Shown in pieces: positions 1 through 64,000 of a stretch of DNA of 64,000 nt; positions within the stretch are counted from its first letter, which is position 1, and the number at the start of each line of letters is the position of its first letter. The stretch is from Geosiphon pyriformis uo1. Taxonomy: Eukaryota; Fungi; Glomeromycota. The notes beneath the pieces were generated by a model. It saw only the letters and a program-made list of their open reading frames with translations. It had not been told where the DNA came from and did not search any database. The DNA is taken from the NCBI GenBank assembly GCA_016748015.1, contig JAAOMT010000752.1:256976-320975 (forward strand), in the 5' to 3' direction. A program made the translations under genes and the position numbers.

Positions 1-2167
1 TAATAACTCAGTAAAAATAAAGTGACCAAATAAATTACTTTGATTTTTAATTCATTTTCAAAGTTTTTAAAAATATTTTATTATCTTAATATTTTGAAAT
101 TAAAAAAAAACATTATTTTCATATATTTTTTATTAAAACTTATTTTCACAAGCTCAAAATTGCAAAAATCAAATTAAAAAGAATTTTTTTTCAATTTTTA
201 AAAATTCAATTATATCTCCATTTTATCATAACTTTTCAACAAATAATTCAAAAAGAAAGATTAAACACTACAAAAAAGCCTTGTATGCTAAAAATGTTTT
301 TAGCATACAATCGTGAAATAGTGAACTTTAATGCTAAATTTTTAAATTAGGAACGTGAGCGAAACGATATTTAATCTATTTGATAATGGATAAATAGAGC
401 TTAAATTCATGAACAATCTTGACATCTAAATTTATAATTTGTGAAATTTATACTTTATAATTTTTTATGAAAGCTAAAAAAAAACTCATCTTCCTTATTT
501 ATGCAAAAACTGGTTTATTATAACCCTTATTAACCTTGAATGTAAATGTAAATATTTTTTCTTTGATTGAAAATTATTTTGTAAGTTATGGCTTGTAGGC
601 TATAAAAAGAACCTGCCTAATAAATCTGATTTTGTTCTCTTTAGATATGTACTCAGTACCTCAACACTTGACAAATTTTTATAATTTATATCACTATTAA
701 AATTCAAATTATTTTAATTGGTATGGGATTTTTGGATAAAGCCTTGCTTAAAGTTTACATTTTACAAATGGTTTAAATCTAAATTCAATGTAAATTTTTA
801 AACTAATTTTATTTTATCAAATTGAAATATTATATTTTAATTTTATTATAAAGCAAGATTCCTTATTTATTCATAAACTCATCAGAAGTTTAAAATTAAA
901 CAGACCCTGATAGTAATTTTTTTATAAACTTGTATCATATTACAAAATATGCGATCAATGTTTTGTTTCTAAAGCTTAAAGTTATTTATTTATTTATTCA
1001 ATAGAAAGGTTTTCTAAAAACATTAATATTGTAATTAAACCAATAATAATTCCATTTTTGAGAACGTTTTAGTCCATATAACAGTTTCAAGCATTTTTTT
1101 ATCCTGACTCTAATTTCAATGATGAAAGTTCAAGTTTTCGTTTATAAGTTCAAATCATATAAATTATTTAACGTTGATAAAACCTTTAAAAGGTAAGCCA
1201 CTAAGAAAAATCATAGGTGATTTCTAAGATAAAGATTAACAAAGAAAATAAACAACATGTAAAAATATAAACATATATTAAGTACAAATAAAAGTAAAAT
1301 TTATTATCATTGATTTATATTAAAATTATATAAAACATTAAATTTATGACCTTTAAAATTTTTCAAAGAATACAATTGATCATTTTTTAAAATGATTGAT
1401 ATACATCTACAGTATAGTTTGATCTTTTTTTAAGATCAAACCTTATCATTCATTATCGGTTTAAATAAATAATACTACAAGAAATTAAAAATTGAAGCTG
1501 TTTTCTAGTTTGCCTCCTGAAATTTTTTAGATCTTAAAGTTACTAATATGCATTACTTGAGAGCACAACCTTTAAACTCCCTTTTGTTGAATCATTAATT
1601 TACTTGCCCAGAAAAGAAATACACGTTTTTACTACGAAATATAGGAAATTTCTGCTAAAATAATGGCGCTAACCTCTGGGTGTATACCCAATTTGGTTGC
1701 ACATATATTATCCCTTTATTGTATGATCATTTACATACAATCTGATTTTCATATCACAATAAACCCGAATAATTGTATCGTGTATACGTCAGTGTTTCCA
1801 ACACTCCCCGCGTAAATAATAGTAACTAATGTTTCCCGTCAGTCCTTTTAGGGATCATTTCCAGAATACCGGGCTCGCTGACGAAATTTTATAAAACATT
1901 CTACGGTCCATTTATCTTGGGCGGAATTTTAAATTTCTATAATTGACCAATTAAAGCTCAATAAATTTTTAATTCTCATTAAAAAAGTTAATTCAATTTT
2001 TAGAATGATGAAACCATGAATCAATGATTCCTCAGTTTTTTGACTAAATTGAACATTCTATACTCTGACATCGAAATTTATAAAGAGTTTGAAATGTTAA
2101 TTTTTTCGAGGTAAGGTTTCGCCCATATACTTTTTCTCTATAAAAAAAATCTTATATTCGATACCTC

Positions 2168-4551
2168 ATGCAGAATACCCGAGACATTGATGTGTACTCA
2201 TGGATCTCCTTAAACATTTTCCTTCTAGTGATCTTATTCGTTGTATATCCCATTTCTGTACCTATTCCATTCACCGATAGACCTCCATTTCGACCCAAAA
2301 AACAATCTAACAAAAGAAATGTTCAAAGAAATCAATCTATCAAATCAGACTGTAAAGGTTACTCGATTCACCTTCCGTTGAATCTGGCTACAGCACCAAT
2401 CCTTGGGAGCTTAATCTTGTTGGCGACAACGTGTATTGATGCTCAGGTCGTGTTGAATGGATTTGTTGGCTCAGAAGGGATTCAACCATATAGTATCATG
2501 ATTTTATTTTATGCTTTGGTATGGTTTGGGAAACATTTGTTATCTGGGGGATGATTGCAGGTAGAAATTCCCCACTTTGATTTTAGTCCTTTTAAAACTA
2601 ACTATCCATCGATTATGCTTTTATCATGAAAATCAAAGGCCTATATTTGTATTAGTCTGGATATGACTGGATTCGTGGAATTCTGCGCCTACTGGTTTTC
2701 AAATCGTAGTGGTTCCGACGGCAAAAAACTTTTTACCTATTTTTTCATTTTGTTCAATATTATCACCGCTTTCACTAGTAATGATGTTACAATATTGGCT
2801 GGAACAAGTGAGTTAAAATTGGCTATTTTACATTTTATTGAAAAAATATAATTTGAAATTTTGGAATTTTCTAAAACAGCATTCCTGATCTATTTTACAC
2901 GTCTTGCCAATATCAATCCTCCCACGGCATTCTTGATTTCCGAGTTTCAGGCTGCGAATATAGGTAAACAAATTTTTAATGCATCTTCTAAAATTTTTAA
3001 TCAATTGACTCTATATTCATTTCTTTCTTTTGCTTTAGCGTCCATGCTTCTATACATTGGTAATCCTACCAATGTTGTCGTCGCCCAAGCTTACGACATC
3101 AGTTTTCTCAAATACAGTGCATGGATGACAATGCCAACAATAGTCTCAATCGTTGTGGCCTACATAATGCTTCGGATCGTATTTCGGCGCGTAAAATATA
3201 TTCCAGATGAAGTCCACACGCCAAAACGTCCTCCTCGGGAAGTATTGGTTTCCCCTAAAGGGGCCATTTTCGGATGTTTTGTACTTGCAGCTTGTATAGT
3301 GACCTTGATGGTCACTTCTTTCTCGGGGATTCAAGTTTGGAAAGTTACTTTACCATTCGCTGTTGCTATGCTTATCAAAGATACTTTTTATGATTTGTGG
3401 TTCGACAAGAAAAAAAGAAACTATTCGAAAGAACAGGAGCTAGAAACGGGAAACAATAAAGAAGGGAAAGAGCAGCCAGCTGAAGATTTAGAAGCTTTTG
3501 AAATGAAAAATACCGATAATACTATAGTATCAAAGGATCGAAAAGACAGAGCTTTATCAACTTCATTATCTACATCTACCACAATAGCTACAAGGTCGAT
3601 TGGTGTTAATTCAGATATGAACATTGAATCAGATCCTAAACGTCAATCTGGAGTAGATACAATTTCAAGTGAAAAAAAGGAACAATTAATCGATAAAATA
3701 GTAACCAATTCACAAACTTCAGATCATGAATCCGGGAACACTCTTGAGATTGCAACGGCAATACCATTTGAGCCAACGAAATCAAATGAAATTCCAATTT
3801 TTATTTGCGAAACCATTGAATCAACGGCCGCTCCTTTAATTGTTCGTGTTTCTTGGTTTCAACAAAAATTACCAACCGTTTATGGTGTGCTTATTCGTAT
3901 GCCAGGAGCTTTATTACCTTTTTCATTGGGAATGTTTGTACTTGTTGAAGGTATTCTCACTTTTAATTTGAATTATCAGGTTCTCTTTTGAGTATAGCGA
4001 TTAATTTAACATTTCTTTTCATCCTTTTTATTTTCACCATCGTATTCAAAGCACTTTCTTCATTGGGCTGGATAGCATTATTCGCTAAAGCCCTTAGCAA
4101 AATAACCCCAAGCTACATTCCTGCTATCTTCTCTATGGCGTTGATATCAATCATTTTATGTAATCTACTGAATAATCTTCCAATGACAGTACTCATGACA
4201 CGGGTTTTACAACACTCAAATTTTGCCAATGCTAGCCATGTAACACCTGTTATCATGAAAGGTTGCATTTTTGCGTTGATTATCGGGAGTAATGTCGGAG
4301 CTTGTTTCACAGTGTTTGGTGCTCTGGCTGGCATAATGTAAAGTATTTTTCAATTATTTTGATCTTTTCTAGAAACGATAATTCTCATAGATATCTCTCC
4401 CTATTTTTAATTTAGGTGGGATAAAATATTAAAGGATAAAGGAATCCCGATAACCTATTGGCAGTTCTTGCGATGGAATATATATGTCATGCCTTTGGTC
4501 GTTATAAGTTCCTGTGCGGTATTGATCTTTGAGTTGTATATTATATATTAG
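2168..4551 (+). CDS. ArsB/NhaD (ion transporter superfamily) membrane permease, arsenical-pump-like
   Basis: Spliced exons ~2168-2518, 2639-2807, 2880-2963, 3039-3950, 4052-4337 and 4416-4551 (GT-AG, phases consistent). Motifs: AYICISLDMTGF, TSNDVTIL, ANIASMLLYIGNPTNVVVA, LLPFSLGMFVLVEAL, NLLNNLPMT, IGSNVGACFTVFGALAGIMW..IL..KGI.I.YWQF. Many hydrophobic helices and a large polar loop. The exact start codon is uncertain. Confidence 0.85.
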
Positions 4552-4868
4552 CAGTGATGTTGAGTCAAAGGAAAAATTAAAATGTGGCAAGTAGCGCAGT
4601 TTTCATTAGATACATTTTCAATTAGAATAAAATTATATTGTATCATAATTTATTCAATGTAAAATTTTTGACGCTACCCAATTTCAAAATAGATCTGTCA
4701 AGCTGTTTTTGTTTATCTAACAAAATTACCTTTTACCGAGGACATTCTCCGCGTCGATCCAAAATGATAAGTTCAAGTATTTGTTCTTTGATACGTTCTC
4801 TTAACTAAACAAAGGCATTCTTTTCTTTCCTGCCTCTTTCTACGAGAGAATACCCTTGGGAAAAAAAT

Positions 4869-6198
4869 ATGGGACCAAGAAAAGATATGCTTTCGGTGAT
4901 TCCAAAATATAGTTTAAATTTTGTTTTCAAAGGAACTTTGGTAATATTAGGCCTATTTTTTTTGAGAAATACAATTTTATTGGTGGCAAATGGGGAAGTA
5001 ATTAAGAGACGAGCAGTTCAAAAAGATAATATACTTGGAATATCTGAGCAACAAATACATTCAAGAAACATTCAAGGCGTAATCAAACGCCGGCAAATTT
5101 TCGATGAAATCCCATTATTGGATGGGAATGATGATAATAAGAATGATGATAATAATCCCCTCATTCAGTCACCTTTAATCACCCCTCTCCCTGGAACAGT
5201 ACAAGATCCAAACCAAAATTTAGTGACTATATTCATTAGTCTGACCACATTTGCATATCGTGCTTATTGTGTGGGAGAGAAAACTTCAATTGACCAAAAT
5301 TTCCAAGGTACCTTGATGTTTTTTTTAGGAATCTCATTTTAATTCTATACTAAAAGTTATTATACATACCAGTCTCCTCGAACCTGGAGCAAGGCGTCCT
5401 AACATTCGCATTTCAAAGCGGCTCTCGTAGACTAGAAAATCTAAGACAATGGCCATTTGAAAACAACGACCTAGCCCCACTCACGGATTTTTCGGCCCCA
5501 TATAACGCCATGGTTCACGGTGAGTTGTATTTACAGTATCAGGCTAGTAAATCAACAGTCGACTCTTTGCTTGGTCAATCGTTGGATGTGCCTATTTTCT
5601 TTGCTGGTGAAGGATTGGGCGCAGGTATGTTAAATGGAAATATTTTTTCATCTTATTGAGGATTGATAAGTTAGGTGTTTAGAAATGAGCTCACCTTTTT
5701 TTTCACCTTGAACATAGTGTATGCCTTGTTTTCATTTATTTCATTTGTTATGCAGCGTCGGCAATATCTAAAAAGCCCAATCACTCTTATTACCTACGGT
5801 GAACCACGAGTTGGCAATGACGTATTTGCTGAATGGTTTAATTTTTGGAGTAGAAAATATAATGCCCCCGTTTACCGTTTCAGGTTAGAGCTAGATCGCA
5901 TTGCTAACTTCCCACCACGAACTTATGGCTATGTGCATCATGCTACTGAGTATTTGTTGAGCTCCCAGGTTGGGAATGTGTACGAATGTGATCGTCGAGA
6001 TCCGGTACGTGCTTCTAACCCATTTTATTTTGTGATCAAGGAAATTTATAAGTAATGGGTCTTGATTTTTTGACAATATTGTTAATCTTTTTTTAGGAAT
6101 GTGCTATTTCGAATAGAATTACTTCTTTGGAGACTATTCAGTACGGAGGATATTTTGGGATTGATGTTGGGAAATGTATTGGAAAGAATCTGTTTTAG
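4869..6198 (+). CDS. Secreted lipase class 3-fold protein, predicted catalytically inactive (elbow GEGLG)
   Basis: Exons 4869-5307, 5373-5624, 5718-6004 and 6097-6198. N-terminal hydrophobic stretch plus KRR sites; FAYRAYC, VHGELY, IFFAGEGLGAVYA, TYGEPRVGN, D..ANFPP..YGYVHHATEY, C-terminal GGYFG..VGKC. Confidence 0.8.
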
Positions 6199-9100
6199 CA
6201 AGATCTCTGGAAAAAAATTAATCAATGAAATTTAAGAGAAACTAACCATTTGACTGAATCACGAGAATGTTGTTGGAATTTTTTTTATTTTTTAAGATTT
6301 TACCCAAAGTTAGTTATCTTGTTTAAAATATTCTTATTTATTGGCAAGAAATTAAATAGCAATTTATTATGCTATAGATAGTTGAAAAGTTTTTTTTTTG
6401 AATTGGCTAATAAATCATATCACATGTGTATATTATTAAACTTTGGTTTATTGTTTGATTGATTTTCAAAAAATTAACAATATAATACAAATTTATAAAA
6501 ATAAAACTTTTTTAATATTTTATTAAACATATGATTCATAAAAATTTAAACGACCATTTTGTTTAATTTTTCTATTTTAGTAATTCTTATCTAAGATTTA
6601 TTAATCTTATTATATTTTAAAATTAATCATAATTTAATCAAATGATTTTTTAATTATCTTCAACTTAATAAAATATAATTAATTTATAATTAAATCAATA
6701 ATGTTTTTTTAAAAAATAATAATGTACATTATTATTTATTTTGTTAATTGCAATTATTTTATTAAAAAAATTTTTTTTTTTTTACAGAAATAGGTTAAAA
6801 TCAATCAAATTAATTATCAATTAAAATAACATTATAATATAAAATTTATTAATAAAACCATTATTAAATTATTTTAAGTAATTAGTTTTTTATTTTTATA
6901 ATTTATAACCAAATAATAAATTTTTTATTAAATATTATTAATTTTTATTTACTATTAACTTATTTTATTAAAAGTTAATTATTATTATTGAATTACTTTA
7001 AAAAAATTTATTTCAAGTAATAAATATAGATATAGAAAATCTCGTACATTTGTATAGTTGTGCATTCTGTTGATTCTAATTTGAATAAAGTATAATCATG
7101 TAAATAATTAATAATAACCTTCATAAATTGTTAATGTAATCTTTTTCAATTATATTATACACTTTTAGTTAAACTTTAAAAATTAATAATTTTTCCAAGT
7201 TTATTTACATTTGAAAATAATAATGATAATTTTAGTTTCAAAAAATATTATATATTACCATATTTACAAATATTGTTATTTTTAATAGTTATAAATATAA
7301 TGTATTAAATTCAGTAAATCATTAACTATACAACACATTTTTTTCTTTTTAAATATTAATACTTTATTTTAAAACCATGCATTTTAGTTATTGGTATGAT
7401 TTTGAGCAATATGTTTTAATACACCAAATGAAAGAATGGTAAAATTATTATCAATATCAATATCAATATCAAAAAGAGTTATAAAATTAATTTATTAAAA
7501 ACATGTTGCTTAATTAAACTTTTTTAAATTTAAACTTATAATTCTCAAGTTTTTTACAATTATCACAAATTAACAGATTTTTTAAATAATTGAGCAAGTT
7601 ATTAACATAGCTGTTGATTTAATTATTTACTTAATTATTAATCTAATTATTAAACTTAATTATCAACATAATTATTAATCTGAATGTTAATTTTTATATA
7701 AAAAATGCGGTTTAAAACATAAAGTATTAATTTTTTGCTTGTTTATTATTTTTAATAGCAAACTATTTTTTTACTTTCAAATTAATGTATATTTTTGGTA
7801 ATTTTCAAGTTTGATTATTTTAAAATTGGTTTTATTGATATTTTTTATTGAATATTTTAAGAGTTTTCATATAAAATTTTGATTTCCTTGTTATTTAATT
7901 TAATAACTGAATATAATTTGTTAGAAATACTGTTTTCTTAAAAAATGTAAAATATTATTTGAATTTACAAAGACTAATTATTTCAAAATTGGTGATTAAG
8001 TTTCGTGTTTTTTAGCACGTTATTTATATTACTTAATTTTTTAAAATTTAAAATTTAAAAAATTTGCATCTTTTAAAATTAATAACCAGATTAATTTAAG
8101 AACTTAATTTTTAAAGTTTTCATTAAATTTTAAGATTTTATAATATATTTAAAACATTGTACTAAATGCCAAATTTTATTATTACTATTTATTATGATTT
8201 CGAAGTAAAACAAAAATATTTAATATTATTTAGGTTTATTTTTAAGATTATTAGTCAAAAAGTTTTTTTTTAATTAATTAACATTATTTTTAATTATTAA
8301 TTTATTTTTATTTTATAAATATAAATTATTTTTCTATTATATTATAATTTATTAACAATTATATGTGTACAATTTTTTATTCTTAACAAAACATTTAATT
8401 TGATTGACACCAATTAATTTTTTTTATTCTATTTATTTTACTTTACTAATTTTCGTCAGTTTACTTTATTAAAATAGTTGTTTTTTAATAAAATCAAAAT
8501 ATAATTTTGGATTTTATTAATTATTAATTTTTATTAAAAGTAATAAACAAAACAATTGTGAATATATTTTGAAATGAATAAACAAATGAATAAAATATGA
8601 GATCTTAATTTCGAAATAATATTAGTTAAATAAATATACATTAAAAAGACTAAAAAATAATTTTTTTCGCCTAAAATTAAAATCATTAAATGCATTAAAA
8701 AATATTTTGATGAATTTTTAATACAAATAAAATTATTTTTGTTGATAAATAATTTATTAAAATTATTATTGTAAGAATAATTTTAAAATTTATTATCATA
8801 TATATGATTTAATAAGATAAAAGGAATTAATAAACTATTTTAAATTTTGATCGAAAAAATTAATTTATTTAAAAATCAGTAAAATAGTTTGGTTTAATTA
8901 AAAATTATAATGTGAATCAAAAAAAAGATTAATTTGATTTATTAAATTTATAATTAAACCAATGAAACAAATTCTTTTTATATATAAAAACTAGATTTCA
9001 TTTGCAAGAAACGTAATATTTTTAAAATACTGAATGTAACGTTCAGATTTATTTATTGGAAATGAAATTATTTAAGCATTATATTTAATGAGTATTTACA

Positions 9101-9636
9101 TATATTTTTAGAGTTTAAATACATTAATAAATAGTAGGTGATATGTCCCTTAATATTTAAAAGTTTTATTTGGAATTATAATTAAGAATCTGAAGGTTTT
9201 CCTTTAAAGCATCCAAAGTTAGTTTAAACCGAGAGCTAACGAAAACAAGAAACTAAAAGCGGTTCTTTAATAAAATTCTTAGTTTTAGTACACAAAGAGT
9301 TTTCATTTCTTTGTAGAACAACAATAAACATAAAACTACTTGATTAGGCAATGACAATGAGATCATGAGGAACTTGTTTGGCGTATTTCTTTGTGTCCCC
9401 GTAGCCACTTAAACCTATTTAGTATAATTTATAGCGAATCATAGTTTGATGAATAAAGACCACTTTTTAAGATTAATAAATTGATTTTTTTACTATGTGA
9501 ACACAGAGAAACAATATAAATAAGAACTCCGCGTTTAAACAAATTACTTTTTAAACGTACTATCAAATAAACATTTTCAAAAAAAACCCTCTTCAAATAA
9601 TAATCTATTTACATTTTATCCGTACTTATTCATACC

Positions 9637-11302
9637 ATGGAAAACAAAGAAATTAAAAGAATATCTCGTCTAGAATCTCATGATTGCAATGAGTGTGAAA
9701 AATGTCAAGAGAGCATTAAAGATAATAGTAATAATAGGTGTAGTGCATGCCATTTCATATTTTTTTGAAAAACTTTATAAGAACTTTTCAAGCGGCAATA
9801 ACGAAGTTGATGTATTAATTAAGAATCCAATATATTTTCCACCTAATAAGAATAATTTTAACTTTGGTGATGTTCTTAACTATGAATGGATTCCATGGGA
9901 GCGTTTGTCGTATGTCAATGAAATTGCTAAAGGAGGGTTCGGTATAATTTATAAAGCAACATGGATTGATGGATTAATTGATCCAGAAAGTATAAAACAT
10001 CATCGTGAAATGGAATATAAAAGGAGAAGATGGGGAGTAGAGAAAGTAGCAATAAAAGTTATAAAAACGAACAGTGAAGAAGTGCTTAAAGAGGTAAACA
10101 AACTATTATTATTGTTTATATTTATCTAAAATTCATTTTTTATTAATTCATATTCAATTAATTCCTATTTACCTATTATTTATTAACTGTATATTATCGT
10201 TTATTTACTTTTTTACACTGTGTCGTTGATAGTTAAATATTCAAAGAGCTATTTTAATTAATAACAAGGGTATGAATTGTATCTCTTCAATGTATGGAAT
10301 TACGCAAAACGCTGAAACACTCGAGTATGGAATTGTGATGCCCTTTGCTAAATTTGGAGATATGCGAAAATATTTATCAACAAAATTTTATTCTATAAGT
10401 TGGTCTGGTAAATTAAGAAATGCGTATTTAATAGCTGGCGGACTTTCACAAATTCATTCTTTTGGTATGGTTCATTGTGACTTACACTCGGGCAACATTC
10501 TACAATATGGCTATGACGAGGTATATATTGGAGACCTCGGATTATGTCAACCAGTAAAAAATGAAGCAACAACAACAACAGAGGAAAAAAAGATATATGG
10601 AGTGATTCCATACATTCCACCAGAGGTTTTAAGAGGAGAAAAGTTTACAACAGCTGGTGATATTTATAGTTTTGCCATGTTATTATGGGAATTATCAACA
10701 GGAAAGCCTCCCTTTTATGATTGTAACCATGATCATATTCTTATAATGGCTATTTTAAATGGTCAAAGACCTAAGATTACTTCCCCACTTATTCCACCTT
10801 GTATTGTCAAAATAATTGTAAAGTGTTGGGATCCTAATCCTGAGAATCGTCCTACTGCTGATGAAGTATGGCATAAGTTGATGGAACTTAGGAAGATGTA
10901 TGAACGGTTTAGAGATAAGAATTCTACAGATGAGGAGTTAGGTCCTCAGTTTCTAGAATCAGAGAAATACTTAGAAGAAATGGCAGAAAGTGACGACTCA
11001 ACGACAACAACAACAACTCGCATTCATCAAGGAGCAGTTTATACAAGTCGTGTTTTAACTTTGCAAATGATTGATTTTTCTGAAGGTTAGTTTATTTAAT
11101 TTAGAAAGAATTAATTTATTTGATTTAATTATTATACAGTATATTAAAAAAATACATTTAATTTACATTACTATTTTAAAAGAATTAGTGTTTCTCCCTA
11201 AAGGTAAGAAATTGAAAAAAAGTTTAAATATAATTATGTAATTTACATTATAATATTTTAAATGGTTATTTTCCTATTTATTTTATATTAGACGACGCTT
11301 AA
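9637..11302 (+). pseudogene. TKL-type protein kinase, copy A; +1 frameshift in exon 1 (pseudogene or homopolymer sequencing error)
   Basis: ATG 9637 reads MENKEIKRISRLESHDCNECEKC...HFIFF then TGA at 9766-9768, because the T run 9760-9766 has 7 T versus 6 in the paralogue. The downstream frame has IAKGGFGIIYKA, VAIK, HCDLHSGN, IGDLG, GVIPYIPPE, DIYSF and CWDPNPENRP. Exons 9637-10093, 10233-11085, 11183-11203 and 11292-11302. Confidence 0.85.
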
Positions 11303-11770
11303 TATATCTAATCGTGATCGGGTATCTTTATTTTCCCATTCGTAAGTACGTTAACTCTATAATGCGATTAATTTTATTACTTGGTTAATCTTTTCATAAG
11401 GGATATTGTCTAAATAGTTTTTATCGTTATTATATTTTAAATTATATTAATGATAATGTTGTTAGATTTATTTCAATTAATTTATTATAAAGAGTATTCT
11501 CTCACCTAAAAAATAATATTCAAACAAATATTTTCAGGAGGAACTATAATAAAAAAAAAGGATTCATATTTATAATATTGATTAAACAAATCAATTAAAC
11601 TTGAAAGTTTTATAAGTGAAAGTTAAAATGTGGTGAAGGTCTTTATTTTATTAACAACTTTATGAATCAATGAAAGTTTTTTTAGAAAAGCAATCAACTA
11701 AACATTTATTTAATAATCTTTTTAAATTTTAATAAAAATAAGATCACAATTGATTTTAATGTGAAAGAAA

Positions 11771-12368
11771 GAGTTAATGAATTTAGATAATTTTAAATAC
11801 ATTTTAAATGTGTTGCGCATATAATTAAATTAAGAGTAAATATCAATTAGTATCTGTTTTATTTAGTAGTTATCTAAATTATTAGGTTTTTTCTATTAAA
11901 AATGTAATTGAAAAATATGTAAATAAGCAATAGAAAAATTTTAATTTCTTGATTTATATATCGGATTAATTTATTTCAATGATATTATTAAAACTTGAAC
12001 ATATAACTAAATATGTTTAGTTAAATTCCTGAATTTGGGATCAAAAAAGATTATATGACNNNNNNNNNNNNNNNNNNNNGAGTTAATGAATTTAGATAAT
12101 TTTAAATACATTTTAAATGTGTTGCGCATATAATTAAATTAAGAGTAAATATCAATTAGTATCTGTTTTATTTAGTAGTTATCTAAATTATTAGGTTTTT
12201 TCTATTAAAAATGTAATTGAAAAATATGTAAATAAGCAATAGAAAAATTTTAATTTCTTGATTTATATATCGGATTAATTTATTTCAATGATATTATTAA
12301 AACTTGAACATATAACTAAATATGTTTAGTTAAATTCCTGAATTTGGGATCAAAAAAGATTATATGAC
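11771..12368. other. Scaffold gap (N run 12060-12079) flanked by an exact ~289-bp duplicate (11771-12059 = 12080-12368)
   Basis: Identical sequence gagttaatgaattt...gattatatgac on both sides of the N run, typical of unmerged overlapping contig ends. Confidence 0.9.
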
Positions 12369-12771
12369 ATTTTTTATAAATAATATACATGAATAATATA
12401 TTATGTAATTAGGTTTTTTACTCACTAATTAACAACTTCATATTTCTCATATTTTTTTAGCATGTTCTTTTAAAAATAAAGCTAGGAGTTGAGTTTATTA
12501 GTTAGTTTTTGTTTATAGCTCTTTGAAAAATTTGTGCACAGTTGATTAATTTAAATCTAATTACTTAAACCAATACAAATAAAAACAATAAAAAAATGAT
12601 TAAAGCTCAATATTTAAAAGTAAGTTCACCCAAAAAAAATTATCAGATATTTATATAATTTACCTATAATTAATAAATCAAAAAATTCAAAGTATGTATA
12701 TTTTTCAGTTGAATTAGTAGATGTAAATCAAAATTAAAAATTCGTTATAAAATAAAAATTAAAAGAAAAAA

Positions 12772-12772
<1 letters not shown>

Positions 12773-12810
<38 letters not shown>
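12773..12810. repeat. (TAT)n microsatellite
   Basis: Directly visible. Confidence 0.85.
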
Positions 12811-15126
12811 GAAAATAAAAAATTATTTTAATTATATAATAAATAGTGTGAGTATTTTAATTTTTTTAACAATTTAACAATTAAAATTTTATATTAATTT
12901 TAAGAATTTGGAGATTGTATCTTCTTAATTTAAAAAATTTTCCCTTATTGAAATTCCGAATTTTTAAATATATTTTTATTTAAGTTTATCGATAAAACAA
13001 AATTTTAAATTTTAAAATTGTGAAATTTTTTTTTATTTAAACTAAAATATATTTTTTTGAAAGTTTTTAATTAAAATTTTTTTAAGAAAAACAATAATTA
13101 TAATTTTGCAAAAATTTTTAAAATTTATAAAAAACAAAAAAAAATAATATTAAAGTTTTTTAATGATTAATTATTAGTTTTTTATTTTATTTTTATTAAA
13201 GTTTTACGAGTGCAGCCCAACCAATGTTTTTTAAATTACAATAAAACTGGTATCGTATTTATTTTTGTTTGAAGTTAAATATTATAAAAGAAACAATTAT
13301 AAAAAAAATTGTAATTAAAATAAAACTTAATTATTTATGCGCAAATTTGGCATCTTATTATTAAACATGAGTTAAATATATGACTCAAGCCTATTTAAAA
13401 TAAAAATAATTATTTAATACAAATTTTGTATTATCTTTGTATATATATATATATATATATATAAATTAATTAATTAATTATTAAAAATCTTAACAAAAAT
13501 TTGTATAAAAAATATTTTTATTTGAAATTTTTAATTATCAAAAAAATAATTGTCAGTCATAATACAAAATTATTTATAATTGTATGTAATAATTAAAATT
13601 AATACTTAAAATTTTTTATAAAAAGTTTAACCAATTTTTTGCCTAAATAAACTTATAAAGTTGTTGTATTGTTTAATTTTTTATTTTGTTATTAACGCAT
13701 TTTAAATTAACATAACAAATATATTGTAAAAATGTTTTAAACATAAATTTTTTAGGAATAATTTTAAATTTATTGTAGTTTTTAATGCTAAAATTAATTA
13801 GTAAATTTAAAAAATCTTTGTTTAAAAGACAATTTTTAATTTGATAATACAGTTGTTAAAAAAAAATTAACAAAAAAGTGTTAAAAAACATAGAAAATAT
13901 ATTATTTATGTATATTATTCATAAAATTCAAAAGTTCCAGCTCAAAAAATTTAATTCTATGTTTTATATAAAATAATCAACATTAAAAAATTAAATTTGT
14001 AATTTATATATAAAGTTTTATTATTTATTCATATATATTTTAATTCATTTGATAGTTACTATTAAAAAAATTATAGTCAACATGTTTAAAGCATGTAACA
14101 TTTTAAATTATTTGTAAAAATTCATTAACCCACTTTTTCAATTAGAAAATTCACATTTTATCGAATCATACATTAAATGTGAAAATTCTGATGATTATTA
14201 GAAAAACTAATACATTCCGTTGTTTTAATAGAATGTATGTTAAAATATTGCATATGAAAAATCTAAATTTAAAATTTCTAATAAAAACTTCTTTCATAAT
14301 ATTGGAAATTCGTATATTTTTATATGTATGCGAATTTGAGTTATATATATTTTAATCAAATGTAAAATTTAGAAATTAAAATCTAAAAAATTAGCTTAAT
14401 TGATTGCTTTTTTTAAAAAATTCGTTAGAATTTCAAATAATTAAATTATTGCATTATAAGTATTTTTTATATAATTTCTTCTCATATTTTTAAAATTTAT
14501 GTTTTTTCAATTTAAAACTTACTAACCTTTTTCATATTTGTTTTCGAATATATTGGTAAAAAAATGTTTATCCTATGATCAGTTATTTTCGATTATTTAT
14601 AGATCTGATTTCGAAAATTGATTTATATATTAATTAGTCATTTTATAAGAAATTAAATATATATATAGATATTTAATTTATACCATAAAGCTTATCTTAA
14701 TTAATATATAAAGTTTAGCTCTCGAGAATTTTGTTCATATCTTTAAAAAACATTTTAATTTGAAATTTTTATTATAAAATAAAAATTAATTTATTAAAGT
14801 TAACTCAAATTTAATAGTAAAATTTTTTAATAAAGTAAAGATTTTCATCACAATTCAACTTTCAATTTGAATCGCTTTTTAAAATAACCTTTTTTATTAT
14901 AGTTCCTTTTGAAAATAAAACATTCTTAGATATGAGGGAATACCATTTATAATAAATTGAATGTAATAAACGTTATAACTAACATAATTTAAAATGGAAT
15001 AAATAAAAAAGCTATTTAAAATATGTCCCTTATGAAAAGATTAGCCAAGTAATAAAATTAATCGCATTATAGAGTTAATGTACTTACGAATGGGAAAATA
15101 AAGATACCCGATCACGATTAGATCTA

Positions 15127-16833
15127 TTATGCGTCATCTAATATATAATAAATAGGAAAATAACCATTTAAAATATTATAATGTAAATTACATAATTATA
15201 TTTAAACTTTTTTTCAATTTCTTACCTTTAGGGAGAAACACTAATTCTTTTAAAATAGTAATGTAAATTAAATGTATTTTTTTAATCTACTGTATAATAA
15301 TTAAATCAATAAACTAATTATGTCTAAATTAAATAAACTAACCTTCAGAAAAATCAATCATTTGCAAAGTTAAAACACGACTTGTATAAACTGCTCCTTG
15401 ATGAATGCGAGTTGTTGTTGATTGAATTGTTGTCGTTGAGTCATCACTTTCTACCATTTCTTTTAAGTGTTTATCTGATTCTAGAAACTGAAGACTTACA
15501 GTTTTAGACTCTTCATATGAAAACTCCTCATCTATAAACACCTCATCTGTAAACACCTCATCTGTAGGCTTCTCATCTCTAGACTCCTTATGTGTAGACC
15601 CCTCATCTTGAGACTTCTTACTTCTAAACCAGCTATACATCTTCTCAAGTTTCGCCAACATCTTAAAAACTTCGTTGGCAGTAGGACGATTCTCAGGATT
15701 AACATCCCAACATTTTTTGATTATTTCAGCGATACAAAGTGGAATAAGGGGGGAGGTAATCTTAGGTCTTTGACCATTTAAAATAGCCATTATAAGAATA
15801 TGATCATGGTTACAATCATAAAAGGGAGGCTTTCCTGTTGCTAATTCCCATAGTAACATTCCATAACTATAAATATCACCAGCTGTTGTAAACTTTTCTT
15901 CTCTTAAAACTTCTGGTGGAATGTATGGAATCACTCCATATATCTTTTTTTCCTCTGTTGTTGTTGTTGCTTCATTTTTTACTGGTTGACATAATCCGAG
16001 GTCTCCAATATATACCTCGCCATAGTCATATTGTAGAATGTTGCCCGAGTGTAAGTCACAATGAACCATACCAGAAGAATGAATTTGTGAAAGTCCGCCA
16101 GCTATATTACGCGCGAGATTTAATTTATCAGGCCAACTCGTAGAATAAAAATTTATTGATAAAAATTTCCGCATATCTCCAAGTTTAGCAAAGGGCATGA
16201 CAAGTCCATACTCGAGTGTTTCAGCGTTTTGCGTAATTCCATACATTGAAGAGATACAAAATAAGTCTTTACCCTTGTTATTAATAAACATAGTTCTTTG
16301 AATATTTAACTATCAACGACACAGTGTAAATAAATAATAGTTAAATATGAATTTTATATAAATATAAATAATTATAGTTTGCTTACCTCTTTAAACACTT
16401 CTGAACTGTTCGTATTTATAACTTTTATTGCTACTTCCTCTGCTCCCCATCTTCTCCTTTTATATTCCATTGAACCATGTTTTATACTTTCTGGATTAAT
16501 TGATTCATCAACCCATGTTGCTCTATAAATTATACCAAACCCTCCTCTAGCAATTTCGTTGATATTCGACAAACTCTCCCATGGAATCCATTCATAATAA
16601 TTCAAATCACCATAACAGTAAATTTCATTAGGTGGAATATAGATTGGATTCTTAATTATTTCATCAACTTCTTTATTGCCGCTTGAAAAGTCGCGGTAAA
16701 ACTTTTCAAAAAATATGAACTGGCATGCAATACATTCATTCGGTCCATCTCGAATGCTCTCTTGACATTTTTCACACTCATTGCAATCATGAGATTCTGG
16801 ACGAGTTATTCTTTTAATTTCTTTTTTTTCCAT
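15127..16833 (-). CDS. TKL-type (Pkinase_Tyr-like) protein kinase, copy B, intact
   Basis: Exons 16833-16387, 16309-15343, 15246-15226 and 15137-15127. Cys-rich N-terminus, WIPW, IARGGFG, VAIK, HCDLHSGNIL, IGDLGLC, GVIPYIPPE, DIYSYG, CWDVNPENRP and GAVYTSR tail. Confidence 0.9.
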
Positions 16834-19800
16834 GGTATGAATAAGAACGGATAAAATGTAAATAGATTATTATTTGAAGAGGGTTTTTTTGAAAATGTTT
16901 ATTTGATAGTACGTTTAAAAAGTAATTTATTTAAATGCCGAGTTCTTATTTATATTGTTTCTCCGTGTTCACATAATTAAAAATCAATTTATTAATCTTA
17001 AAAAATGGGTCTTTACTATGATTCGCTATAAATCATACTGAACAAATTTAAGTAGCTAAAGTACACAAAGAAATACGCCAAACAAAGTTTCCGCATTGTC
17101 ACATTGTCTTGTTACCCAAATGAGTTGTATGATTTAATCATTGCTCGCATATCTTTATTAATCATTTTGCTTAACTTTACAGATCTGTGACTATATTCTA
17201 TTAATAGGTGAATAGGAACTTGATGACTTTTATGAACTTTAAATCTTTTTTTTTGATTTTAAGATAAAAGTAAAATACTTATTTAAAGTTTCGACTGAAG
17301 CATCAAATATTATTTTATCAAGTAGTGTGAGAGAAGTTATATCGTAAAAATGTCTATTATTAAAGTATAACATCAAAAATATTTTATTTTAAATGATAAA
17401 CTTTTTTAATATTTAGAAAATCTGAAGTAAAAAAACTCAAGTATTTTGCAATTTTAAAATGGTTTTCTTTAGTTGAGAATAAAATTTCTCTAAAAATATT
17501 ATATATAATTAATTGTTTATATAAGTTTTTTTAATATAATTTTTAAATAATAATATTTTAATATCTATTCCTATAAGTATTAATTAATTTTCTTAAACTT
17601 TTTTATGTTTTGATGAAATTTCTAAAAGCTTATTCAAAATACTTAGATTTTTAACAAATTTCAATTGCTCTATAAATCTAAAAGTATTTATAATATTATA
17701 TTCAATTAAAATTTATAAATTAATAGTTTTTTAATTGAAAATAAATTACTTAAAATTTAAATATATATATAAAAACAAATTTGACTTGTGTTGTTAAATT
17801 TTTAAATTGTTTGTAAAGATATGAATGTTATTGACATTTTTAAAAATAGTTTTAGATTTTTCAAGAAATATTTTAAAGATAAAATTATAATATTGCAATA
17901 AATATTACATGAATTGCAATTAATTAAATTTATTTAATTTAAATTATGATTTATATAATAATTAAAATCATACTAATTGCAATCTACTAAGATGTTATCT
18001 TGATAAAAATTAAGCAAAAACTTAAATTTTTTTTTTATAATAATTTGCCTTAAGTTGTATTATTCACAAGCTTAATGAATAAAATTTTTAGAAAAATATT
18101 TAAATACATTAGATTTTTTTTAAATAAATTTACTTTTAATTTATAATAAACTTTTAATTGTGTAGTAACTAAAAATTAAATATAAATTAAGGCTGAAACT
18201 TTAATTAAAATAAATCAAAAAAGTTTGTTATTGTGTATTTTTATGTTAAAATAGTATTTAAATTAATCTTTAATTTATATAATAATTTATAATTAAGCTA
18301 AAATAAAAATGGTTTTCAAAATTATTATATTTAAACCAAAATGATTTTTAGTTAAAATATAATTAATAAACTCGGAAATATAAATATATGATATAAATTT
18401 ATTATGTTTCTAATAAATGAGAATTGTTTAAAATAAATTATATTCATAATTTTTTAATTATACTACTGGTTTTTCTCCTAGTTTGTTTTACTCATATCAA
18501 TTATAATGTTAAATTTTATTTTAGCTGTAATCAACATTTTTCTTTCAATTTTGTATAATAACAACATAATATTTGTTATAATAACCATAGATTAATATTA
18601 AATCGTGTTAGTTAATATAGATAATTCTAACTAATTGTTACCAATTTTAAAAACAAAGCAAATTATATATTAGCATATATTTTTGTTTAATTATTTTTAT
18701 TATTATCTAAACAAAAAAGTTAGACTAATAAGATAAAAATTCATTAAATTCATTTTTACTAATACTATTAATATTATTAAAAGTTAAAAAGTTATTATTA
18801 CCTGGTTGATTAAATAGCTTTTTTTCTTGTTTAATACTATATTTAAACCAAAATTAGATCTTTTTTAATTTGTTTTCTAAACGCTGCTTGGTTTGTTAAA
18901 TTTAAATTAGTTTATAAAAACATATTAAATCGTTTGTATAAAATTTGTCTTTTAAATTTTCTTAAATATTTTTATAATATAGTTTTTTGTAATATTTTAC
19001 TTTGTATTTTTATTAATAATATTAAAAATGCTTTTAGAGTTTTTAGACTAATTATTAAGATTAAATTAAAATCTGTTAGTTTCTAATAATATGTATTTTA
19101 TGCTTGAAAAATTGTGAATATTTTTTTTAGTTTTTAAGCTTTGTTAAAAATACAGTGTTAGAATTTTTTTATTAATAAATTAAAAAAAATTATTTAAGAC
19201 CAAACTAATCAATATTTTTTATGACTATACAATCTATAAAATTAATAATATAATTGTTTAAATATATAATTAAACATGTTTTATTTTAAAGCTACTGGTT
19301 AATCTGTTGTGTCTTTTGTGTTTTTTGATATAATGCTTAATACAAAAAAAATTGCTTCTTTAAATGTTTAAGTTTAAAGCTTGGTTTTAATAATAAAAAA
19401 TATGAATTTTTTTTAAGTTAGCTTATTTGTTTCAAAAGAGATTATTTTGGAAAAAACTTATATGTATTTCTTTAAAAATATTTAAAAAATAGTAAAATAA
19501 TTAAAAATATAAATTAACTATTTCGGTTATATCAATTCTGTAAATTTATTTTAAAGATAATTTTTATTAAATTTTTTTATAAGATAATAAAACTTTTTTT
19601 ATAAATTTTATATAAAAAAAATATATAAGTTAAATGATTTAAGTTTTTTCTATTTATAATAAAAATTTTTATGATGTTTTTTATTATTTAATAAATATAG
19701 TTTTGCTTGTAAAAATTACTTTAAAACAATAAAAATAATAATTTTTTGACATTTAATAACATTAACTAATTTTTTAGTTACGATACATAAAGTTTTTAAC

Positions 19801-22441
19801 ATTAAATATATACAAAAAATATAAATAAAGTAAAATATCTTTAATATGTGTATTTTTATTTTTTTGTATACTTTTTTTTTTATTTAAATTAAAATTTAAT
19901 ATTTGATTTAAATAATTATAAATTTTAATGTATAAATATTGTTTAAAAAGCCAATAGTAAAAATATCATGTTTTCTTGTAAATATTTGGTTATTTAGAGA
20001 TTTAAAATTGAATTAAACATAAATTATGATAAACAATAAGTACAAAATTATTTATAATTTGTTAAATTTTTTTATTTTTGAATAAAATTAATAAATTATT
20101 TATAAATTTTGTTATTTATTAGAAAAACCAAAATTATTTAAAAAAAATATTGAGAAATATTTTATTCAAAAAATTTTTTATTTAATTAATTTAATATGAA
20201 AATTAAGTTGAAAAAAAAACTTTTCAAATTATTTATAAATCTTTTTTAAAAATACGCTTTTTTTTTAAATAATTCAAAAAAGTTATAATTTTATAATAGT
20301 AATTTAAGCTCTTGAAAAAAAAAATTTCTTTTGCAAAAAAACAATTCAATAAAATTAAAAATTCAATTATTTAATTATTTTAATTTTGTTTTAATTTTTA
20401 TTGAAATATTAATTTATTTCGTTATTTCCTGTGATTTAACATATAATTAATATTAATATATTTCGAATATTTACTATGGTTAGCATATATAATTAATTTG
20501 GAATTTGGAATTTTATGACTTTGAAAAAATATTAATTGTTCATTAAGATTATTAATAATAATTATATTAAATATTAAATTCAAAAATTCTACAGAGTTTT
20601 AAAATTATATTTTTAAAAAAAAGTATTCTTTTAAACTAAGATTACTCGAAAAATTTCAGCAAAAAATTTAGAAAATTAAGAATTATATCTATAGTTTTTA
20701 AGAATAAAACAATTCAAAAAATAAAAGAAAAAAATTCTTTTTTAAAAATTTTGGGTTTCTTTCCATTTTCTTTTTTTTAACCGGTAAATAAAAATAATTT
20801 CTTGGGAATCTTGATTAAACGTCATTTTAATTTCAAAGCTTTTTTCTTCACTAAAATTCACCAAATTTTTTATTATATTTAATTATAGAATATAATCATG
20901 AAATTTAGAATAGAAATGACAAATTAAAAATTTTTGGTTTTCTTTATTTGATTCAATAATTTTTTTCTAAAGACTTGGTCAAATGATTGAAAATATAGTT
21001 GAAAATAGAATGATAGATGTAAAATTTGAAAATTTTAAAAAATTCATTCACAAATTATAGAAAGCATATAAATGATAAGATTTTCACTTATAAAGATGAT
21101 TTTTTTTTTATGATTAGCTTTATTTAATGTCTCCTTTTTTCATTCATCATTTTCAAATTGATCTTTTATTTTTATTGCTGCGTTTGGATAGATCTTTGCT
21201 TGACTAATTAAACAATGAGTGTTAATCTATTGAATATTTTTAGAACGCTTGGCGCATGTCGTACAACTAAGAAATGGTTCCAATCTTTTATGGATGTGAT
21301 CAAATGGCGCCATACTTTTTAGTATTTTTCTTGTTGGGGTCAGGTCACACAGGTCTTGCATGAGAGGCAAACGCTTTGACTAAATGCACGATTTTAAACG
21401 TTTTGACTGATAGTCGATCAAAGATCTTATTTTAATTCTATTGCTTGAAAATGAAGAGAGAACAATAAATTTCATAATGTTTTCAAATAAATTTATATTA
21501 ATGTGAACGATATTGAGATATTAAAAAAAAATAAAATAAAATTTTTATTTTTATTTTTATTTTTGTATACCGTTAATGTTATTCTTAATAACAGGGCAAA
21601 ATAAACATTTTATTATTAAAAAAAAAAATTTTCCAAGATATATTGGGTTGGGATGTAGACACAATTAAAATAGGAAAAAAAGACACACCATTTCTTTCAA
21701 ATTTCTTTTTAAATCATCCCGAAGATGAGAGCTCTTTCGTTCAGTTGTATGGTATTCGTAAAAATATTAAAAATAATTTTGAAAAAAAAAAAAAAATTTC
21801 CTGTAATCATATTTTTAATAATAACAAAGATATGAAAATTCTTGGAAAAAAAAAACTTTAAATTGCATGGTTCAAAAGACTTTTGAATTATTTAAAGCCA
21901 AGAAATTTAAGAAATCAAGCCACGACTATTTCGGTTAGGCTGGTATCTAAATTTGGAGTGTGAGGCTAGTGATTAAAAAAAAATTGTTTGTTTTTTAAAA
22001 AAAAATGTGCTTAACCTAAAATCATAAATCTTCATGATCATGAACAAATTTGTGATCATGGTATGCAGCATTATAAATGTGCTTTTATTTATTTTTTCGT
22101 ATATAAAAATATATTTCTATTGTTCACTACTTTTAATATACTTTTGCATTACTGCCCTAAAAACGTTCCAAAAATAATCTTGGTCTAGTAACGTGTAAAA
22201 TATAGTGATGGCTATTTTTAGATCAAGTTCCTGAAATTTTGTTAACGATCTTAATATAGAAATAAAGATGGTTGAATGAAGATGTAACAATGAACATCTT
22301 ATTCCAAGAATAATTTTAGGGGTTATCAACAGGAATTTAAATAACATTTGATGCAAATCATTTTTTTACGCTTAAAAAAAAAAATAAAAAAGTAAATAAA
22401 TAAATAAAAACAAAATGTCAAAATTCAAAATTTTTTTACTA

Positions 22442-22449
22442 TATAAAAA
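22442..22449 (+). promoter_or_regulatory. Possible TATA box of the HMG gene
   Basis: TATAAAAA followed by a GC-richer stretch ~130 bp upstream of ATG 22575; weak evidence in an AT-rich context. Confidence 0.3.
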
Positions 22450-22574
22450 GACCCGGTCGCCAACTTGGACTATTTTCGTTATAAAACATTTGTTCAAAAG
22501 GAAGAATTAATTAAAGATTCAAAAATTTAAAGTTATTTTCCCTTTTTTTCTTTTAAAAAAGTAGGCGAGATATA

Positions 22575-23984
22575 ATGTCAAATAGTCAAAATACTCTCGA
22601 AAAATTTAACTTTAACTACAAGAATTTCGAGGTCGAAAATATTCAACTTCAAAATATTGACATGACAACAATTGAAAATTCTACACCTTTTAGTACTTCA
22701 ATGATCAATTCCAACAATCGGGGCAAAAATTTCACTTTATCACATTTTCCTTTTATTAAAGTTCCTTTCCCAACTGATTTGATAGCTGCCGATTTAGTTG
22801 TCAAAAAAAAAGATAAAATTCCAACCCGACCACCAAATGCTTTTTTTATTTATCGTCGTGAATATGGAAAAGCTTTAAAAAACAATGGTTACAAACTTAA
22901 ACAGCGTGAAATTTCTCCAATGGCTTCTGCCGCTTGGAATCTTGAATCTAAAAGTGTTCAAAATCAATATCGTAAAATTGCGCAGGATGCAGCTGAAATT
23001 CTAGCGGAAATGAGAAGAAAAGCTGTTTCTTACACAGATCGTGATTGGAAAGTTTATATTTTACCAAAAAAAGCTTCTAATATGATTCCAATAACAGTTT
23101 CAGAATCATCTGTTTCTGAAACTCCAAAAATTTTCCAAAAAATAGCATCCAAAAATATCGTTGAAAAAAATAGTCAAACAAAAAAATTTGACATTGAAAA
23201 ATCTACTGAAACGCAAGAAACTTTCTTGAGGAGGAGGATTCCTAGTTCTCCCCCGATAACATCTTTGGAAAATCACGAACAATTGGAATTTTTCCCGCAT
23301 AATTTACTGCAATATTTTACAGTTTCCTCCCCACTTAGCAATGTCTATAGCCCTGATCTACTAGCTCACTTAATGGGATACTCGGAACAAACTACTAATT
23401 CATCGCCTAATTCGGGGTTGGAAGTATTTTCATCTCCACTTTTGAATACTGAGGCTTTCGATCCCACTTTCGCTTCATCTTTAATTACCGCTATGACTGA
23501 ACAATGTACGACACCATCTTATGAACCGTTTTCACAAATACCAGCAGCAGCAGCAGCAGCACCACCACCACCACCACCACCACCACCACCACCACCATCA
23601 TCATCATCATTTTTAATGACTGATCATCAATTACAAAATTTAAATAATTTTCAAACATCTTTCGACCAAACTTTCCAAACAAATCTATTACCTGAAACAT
23701 TTTTCAACGAAATTGAAACTGATCCAGAAAATATTTCGAATTTTACAACAGAACTGAATATGATGTATCCATCAATGGAGCAATTTCAGATTAACATTCC
23801 TTCATATCAATCACCAAATCAAGGAATTTTACAATCAGCTCAGTTAAACGATCATCATCATCATACTAGTCTCATTAACTCACAAAACATTCAATTTGAA
23901 AATCAAGATATTTCTCAAAATGTAGAAAATTATTCCTTAAATTTTAATTACGAAAATTTTTTCGAGTATTCAAACTTGGACTGA
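22575..23984 (+). CDS. MATA-type HMG-box transcription factor, intronless, 469 aa
   Basis: KIPTRPPNAFFIYRREY...QREISPMASAAWNLESKSVQNQYRKIA is a canonical sequence-specific HMG box, preceded by IKVPFP. The C-terminus is S/P/Q/N-rich with polyA-polyP-polyS. Confidence 0.9.
   Translation: MSNSQNTLEKFNFNYKNFEVENIQLQNIDMTTIENSTPFSTSMINSNNRGKNFTLSHFPFIKVPFPTDLIAADLVVKKKDKIPTRPPNAFFIYRREYGKALKNNGYKLKQREISPMASAAWNLESKSVQNQYRKIAQDAAEILAEMRRKAVSYTDRDWKVYILPKKASNMIPITVSESSVSETPKIFQKIASKNIVEKNSQTKKFDIEKSTETQETFLRRRIPSSPPITSLENHEQLEFFPHNLLQYFTVSSPLSNVYSPDLLAHLMGYSEQTTNSSPNSGLEVFSSPLLNTEAFDPTFASSLITAMTEQCTTPSYEPFSQIPAAAAAAPPPPPPPPPPPPSSSSFLMTDHQLQNLNNFQTSFDQTFQTNLLPETFFNEIETDPENISNFTTELNMMYPSMEQFQINIPSYQSPNQGILQSAQLNDHHHHTSLINSQNIQFENQDISQNVENYSLNFNYENFFEYSNLD
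23542..23610 (+). repeat. Coding trinucleotide repeats (GCA)n(CCA)n(TCA)n encoding polyA/polyP/polyS
   Basis: Directly visible inside the HMG ORF. Confidence 0.9.
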
Positions 23985-26254
23985 AAAAATTTTTTTATCA
24001 ATTAAAATTTAGAAACATCCCTTCATTAAAATCTCATTTTCTATTTTGTTTAGCATAAGGTTCAAAAAAAAAGATAAGATTCTTATTAAGTTATTAAAAG
24101 TAAAATTTCCATTATTATGAATTACAGAGTCAAAATAAATATGTATGTATGGTAGTGTGATCGTTTTTTTCTTTCGGTTTGTTCATAAGTGTAAAATAGT
24201 TAGGAGTTGATCTCTTTTCTTTTAAATTCTCAACACATTTAAATTTTTTGTATGATTTTTTGGTCACAATATGTAACACCTTCAAAAAGTGGATTATTAT
24301 GTGTTACTTTTTGTATATACATAAAATATTTATTAATAAAAAAAAAATTTGAAAAATTACCAAATTTAAAAATAAATTAACCACAAATTTAGTAAATTAA
24401 AATTTTCTACCAACTGATATTGACATACAATTATGAGTTACTAATTTGTAAAACATCTGGTTGAAAATAGACCAATATGTTGTATTTCCCTTTTTTTAAT
24501 GGTAATAAAAAAAAATGCGCCAAGAAAAATTTGGAATACTCGAGATTTGTTTGAATGCACAAAAAAAAAAAAAAAGAAACTTTAAACCATTGGTTAATTG
24601 GCTTAATTTGGAATTTTTGTATAGTAATTTTTTGAATTATCTTCTTAAAGTTCCCATATATCAAAATCAAAACAAGTTTATAGGTTTCATGAAAAAATTT
24701 CCTATAATATCTTTCTTTAAGTAAAATTTTAATTTAGAATTTCACCCGATAACAAAAGATAAAGGGAACTGCATCTAAATTCAAAATAGGAAATTTTTTG
24801 ACCAAAGTTGGAAAACAAAAATAACTTTGTTTTTACAAATATAACTCTCAAATTTTGGATTAATCATATGGCTTAATAAAAATCTCTTATTAAAAAAAGA
24901 TTTTGTTTTTCTTCTAGTCCCAAAAGGTCATTTTTCGTGGATTTATTAAAAAATTTTATCGACATATAATGAAGGAGTAAAAAAATTACTCTTCATACTT
25001 TTAATAGAAACTAATTTAGTTGACTCTTCCTATTGATGTGCATTGTCTTACATTTGTATTGATGTAAATTTTTGGTATCTTGTATAAGTTTGGGACAAAT
25101 TAAATTTTAAAATCGATTAGAGATTTAACTTGGTCATTAAAGGGCACAAAAAATATATGCTATAGTTCGAATAGAAAGCTTGGCATCACATGATTCCCTT
25201 TGAAATTTCTTATTTGTATCATGAATTCAAAAACTAAAATTGATAAACAAGGTCAATTTTTATATCGGACAATAAAAGGTCAGGGCACTCTACCATAAGA
25301 TCAAACAATGGCAGAGGTTTTTCAAGGAAATTATGTAAATTACGTTTCACAAGAAATTGTAAATGGTTTAGAGAGATTTTCGTTAAAATAGTGTGCGCTG
25401 ATTGTTTTGAAACTACATTTATTTGCATTTTAGATGATGCAAGCAAGTAATTAATTAAGTAATTAAGTAAATAAGTAAATACGTAAGTAAGTAAGCATTA
25501 TTTTCAAACCTAATTTTTCAAAGCAGAATTAATAATTTTTGTCACCCATTTTTGAAATTGAACCATTAACCATAAAAATAAATTTAGTTTCTAAAGAGTT
25601 TTATTTTGATTGGCTTTCAAATATTTTATTTTCAAAAAAAGATTTTAATGTGTATATTACTTTTTTTGTAAAAAATGAAATAATTCTTGAAATTTTTTTT
25701 CAAAGTTATCAAATTCCTTTGATCGATTCCCATGCCTTTTATTTCCTTAAAATCAGATATTAGCATCTGAAACTTTCTGAAAATATTATTATGCGAGAAA
25801 AAATTAATGAATTCTTTGCAGAAATAAAATCTTATTGAGTTCAAAGACAAATTTTTAAAAAAAAGCGTAAAGAAGGTATTTATCTTGATATTAACATTTA
25901 ATAACGGAATTATTAAGCTTTTGTCTATTTTTAGATTTGTAAAGAACAAACAAATAATCAAGCCGTCAAGTGTATGCAGGTTCAACCAAAGTTATGTAAG
26001 TAGACTTTCTAAGGATTAACACTTTTTTTGTTACCTTGACATTTTCAATGCCAAGTGATTTGATATTGGTGGATTAAACTTTCAGTTTATATTTTTAATT
26101 TTCAACTACATTTTGGTTACAAAGACTTAAACATCACTTTTTTTAAAATTTGTATTAGAGAAGTTTAAATTTAAATGACAAACTTAATTTACATTTAAAA
26201 TTTCTCATTCTGACAAGTTTCAATTAAATGTTCAATATTGATAATTTTAAACCA

Positions 26255-26289
<35 letters not shown>
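26255..26289. repeat. (AAT)n microsatellite (another at ~27015-27043)
   Basis: Directly visible. Confidence 0.85.
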
Positions 26290-26291
<2 letters not shown>

Positions 26292-27010
26292 CAATCTTTA
26301 GTCAATAACAAATAACTCCAAAATGGTAGTTAGAAAGGTTAGGAAATATGGGATAAATTTTGGTCAAAGTAGATTTTTTAAAATAGTTTTCTCCTTTATT
26401 TTTTATATATAAACTCATTTGTATTTTGAATTAAATAGGGATTATAATGTTCAATAAATAAAATCATTGAAAATGGAATCGAAATTGAAATTGACATTGA
26501 AAGCAAGACGGAAAATAATAAGAGTCAATCAGTCTTTTTTTTTTATATCTCCATCATATGGTGTCATTGTAAAGTAAAACACTTTCCAAATTGGAATAAA
26601 ATTCCAATTTCCAAATTATTAAAGATTTACTCATTAAGAAAAACTTATTTTAAGCATATATATACATGAAATTATTCGTCATTATAATTTTATAAAATCT
26701 TGTTGACCATTTCTTAACCAACCATTATAATTTCTTTCCTAAATTTAATTTGATTGATAAATTTCTAATCTGGGAAGTTGTGCATCTTTGTAAGATTAAT
26801 AAGGTCATTGTGATTAAATACTTGACTATTAGACTAAATTTGAACTTATCTTGGTATGAACGTTTAGCGATTTGGAAAAAAAAACCGATCAAATATTGGT
26901 ATGTAGCAAAAAAATTAATACTTGAAATGGAAATGAAATCTTGAGCATTTATGAAAATAGAAAAAAATTGCGAAAATTAATTTATAAATTTGTGACATTG
27001 AGATCGAATC

Positions 27011-27044
<34 letters not shown>

Positions 27045-27123
27045 CATTACATCCAAGCGAATTAGGGTAGGGGTGGGATAAAATTTTTGTATAGAATATT
27101 AAGGTTTACCTTATGAGTAAATC

Positions 27124-27126
<3 letters not shown>

Positions 27127-27154
<28 letters not shown>
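27127..27154. repeat. (TA)n microsatellite (others at ~13440-13463 and ~42767-42793)
   Basis: Directly visible. Confidence 0.85.
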
Positions 27155-27159
<5 letters not shown>

Positions 27160-30100
27160 AATTTGTAATTTGTAATTGAAATGATCAAATTCGATAACGT
27201 GAATTAAAAATGATTTTTTTCTTAAAAATCTTTTAAACTTTGCCATTTTCAGGGATTTATTGAGACGCCCTAATTTCGATGATCGACGAATAAAGCAATA
27301 ATTCATGGGGATCCTTATTGAACCGTAGAACGTTTCAATGAACCCAAAAGTGTACACGATCAAAAATTGAACAAATTTTTTTCTTTTAATTTCTTGCCAA
27401 GAATGTATCAAAGAAAATATTTATTATATTGTTTTTTATTTTTTTTAGATAAACGAGAGATTAAGGAATTCTTAATGTTTGGAATACATTTTATGAAATA
27501 ATTTTTAATTTTAATTTGAAAATTAAATTTGAATCGGAATGATTAAAAAAAAAATTAGAGTTTTCCCAATATCTTATTAAGATCAACTTATTAAAAGATT
27601 TTTTATAATAATAATACTTTTTAAATTTTTATTTATTTTATAATTATTTTTAGTAAATCAAAATAAAACCTTTTTTATTTTTTTCAATAAAAATATTATT
27701 AAAAAGAGGATTTTTAATTATAATTTTTAATTATTATTTATTTAATTTTATTAATTGAATATTAAAGTTTATATATTTTCTAATTTTTTAAATACTTGGA
27801 ATTTTATCTAAAAATTAAGTCAAAACATAACTTAAAATAAAAAAACATAACATAAAATAAAATAAATAAAAAGTTCTTTAAAAATTAGTTTGAAAATATA
27901 ATGAAATTTAAACTTTTAATAAGATTGTATTATTGTTTTAACAACATTTGTGTTATCAAGACTAAAATTTTAAATAAAATAGTTTTATAATTTATGTATA
28001 AATATATATATATATACATAATAGTAATCAAATATTTTTGATCTCAATAATATTTAAACCATTTTAACCTAAAAAATTTAAAAATCAATACATATTTATT
28101 CACAAGATCACTTGGAAATTGATTCTTCAAAATTTGAGCAAAGTTTTTTAGTTGTTGTTTAAAAAATTCAAAAAAAAATGTAATTAAACTTCTAATCTTA
28201 TACCAAGCTTTTGTAAAATGTTCTTTTTCGATAATAAGATTATATTGTCTTTTTTTATAAATCTCTCTAAATTAATTAAATCACTTTTTCCATTCTTTTT
28301 ACTATAAATTGTTCTAATTAATTGATATATTTCTTTTTCCCTTAACAATACCCCCATTTAAGCAATACAATTATCAAAAACTTTATCAGGAATAAGGATT
28401 TGCATTTCCTCTAAAATTCTGATTAATGCGCATAATAGTTTAATTCTCATGAGTCATTGATTGAAAAAAAGATTTATATAATAAAGAAAAAGTATCATTT
28501 GTTAGATAATCCTAATATGTTTTTAAAAAAAAAATACAGTTCTTACATTCTGAATGGTACTCAGAGTTTTAGATGATAGTCTATTTTTTTCATTAAAATC
28601 ATATGCAAATCAACTTAAAATAGAAATTTACTGAAACCACATCTTTAACTCTTAAAGTATAAAAATAATAATTGTTTTTATTGAAAAACTAATATAATGT
28701 TAGACCAATTAAAAACTAGATCAAAATTTTTGAAAGTGTTCTATTTACCATTTTTCTTTTATATACATACGGGGAAATATAATAATAAAAAATCTAAAGA
28801 ATTATAATCAAATTTAAAGATCACTTTTGATTTTATTGATTTCCCAATTTATTCGACCTAATTTTCTCTTTACCAGGAATAAAAATAATTCTATATTTTT
28901 GACATGGGGAGTTACAATTATAGTACGATATAATTTTAGAAGTATGAATTTTATTAGTGTTAGGGAAAGGTATTTGAAATGTTCTTTATATACATATAAA
29001 AAACCTATAATTTTTTATTCGAAACTTATTCACTCTCTAAATATATGGTACTTAAAAATACTTTTTAACTTGTTTTTCACTTGAAATTCCGTTTTTATAA
29101 CATAAAAAATCTTTGAATTTCAAAATATTATCATAAATTTTGAAATTTATTTTTTAACTCTTTGAAAAAGTGGGGATTACTTATATAAAAAATATTATCC
29201 AAGAATCTACTAGAGACACGGAATTCTCAATAATAAAATGTTCTATGCAAAAAGAACAAAAGATCTTTTAAAATTGAAGTCACCAGGTCCTGTCTACAAA
29301 ACTGCTTAAATGCAAGGAGAAAATATATTCTTATGAATAAGAGTAAAGTATCCTAGAAAAGAGATATCAATGAAAGAAACAAACATGTCCCTTATCTTAA
29401 AGATTTAGTTTTCACAAATTTACCTTACAATTCAATTAATGCCAAATAAAGGAACAAAAGCAAATGAAAAAAATCTTTTATGGCATCAATATTATAAAAT
29501 CATTCATTCATAATAATATAATCTAAATTCGTATACATCTCAAACAATACTTCTCTTTGGTCATCAAATTTTCAATTCAAATTAAATACTCAAAAAAAAG
29601 GGTGTATTGTTATCTGTAGAATTTCTTCTTCAAGGAATAGGAACTTTTGTGAATAATAACCTTTTAAGTTTTAATTCGAAAATAGGTTTTAATTGAGTTA
29701 GTTAGCTCCTTCGTTAAACTTCTCATTAAAGTAATCAAAAACTCTAGGAGAAACCATGTCAATATTCAAGAAAAAAAAACAATTGAATGTTTCTACAAAA
29801 AAAAAACTTGGATTCATTTTTTCTCAAGTATCATTTTATGTTCAAATTGATTTCAAACTATAGACTTAAAGGAGAATCAAGAATCAACTATTTCAACGGT
29901 TTTCAAAAATCGCCAGTCATCTGATTTATGGCTAAATAATTGAATCAATTAAATAATCGTAATCGAAAAACAGTTTGCATTTAAAATAATAGCAATTATC
30001 CTCTTTTATGCCAGTCGGCATATCTAAATGTAATATTATGCATGTTTTGCATTTCAAACTCGTGATAAGATAAATATAATGGTTATTTTCATTTTTCCTA

Positions 30101-30646
30101 AAGGAAAATTTTTGGCTTTTTCGACCACCACTAATTTTTAATAACATGTAGGATAATTTTATCCCTGCGAATTTTACGCATATTGCGCTATATCATGTGA
30201 GTGGTAAATTTTTTTAGGATACTATACAATTTCAAACTTGACCATAATTTCGAGCTTTTTCTTTTCTTCCTTATCAGGGAATTAGCCTTCAAAAGCTATC
30301 CTGCTGAATCACACAATACACAATGAGAACAAATGAGACCACTAAATTCGAATTTCATTTATGATAAAAAGATTTATCGATAATTGATGCGGACCTCCTA
30401 AGTTTCTATAGAATGTTCAATTATTATCTCCTTGAATGCATAAAGGGTTTAATCAAGTTATTCCTTTGGTATATGACCATTGTTTAGATATCCAACTAAT
30501 TTAGTACAAATATGACAACTTTTTCATGACAAGTTTCGTGAATTGTGCAAAAGAAATCAAAATAAAATATATTCGATCAAAAGAAAGTTTTACTATTTCT
30601 CACACGGATTTAAATATATAACAGTAAATTTTTGATAATAATAAAC

Positions 30647-30763
30647 ATGAATCGTCATCATCCATTTGAGCATCAATATTTCAGCACTCATAGTGGAAGA
30701 GGAAATGTTTATCCACCCTCTGAATATCAAAAATTTTACACTTATCGCCCGAGAATTCTAGCT

Positions 30764-30796
<33 letters not shown>

Positions 30797-33700
30797 CAAC
30801 AGAGCTGTGATAATAGTACGGTTATTGATAGAACTCGCGTTGGTGGCAACTTCACCCCAGCTACGGAATCACCATTTAGGCAACGCATACATCAACGTGT
30901 TCAGGGAAATAATCCATCGTTGACACCTGCTACTAATGTTCGCTTACCGGGTAGGCGACAAGCTGTTCATGGTGCTCTACCAAGACAACTGTCAACTAGA
31001 AGTTTGCCTGTTATACCGAATGTCGAAGACCAAAACGGGATGCTACTTAAAGATAACAACAAGACCCAAATGCCTGATTATTCTCAAAATTTTTCTACAA
31101 CCCAAGAAGAGATCTTAAACATTGACAGTCAGCAACAAGAGCTAAATTCAAACAATCCCCAACATCACAAACAGCAATTATATTTCCACCAGCCAAATTT
31201 GCCGCACCAAAAATTTCATGTTAATCCAACACAAAACCAAGGCTGTAATCAATATTACATGCATCAAATCTATAATCCAGCACCGGTGAATTTTGGTTTG
31301 ATTCAAATGCAACAATCGACAAACCAGAACGAAGGATTCCCAATGTACCCTGCTGATCTTTCACAAGACCATATCATGCTTGACCCGAAAAATTTAACTC
31401 AACAGCAGTTCTCATTTCAACCTGAAACACAAATCCAACGTCGAAACGGAAGCAGATTTGCCCATTTAAACTCATTGGGACAATTGCCTCAAAGAAACCA
31501 GCAAGATTCAACTCAATCAGGTCCGGTCAAGAAACGCAAAATTACCAGACAATCATCTTTGAATGCTTCCCCTTATCAATCATTAGGTCATCCGAAACGT
31601 GAATCAATTACCAATTCCACCCCTGTAAATTTTCAGAGCCGTCTTAATGTTAATCAAGAACATCAAAACAAGCCATCTCTATCCCAGAACAATGGATCAT
31701 TGGTTTCTCAAAATACCTATATTCATAAACCCTCAAGTCAACATGAAATTAAAATTTCCGAGTCAACTCCGAATCCAATACGAAAGGAAGATTTCCAGTC
31801 ACTCGCTAATAAAAAATACCCACATGATTCTGGCATCTCTCGAATGCTTACAGAAACGGCACCAAACGAAACTCTTGAGCCTGCTCAATATACAGTACCA
31901 AATAATTATATTCAACAAGTTCCTGCAACTACAAAAGACCTTCTTTTTCAGGAATTATTATATACAGCGCCAACTACAAATCTTGAACCCAAACCAAACA
32001 CATTGAATAGTACCGCTATTTATCAATTTGAACAGCCAAATTTTAAATCTTCGATATTCCCATCCCCAGATTTTACTCCTTCTTTTATCTATCAACAAAA
32101 CCCAAATCCTCAAAAGCAATTCGATGCCGAAAATTTTCCCGATAAAAGCACAACAGCCCTCATTCAAAGTTCAGAAGCCATTCCGCCAATAAATCAAACT
32201 CAAACTGAATCACCATGCAAAAATATTTCTTCTGAGTCTATTACCAAAGATACAAATTCAGTAGTGTTTGAAAACCTTGGAATTGACCAAAGCATCGGTG
32301 TTCAACTTTTAAATGGACAATCCAACTCCATGGCGCCAATTACAGAAATTGAAGGAATGTCGGCAGATAATTTTTTTACCGAAAACCTTGGCTTTGAAGA
32401 ATTCTATCTTACAGAAGGTGAACTCTTGCAAAACCTTAATTCCACTAATGATATTTTTTCTCAGAGTATTGCCCCTTACAACGATCAAATAATAGAATGG
32501 GATCAAATCTTTGACCCAATTATGACAGATCTCGAAGCCGTTGAGTCAACATCAAATTTTAATTTAGACATTTTCGGGGCTCAAGGGAACTCTGATATGT
32601 CAGCCCAAAATGTACAAGTTACTCAACAATCTCAACAACAAAATCAGGATCATGTAACAATTCAACAGCCTGTATCTCTGCAAAACAACGAATCTTTAGT
32701 AAATTCTTTTGTAGATGGCTCACTTCAAGACGATTCAATCAGTAGGAAATCACAACCCAACAAAAATGATGGTCAAGAAGTTGAATCCTCAAATTCTGAC
32801 ACCTCTTCAGATAATGGCCAAGCATCGTTGGCTGACTCCCACGCAGAACAAGATGATGCATCTGCTAGCTTTCACAATCAAAACAAACGCGATGACAAAT
32901 ATTTCAAACCAACCTACATCTTACGTAATCAAGATAGATTCGAGTTTTTCCATTATTTAATGGAAAGGTTAGAAGGGTTGGCGAATTTGTTCTCAAACTC
33001 TTTTCAAACTCCGGGTGACTTTTCGGACCTTTGGGATAGACTTTGGTTAATTCTTAAAGGCGAATGCACTTATATCCAACGTTTATTGGAGGCATCATCC
33101 TACAAAGTATGTGATTTTCCACAAAGTCATTCCAAATACCCAGCTCGAATGGTCGACAAGTACCTGATGGACCAACAAGTATTGCCCCCTCACGTAGAGG
33201 GATTCATTTGCCCGTTACGGCTAGATAAAGACAAGAATGACGTTTTTCGCAGTGCTTCGGTATGTCTTAACGCGACTCCAGTTGGTATGGATAAAGAAAG
33301 TTATCATCAAGAACTTCGTGTTAGAACAATCTTAGAAATGATTTGTCGCGCAGATAAAAATCGAAAAAATTTCGAAATCCATGCCGAAGAAGTTACTGCA
33401 AAGTATAAATTTCTCAACACCAATTACGCCTTCTACTTTTCAGAAAAGGCGTTAGATATTATAAGACATTTTCAAGATATATCCCCTTCTTCCGATAGCT
33501 ATATTCCAACACTTTGGCAAATCGAAGCATACCTCACTTGCTTTAGGAATCATCAAGGAGGGGTTCCCCAGTTAAACGTAATGGCAAATTTGATGAAAGC
33601 GAGTTTTATGACTGTTAACCCGGCCCAAGAACAAGATATTCGATATATGTGGCCAATTTCTTGTAAAGGAAACTCACAACGAATTTTTCGAATGTTTGTG

Positions 33701-33967
33701 TCCAAGTCGGATTCACTAGCCTTGGACCAAAGTTTAAACGAAACTCCCTTAAGCGGAAATCTTTATTTCACACCTTTAATAAGGCCCAGTGATTTGGCTA
33801 AAGGCGAATCAAGTAAACACGTCACTGATTTGGAGATAGGCGCATTCGAAGGCCCAAGCTCAAAAAAGAAAAATAGCCGACCAAAGAAGGAAAAGCCTGC
33901 TAGCGAAATTTTCACATCGACTGGATCACGGGAGCCCAATCCTTTGTATAAATTAAATTCAAAATAA
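30647..33967 (+). CDS. Large intronless protein: Q/N-rich disordered N-terminus plus C-terminal vertnin-like (OTU-fold) domain lacking catalytic residues
   Basis: First ATG at 30647 in the 1111-codon ORF. CPLRLDKDKNDVFRSASVCL...HQELRVRTILEM...EAYLTCF....G.PQLNVMANLM...VNP...GNLYFTPL follows the OTU/vertnin pattern. NLS-like VKKRK and KKKNSRPKK; acidic-hydrophobic segment near aa 580-650. Confidence 0.75.
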
Positions 33968-34899
33968 TCAACTTTTCTATAATAGAGAGAAATATTAAAA
34001 ATTTTTATTTTAGAATATTGTAAATTTAGAGATACGCTTCAAGTTCAAAAAATTTTAACAAATTCAATTATTAACCAGTTGTGAAAGGGTTGTTTCATTC
34101 CGTACTTTTGTCTTTACAACCCTGTATTTCAGATATCAGAATAAGACTACGTTGTTCAAGTTTACAGCAAAAATAGCCAACAATTTAACTTGAAAAATAC
34201 TTGATAAAACGTTATGTGAAGAGACCGACCAATATTTGTAAAATGGTAAGCGGTTGCATTCAACTCGACCCTTTTTTTCCAAAAAATTGAGAAATCTCAT
34301 CATTTGACAAAAAGTGAAGCAAAATTTACTCATATTTATTTATCAAAGAAAAGGAAATTCTCATCCAAATTTATTCAAAAAGTCATAGAAAAATTTTGTT
34401 GGTATCATATTTCAAGGTTAAAACACAACATTTAATCAAAAATTATCTTATAAAAAGTAGGAGTATTTTCAAGCTTAATAATATGGAGAGGGAATGATTA
34501 AAGCATCTTAAAAAGCATTTAAACTACAAAAATCTAATGTCCCACCAAAAAGATTTTTGTAATTTGAAATGGGCTTAAATGTGTTGTTGATAAAAAATCA
34601 TAATTTGCCAAGTTGATTCGAATAAGATGAAAATGTTCACGTTGGAAGCGATTTTGATGATCTCCAGGTGATAATGCCTGGGTAAAAATTTTAGGGGAAA
34701 GGGTTATCAAATGATTTCCAAGTTCAAGAGAATTTTAGAGAAGAAACAAAAAATTATAATCAAAAGGATAGCAGGATTAAGGAAATCTTATTAAATCAAA
34801 GAAAGAAAAGCGAAAAATATTAAGAACCAAAAAATGCCAAGTGACTGCGAGTGAAAACAATAATCATTGTTCTTTCAAAGGAGATAGCCAGACAAACTA

Positions 34900-36054
34900 T
34901 TAATCGTAAAGCTTCATCCCATAAAAGCGATGGAGATTATGAAACGACTGCAATGGATCAAACGCGTATTTCGTACACCCTTTAAGAATTTCGTCATATT
35001 CCTCATGCGAAATTCCAAGTAAACTAGTAATCATTGGTGCAAGAGCCTGATAAAACATAATTATATTTTCTTTACTAATTTCACCGGCGCGACCACCTCG
35101 ATCAGAGTACGATAGCATTTTTGTTTTGTGAGCGATGCTTATTAGGCTTCCGGTTGAATTTAAAAAATTCTGAAGTTTACCGGACGTGATGTGTAGGTCT
35201 ATTCCTAATCTTCGCAATGATTTGAACCCTAAATAGGAAAAAAAAATGATATTTATACCTGATAACAATAGATCGAATCAAATATTCACAAAAAAATTTT
35301 CCACTCACATTCTTCCATCAATAGCTCCAACTCTGGCGGTGAATTAGTTATTTTCATATCAGTCTCCTCAATTTCAATCCAACCACCAATTTTTGTCACT
35401 CGTATTAGTTCAGGGATAACTTGCTCTTGCCAATCTCTTTCAGTGAAAGCCAAATTGAGCAAACTTGCTCGAACAAAATCGAAGTGACCATCTGTTCAAA
35501 AAATATCCTATTTGATGAATATAATATTACAAAGATTAGAATATCCAATGGAAAATTATTTTTAGTTACTTGGAAATGGTAGTCCGCGTAAAATATCTGC
35601 TCGTTCGAAATGTGTGTTGAATGGTTTAATCTCGCTGGGAAAAATTGGAACAATATCGATTCCGTAGAATTCTGTTTTGTCATATTGTGATGCCATATCC
35701 AATAACCATGTACCTGGACCACATCTAATTCAATAATTACCCCGATGGTATTTAGTATCACTTTGATAAAATGAAAAAATTTTATTGCTACTTTTTAAAT
35801 ACCTACCCAACATCTAAAACACGAGCACCTTCTCTTAATTTCGGTTCGATTGGTGAGGAGAAATTCCCTTGCCATAGGTGTCGAAACAAAAAATGTTGAA
35901 TTGCTAATCGATCACATTCTAGTTCGTCTGATGGTAACGGGTAGAGTGAATCGGGGACATTATTGAACAAGCGACCGTTAACCGCGCGAAATGGTTCACG
36001 AGGTTTATCTTTTCGTTTCTTTCTTCGTCGTTCGATTGAAGCAGAATTACCCAT
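34900..36054 (-). CDS. Class I SAM-dependent methyltransferase (LaeA-like), ~304 aa
   Basis: Exons 36054-35807, 35724-35570, 35491-35309 and 35228-34900. YPLPSDELECDRLAIQH, VLDVGCGPGTW, FYGIDI, ADILRGLPFPNGHFDFV, ELIRVTKIGGWIEIEE. N-terminus MGNSASIERRRKKRK. Confidence 0.9.
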
Positions 36055-39000
36055 GATAAAAAGTAAAAATTCAGCCTCCTTTGTCGTAAAAAAATTTTTC
36101 CAAAATGGAAAAAGTATTATCTGGTATGATATTAAAGAATATCTGATAAAATAGAATTATCGAATATCGAAAAAACCGCAAAATTCGATGAATGGGTAGT
36201 TATTATAATATTCTTCTGTGAATTAAAAAAGTAAATTTCACCAAATAAAGAAGTGGTTTATCAACATACAACAAATGCTTCTTACTTCATGCGCCCTCTA
36301 GACCAAAAATGGATTGATTGAGTGGTAAGTCCCGCTCAAACAATCCAAACGATTATATGACAATGCAGGTTTAGAACGAAATTGGATAACAACACATTTT
36401 TAGATTATTTTCGGGATTTTAATATGCACTAGGTGATTCCATGTATGGTGCGGGTACTTTTTTCAACAGGTGATAATTATCGATAAAAGATCTTTCCAGG
36501 TTCTGTTTCTAGGAAGAAAAAATATTAAAATTTTAAAATGGCGCCATATTGTTTTTCTAAAGCTTGCCAAACCTTTTTGTTTATGGACTTATTCGCTGTA
36601 TAAGCTCTGCATAAAAACTTTAATGAAGAGAAATTTAATTAACACAAGAAATGTTGTTCAAATAGGAAAAGATTTAATGAATAAATGCCACGAGCAAGAT
36701 TATATGCAGCTACTTCCTAGAATATATTTTTAAAAGCTTGTATAAAAGATGTAAAGCTGCTTTAGAAATACTTGTATCTATATATTTTAATACATAGCTA
36801 AGACTTGATGTCTTTGTTTCTCTGACAATTTTGAGTTAGCCTCTAGCTATCTATATAAGGTGTGAATCGGACACAAAAAATATACGATATAGGAGTAACA
36901 TAGACGAATGCATTCTTATTTTGTGTATGTTTTGTGCTTTAGTAGTGTATTGTAAAAAATATATATATTTTGGGACAAATTTCAAAAAGAATTCAAGAAA
37001 ATAAAAATATAAACAATGTGGCAGCAAGATCCTTTTTTTTTTTTTTGGCAGCGAAATTTCGTGATTAAGGTCAGTTAAAATAAAGGCAAAGATTTTTAGC
37101 TATTTTTTCGAAAAAGGACAATGAATTTTTATAATTAATTTATCTATTGTTTTTATTTTTTTCTCTAAAGTTCACAACAATGATTGTCATTGTAAAACTT
37201 TTGTCAGCATCATGAAATCCATTTGATTTGCATATGTGTTATATTTATTTCCAACAAGAATTTTCGGCGCTTATTTTTGTGCTACTTGAATTTGTGTCTT
37301 TTTAAATTCACGGAAACAAGGTTTCGAGAGGCATTAGTTTCAATGCAACTTTAGCCATCTATTTTTTCAAGTTTTCTCGATTCAAATTTTTTTAGTTGCA
37401 TCTGCTTTTAATGACCATTTTTCGATTCAAGCTACAAACACTATTGATAGATTTTTTTTACTTATGATAATCAAATTTGAAAATTTTAAATCCGTTTACG
37501 AGTTTCATTCAAATCTGTTAATTTTTATGGGCCAAGCACTAAATTTAATGCTTTTTGCAAGTTTACTTTTAAATTTTCATAGTCTCCGAAGGCAAAGATA
37601 GAACTAAAATATAAAACGAGATTTTGATTATGTTTTAATTATTATGATTTCTGACCACATTTTTAATTAAAAGTGCTGCTAAATTAAATAAAGTTTCCAA
37701 GAACTTTAATTTCAAACTTTTTCTATTCAGAAGAGTGGATATTCAATCAAAAAAATGAGGAAATTCGTTTTAAAACTACTTATTATAATCCCTCTTCAAA
37801 TCTTATTCAAATGAGTCTAGCTGAATGTGAATGAGTAAATAGAAAAAGATGAAACTGCAAAGTTTCCGGGATTCAAGGTGTTTCGATACGTTGGGTGATA
37901 AGGGTAATGGTGGGTGAGTTGACATAAATTCTCTATTATTTGAATCATCTTCGAATTTGCTTTTTTCTTCACTCCCTGGATATTTTTTTTAGCAAAAAAA
38001 ATTCTTTTCTATTACAGAATTCGTTACAAGAAAGGTACCAATTGTGGTTTGCCTTTTAATGGGCGATAATTTTATACTGGTTTAAGTTTTAATAGAATTA
38101 ATTTTCTGTACTGAAATATAGTAAACCATACCTTATTTCTGTTCTATCAAAAAAGGAAGTTGTAGGTTTAATCCTTAGCAATACATACTAAAATTATTGT
38201 AGAATAAATATGATTTTTATTATGTCAAAGTATTTTTTCAACATTTTTTGGTTATTATTTTATACTATTATTCCATCCAAAACTTAATACAAACCTTTAC
38301 ATGCATTTTTGTTTTTTCTGTTACAGTCAATTCAATGATATTCAATTTTAAAATCATATATATGATTTGTCATTATAGTGCCTTGTAAATAAAAAATTAT
38401 TAATTTTAATAAAAAAAATTTTTACTTATTTATCAATTTAAGATTAACTAAACTTATGATGTATAATTATAAAAATAGACGTTTTATACAAGTGTTTAAA
38501 AAAATTAAATTTTAACATTTGTATAGTAAAAAAATGCTATTATTAATTTGTTTAATAAAAAATAACATATGCAAAAATAAAATCAATTTTAAATTAATTA
38601 AAACAATCATAAAATAAATTAATAAAATATTAATGACTTTTCAATTATAAATTTACACCAATGTTTTAATAATTTAATTAAATATATTATAAAAATTTAA
38701 AAATATCTTTTTATTGTTTTTTATGTTTTTTTACCAATAATCTAACAAAAATTAAATTAAAACTATTAGAAAATTTAATTTATAATTTTATTGTAAAAAA
38801 AACTTAAAATTATTATTTTGTTGAAATTTTTACTCATTTTTATCATTTTTTTAATCTTAACCAAAATATTAAAAAATATTAGCACAAAATTTTTCATTTA
38901 AAACAGGATATGTTTATTTTTTCTTATGTTTTCTGTCTTAATTCATAATTTTAATTGGTTTTTTTAGTATAAAATAATCAATATCGGTTAAATTTTTTTA

Positions 39001-41227
39001 ATTGTTTACTAATATGCACACATTTTATTATTATTTTAAATATATTATTCTTATAATTGAATTTTCAAATTTATAAATTATAATTTTTTTAATATGATAA
39101 TTATTAATATCACATATTTAGTCAATTTATTTTTAAAATTAGTTCTTAACTTGATTATTAACTCATATTATTAGCCTTATTATTGATTTGATTATCAATT
39201 TTTTTCTTAAATATATCAATAAAACTTTTTAAAGTTTAAAAAAATATTAATCACAATTTAATTCATTAGACATTAAACAAATTTTTAAAATTACAATAAA
39301 TTTGTTTTTATAATTTATTAAATAAAAATAATGATTAAAAATATAATTAATATTTTTTAATGAATTTTATTAATATTAATTGAAATATATAAAATTATAT
39401 TAGTTGTTATATCTTTATTAAAAATTACAAATTATTACATGCACTTTTATTTTACAAATTTAATATATATGAGGATTGCATTTTTTTTTGAAGATTAATA
39501 TTTGTAAGTATTTTTACAAAAAAAATTATTTCAGTTTAAATATAATAAAATTAAGTATTATAGACAAATTATCAAATTTGGTATTTTTTGTATGTAATTA
39601 TATAGTTTTTATACCAAATTAAATATATATCGTTAATTTTGTTATTTATAATCTTAATTGTTTAGTTTTGAAATATTACTTGAATGTTTAATTTAATAAC
39701 TATATATAAAAAATAATTAATAGATTAGAAATAAAATTATATAATGTGTTGAAATTATATCATGAAAATTCTAAATATTTATTATGATTTTATGTTATAG
39801 ATTTTTTTTAAAGTTTTCAAGTTTTCTTTGTTTTTAATCATGCAATAATCAATATATATAGTTTAAAACATAGTTTATTAAACATAATCTTGAATGAAAC
39901 TTTTTTTGAAAAAAATGGTAATATTATTTAAACTTGTCAAAAATTTTTTTGATAATATGATAACATATTAATAAGTTTCTCAATTTTTATAATTATACCA
40001 ATTGCAAAATTCATAAATAATTTAACAGATAAACTGGCATCTAAGAAAGTTAATACACTAGCCACAAATCTTTTATATAATGCAGATATAATGATTATGA
40101 AATTGTTTCAAGGTTTGCTATAACAGAATTGTAAACATATTCTTAACAATTTGATCAAGGTAACTAATAACAGTACAGTTATTCTCCTTGAGACAACAAG
40201 GAAACTGAATACATACAGCATACAAGTTATTGGTATGAGAAGTAATTTCCTGTAATGCATGTTTATGGTTCATTCTATTACCTTTGCAGAAGATCGGTTA
40301 CAAATTGCAGTTGTATAAGATAGTTGAGATCCGGAACGAAGTCTTTCCATTTGCATTGTCTTCTATAAGAGAATAAATGGGTGTTTTCATATTTCTTCAT
40401 CTATACAGTTCAATTCTGCCAACTTTTGTATACAGCCTAAGATGAAGTGATCATGCATTGGGGATATTATGCTAATGAAGCTAACTTCGGAAAGCTTGAA
40501 AGACTGGTGGAGTAAGGAATAAATGACTGGTATGTATCAAACTTCTGAGCTTTTGTGTTTAGGAGTTATTATTCTACAGGTATTTTGCTGACCTGGTGTT
40601 GCATATAAATTTCTCTTGAGGATAATTCTGGGTTTTCTTACTAAATCAAAGAGCAAATGGTACAAATTTCACGATTTGCTCAAAATTAATATACTATAAT
40701 ACAGGTCCTCCCGAGTGGTTGATCTTTGGCTAACAAAAAAATTTATTATTTGTGATTGAAGACATTTTTTTTGAGCCTATAGATATGATAATATAATCAT
40801 ATTGATTCCCATTAGGCAATTTCAACAAAACGAAATAAATCTTGCAAGTCTTTTAGAACATAATAGAAAGTTGTATAGGTTATTAAACTTTGAACGAGCG
40901 CAATGGAAAATGAACGATTTGATTATTTCGCTAAAGCGGATCACCGATTTCCCGAATGGCAAAAATTCCCACCAACAGTAATTATTTGTAGACCAAAAAC
41001 AAACGTTGTTTTAATCGTTCCACAGTCAGTGAAAAACTCAAAGAATATTAAATGGGTAGATAATAACAAAATAGTGATAATTAAAGATACTTCAAACAAA
41101 TAAGAACCGTATTATTTCTGCCCACCCAGGCTTTTTCCTTTTTTTCCCTTTTTTTAATGATGAATCCTAACTTATCCGAAAAAACTTATCACATATTACA
41201 TATTTAACTCAAAACCTCAGTTAAAGA

Positions 41228-42645
41228 ATGCTGAATAATTTGGATTTCGATAAGAAATCGCCACCAAAAATGTCAATGTATTTTTTATTTATAATTTTCA
41301 TTGGATTACTCCTTTACCTGATTCAATCTTCTACTACAAGAAATTGGCTACCAGAATCAAATTGGAAATCAACTGAGAATACAAAATTAAATGGAAAAAT
41401 TAACTTAGACTCAACAAAGGGAACAATAAATAGCCCAGTTCAAGTAAGTGACATGTTTTGGTCCAATATTTTTGAAGAGACCAATCACAGCAAAACAGAA
41501 ATAAGAGGGGAGGTTACGTTCTTCAAAAATTACAAATAAAAAAATTTCTTTCACTCAGCATTTATCGGAAAGGAATCGTTATTCATTTATCAGGTCTAAC
41601 CACCTCCCTGGTAAATACCTTTTAGAAAATGCAACTACATATCAATTTCTGGCCAGGATGGCGAAATACGCGAAGCAAAGTTTCAATCTAGTAGAAAGAA
41701 AGCATAGACTAGGAGACAGTGAGATTTTTAGTATGAAATTGAAAATTTTGTTTCAAGTTATCCAATTCAATTTCAATGTTTTTTAACTTGAAATTTGACC
41801 TTTAAGTGGGTGTTGAAACCAGAGAAGAGGAAGGGAAACAAATTATCACTGTATTCTTTAAAGCACCTAGTTTTTCCTATGAATGGTTAATGGGGCTTGA
41901 TAAAGAGACTCCCACACAAATATATGGGAAGATTCAATCGCGTAGGGTTAGTAGTATGCTTCTTGCAGTATTTAACAGGCACAAGTTGGCAATAATAAAA
42001 AAAATAGCGACACCAATGATAGTAAGGAAATTTGATTACGAATTTATTGGTCATGGTACAGCTGGAGGTATTTATTTTTTGTTGTTTTGTCTTACTTTAG
42101 TGTTGGCAAAGTACCAAAGTACAATTTATAAATTTTATACAATTATTTAAAGCTATTGCCACGTTCGCAGCAGTACAGTTTAGAGCGAAGTATGGAAAAT
42201 TAAAAGTTTCCCTCACAACTTTTGGCTCTCCACGAATAGGTAATGGATACTTTGCAGATTCTGTTGAAAGAGGAATTATTGTCTATCGTGTTACCCATTC
42301 AAACGATTGGTATCCACAATTCTTCGCAAATATGAGTCATATTCAACCAGAATATTGGATTCCAGGGGACGATGATTGTGATTGTCACAACACTGATAAT
42401 GTGAAAGTGTATGAGTGTTGGTCTGAAATCAGCGAAATTCGTGATAGAGTTGGTCATCCGGTTTGTAACTTTAATCAATAAATTAAAGTTTTTTTTTTTT
42501 TTTCAGCCAAAAAATGTAATACATGTATATTCCTTGAACCTTTTTTTAGGAATGTAATGCACAATTTTGGTTGGGGGATGCAAATTTAAATAAAAATGTG
42601 GTATATAATCGGGGTCCATACTTTGGTTATATAATGGAAAAGTGA
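41228..42645 (+). CDS. Secreted lipase class 3-fold protein, predicted inactive (elbow GHGTAG)
   Basis: Exons 41228-41442, 41559-41718, 41807-42067, 42153-42460 and 42550-42645. Signal-like MYFLFIIFIGLLLYLIQS; MAKYAKQS, FIGHGTAGAIATFAA, TTFGSPRIGN, YRVTHSNDWYPQF, HIQPEYWI, CDC, VYEC, ECN...NRGPYFGYIM. Confidence 0.8.
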
Positions 42646-42761
42646 AACCTTCTTTTGTTGCAGAGAAAATTTATTTCAATTTTTATTATTGAGTCAAATT
42701 TTAATTAAGAATTAGCCTGATTGATTATGAACCTAAAAATCTCCACATTTGATTTTATTTC

Positions 42762-42798
<37 letters not shown>

Positions 42799-43149
42799 CT
42801 AATAAATTAAACTAGCAAAATTCGAAAATTTTTAAAAAACAATAATTTTAAAAATTATTTCACTAAACGAAAATAATTAAGTTACGAAATTAGCAAATGG
42901 TTTCTGAACCCTAATTTTTTTTTCTAAAATGCAACATTATACATATATTTATGAAATATTACGTTCTCTTCTCCCAATATGATACACAAATAAAAATATT
43001 ATTCAACAAAAAAAACTTGATTAAAATGTTTAAGTTTTTGATTGGGTTTAAAGAAATTTCTATTTATTTTTCGATTAAGCTGTTTACAGTCTTATTCTCA
43101 CAAATACACAATACATCAAAAATAATTGATGCAACACATTGTATTGTAC

Positions 43150-43187
43150 AATTCAATTCAATTCAATTCAATTCAATTCAATTCAAT
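43150..43187. repeat. (AATTC)n pentanucleotide repeat
   Basis: Directly visible; explains the IQFNS repeat in ORF 42951. Confidence 0.9.
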
Positions 43188-44471
43188 TAAATTCGATTTT
43201 TATGAGGTATTTAATATTTCTCTCATGAATACAAATCAAGTGATTAATATATGGATTCATTTTTAATTTAAAATTATCTCTTGAATCAAATATATTCATT
43301 ATTTGTTAAAGATTAAAAAAATATTATATGCAAATATTCATATTAAACATATTTTATTTAAAATTAGAATACATTAAAAACTTGGTAATTATATCAAAAT
43401 ATTTTTGTGATTACTTGAAAATTAGCTATTTTTTTCAAAATATAAAAATTGTTAGTGTTGAAATAATTTTAAAGTTTTATCAAGCTTTTTAATTTTTTTT
43501 GAAATCTTTTAAAAGTGAATAAATAATTGATATTTAATTTTCCTTTGCATATGTGTCTTGTGAAAGTTTAATGAAACTTTAAATTCTTGATTTGATTGTC
43601 AAATGATGTATAATGTATTTTTTTAAAACTCTATTTTTTATGTCATTGTTAACATGGTTTTTTATTAAATTTATCAAAAAATTAGAAAGATTAAAATTCC
43701 AAGAATCAAGAAAATTAAGTTAATTTGGGAACTTAATTATTAAACTTTAAATTAATCAAATATTTTACAATTGGTGTTTGTTTGCATACGAATTTGCTTT
43801 CTGTTCCACAAGCATCATACGCCAAGGGACTTTTTTAATGAAAAATGGCAAATTAGTATCTTTGATCACGAAAAATACTTGCATTGTACTTCCAATTCTT
43901 TTATAAACCTCTATTTTGGATTTTTAATTCGATTAATCGCTCGTAAGTTTATATGAAATTAGATTCAGAATCTCTTGTTTCTTTCCAATATTCCCTGCAT
44001 TTTTTTCATATATATTTTCGTAACCTGTATACCTCAATCGGCTAAATTTAAGGGTTGTATTTCTAAAACTGTAATTCATTTCTTTTAGATTAAGAGTTTC
44101 TCCTTTTGGATAACATTTTTTTTTTGGTAAGGATTAATGTTTAGCAATTTGCGTGACTTACCAATTGCATTAACAGTAACATTCCTTTGATTAAAAGGTG
44201 AACCTCTCTATCAAGTATATTACCAAGAAAAAAGCATGATTCATCTTGGGTTACCTTTCGTTGATGCCTTCTGCGTAGAAACCTCTTTAGGGAAAACAAT
44301 TTAAGCGGGATAAATTTGTCATTCAGAGCACAAAATTCCTCCAAAAAACAACCTCGTGTAAAACTATAAAATCTCAATGCAGTGCTAAAGAGTTTTTCAA
44401 TTATTCCAAATTTTTAGCAATAATCAAGAAAAATTGGGTCTCATACCATCTAAAGCAACTCAATTCTAAAA

Positions 44472-46109
44472 ATGCGTTTTGATGAAATTTTTCGAAGCTA
44501 TCGTTCGAGTGAACCAACACAACTGGTCGTTTTTCGTGCATTTATAATGGTACTCTTTTTAGGCTTGATGCTGGGTTACCTTTCCATTTTGTTGATTGAT
44601 ATTAGCGGAGATAACCCAGTTCTGAAACAATCAACGCGGCTGGTTGATTCCTTGCCGATTCCAGGTAATTTTTACATTAGAATTTGGAGTTTATATTATT
44701 AAAAAGTCGCTAATGAAAAAGCATAATTTGGCAGATATGAACTTTCTATTAGATTACCCCTTCATACTTACTTGTGAATTTGTAATTTTAGGTAAGCAGC
44801 ACCATACTCTTCACTTTTTATTATTTGAATGTTTAACGAGTTTCAAATATTAATTTTCCTTTTTATTGAAAAAGATGGCAGTTCTGGAAATTCTTGTCAA
44901 GATTACATTAGTTACGATAATTCAAACGGTTATAGCGGAATGTTTGTTAATCCCGCAGGAAGTTTAAAAGCATACCCACCAACTCGAAAAGACCAAATTT
45001 ATGGCATCAGATTTGGGGTGACTGTTAATTCTCCTAAATTTGACCCAAATAGACCTGGAGTTTTGGTGTTTCAAGCATATGATGGAGGTATGTTCTTTGA
45101 CTGTCAAAGACTTCCCAGATTGTTATCTCGAATTCGAATCTAATTTTGATTTCTGTAAAAATAATTTGAAGAATTGAAAAATTCGATATCTTCATATAAA
45201 GACGATTCAGTTTATTTGTTATCTCTTATTGGGATGAATACATTTCCATTAGCTGTAGGTATTTTTGACTTTAACTCATTTTGATGTGGGGGGTTTTTTT
45301 TTGAATATACGCAGTAAATGTATTAATCAACTTTAATGGTGATAACAATTTTTTTAGTATCGTTTAGTAAGTATTAAAAATCAAAAGCTCGGATTTATAT
45401 GCATATATGCGTAAAAAAAAATCTTAATCGACTTTTGCGTTACTTCGTTGCCATATTAAGAATACAGCGGTTGAATTCACAAGGTCATTAAAAGAAATTA
45501 TCCAACCTAGTGCTCTAAATTCTTTGGGTATTCCGCCAAAACGCAAAACCGAGCCTTGGGTTAACACTGTACTTAGTAAGTTTTAAAGAATTCATGATTT
45601 CAACTAATGTGAATTGATCGGCATTATTAATGACTCACGATCAATGAATTAGTCACCTCGCCCTTATCAATAAATGATACATCGGCCTATGGAACGGTAA
45701 CTCTTCTTCCGCAGAGCTTTTTAGTCAAAGTTGAAACAGAGCAGAGGTAAGCTATCAAGCAAGCAAGCATATTTTCAGAAATTTGGGTAACTTTAAAGAT
45801 ATTTTGAATGGTTCTAATCCTGTTTTACGTGAAAACTTTGTTTTAATTTAATTGGACAGATCAAAAACTGTGAGCATTCTTTTTTAATTTCTTTCTGTAA
45901 TTGGTTAAATTTCTAGTCAATGAAATATTAGCTCACCAGGGATCATTTTGTAAAAATGGTTTTTTTTTCCTCTAAAAATCTAGGCTCTGAGTTCTTTTGC
46001 TTTGTTTGGTGGAGCATGGGGCATAGCAGCTGCAGTTTACACAGCGATCTTCGGTAGGTCATTTACAAATATTTACCAAATCAAAAAAAGTTTTTTTTTC
46101 TCGACTAAC

Positions 46110-46163
<54 letters not shown>

Positions 46164-46620
46164 GCACTTTAATTATACACAAATCAAAGGTACTGACTCC
46201 TTGCGTCCTTTTGGATGTGCACAAATATTTTGCTGCGTATTCGCTCGAAAATCATCGGCCCATCTTCGGAAAACATTTCCTATAATTCCACTCGTGAGTC
46301 AAACAAATTTTCCCTCCTCTCAAAATACTCCACAATCACAAGATCCAGCGTTTAGACATCTAGAAGCTAGATTTAATGCTTTGGAAATGTTTCTAAGCGA
46401 ATACATTGTCGATGATTCTCATTTAAAAAAATTACGAAAACTTGCCGCTAATGAAGAGAAATCAAATACAGACCAAGTACCAAATATTGTGGAACTCCCA
46501 TACCCTAATTCAGATTATTCAACGTCACCTTACTTGCCACCCCCGATGGAAACAAGTGAAAGTCCCCCACAACATATTTACCCTGTCAAACAAAATTATA
46601 ATATTTATCCCCCACAATGA
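44472..46620 (+). CDS. Two-transmembrane protein with large extracellular loop (424 aa, 10 exons); PAC/TMEM206- or DEG/ENaC-like architecture
   Basis: Exons 44472-44664, 44735-44791, 44875-45087, 45172-45254, 45358-45366, 45461-45575, 45653-45746, 45860-45869, 45984-46053 and 46190-46620 splice with GT-AG into one 1275-nt stop-free frame. TM1 VVFRAFIMVLFLGLMLGYLSILLI; TM2 ALSSFALFGGAWGIAAAVYTAIFG; C-terminal coiled coil (FRHLEARFNALEMFLSEY) and P/Y-rich tail. The gene model is well supported; the channel call is inference. Confidence 0.7.
46109..46162. repeat. (TAT)n microsatellite in the last intron of the two-TM gene
   Basis: Directly visible. Confidence 0.9.
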
Positions 46621-47009
46621 TATCTGATTTTATTATAAATGAACTTATTAATAAATACACTAATAAACGTCTAAAAGTAAAGAATTTTCTCACTGCTTAT
46701 TTAAATTTATTCCTTTAATAAATTACTAGGTTTAACAATGAAAGAAATAAAAATTTTGAGCAAATTCTCAAAAAAGTATATAGAATCATCAATTTAAAAA
46801 CGTATTTTGTTATTTTTTGGTTAAAAAAAAAAAACAATAACTTTCTCATATAATTTCAAGCAATAAATGATTTCAGCAGGATCTTATGTTCTTTTAATAA
46901 AATTGGAGATAATTTTTATTATTAGAATAGTTTTGGTTATTGCTCATCCTGAAAACAAGACTCGTCGTAGTCCTGAATAAATTTGTATTTTTTGGCATAT
47001 ATAATGAAT

Positions 47010-47070
47010 AAAGAAAGAAAGAAAAGAAACGAAAAGAAAAGAAAAGAAAAGAAAAGAAAAGAAGAGAAAG
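47010..47070. repeat. (AAAG)n/(AAAAG)n purine repeat
   Basis: Directly visible. Confidence 0.85.
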
Positions 47071-48053
47071 CGAATGTAATTTAATTGTCTTTTATCGTTT
47101 AAAGCTAAAATTGGATAACTGATAGTTCATTTGAAAAACTTATTAAATCTAGACGTTTAGAAATCTGTTTAATTAATGAAAAAAGATTTTTTAAATTCAC
47201 TCATAATAGTTTCTTGGATTAATTTGATATTTGGACTTAAAAATTTTTTGTTTTAGGAAAATGAAATTTTATAAAAAAACTATTTTCTCTTTGTCATTTA
47301 TAAGTAATTAAATCTGAATTTAATTTTATATTGATAAGTACAATTTCCATTTTCATATTTTTTTCAATAATAAAATTGGACAAACTTTGAGAAAAGTTTT
47401 TCTGTAGTAAAATCTTAAAATTTTTATTTATACAAATAGATGGTATTGAACCCAGGCATTAAAATTTTTATCTCAAGTTTGAAAACACTTTTGTGTCCTG
47501 GAATTGAACAACTTTACTTAACATTAATATAGTTTTAAAATATGTAGCTAATTTCTTGTTCAAAAAATTTTATTTAAAGGATTGAAAAACAATGTTTTTC
47601 TTTGAAAGTTTATTAAATTTGAGGTTATATTTCTTATGTTTTTAAAATTTTTAAGCGTTAAAAAATACTTTTCCTAAATGAGCTAGCTGTAGTAAAATAG
47701 ATCTCAAATTCAAATAACCACGGGTTTTACCGTTGAAAAAAATGAATACTAACCAATTAAATTGATGAACGGTCTTTCTCCATTGAAAACTCTGATCGTA
47801 AGAATAAATTCCCGTTTGATCGAGAAAATTTTATCAGGTTTGAGGCTGTACATACTAAAGAAAAATATACAAACAATTTATTTTCAAATAATTTTGTACT
47901 ATCCTAAATCCCTAATCCTATATCCGACCCAATAAACACAACAAAGGAAGAACTGATAAAGTACATGTAGCATGTAAATCACGGTTAAAATACCATTTCT
48001 ATCACTAAAAAAAATATTTTTATCGAAAATATATATTACCAAGATAAAAGATC

Positions 48054-49527
48054 ATGAAAATTTTTTGGATTAATATTATAAATAATAACTTTAAAGAAAA
48101 GGAATCATTCGAATTTTGTGCAAAATTTTTAATTAAAAAACTTGAAAATTTCCAATACCAATTCTCAAGATTTTTTTTAGTCCTTTTATTTTTTTATTTT
48201 TTAAAGTGCTTGACATTTCAATCCTTGAATATATCGTTTTCCCAAAAAAGATTTAAAGAACACGAATTTCCTGAAAACTTTAATACCTCTAATTCAACTA
48301 AATTTATCAATAGCCAAAAACATGATTCAATTTTAATGCAATCAAAATTTTTAAATTCAAATAAATCAACCAAAAGAACTACTCAAACCAAAATCCTAAT
48401 TCCTGAGGCCCACCCCATTTTACAGAAATTAGAGGATGCCGCTTATTATTCTTACATAGCCTATTGTTCCCGTAATGAAAAAAAGATGGATATAGAGAAC
48501 ATAACGTATGGTAAAAATTTAAAAAAAAATTTATTTCCAAAAAAATTTTTTAACTTTCATCTTTAATAATAAAACTTGCATTCATATTTGATATATATAT
48601 TAAGGGATATATTTATAAATAACAACGAAATTATTATAACCTTTCACACACCCTTTGATTTCCTCGAGGAAAATAAGGAAAGAAGATTAGTTCCTTTTCC
48701 TGATGGCGGACCGGATACCAAAGTTGATTTTTCGTTTTTCGAAACTTTCAAAAAAATTGAGACGAGCTTGTTTATCAGCATTTCAGAAGACTTGGATATC
48801 AATGTGAACATACAAAAAATTTTATTCACGGGACATGAAATTGGGGGTGGTAAGTAATATCCTAAAGAATTTATTTTATAAATTTTTAATATAAAAAATT
48901 GTTTTATCAGATTAATAATTTAATATCATATCATAATCGTAAAAATATATAAAATTTTGATTTTAGTTCTAGCAGTATTTTCAGCACTTGGATTTAAAAA
49001 ATTTCAATCCGGCTCAAATCCTATCAAATATCGACCGCAAATCAAAGTAGAAGTTGTTACATTTGGACAATTGCGTATAGGAAATTTTTATTTTGCGAAA
49101 TATGTTGAAAAAACTTTAACTCTTTTAGAAAAAAATTCTGAAAACGAATATTTGGTTTCAATACCGGCTTTATATCGGGTAACATATTCAAGTAATCTTA
49201 TCTCCCAATTCCCAATACAAAATGGAAAACTTGGCTATTTCCATCACTCAATTGAATATTGGATTGAAGGTGAAACAAATGATTGTAATTGTTTGTTTTA
49301 TCCTAGAGTTTATGAGTGCCATGGAGTTATGAAGCCGGCTGGATACTTGGATGAGCCTGAGGTATGCTATTTTCCCTAAAATTTTGATGAGCATTCATTT
49401 CATTCATAAAAATTAATATTTTTTTTCGCATTTATAGGATTGTAATAAGCATGCAATGTTAACCCAATACAAGCGTAAGAAGGAAAATGGTCCATATTTT
49501 GAATATATTATGGGTGAATGTATTTGA
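48054..49527 (+). CDS. Lipase class 3-fold protein, predicted inactive (elbow GHEIGG)
   Basis: Exons 48054-48505, 48605-48849, 48967-49361 and 49438-49527. Hydrophobic FFLVLLFFYFL; AAYYSYIAYC, ILFTGHEIGGVLAVFSAL, VTFGQLRIGN, YRVTYSSNLISQFP, YFHHSIEYWI, CNC, VYEC, DCN...ENGPYFEYIMGEC. Start codon uncertain. Confidence 0.8.
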
Positions 49528-51175
49528 TTAAAAGCAAGCAAATATTCTTTTAAAATTAAAATATTTTTTGAGCAAATACATTTCCTGCATTGGTTTTTCA
49601 ATTTAATTAATTAATCTAATGGAAATTTTATTATTTACATACATATTGGATGAACATTCACGAAATGTTTTTTTATACCACATAAATTGATTCTGAAACC
49701 AAATGTTTCTTTAACTTTGATTAAATTCATCAAATTTTGTTATTTTCTCAAGTTTTTATTGAGAAAATTCAGGGAAACCATGATGCAAAGGAGTTTTAGT
49801 TTATTTTGAAAATGTAATTTTATCAGGGGATTGAGAATTATGAATTCTCAAAGACAAGATTGACTGTTGAATGAGGAAAATTAAATATTATCATTTTTCA
49901 ACGTTGAAATTCAAATTTTTTTTTCATGGTTTTTTCACATGATGCTCTCTCATGTAAAGTAAAAAAAGAAGCTTTCCATTTAAATTATTTTGTTACGCCA
50001 CTCATTGTGTCATTATAAAAGAAAAGGTTTAAAATTTGAGCCATTTTTATAGGAAAGGCCCAATTTATTTCTCAGATTAAATTAAAGAGAGTTACACAAT
50101 TTTGAAAACTTTCGAATCCATTAATTTGCTTTTGAACAATAGTAGTATAAAAAATATTCGGTAAAAGGGAGATTTTTGGGAAAGTTTTAGTAATATTTCG
50201 TTCACTAGTTGTCGGATTGGTGGTTTTAAATGCGGATTTTCCCAAAGTAACTGGATTATTTATTCGATTATATCTTACAATGGAAAATTCAAAACACTTT
50301 AATTTTATATCAATAATTATCGTTATGTAATGATGATGTCCCCCCCCCCCCCAAATCAAAACTAGCATGAACCGGAGTTTTTGGTTTTCCATAATCACGT
50401 GATTTCCCTGAATATGAAATAATATACATCTATGGTTTTTTTTCACCCTCCTAGATCATTGAAACTGTTTTCGCTAGAAATTATTTCTTCGTATATAATT
50501 CGGTTTATTTTTCAAAAAGATTTTATAATGTGTTTTAATTGTTAAGGAAATTCATATTTTCTTTTCATCTAAGGCCAGATAATTTATTCATAAAAAGACT
50601 ACAATACCAAGATCATTTTTTCTGATGATTCGTGTATCAGGTTTTTAATTTGGATTTAAAAGAGGTGCTTAAAAATGAGAATTTAAATGCAATTATTATT
50701 TATAGTCTTAAATATGTTGCTCAGTAATCATCATATGATGAACCCTTATCGAAACTTGAGAGAATAAAATTATATTTCATTTGAATGCTGCAAAAAAGAG
50801 TTTCAATTTCTAAATTTTCAAAGTTCAACATATAAATGAAATAAATAAATGAAATAATTAGCATTATTAAAATTTTAAATATATTTTCTTTGCTCTGATT
50901 TAATTTGTACAAAAATATATTTTTACGTATTGTCATTTTAATCGGTTCTTTAGAAATATTCGTTGGCTAATGAGGAAATTTCTTCAAAATTTCATCTCAT
51001 TATTGGAATTGAAATGAATAGAATTGAGATTTTAATTTTAGAAAGCCATTAAATTTTTTTAGAAAAATCCCATTTTACTAAAGAAATACTTTGTGCTGGT
51101 TTAATAAACCGAAGATATATACTAAAGGAAGAAAGATTACTCCAACTTTTTATAGTGAATTACGAATAAAGTAAC

Positions 51176-51204
51176 TTTTGTTTTGTTTTGTTTTGTTTTG
51201 TTTT
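51176..51204. repeat. (TTTTG)n repeat just 3' of the TFIIS_M-like gene
   Basis: Directly visible. Confidence 0.85.
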
Positions 51205-51238
51205 ATCGATTTATAAAAAGTAAAAATTTATCAAGATT

Positions 51239-51533
51239 TTAATAGTATCCGATCAATTGTACTAATTCCTCCGGACTCACTTGCCTGTTTAAAACATATT
51301 TTAAAACCCTTCGGTAATGCTTTTCTTGAAGCATTCCAATAATCTTGCACATTTTATCCTTGTATTCATCCGTAACCTGTTGTCCCCAATCCTGAAAAAA
51401 TATAAATTCGATATGGGCTGATATTTTAAACGCTCTTTGGCTATCTTCTTTTAAAAAAAAAAAAAGGATGAATTTAAATGAAAAAATTTGTTGAAAATTT
51501 TTCGTTCGTTCATTCTTTCATTCATTCATTCAT

Positions 51534-51573
<40 letters not shown>

Positions 51574-51589
51574 TCATTCATTCATTCAT

Positions 51590-51625
<36 letters not shown>

Positions 51626-51645
51626 TCATTCTTTCATTCATTCAT

Positions 51646-51697
<52 letters not shown>

Positions 51698-51975
51698 TCA
51701 TTAATTCATTCTTTCTTGCTTGCTGAAAAAAAAATTCTGAAAAATTTTTTCGTACCTTCACTTGAATTTAACTCGTTTGCGTTTAATATCACGGTACTTA
51801 ATTCTTCGATGACTGCGTATTCCAGAAAAAATTATTAAGAATAAAAAGTGATTTTGATTTATTAATTAAAATTTATTCAGTTAAACTTAGCTCGAAACAA
51901 CGAGTGAACTGGATGAAAGGAGCCCCTACATTCGCCACGAATAGAGTCACCACTAGTTTCTTCGATTTTGCACAT
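51239..51975 (-). CDS. Small (103 aa) stand-alone TFIIS central (TFIIS_M / domain II)-like protein; not in the ORF track
   Basis: Exons 51975-51930, 51812-51756 and 51447-51239 (GT-AG, phases match) give MCKIEETSGDSIRGEFIEELSTVILNANELNSSEEDSQRAFKISAHIEFIFFQDWGQQVTDEYKDKMCKIIGMLQEKHYRRVLKYVLNRQVSPEELVQLIGYY*, matching the D-x-R...IE...Y-K-x-K...L...VL...VSPEELV pattern. Confidence 0.7.
51503..51720. repeat. Compound (TTCT)n/(TTCA)n microsatellite inside intron 2 of the TFIIS_M-like gene
   Basis: Directly visible; it explains the spurious FFLS-repeat ORFs 51478 and 51488. Confidence 0.95.
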
Positions 51976-53475
51976 TTTATTCGCGATTCGTTTTTTCCAA
52001 AATATTGGATCAAGCGAGTTCAGATCAGAAATTGGTAGTCAAACTGTTTGATACAAGTTTGAAATTTTAGAAATTTATAATACTGATTTTTGTACTCCCT
52101 GTTAAAAAAACTATAATTGCAATGTTACGTAAAAAAAAATGCTACATGGTCGTACAAGCGCTTTTATTAACGAAGAGATTCAATTATGTAACCTAATTCT
52201 GCTGTTACTACTACTAGCCTATTTGATTGATAATATTTACAATGATCGATAATGATCTTAAAAAAGTTGGGTTTCATTTTTTTTTTTTTTTTCAAGATGT
52301 TTTAATATTTTCTGAATTTTTTTATGGTTTTTATTCCTTATTGAGTTCACTTTTAAACAATAAATACAAAAAAAAAAGAGAGATGTACTGTATAACTTGA
52401 AATATAAATTTGTTTTTTTCACAATTTCAAATTTTAATTAGACTATATTTTTCATATCAATATTTGATCAAGAAATTCTGATTTAAAGGAAAATTTTCTA
52501 TATCTTTTAAAAAATATTAAATTCAAGTGTTCAATTTATAAAACAAAAACAATTTCAATTATCAAGAAAATGTTCTTTTCTGTTTTGAAAACATTATTCA
52601 CCAAAAAAATCTCATTAAAAATAATGTAAATGAAAATCTAAATAAAGAATTTCAAAAATGTTTTGTTTTTAAAACCATCCAGTATTTTCATCAAATTTGT
52701 TCATACAAAAAATTACATAATTTTTTGACTATAACTTTTTGAAAACCCATTTTTAAGATTTTTATTTACAAAAAGTAATTTAATTTGATATTTGTTTACA
52801 GTTAATTTTTAAACCATTTCAACAATATTTGACTCTAACCAATTTAAATGATTATTTAATATTCTACATCGAATCAAAATTTTAAAATAACATTAGTTTC
52901 TTTTTTTGTATCACAATTCAGCTTTAAACTTAATTTCACTAAAATATTTCCAAATTCAAAGGAGTCCAGTCAAACGAACTTGAGCTGATAATCGATTTAA
53001 TGTATATTTGTAATAAAAATAACTGCTTTTTTATAACCCGGTGTAAGATCTTATAAAAAAAATAGCCAATCACCTATGATTTAGTTTAAATTTTTTTTTA
53101 TGATGGAATTTTAGTTGGGTATTTTAAACGATATTAGAATGATGAGTTTTAAGGTTTTTTTAATACATCACCTTTTTTAACCACTGAGTTGCCCAAAAGT
53201 CTTATCTGCCAGCTTGCGGAATCCCTGTACTCACCGTCAAAAAGTTTATTGCCTTCTATGTAAAAAGGCCACGTTTTTACTAGGATCATCATAATTGTGC
53301 GACATTGGTTCTTGGACATCATTTTAAAAAACATGTGAGCGATTGAGATGCGGTTTCAAGCACTGTTAATAATTTTCCCCCCATCTTGTGAACACCCTTT
53401 TAAAAAAAGACCACTACAAAAAACTAAAATTTAGCTTTATTTTAAAATCAATAACAGGCTATTTACTCTTCAAAA

Positions 53476-54227
53476 ATGGGCTTACCTGTACTTCGTGACG
53501 TGAAACAAACTACCACCCAAAGGATTGGTCCTATGGTAAATGGCGGCTTTGCCATACTTCTCAATGCATAGAAAATAGAAATCTTCTTTTTGTAGAATAA
53601 AATATTTGCCAAATTTCAAAATTTATACGCTCGATAGACTCGTCCGGTTGCAAGAGTCAAACGTTATAGGCCAAATGGAATTTTTCGTGCTCGGGATTTA
53701 TTTGTTGCGCAGTTTCTTCGTCAACAATTAAGTCAAAATGGAACTATCAATATTCGTGAGCTGAAGGAATTGGCTTTAAGCATGTGGGGCAGTATGAATG
53801 CTGAAATGCAAGAGGTAAGAAATAATAATCTTTATTTTGTGAACCTATTTTAACTTAATTTCAAAAATTATTTCTACCTCTAACTGATATTCAAATAACT
53901 TTCCTAAACCAGCCATACGATCGTGCAGAACAAGAACAATTACGTCGTGTCTACTTAACACGAGATCCGTCTAGTTGTTGGATTTTTTGGGAGAGATGGG
54001 TTGGGAAAGACACGGAGCTTTTAATTACTGAGGATGATGAACTTGAACATAGGAGACGATTAGATCAGAAGCGGCAAGAAGAAAGGAAGAGGGTGCGACA
54101 CATGAAGGAAAATAGTGATAGTGAAGATAATAACGAGGAACATGAGAAGAAACATATGCTAAGACGACGGCGAAACGAAAGTAAGCCTGGAACTATTATC
54201 ATTATACCTTCGTTTGACGCCTATTAA
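53476..54227 (+). CDS. Small divergent HMG-box-like protein (~183 aa); not in the ORF track
   Basis: Exons 53476-53535, 53638-53814 and 53913-54227 (all phase 0) give ...RARDLFVAQFLRQQ...IRELKELALSMWGSMNAEMQEPYDRAEQEQLRR..., the HMG helix 2/3 signature W-x-x-M-x-x-E-x-x-x-P-Y, followed by a charged E/K/R tail. Confidence 0.65.
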
Positions 54228-55499
54228 AATCGTAATTTATAAATTAACCTTCTTTGGTTAAAAAAGCATCTCTTCGAGAGGAAAGATGTCACGTCCAATA
54301 ATTATATTTACCCAACCATAAAGGTTTTCGAATAAAATGAGCTCTTTATCAAATATTTTATTCATTGAAAACTTACCTTTTGAATTCTTATGCTCTTTTC
54401 TTGTCTAATCTATATAGATTATGGGATTCACCAGAATGAGCTTGATGATTAGGCATTCACAGTCTGAACCAAAGTGACCCCAATTGGGGCTAGTTGATGT
54501 GATTAGGCAAATTAAATTGTTTTTATCTCGAAAAATTTTGTAGAACTACAGTGAGTATATTTTTTATTGATGTATGAAGCTCTTATGACTTTAAAATAAT
54601 TTAGTGAGATAATCCGTTTTCAAAATTGTATTGCGGGTGAGGCTCAAAAAATAATTAGTCAGGCAAAAAAAAATATCATTACGAAAAATGTGTAAATAAT
54701 CTAACGGTCAATTTGCTCAGAGTTTAGGAGAATTCTGAGTGAATTTTTAAAATAAATCGTTTTACCACTAAGTTTGACTCAGATTATGAATAAGTTTAAT
54801 TTTTTTTGCTAAAATATTATTCGGTTTTATTGAAGCTAAAAAAAATTTCAATTTATTTCAAAATTGTAAATTCCTGTTTCGAAGAAAGCCAAATTTTTAC
54901 AACCCCGTCTATTGTTATGTTTTTTATGTTTCAGAAAACATGTGGATCTCAATTTTGCAAACTACAAATAGGTTTACAATTCAGCAAGAAATACTTTATT
55001 ATTTTTATCTAAAAACTGTTATAAAATTAATAATTAAGAATTTCATATGGCATGTGTTTCAAAAAATTACGTAATTTGACACACAAGTTGAAGTAAAAAA
55101 ATTTATATAGTGATCAAGAAATGAAATTTTTATATTAATATTATATATTTCTAAATATTGATTGTCTTAAAATTACAAATTCTAAATAAATATAAATATA
55201 ATTATTTTTTATAATTTTTTTAATAAAATATTGTAAAAACTTTTTCATAAATTATAATGCTATAATCTTAGAATTAACAATAATGTCAGAATTAAAAATA
55301 TAATTTCAAATAATTATTTAATCTATTTAATTATGTTTTTATAATATTTTATAATATTTGTAAAAAAAAAAGTTTTTATAATTTTTTTATTAAAATTTAT
55401 AAATGTTTATTTTAGATTTTAAATTATTTATAAATTTTAAATTCACAAAACAATATTTTTTTGATTATATTAAATTAAATTAAATTAAATCTTAGAATT

Positions 55500-58400
55500 A
55501 AAAAATAATTTTTTTCTCTTTGTTCCAAATTCTCAAAAAAAATCAACTTTTGAAAAAAGTTTTTTTCTGTTTTCTTGTTATATTTCTCATTATTTCTAAA
55601 GAAACAAACTTTTTTGTTGTTGAGTTGGCTATTGCTATAAGTGGTTTTGTATCTAAGAGAAGATCAACAAAAGTTCTGACATTAGATTCAGTTAGTGAAA
55701 GTTTGGCTTAGCAGTAAAAAATGTCTTTGGAAAACATTAAACATTCAGATAATGAAGTAAATATAAGGTTTAGAAAAACTAATTGGGTTGCAAGTTGTTT
55801 TGCTAAAATGAATACTAATAAAAAAGCTCTCTTAATGCTTTTTTCTGGTGCTGATGCCTGTTATGGAACTGGCAGTAAAGATAAAAATCAGTCAAAATCA
55901 AAGATAAATATTCTCAAGACCAAATAAGTTAATATTAATCTAATAATTGGTTTTTCAATTGGTTTTATTAATTATGGCATAGATAATAATAAAGTTTTTT
56001 TTTCTTCTTATCTCTCTATTTTTTTGAACAAAAAGTAAATTGACCCAAAAATTGTTAAAACTCAAGTTAAAATACTCATCAAAAAATTTTTTGCTTTGAA
56101 TATTGATTTATTAATTGTGAAAAACAAATTAACAACAGTAAAAACTCTGCCAATTAGAAAAATATTTTCATCTATTAATGATTTTGGAGAAACTATTACT
56201 TTTTTAAAATTTGAAAAAATCATTAAATCTATTTTTATATTAAAAAAAAGCATTAAAAAAGCTATATTATTGGCTAAGAAAAAGAACATTATTGTAAACA
56301 CCAATTTTAAAAAACAAAAATTCTGTTCAGATTGGGTTGTGGTTATCAAAAAAATTTTCATAGATATATTAAAAAAAATAATTGTCATTATAGTATCTAA
56401 GTTTGGTTAAATTATATTAATTTAGTTGTAGTTAATTGGATTGTAATAAAAAATTGTTATAAAGTTTACTAAATTAAGTTAAACTGATTAATTAGTATCT
56501 AAGTGGTTATTTTTAATCAAAAAAAATTCTGTAAATATGATTAAAGCAATAAATAATTGTAATACTTAGATGTTAAAAAATTGGTTTAAAGCACTTTTGT
56601 TTACTTTTTCTGTAAAAATAATTGTTTATAATCTTAATATATTATTAGAAAAAACTAATAGAAAAACTTGTATTATTAATTATTTATTTAAGGCTGACAA
56701 TAAAATTTATTGTGCTGTAATTGGCTTTAAGTCAAATAAAAATCTGAATTTGCTTTTCACATAGAATTAATTTTTGGAAATATAAAGCTCTCTTAAATTA
56801 AGTTAAATTTGATTAGATATGAAAAATGTGAATTTTTTGGATATTCTGTTCTAAAATGTAATGTTTCAAGCATATTAGCTTTTCTGTCTTCAAAAATTTA
56901 TAAAAAGTTTATATTAGATAAAAGTTGTTTCTGATTGGCCAAGTTGTATGCCAAAAAAAAAAAATTTATCTCATATTCTACTGTCTTTAATAAAATGTTT
57001 TGGGCTTAAGTAATTTTATTAACTTCTATTTCTAATAATATTTTTTTTGGTTTTGGCTTTGATTTTTCTTTTTTTAATATTCTATGTAATATTGAAATTT
57101 CTATTCTTTATAAGATGTTTTATCTATTGAAGCTTATTTGGCTTTTTTAGAATATTCATTAGAATTGTTAACTAACTAAATATTTAGTATTGTATATAGA
57201 TTAAGTAATATGGACTTAATGTCTTTGGTTTTTGTTTTTCAATCTTTTGTTTTAACTTTTTTAATGATTTTAGACCTAAGTTTAGATTTAAGTATGATTA
57301 TAAATAACTTTTAAGATTTGGTTTTTTTTGCTAATAACAACTAAGATTTTGAATTTAAGTTTAAGTATTTTAATGTTTTAATATCTAAGATAGATGATTT
57401 AAAATCGAAATTAATTGCTTTGAAAAGTTTTATTGATTCAATTTTGGCAAGATTAAATTAATTGTGTACTATTTTGAATTTTTTTGCAGTTTTTTCATCT
57501 CAATAATTAATTATATTTAGAAATTTGCAATATGTATATTAAAAAAATAAATAATATAGCTAAACAGAAAGATATTATTTAGTAATATAATAAATCTGAC
57601 AATTTGGTTTTTATAGTTACTAAAACAAAATTAAAAAAACAGATTAGGTCTTAGATTAAAAATAAGTTTCTGAGTTTAAAAATTTTTGTTTTTGGTTTAA
57701 ATTCTGATTATTTGGGTTTAGCAGTAACAATAATGCTAAATAATATTCTTAATTAATATATGTACAAAGTTTTTAAAGTTCCAAATTGTTGTTTTTTAAT
57801 TTGTCTATTTTTTAAGAATAAGCTTTTAACAACAATTTTGGATCTGTATACTGAAACTTTTGCTAATGTACAGTTAAATTAAGTCTTTAAAATAAACTTT
57901 TATAATATTAAGACAGTTAATTTAAGTTTTTATGTAGTATTAAGAAGTAATTTTAATAAAAACGCTATAAAACAAAATACAAATTTAAAAAAATGTTTTG
58001 ATTTAGATTTGTGCAATTTTCTATTAGGTGATTTAATTAATAAGTTTTTAACATAAAACAATTTAAAAAGTATAAATAAGACTATTAATTATATTTTTGC
58101 TAATAAATATTTTTTAACAGTTGTGATTATATAAAAAATTATTAGTGTTTCTAATTTTTTAATACTAATTATTTAACTGTTGTAGTTTTTTTGGCTTGAA
58201 TGGTTTTCTAAACAAACATTTAAATGCAATCTGAAAACATATTAATAAAAATTAATAGAAGTTTGGCTTTAAAAATACAGATAATTCAAAGTAGACTCAT
58301 TTTAAAAAATCTTATTTAAAAAATTATTTAAAATGTTTTATAAGTTTTAAGATGTAAAAGAACAAAACAATTTAGATACAATGTGAAATTTTTAAAAATA

Positions 58401-61400
58401 ATAGTAATTGAATTAATAAATCAAGTTTTCTTTAGGAATTGGCTTAAAAACTTTATTAATTTTAGAAATAAACAGTCTTTTAGATTTTACAGATTAGAAG
58501 TTTTGGTTTTTAAGATTGTTAAAGCTTTTTTTTAGAAAATACTGTCAATTTTAATTGTTTTATACAGATTTAGTTAAGATTAAATATTAATAAATCTCTT
58601 AAAGTATTTTTTCTGATCAAAAATAAAGTAAAAAATGAAAATTTTTTTCTTTATTTGTTAAATATTAAGTAGAGATATTAGTCTTCTAAGTACTAGAAAT
58701 TTGATATTGTAAAAACTATTGTAATTAGAAATATAATTGATAAAAAGATAGAAAATTTTTGTACAAATAAAGCTTATATAATTAAAAGTATTCTAAAAAA
58801 GTTTTTTTAAAAAATAATTTTAAATTATTTAATAATTAATGAAAATTTGATTTTAGAACCTGAAATAATAAAAAACAAAATAGATAAAATAATAGAAAAT
58901 AGGACTAAAAAATGGCTGGTTCTTAATTTAATATTAGATTTTTGGTATTATTAATATACTATTAAATTATAAGTTATTTTTTGGTTTTTCTAAATTATTG
59001 CTTAAACATTAGTATAATTTCTGCTTTGTAAAAAAAAACTTGAGTTTTAATGATTCCAAAGTCTTATAAATAGAATGATGTATTGACAAATCCTAGATTA
59101 ATAGTATTATTAAAAACAACTAGAAAGATTTTGGCAAAAATTTTTTTAGACCAGATTTTTTTTGTATGCAACAAATTTGGTGTTTTTTATAAAGATAATT
59201 TTTTAGTATTTAAAAATACATTAATTTGGTCTCTAGTATTTATGGTTGGCTTAATTGTTAAAAACACTTTGAAAAAAAATAGAGAATTGTAATTGGTTTT
59301 ACAAAACATATATAAAGCATATAACTTAGTTGATTAGTCTTATTTAAAAAACAGTTTCAAGTATGTTAAGATATGTAAACAATTTATTAGTTTCTTTGAC
59401 AGCATATATTAAAACAAAATCAACAAGATTATAACTGATTTTAGGTTTTTAAAAAGTTATTATATACATAATAAATTGGATTAGAATGAAGTTTTTTTTT
59501 TTTTGGAGAATCTTCTATGATTCCCTTTTATATAAAATTAAAAAACAGAAGCATTTGTATAGTTACCAAGTTAATATAAAATTTGTAACTAAAACTGGCA
59601 GAATAGAAAACACTAAGAAAAAAACTTTATTTTTTATAGTTAAAATTTTTATTGATAACACTATTTAAATAAAAAACAGTCAAGCTTGATTCAATATATT
59701 TTGAATATTGTCAATAAGTGTTTTAAGATCAATAATATTTTAATTAATAATGATAGAAAAGTAGTTATTTTCATTAACCAGAAAATGAAAAATACTTTGT
59801 TAAGTATTAATAAAAGTCTTATTTTAATTATAAAGAAAAACAAATTACACTGTTACTTAAAAATTTTTTTTTCTATCAAAAATTTTTTTAAGCTTAATTT
59901 AGTCAGAATTTATTTAAATATTAAGTTTTTTGCAAATATAGATTTAAAGAAAACAATTTTAGATAACTAGTTTTATTACTTGGTTTTTGCTGTTTTGCAG
60001 TTCATAATTAGTTATTATATACAATTTAATTTTGTTTTAATTAATATTTGTTGTAAGTAAAATATTATAATTAAAAAATATTTAATATTACAAACTGAAT
60101 TGCTTAGAGATTTTCTAATAAGATTTTATATTATTTACTATTGTACAATTTGAAATTTTTTAAATATTTGCAAACTAAAAATAAAGCAGTTTTAGTTATT
60201 ATATATGCAAATTCTAAAGATGTTTTCAGCCATTTTTTTAATTATCATTTTTTGAATTTACAGACTTTGGACTAGGCTCTGGTTAATTTTTTGTAGTATT
60301 TTGTTAAATTAAAAGTCAATACTATAAGCAATTTTCTTGTCAAAATAAAAAAAATGTTTTTAAATAATAAATTTTTGTTAATAAACAATTTATTATAAAT
60401 TTTTTACAGTTTAAACAAGTTTCTAATGTCTAATATCTTGAGAAAAATAGTTTACTATAAAATAGTAAGTTTTTTAAGACATTATACTATTGTTTTTGGT
60501 AGACTTTTGAATAAATATTGTATATTGATAACTTGAAAAACATTTTATCATTAAAAAAAGCTAAATTTGAAGAGTTCTGTTTTGTCTTGGTTTATTACAG
60601 CATCTAGTTTTTCGGATAAGTTGAAATCTGTTATTAGAAATAAAACAGCTGTTTTTTATTTGGTATCTTATATTATCTTAGATTTGGATAATTTTAAGTT
60701 AATAAAAAATTTTTGCATAGATATTAAATTAATGCTTTTAATATATATATTAATAGTTTGCTAAAAAATTTAGGCTTATTAAAGTTAGTAAGAGGAATAG
60801 CTATATACTTTTCTAATATAAATATAGATATTAGTGTTGGAGTTTTTAAAATAATGTTTTCTATTATAATTAAGCTACAAGCTATTGCTTTGGTTTTAGA
60901 ATGTGTGTCTTCTTTTTGTATTATAGTTTTGTATTTAAACAGTTAAGCAGCTATTAATATATGCTCTTTAAAACTTAGTTTATCTAAATTAGAATTTTTC
61001 AACTAGTATTAAATAAAAAAATATTATATTGCTAATTTAATAAGAAACAAAAATATAAAAATAGTTTGGTCAAAGGTTAAAAATTATTTGGGTGTTTTTG
61101 GTAATAATTATGCTAATAAGTTGGTTAAAGCTGTTATTTATTTTTTTATGTTTTTTTCTGTTAGAATTTTGGAAATATACTTGGTGGTTAATAAATTAAT
61201 CATATTTGATAATACATATTATTTTGTTTGGGATATTTATAAAACAAGTTCTAATGTTACAGTTTTTTTATTTGTGAAATTAATTGAATTTAAACAGTCT
61301 TAGTTTAACATTTTAATTTTCATATATTAATTAGTTTTATTAGCGAAATTATAGCTAATCTTAAAACTTATATAATAAAGACTATTTATAAAAGACTTTT

Positions 61401-61990
61401 AGTTGTTGTTTATAAGAAGCTATATAACAAATTGTATTTAGGTGTTTTGTTTTTATTTTGTAAGAAAATAGAATTTTTTGATTATTTGTTTATATGTTTA
61501 GAAAATACAGATTGACAAAAAAAATTGATTATAAGTCATGTTAAATTTTGGTTGTTTTTAATTGATAAAAAAGTGTCTATATTATTTTTTGTATTATAGT
61601 TTTTTTTTGTCTTTTTAATATTGGGTTTTATATAGTGTTTTACAAAAGTTTTGTTTTAAAAAATTGGCTTAAAAATGCTTTAACAATATATAATAATAAT
61701 AAAAATACATTATATATATTAATAAATTTTTTTTACTACTTGGTTAATCATTACTACTATTAGATATAATTTAATAGGATCAAATTCAAATTAGAGACAA
61801 AAAAAGCTAAATTAGTAAGTAATAATAATATAATACTAATAATAATTAGTAGACTGTATTTGAATTTGTTAAATAGAGTAATTTGCATGTTTAGTATTAT
61901 TGAATTAATAACAGTTAGTTTTAATAAGTATATGTTTTGTGTATTTTTTTCTGGTATTAATAATGATTTAGTTATGTAAATAAATATTTA
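55500..61990 (+). mobile_element. Degenerate near full-length non-LTR retrotransposon (LINE): ORF1, APE endonuclease, reverse transcriptase, RNase H
   Basis: Decayed motifs in order: ORF1-like 55.6-57.4 kb; APE 57.5-58.3 kb (*KFAIC, IVTKTKL for xxTETK, LGDL for GDFN); RT 59.08-59.75 kb (LTNPRLIVLLKTTRKILAKI, REL*LVLQNIYKAYNLVD*, WRIFYDSLL, FIDNTI* for F/YxDD); RNase H 60.74-61.13 kb (IYINSL for VYTDGS, IKLQAIALVLE for AELxAI, YLNS*AA for SDSQ, VKVKNYLGVFGNNYANKL for VKGH..GNExAD). Many stops; boundaries approximate. Confidence 0.8.
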
Positions 61991-64000
61991 TTGTTTAAAT
62001 TAGTCCAAATAACTGATTACATATAGCAAATCTGTAAATTGCATTTAGTAAAAATAATTTTGTTTAATTCTGTGTACTAGATAGCAACTGGATTATATTT
62101 ATTAAACATAATAAAAACTAATAATAAATAAGTATATATTTTTAATTTAATTTTATTATTTTATAAATATAACCAAAACAAAAAGTAAAAAAACCAGCTT
62201 TTGTTTTCTAGCAATAATACTATCTAAAAAATCTTTTTTAACTATAAAACAACTAAATAATATTTTGTTAAAATATTATTTTTATATAATAAAAACAAAC
62301 TAGTTTTTAGTTGTTAAAAAAACATATTTTTTGTTTTTGGTTAAAAGTTTTTTTCTTTCAAAGTTTTTTTAAAATAACACATTAAAAAAAATTTTGTATT
62401 GTATTATTTTTGTTAAAAGTCTAAAAATTTGAACCAAAAATTAGTATCTAAATTATTATTCTGTTATTTTTTTTTATTTACTGTTCTTAAATAATAATAA
62501 AAACTAAGACAGCAAAAAAGCAACTTTTTTTAGTGCTTTATTAATTATAACAATATATTATTGTGTATTTTAAGTCTTTTAAAACTCATAATACTACTTT
62601 TTTTCGCTGGTTAGTTTTGGTAAAAAAAGATATTATTAAAAATTTTCTTTTATTAATTAAAAAAAATTATTGTTTTTATAATATATTTATAATATAAATT
62701 GATTAATCTTTTTTTTAATTATACTGTTTTTAAAATTAATAATATAATTGTCGAAATATATAGTTAAACTTGTTTTACCTTTTGGTTTTTTAATTTTAAT
62801 TATTAGTTAAGATATATTATAATTATTTTTGATTTTAAAAAAGTCTTTATAATTTTGTTATTAAAACTAATATTTTGTAAAATTATTATATCTGATAATA
62901 TTAATACTGCAAAAATACTAGTTTTATTTTCTATGTTTTTATTGTTAAAAAACTTATTTCAATTTTTTTGCAACTAAGCTTCTTTTTTATAATTAGTAAA
63001 AAAATTAGAATTACTAAAACACTAATAAATAAAACAACGAATTTAATTAGTTAAAATAATTTAAGTATTTGCAATTTCAAAAAATGATTTTTATATTAAT
63101 AACAGTATTAAAAAACATGACAAAATAAAAAACCAAAAGAATAAAAAACAACAGAAAACCACAGTCTTAATATAAGATATTAAGCTTTTAAACCAATATC
63201 TCAAAACTTATAAACAACAAATAGCTTAAAAAAGATTTTTGGCAAACCAAAAAAAATAATTTTATAATTAAAAAGCAGCTAATTTAAATTATATTTAGTT
63301 AACTAATAATTTTATAAAATTTTTAAATTTTAAATTGTAATTAAATAAGTTTATTAAAGATTTAATTATTTAAATTGTGGTATTAAAAAGATAAAACACA
63401 GAGTTTGTTTTTTTGTCAATTAATTATTAATTTTTTTATATTTTTAAAGTTAGATTAACTTATGAATTAGTTATATTATTATGGTTGAATCTTTTAATTT
63501 TAATTATATTAATTAATTATTTATATTTATTTATATGTATTAACTATTAATATTAATTATATTAGCCAATTTGTTTTTAGAATTAGTTTTTAATATGATT
63601 ATTAACTTAATTAAAGACTTAATTAATAACTTAGTTATTATATAAATTATTAATTTAATCAAAATTTAAATTATTAATGTAATTACTGATTTAATTATTG
63701 ATTTTTTTAAATTATTTATACTTAAATCAATTTATTTAGACCAAATTAATATAATAATATCAATTTCTTGATTTTTTTTATTTTTTTTTATTTGTATATT
63801 TTAGTTTTTATAAAAATATATTGAATAAATATTTAACAATAATTTAAATAAACTTTTAAAAAAACTTTTAAAAATATTAAAATTTTTAATAAAAAAATTA
63901 TTTAAATAATAGTAAAATTATTAATAATAAACAATTTAAATTTTTATAATTTAATTTAATTAATTATATTATAAATTTTTAAATAACTTATTAAGTTATT

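What the first reader, a model, noticed from the sequence alone, without database searches (positions are those of the whole stretch)
44472..46620. Candidate fungal member of the PAC/TMEM206-ASIC/ENaC two-TM trimeric ion channel superfamily
Seen: ten exons splice to a 424-aa protein with a short cytosolic N-terminus, TM1, a ~230-aa beta-rich loop containing two Cys, TM2 and a cytosolic tail. After TM1 it reads DNPVLKQSTRLVDSLPIPDMNF...ILTC; before and in TM2 it reads GTVTLLPQSFLVKVETEQRSKTALSSFALFGGAWGIAA. Established: PAC/TMEM206 and DEG/ENaC channels have this topology, with a P-V-x-x-S...P-x-hydrophobic motif after TM1 and a beta-strand/acidic linker leading into a GG- or CG-containing TM2. 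From memory (needs checking), human PAC has HPVMSVSYKEVDRYDAPGIAL...LLSC and FEWKDPFIQKVQDIVTANPWNTIALLCGAF, which line up with both segments. Inference: a proton- or ligand-gated channel type usually considered absent from fungi, fragmented in the ORF track because of its short exons.
Basis: partly seen in the sequence, partly recalled or inferred. Interest (0 to 1): 0.8.

Follow-up and report, generated by a model that had tools for sequence, protein, structure and literature searches.

The report
Fungal PAC/ASIC-fold two-TM channel candidate
This expressed ten-exon gene of the fungus Geosiphon pyriformis encodes a two-pass membrane protein whose predicted shape matches the animal trimeric ion channels PAC/TMEM206 and ASIC/ENaC, a channel type reported to be absent from fungi; channel activity is untested.

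Summary
Window 44472-46620 (+) is a ten-exon, 424-aa gene. Spliced cDNA contigs confirm eight of its nine introns and both micro-exons (9 and 10 nt). The protein has a short N-terminus, TM1, a ~215-aa beta-rich loop with two Cys, TM2 and a ~140-aa tail.

It belongs to an unannotated multigene family with no Pfam match. There are at least 12 loci in this genome, and every named member is from Glomeromycotina.

AlphaFold models of two referenced paralogues (35% and 82% identical) hit only PAC/TMEM206 first (Foldseek E 6.5e-13; VIA Z 13.8, 233 of 270 residues), then ASIC/ENaC. A family profile weakly hits PAC sequences at TM1 and the first strand (E 0.038). A three-copy prediction passed its controls (0.50 against 0.00). 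TM2 is the most conserved segment.

The fold-level reading is therefore supported. Missing are a Pfam TMEM206 or ASC match, PAC's TM2 lysine, its histidine pH sensors and ASIC's GxS/HG motifs. The gating stimulus and ion selectivity are unknown, and channel activity is inferred.

The scan has already flagged paralogues of this family elsewhere in the same genome. The joined protein had no reference, so it was searched exon by exon and through paralogues.

The parts
44399..44471 (+). 5' UTR; the transcript contig starts at 44399
   Evidence: cDNA contig 1 begins at 44399 and carries a 9-nt non-genomic end, CGGCCGGGG. From my own knowledge this resembles the tail of a cap-switch cDNA oligo. It argues for a start site separate from the upstream lipase gene.
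44472..44664 (+). Exon 1 (aa 1-65): N-terminal R..EP motif, TM1 (aa 17-43, nt 44520-44600) and the post-TM1 strand DNPVLKQSTRLVDSLPIP
   Evidence: The donor is confirmed. The motif aligns to PAC residues 91-114.
44735..44791 (+). Exon 2 (aa 65-84), with the conserved Cys78
   Evidence: One search confirms both flanking joints. The exon is conserved in the family. The GenBank model P0065 skips it.
44875..45087 (+). Exon 3 (aa 84-155): ectodomain beta strands, with the invariant Cys91
   Evidence: The acceptor is confirmed. The donor at 45087 is not covered by a contig.
45172..45254 (+). Exon 4 (aa 155-182)
   Evidence: The donor at 45254 is confirmed. The acceptor is inferred from frame and homology. 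P0065 skips this exon.
45358..45366 (+). 9-nt micro-exon TATCGTTTA (aa 183-185)
   Evidence: table 5c, shows these letters between 45254 and 45461. It restores the family's 11-residue spacing. It is conserved in the C615 paralogue.
45461..45575 (+). Exon 6 (aa 186-224), with the FTRSLKE..P..LGIPP motif
45653..45746 (+). Exon 7 (aa 224-255): the last ectodomain strands, leading into FLVKVETEQR
45860..45869 (+). 10-nt micro-exon ATCAAAAACT (aa 255-258), which completes the invariant E.R..T linker before TM2
   Evidence: table 5c. The family has ETE.R..T here. GenBank models P0065 and P0001 miss it.
45984..46053 (+). Exon 9 (aa 259-282): TM2, ALSSFALFGGAWGIAAAVYTAIFG. It is the most conserved segment and the putative pore helix.
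   Evidence: One search gives 63% mean pairwise identity here against 26% in the ectodomain.
46190..46620 (+). Exon 10 (aa 282-424 plus stop): the cytosolic tail. It holds the juxtamembrane LRPFG..Q..CC motif (nt 46192-46236), P.IPL, a conserved amphipathic helix (aa 334-365, nt 46345-46440) and a low-complexity end.

Best explanation
What it is: the gene encodes one subunit of a fungal, Glomeromycotina-wide multigene family. The family is a remote, fold-level relative of the animal PAC/TMEM206 and DEG/ENaC trimeric two-TM channels, and is closest in size and shape to PAC.

Shown here:
- the protein has the two-TM topology;
- referenced paralogues are confidently predicted to adopt the PAC ectodomain-plus-TM fold.

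Inferred:
- Three subunits, identical or paralogous, assemble around a threefold axis.
- The highly conserved, uncharged, Gly/Ala-rich TM2 (..GGAWG.A...Y...FG) lines a pore, together with the invariant E.R ring just above it.
- The fast-evolving ectodomain senses an extracellular or luminal stimulus and opens the pore.
- The conserved cytosolic tail is a family-specific addition that PAC lacks. It consists of the RPWG..YCC motif, a possible acylation site, and an amphipathic helix.

The stimulus and ion selectivity are unknown. PAC's histidine pH sensors and TM2 lysine are absent, so a PAC-type proton-activated chloride conductance is not predicted in detail.
For: - Gene model.
- Family: 61 representatives at E<=1e-3 with the last exon alone. 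Named members are all Glomeromycotina, from four orders. There are at least 12 loci in this genome.
- Models: AlphaFold2 model of P0048 has pLDDT 78 overall and about 90 in the ectodomain. The model of P0001 has pLDDT 73.
- Foldseek on the P0048 model: ranks 1-18 are all PAC/ASOR/TMEM206 (7sqg_A E 6.5e-13, TM by target 0.61). ASIC follows from 2.5e-10.
- Foldseek on the P0001 model: ranks 1-20 are PAC (1.7e-10 to 2.2e-8). ASIC follows from 1.5e-7.
- VIA-align: 7sqg_A Z 13.8, rmsd 3.9, 233 of 270 residues, model 17-290 on PAC 65-329. ASIC 6ave_A gives Z 13.3. Of 999 chains, 93 reach Z>=8 and only 96 reach Z>=5.
- Sequence: the family profile hits six PAC sequences among seven PDB hits. The best is E 0.038, aligning TM1, P99, D109, P114 and C128.
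- ESM Atlas: TMEM206 and ASC clusters are among the nearest, by shape and by language-model features (score 0.85, a lead only).
- Trimer: ipSAE 0.50 against a best control of 0.00. The mark was reached by 21 of 30 proteins solved as pairs of one chain and by 0 of 23 solved as single chains. The runs agree in at least 82% of contacts and partner pLDDT is at least 71. Symmetric self-contacts lie in the pre-TM2 linker or upper TM2.
- Conservation: TM2 63%, ectodomain 26%.
Against: - No Pfam match to TMEM206 or ASC for any exon, for 21 family members, or in the six-frame genome.
- The sequence signal to PAC is marginal (E 0.038) and confined to the N-terminal third. A profile of the C-terminal half finds no PAC.
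- The models are of paralogues, not of the window's own joined protein.
- The trimer pass may come from the predictor's memory of solved PAC/ASIC trimers, and the calibration used two copies.
- TM2 has no charged residue, and the ectodomain of this copy has no histidine.
- Against its recent duplicate on C615, exons (92.8%) are no more conserved than introns (94.3%), and all codon positions differ about equally. Purifying selection on this particular copy since duplication is therefore not shown.
- No current has been measured for any family member.
Confidence: 0.62

Rival explanations
1. It has the PAC/ASIC fold but is not a channel. On this view the family uses the trimeric two-TM scaffold as a receptor, sensor or membrane-organising protein. 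It would signal through the conserved cytosolic tail (RPWG..YCC and the amphipathic helix) rather than conduct ions.
For: A shared fold shows no function (note). The conserved tail modules are absent from PAC. The known pore determinants K319, GxS and HG are missing (PMC9351481). Atlas shows the same module fused to Kelch propellers in a 1002-aa Mucoromycota cluster, which suggests signalling architectures.
Against: TM2 is the most conserved part of the protein (63% against 26% for the ectodomain), which is the pattern expected of a pore helix. Every characterised protein with this fold is an ion channel.
Confidence: 0.2
2. It is a true functional equivalent of PAC: a proton-activated, anion-selective channel of acidic compartments or of the acidic symbiotic interface.
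For: PAC is the best structural and the only sequence match. D59 aligns with D109 of PAC's acidic pocket and D43 with D91. Family consensus has E at the position of E107.
Against: The position of the sensor H98 is N48. The ectodomain of this copy has no His at all, so there is no H130/H131 equivalent. L57 stands at E107. TM2 has no Lys, so there is no K319 equivalent (PMC9351481). Pfam PF15122 does not match.
Confidence: 0.1
3. The resemblance is an artefact or convergence. On this view a beta-rich loop between two TM helices is drawn by the predictors towards the known ASIC fold, and the family is unrelated.
For: Sequence identity to PAC is only 8-15%. There is no Pfam hit. ASIC structures were in AlphaFold2's training set (my own knowledge).
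Against: The ectodomain is modelled at pLDDT around 90 from a real 21-24 sequence alignment, for two different targets. The best matches are PAC, which was solved after AlphaFold2's training cut-off (my own knowledge), not ASIC. Nearly the whole PAC chain aligns. Independent HMM evidence points to PAC at the equivalent position. There is a sharp Z gap to everything else.
Confidence: 0.05

Closest known systems
PAC / TMEM206 / ASOR (PACC1), the proton-activated chloride channel; Pfam PF15122; e.g. PDB 7sqg, 7jna, 9hqn
   Same: - Two-TM topology with both termini cytosolic.
- An ectodomain of about 215 aa, which aligns almost completely (233 of 270 residues, Z 13.8).
- A predicted trimer.
- A shared post-TM1 motif (D..P......D....P.............C) at equivalent positions.

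   Different: - No PF15122 match; 8-15% identity.
- No TM2 lysine (K319), no H98/H130/H131 sensors, and no His in this copy's ectodomain.
- A long conserved cytosolic tail (RPWG..YCC plus a helix) that PAC lacks.
- A multigene family (at least 12 loci in this genome), whereas TMEM206 is a single gene without paralogues (PMC6663466).
- Fungal rather than deuterostome.
DEG/ENaC superfamily (ASIC1, ENaC, FaNaC, PDPNaC1/BRTNaC1); Pfam PF00858
   Same: A core palm/beta-ball plus two-TM fold (ASIC1 6ave_A Z 13.3; ENaC and FaNaC Z 11.5-12.6). Like invertebrate DEG/ENaCs, it is an expanded, fast-evolving paralogue family with a conserved TM2.
   Different: - The ectodomain is about half the size, without the Cys-rich thumb and finger (two Cys only).
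- No PF00858 match.
- No pre-TM1 HG motif and no TM2 G-x-S motif in this protein.
- Foldseek ranks it behind PAC by 2-3 orders of magnitude.
Other Glomeromycotina paralogues, annotated only as hypothetical proteins: G9A89_001023 (P0048), G9A89_008550 (P0001), G9A89_016831 (P0041), Rhizophagus OCT59_001273 (P0067)
   Same: They are true family members, alignable end to end at 25-82% identity with all motifs shared.
   Different: None is characterised. The GenBank model of this very gene (G9A89_004416, P0065) is a chimera with the upstream lipase_3 gene. It also lacks exons 2 and 4 and both micro-exons.

Membership tests
PAC/TMEM206 (PF15122) | Sequence match to the Pfam TMEM206 model above its gathering score | tested here: not met
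   There was no hit for the exon peptides, for 10 plus 21 family members, or in the six-frame genome at our loci. The only signal is a family profile against PAC chain sequences at E 0.038-1.1.
PAC/TMEM206 (PF15122) | Two TM helices flanking a beta-rich ectodomain of about 215-230 aa, with both termini cytosolic | tested here: met
   Hydropathy and model: TM1 is aa 17-43, the loop about 215 aa, and TM2 aa 259-282. The sidedness is inferred by analogy.
PAC/TMEM206 (PF15122) | Ectodomain plus TM fold superposable on solved PAC | tested here: met
   Foldseek E 6.5e-13 and 1.7e-10, with PAC first for two models. VIA Z 13.8, rmsd 3.9, 233 of 270 residues. The models are of paralogues P0048 and P0001, not of the joined window protein.
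PAC/TMEM206 (PF15122) | Homotrimer with TM2 on the threefold axis | tested here: met
   This is a prediction only. Three copies gave ipSAE 0.50 against a best control of 0.00, at least 82% contact agreement and pLDDT of at least 71. The pass may reflect memory of solved trimers, and the calibration used two copies.
PAC/TMEM206 (PF15122) | Lysine in TM2 (human K319) that sets anion selectivity | tested here: not met
   TM2 of this protein and of 19 relatives has no charged residue. The role of K319 is taken from PMC9351481.
PAC/TMEM206 (PF15122) | Histidine pH sensors (H98, H130, H131) and the acidic pocket (E107, D109, E250) | tested here: not met
   N48 aligns with H98, L57 with E107 and D59 with D109. 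The ectodomain has zero His. The residue roles are from PMC9351481.
PAC/TMEM206 (PF15122) | Acid-activated, outwardly rectifying chloride current | not testable with these tools
   This needs electrophysiology.
DEG/ENaC (PF00858) | Sequence match to the Pfam ASC model | tested here: not met
DEG/ENaC (PF00858) | Large Cys-rich ectodomain with thumb, finger and knuckle | tested here: not met
   The ectodomain is about 215 aa with two Cys. ASIC chains of 400-450 residues align over only about 230 residues.
DEG/ENaC (PF00858) | Pre-TM1 HG motif and TM2 G-x-S selectivity motif | tested here: not met
   There is no HG in aa 1-16. TM2 reads GGAWG. One relative, P0014, reads GGASS. The motifs themselves are from my own knowledge and from PMC6663466 (GxS).
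PAC-DEG/ENaC trimeric two-TM fold (superfamily level) | Shared palm/beta-ball core joined to two TM helices, with only superfamily members among the strong structural matches | tested here: met
   All 50 listed entries are PAC, ASIC, ENaC, FaNaC or related NaC channels. Of 999 chains, 93 reach Z>=8 and only 96 reach Z>=5.

The most novel reading that the evidence does not exclude
Arbuscular-mycorrhizal fungi and Geosiphon carry a diversified family of functional trimeric channels. It would be a third, fungal branch of the PAC-DEG/ENaC superfamily, with fast-evolving sensor ectodomains and its own cytosolic tail. That would place the origin of this channel architecture before the fungus-animal split, or else reveal an ancient transfer. 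It would also give these obligate symbionts a set of extracellular or luminal stimulus-gated conductances, possibly working at the acidic symbiotic interface or in acidic organelles.
Probability: 0.5. Interest if true: 0.8.

Novelty: new variant of a known kind. Interest (0 to 1): 0.72.

Why it matters
[quoted passage not shown] BLAST with Deg/ENaC queries found candidates in holozoans, one alveolate and one stramenopile, but none in Fungi (PMC10507113).

A pan-Glomeromycotina multigene family with the PAC fold changes the known distribution of this channel architecture. It offers small, minimal-ectodomain members for structure-function work on gating and selectivity, because they lack the known PAC and ASIC determinants. 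It also gives candidate ion channels in fungi whose symbiotic membranes are poorly characterised electrically.

On the practical side, the GenBank model of this gene is a chimera that misses four exons. Micro-exon-rich genes of this family are systematically mis-annotated.

Tried and rejected
- Pfam scans of each exon peptide, of 10 full-length relatives and of all 21 alignment members gave no TMEM206 or ASC hit, only scattered chance hits.
- Pfam TMEM206 and ASC models against the whole genome in six frames found nothing at any family locus. One unrelated 15-bit hit lay on C627.
- A profile of the C-terminal half (last strands plus TM2) against PDB sequences gave only chance kinesin hits.
- My first nine-exon model (420 aa) used the acceptor at 45468. 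Transcript contigs and family spacing showed the 9-nt micro-exon instead, so I rejected it.
- The recent paralogue on C615 could not be used to delimit exons, because its introns are as conserved as its exons.
- Word-based protein searches reached only Glomeromycotina.
- Literature searches found no paper linking TMEM206/PAC or ASIC to Rhizophagus or Glomeromycota.
- The joined 424-aa protein has no reference, so it was not sent to any search, fold or complex tool. It was joined only inside local scripts, for translation, hydropathy, and BLAST and MAFFT against proteins already fetched.
Full report
**Organism and locus.** The window is G000:C537:256976-320975 of a 128-Mb, 792-contig, very AT-rich genome. 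The best protein matches are annotated Geosiphon pyriformis. GenBank protein G9A89_004416 (P0065) maps onto the window at 41228-46617.

**Gene model.**
- Reading the three frames and placing GT..AG introns gave a nine-exon, 420-aa model.
- Family alignment showed that relatives have 11 residues between GMN.F and FTRS, where my model had 7.
- Spliced contigs of the one public run that holds the locus (X1) then settled it. They skip 44665-44734, 44792-44874, 45576-45652 and 46054-46189.
- They join 45254 to 45461 with TATCGTTTA in between, and 45746 to 45984 with ATCAAAAACT in between.
- These two inserts are genomic micro-exons at 45358-45366 and 45860-45869, each with AG/GT flanks.
- Only intron 45088-45171 lacks transcript cover. 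The joined protein aligns end to end with full-length paralogues across it (P0048, E 1.6e-61, residues 1-359).
- The contigs are spliced, so the run holds cDNA, although it is recorded only as 'RNA?'.
- Contig 1 starts at 44399 with a non-genomic CGGCCGGGG end. From my own knowledge this resembles a cap-switch oligo, and it suggests a start site 73 nt before the ATG.
- GenBank's P0065 fuses this gene to the lipase_3 gene at 41228-42690. It also omits exons 2 and 4 and both micro-exons. It is a mis-annotation.

**Handling of the spliced protein.** The joined protein has no reference, so I did not send it to any search, fold or complex tool.
- Searches were done exon by exon by reference and through referenced relatives.
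- The join was made only in local scripts, for translation, hydropathy, BLAST and MAFFT against proteins already fetched.

**Anatomy.**

| Residues | Feature |
|---|---|
| 1-16 | Family R..EP motif |
| 17-43 | TM1 |
| 44-258 | Ectodomain, 215 aa; two Cys (C78, C91), no His, 20 acidic and 19 basic residues |
| 245-258 | Strand and linker, FLVKVETEQRSKT |
| 259-282 | TM2, uncharged and rich in Gly/Ala |
| from 283 | Tail |
| 283-300 | LRPFG.AQ..CC motif |
| ~311-316 | P.IPL motif |
| 334-365 | Conserved amphipathic helix, followed by a low-complexity end |

**Family.**
- The last exon alone found 61 cluster representatives at E<=1e-3 among 1.84 billion proteins.
- Every member that carries a name is from Glomeromycotina: Geosiphon, Ambispora, Paraglomus, Rhizophagus, Funneliformis, Entrophospora, Diversispora, Gigaspora and Acaulospora.
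- The family profile hits at least 12 separate loci in this genome, some in local clusters.
- The nearest copy, on C615 (P0001, G9A89_008550), is a recent segmental duplicate. Exons are 92.8% identical and introns 94.3%. All three codon positions differ about equally, and all splice sites and both micro-exons are kept.
- Purifying selection since that duplication is therefore not visible.
- Across the family, TM2 is the best conserved region (63% mean pairwise identity). Then come the N-terminal motif (50%), the tail helix (49%), the juxtamembrane motif (48%) and the pre-TM2 linker (44%).
- The ectodomain shows only 26%.
- No Pfam family matches any exon or any of 21 members.

**Relation to known folds.**
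- *Sequence.* A profile of the 21-member alignment against all PDB chain sequences returned seven hits at E<=10, six of them PAC. The best is 7ji3_A at E 0.038; human and bovine PAC score 0.15-1.1.
  - The hits align TM1 and the following strand.
  - Family D43, P49, D59, P64 and C78 (window numbering) fall on PAC D91, P99, D109, P114 and C128.
- *P0048 model.* The AlphaFold2 model of P0048:1-385 with that alignment has pLDDT 78 and about 90 across the ectodomain and TMs.
  - Foldseek against the PDB puts PAC/ASOR/TMEM206 chains at ranks 1-18 (E 6.5e-13 to 2.1e-10, TM by target up to 0.63). ASIC1 follows from 2.5e-10.
  - VIA-align gives PAC 7sqg_A Z 13.8 (rmsd 3.9, 233 of 270 residues, model 17-290 on PAC 65-329).
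  - It gives ASIC1 6ave_A Z 13.3, and ENaC, FaNaC and related channels Z 11.3-13.1.
  - Of 999 chains, 93 reach Z>=8 and only 96 reach Z>=5, so there is a sharp gap.
- *P0001 model.* The model of P0001:1-300, 82% identical to the window protein, has pLDDT 73. It again puts 20 PAC chains first (1.7e-10 to 2.2e-8) and ASIC from 1.5e-7.
- *ESM Atlas.* By shape, the nearest clusters are Mucoromycota hypothetical proteins. A Chordata TMEM206 cluster (TM 0.47/0.44) and an ASC cluster (0.55/0.56) are also listed. By language-model features, a TMEM206 cluster scores 0.85, which is a lead only.
- *Training-set point.* From my own knowledge, PAC structures were released after AlphaFold2's training cut-off. 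The PAC-first ranking is therefore not memory of PAC. ASIC structures were in the training set.

**Trimer.** Three copies of P0048:12-298 scored ipSAE 0.50 (runs 0.48, 0.52, 0.50) against a best control of 0.00.
- The mark was reached by 21 of 30 proteins solved as pairs of one chain and by 0 of 23 solved as single chains.
- The runs agree in at least 82% of contacts, and partner pLDDT is at least 71.
- The calibration used two copies, and a pass for a family with solved complexes may come from memory.
- The lowest-error contacts are symmetric self-contacts at 258-266. Whichever numbering the tool used, these lie in the ETE.R linker or the upper half of TM2.

**What it does not share.**
- PAC's selectivity lysine in TM2 has no counterpart, because TM2 is uncharged throughout the family (role from PMC9351481).
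- H98 aligns with N48 and E107 with L57. This copy's ectodomain has no histidine, so H130 and H131 have no counterpart.
- The pre-TM2/TM2 half gives no sequence signal to PAC.
- ASIC's HG and G-x-S motifs and the Cys-rich thumb and finger are absent.
- The conserved cytosolic tail has no equivalent in PAC.

**Interpretation.** The protein is best filed at superfamily level, as a fungal branch of the PAC-DEG/ENaC trimeric two-TM fold, nearest to PAC. It is not a member of Pfam TMEM206 or ASC.
- The most likely mechanism is a trimeric channel with a TM2-lined pore, gated through the variable ectodomain. I put this at about 0.6.
- The conservation pattern supports a functional TM2. The stimulus and selectivity cannot be read from the sequence.
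- A non-conducting receptor or scaffold role is the main rival.

[quoted passage not shown] Elkhatib et al. searched Fungi with Deg/ENaC queries and found candidates only in holozoans, one alveolate and one stramenopile (PMC10507113). My literature searches found no report of such a family in Glomeromycota.

**Earlier notes of this scan.** The scan itself has already flagged paralogues of this family on other pieces of the same genome, and follow-ups reached the same reading (s1-515913, s1-526111, s1-513396). I saw these only after reaching my own conclusion.

Noticed in passing
window 41228-42690 and 44478-46617 (GenBank G9A89_004416 = P0065): The deposited gene model is a chimera. It joins a lipase_3 (PF01764) gene across about 1.8 kb to this gene, and it omits exons 2 and 4 and both micro-exons. 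A transcript contig starting at 44399 argues for two separate genes.
   Followed up: yes
window 46116-46170: A long (ATT)n microsatellite sits inside the last intron. The reads tool skipped 46102-46170 as a repeat.
   Followed up: no
G000:C615:344557-346682 (L002/L004; P0001 = G9A89_008550): This is a recent segmental duplicate of the whole gene. Its introns (94.3% identical) are at least as conserved as its exons (92.8%), and all codon positions differ about equally. The constraint is relaxed or diversifying. The GenBank model of this copy also misses the 10-nt micro-exon and the first 32 codons.
   Followed up: partly
ESM Atlas cluster, row 2 (no locus): A Mucoromycota cluster of 1002-aa proteins (193 members), auto-named 'galactose oxidase' and carrying Kelch propeller domains, matches the model over residues 1-364 (TM 0.62). 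This suggests that the two-TM PAC-like module also occurs fused to a Kelch domain.
   Followed up: no
ESM Atlas clusters, row 6 and rank 3: Ciliate-dominated clusters carrying Pfam PF27811 (Y80K_N) are among the nearest by shape (TM 0.52) and by features (0.86). They may be a further protist family with this fold.
   Followed up: no
P0039 (Funneliformis geosporum, 727 aa): This protein aligns twice to the window protein (residues 1-369 and 374-727). It is either a tandem pair of family genes merged into one model or a true two-module protein.
   Followed up: no
G000:C348:170290-172239 and 185263-186989; C657:860480 and 876474-878333; C718:1422886-1424802: Family members lie in local clusters 15-17 kb apart on several contigs, so the family has expanded in tandem.
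   Followed up: no
window 48966-49319: There is a second lipase_3-like segment downstream, 33% identical to the upstream lipase gene.
   Followed up: no
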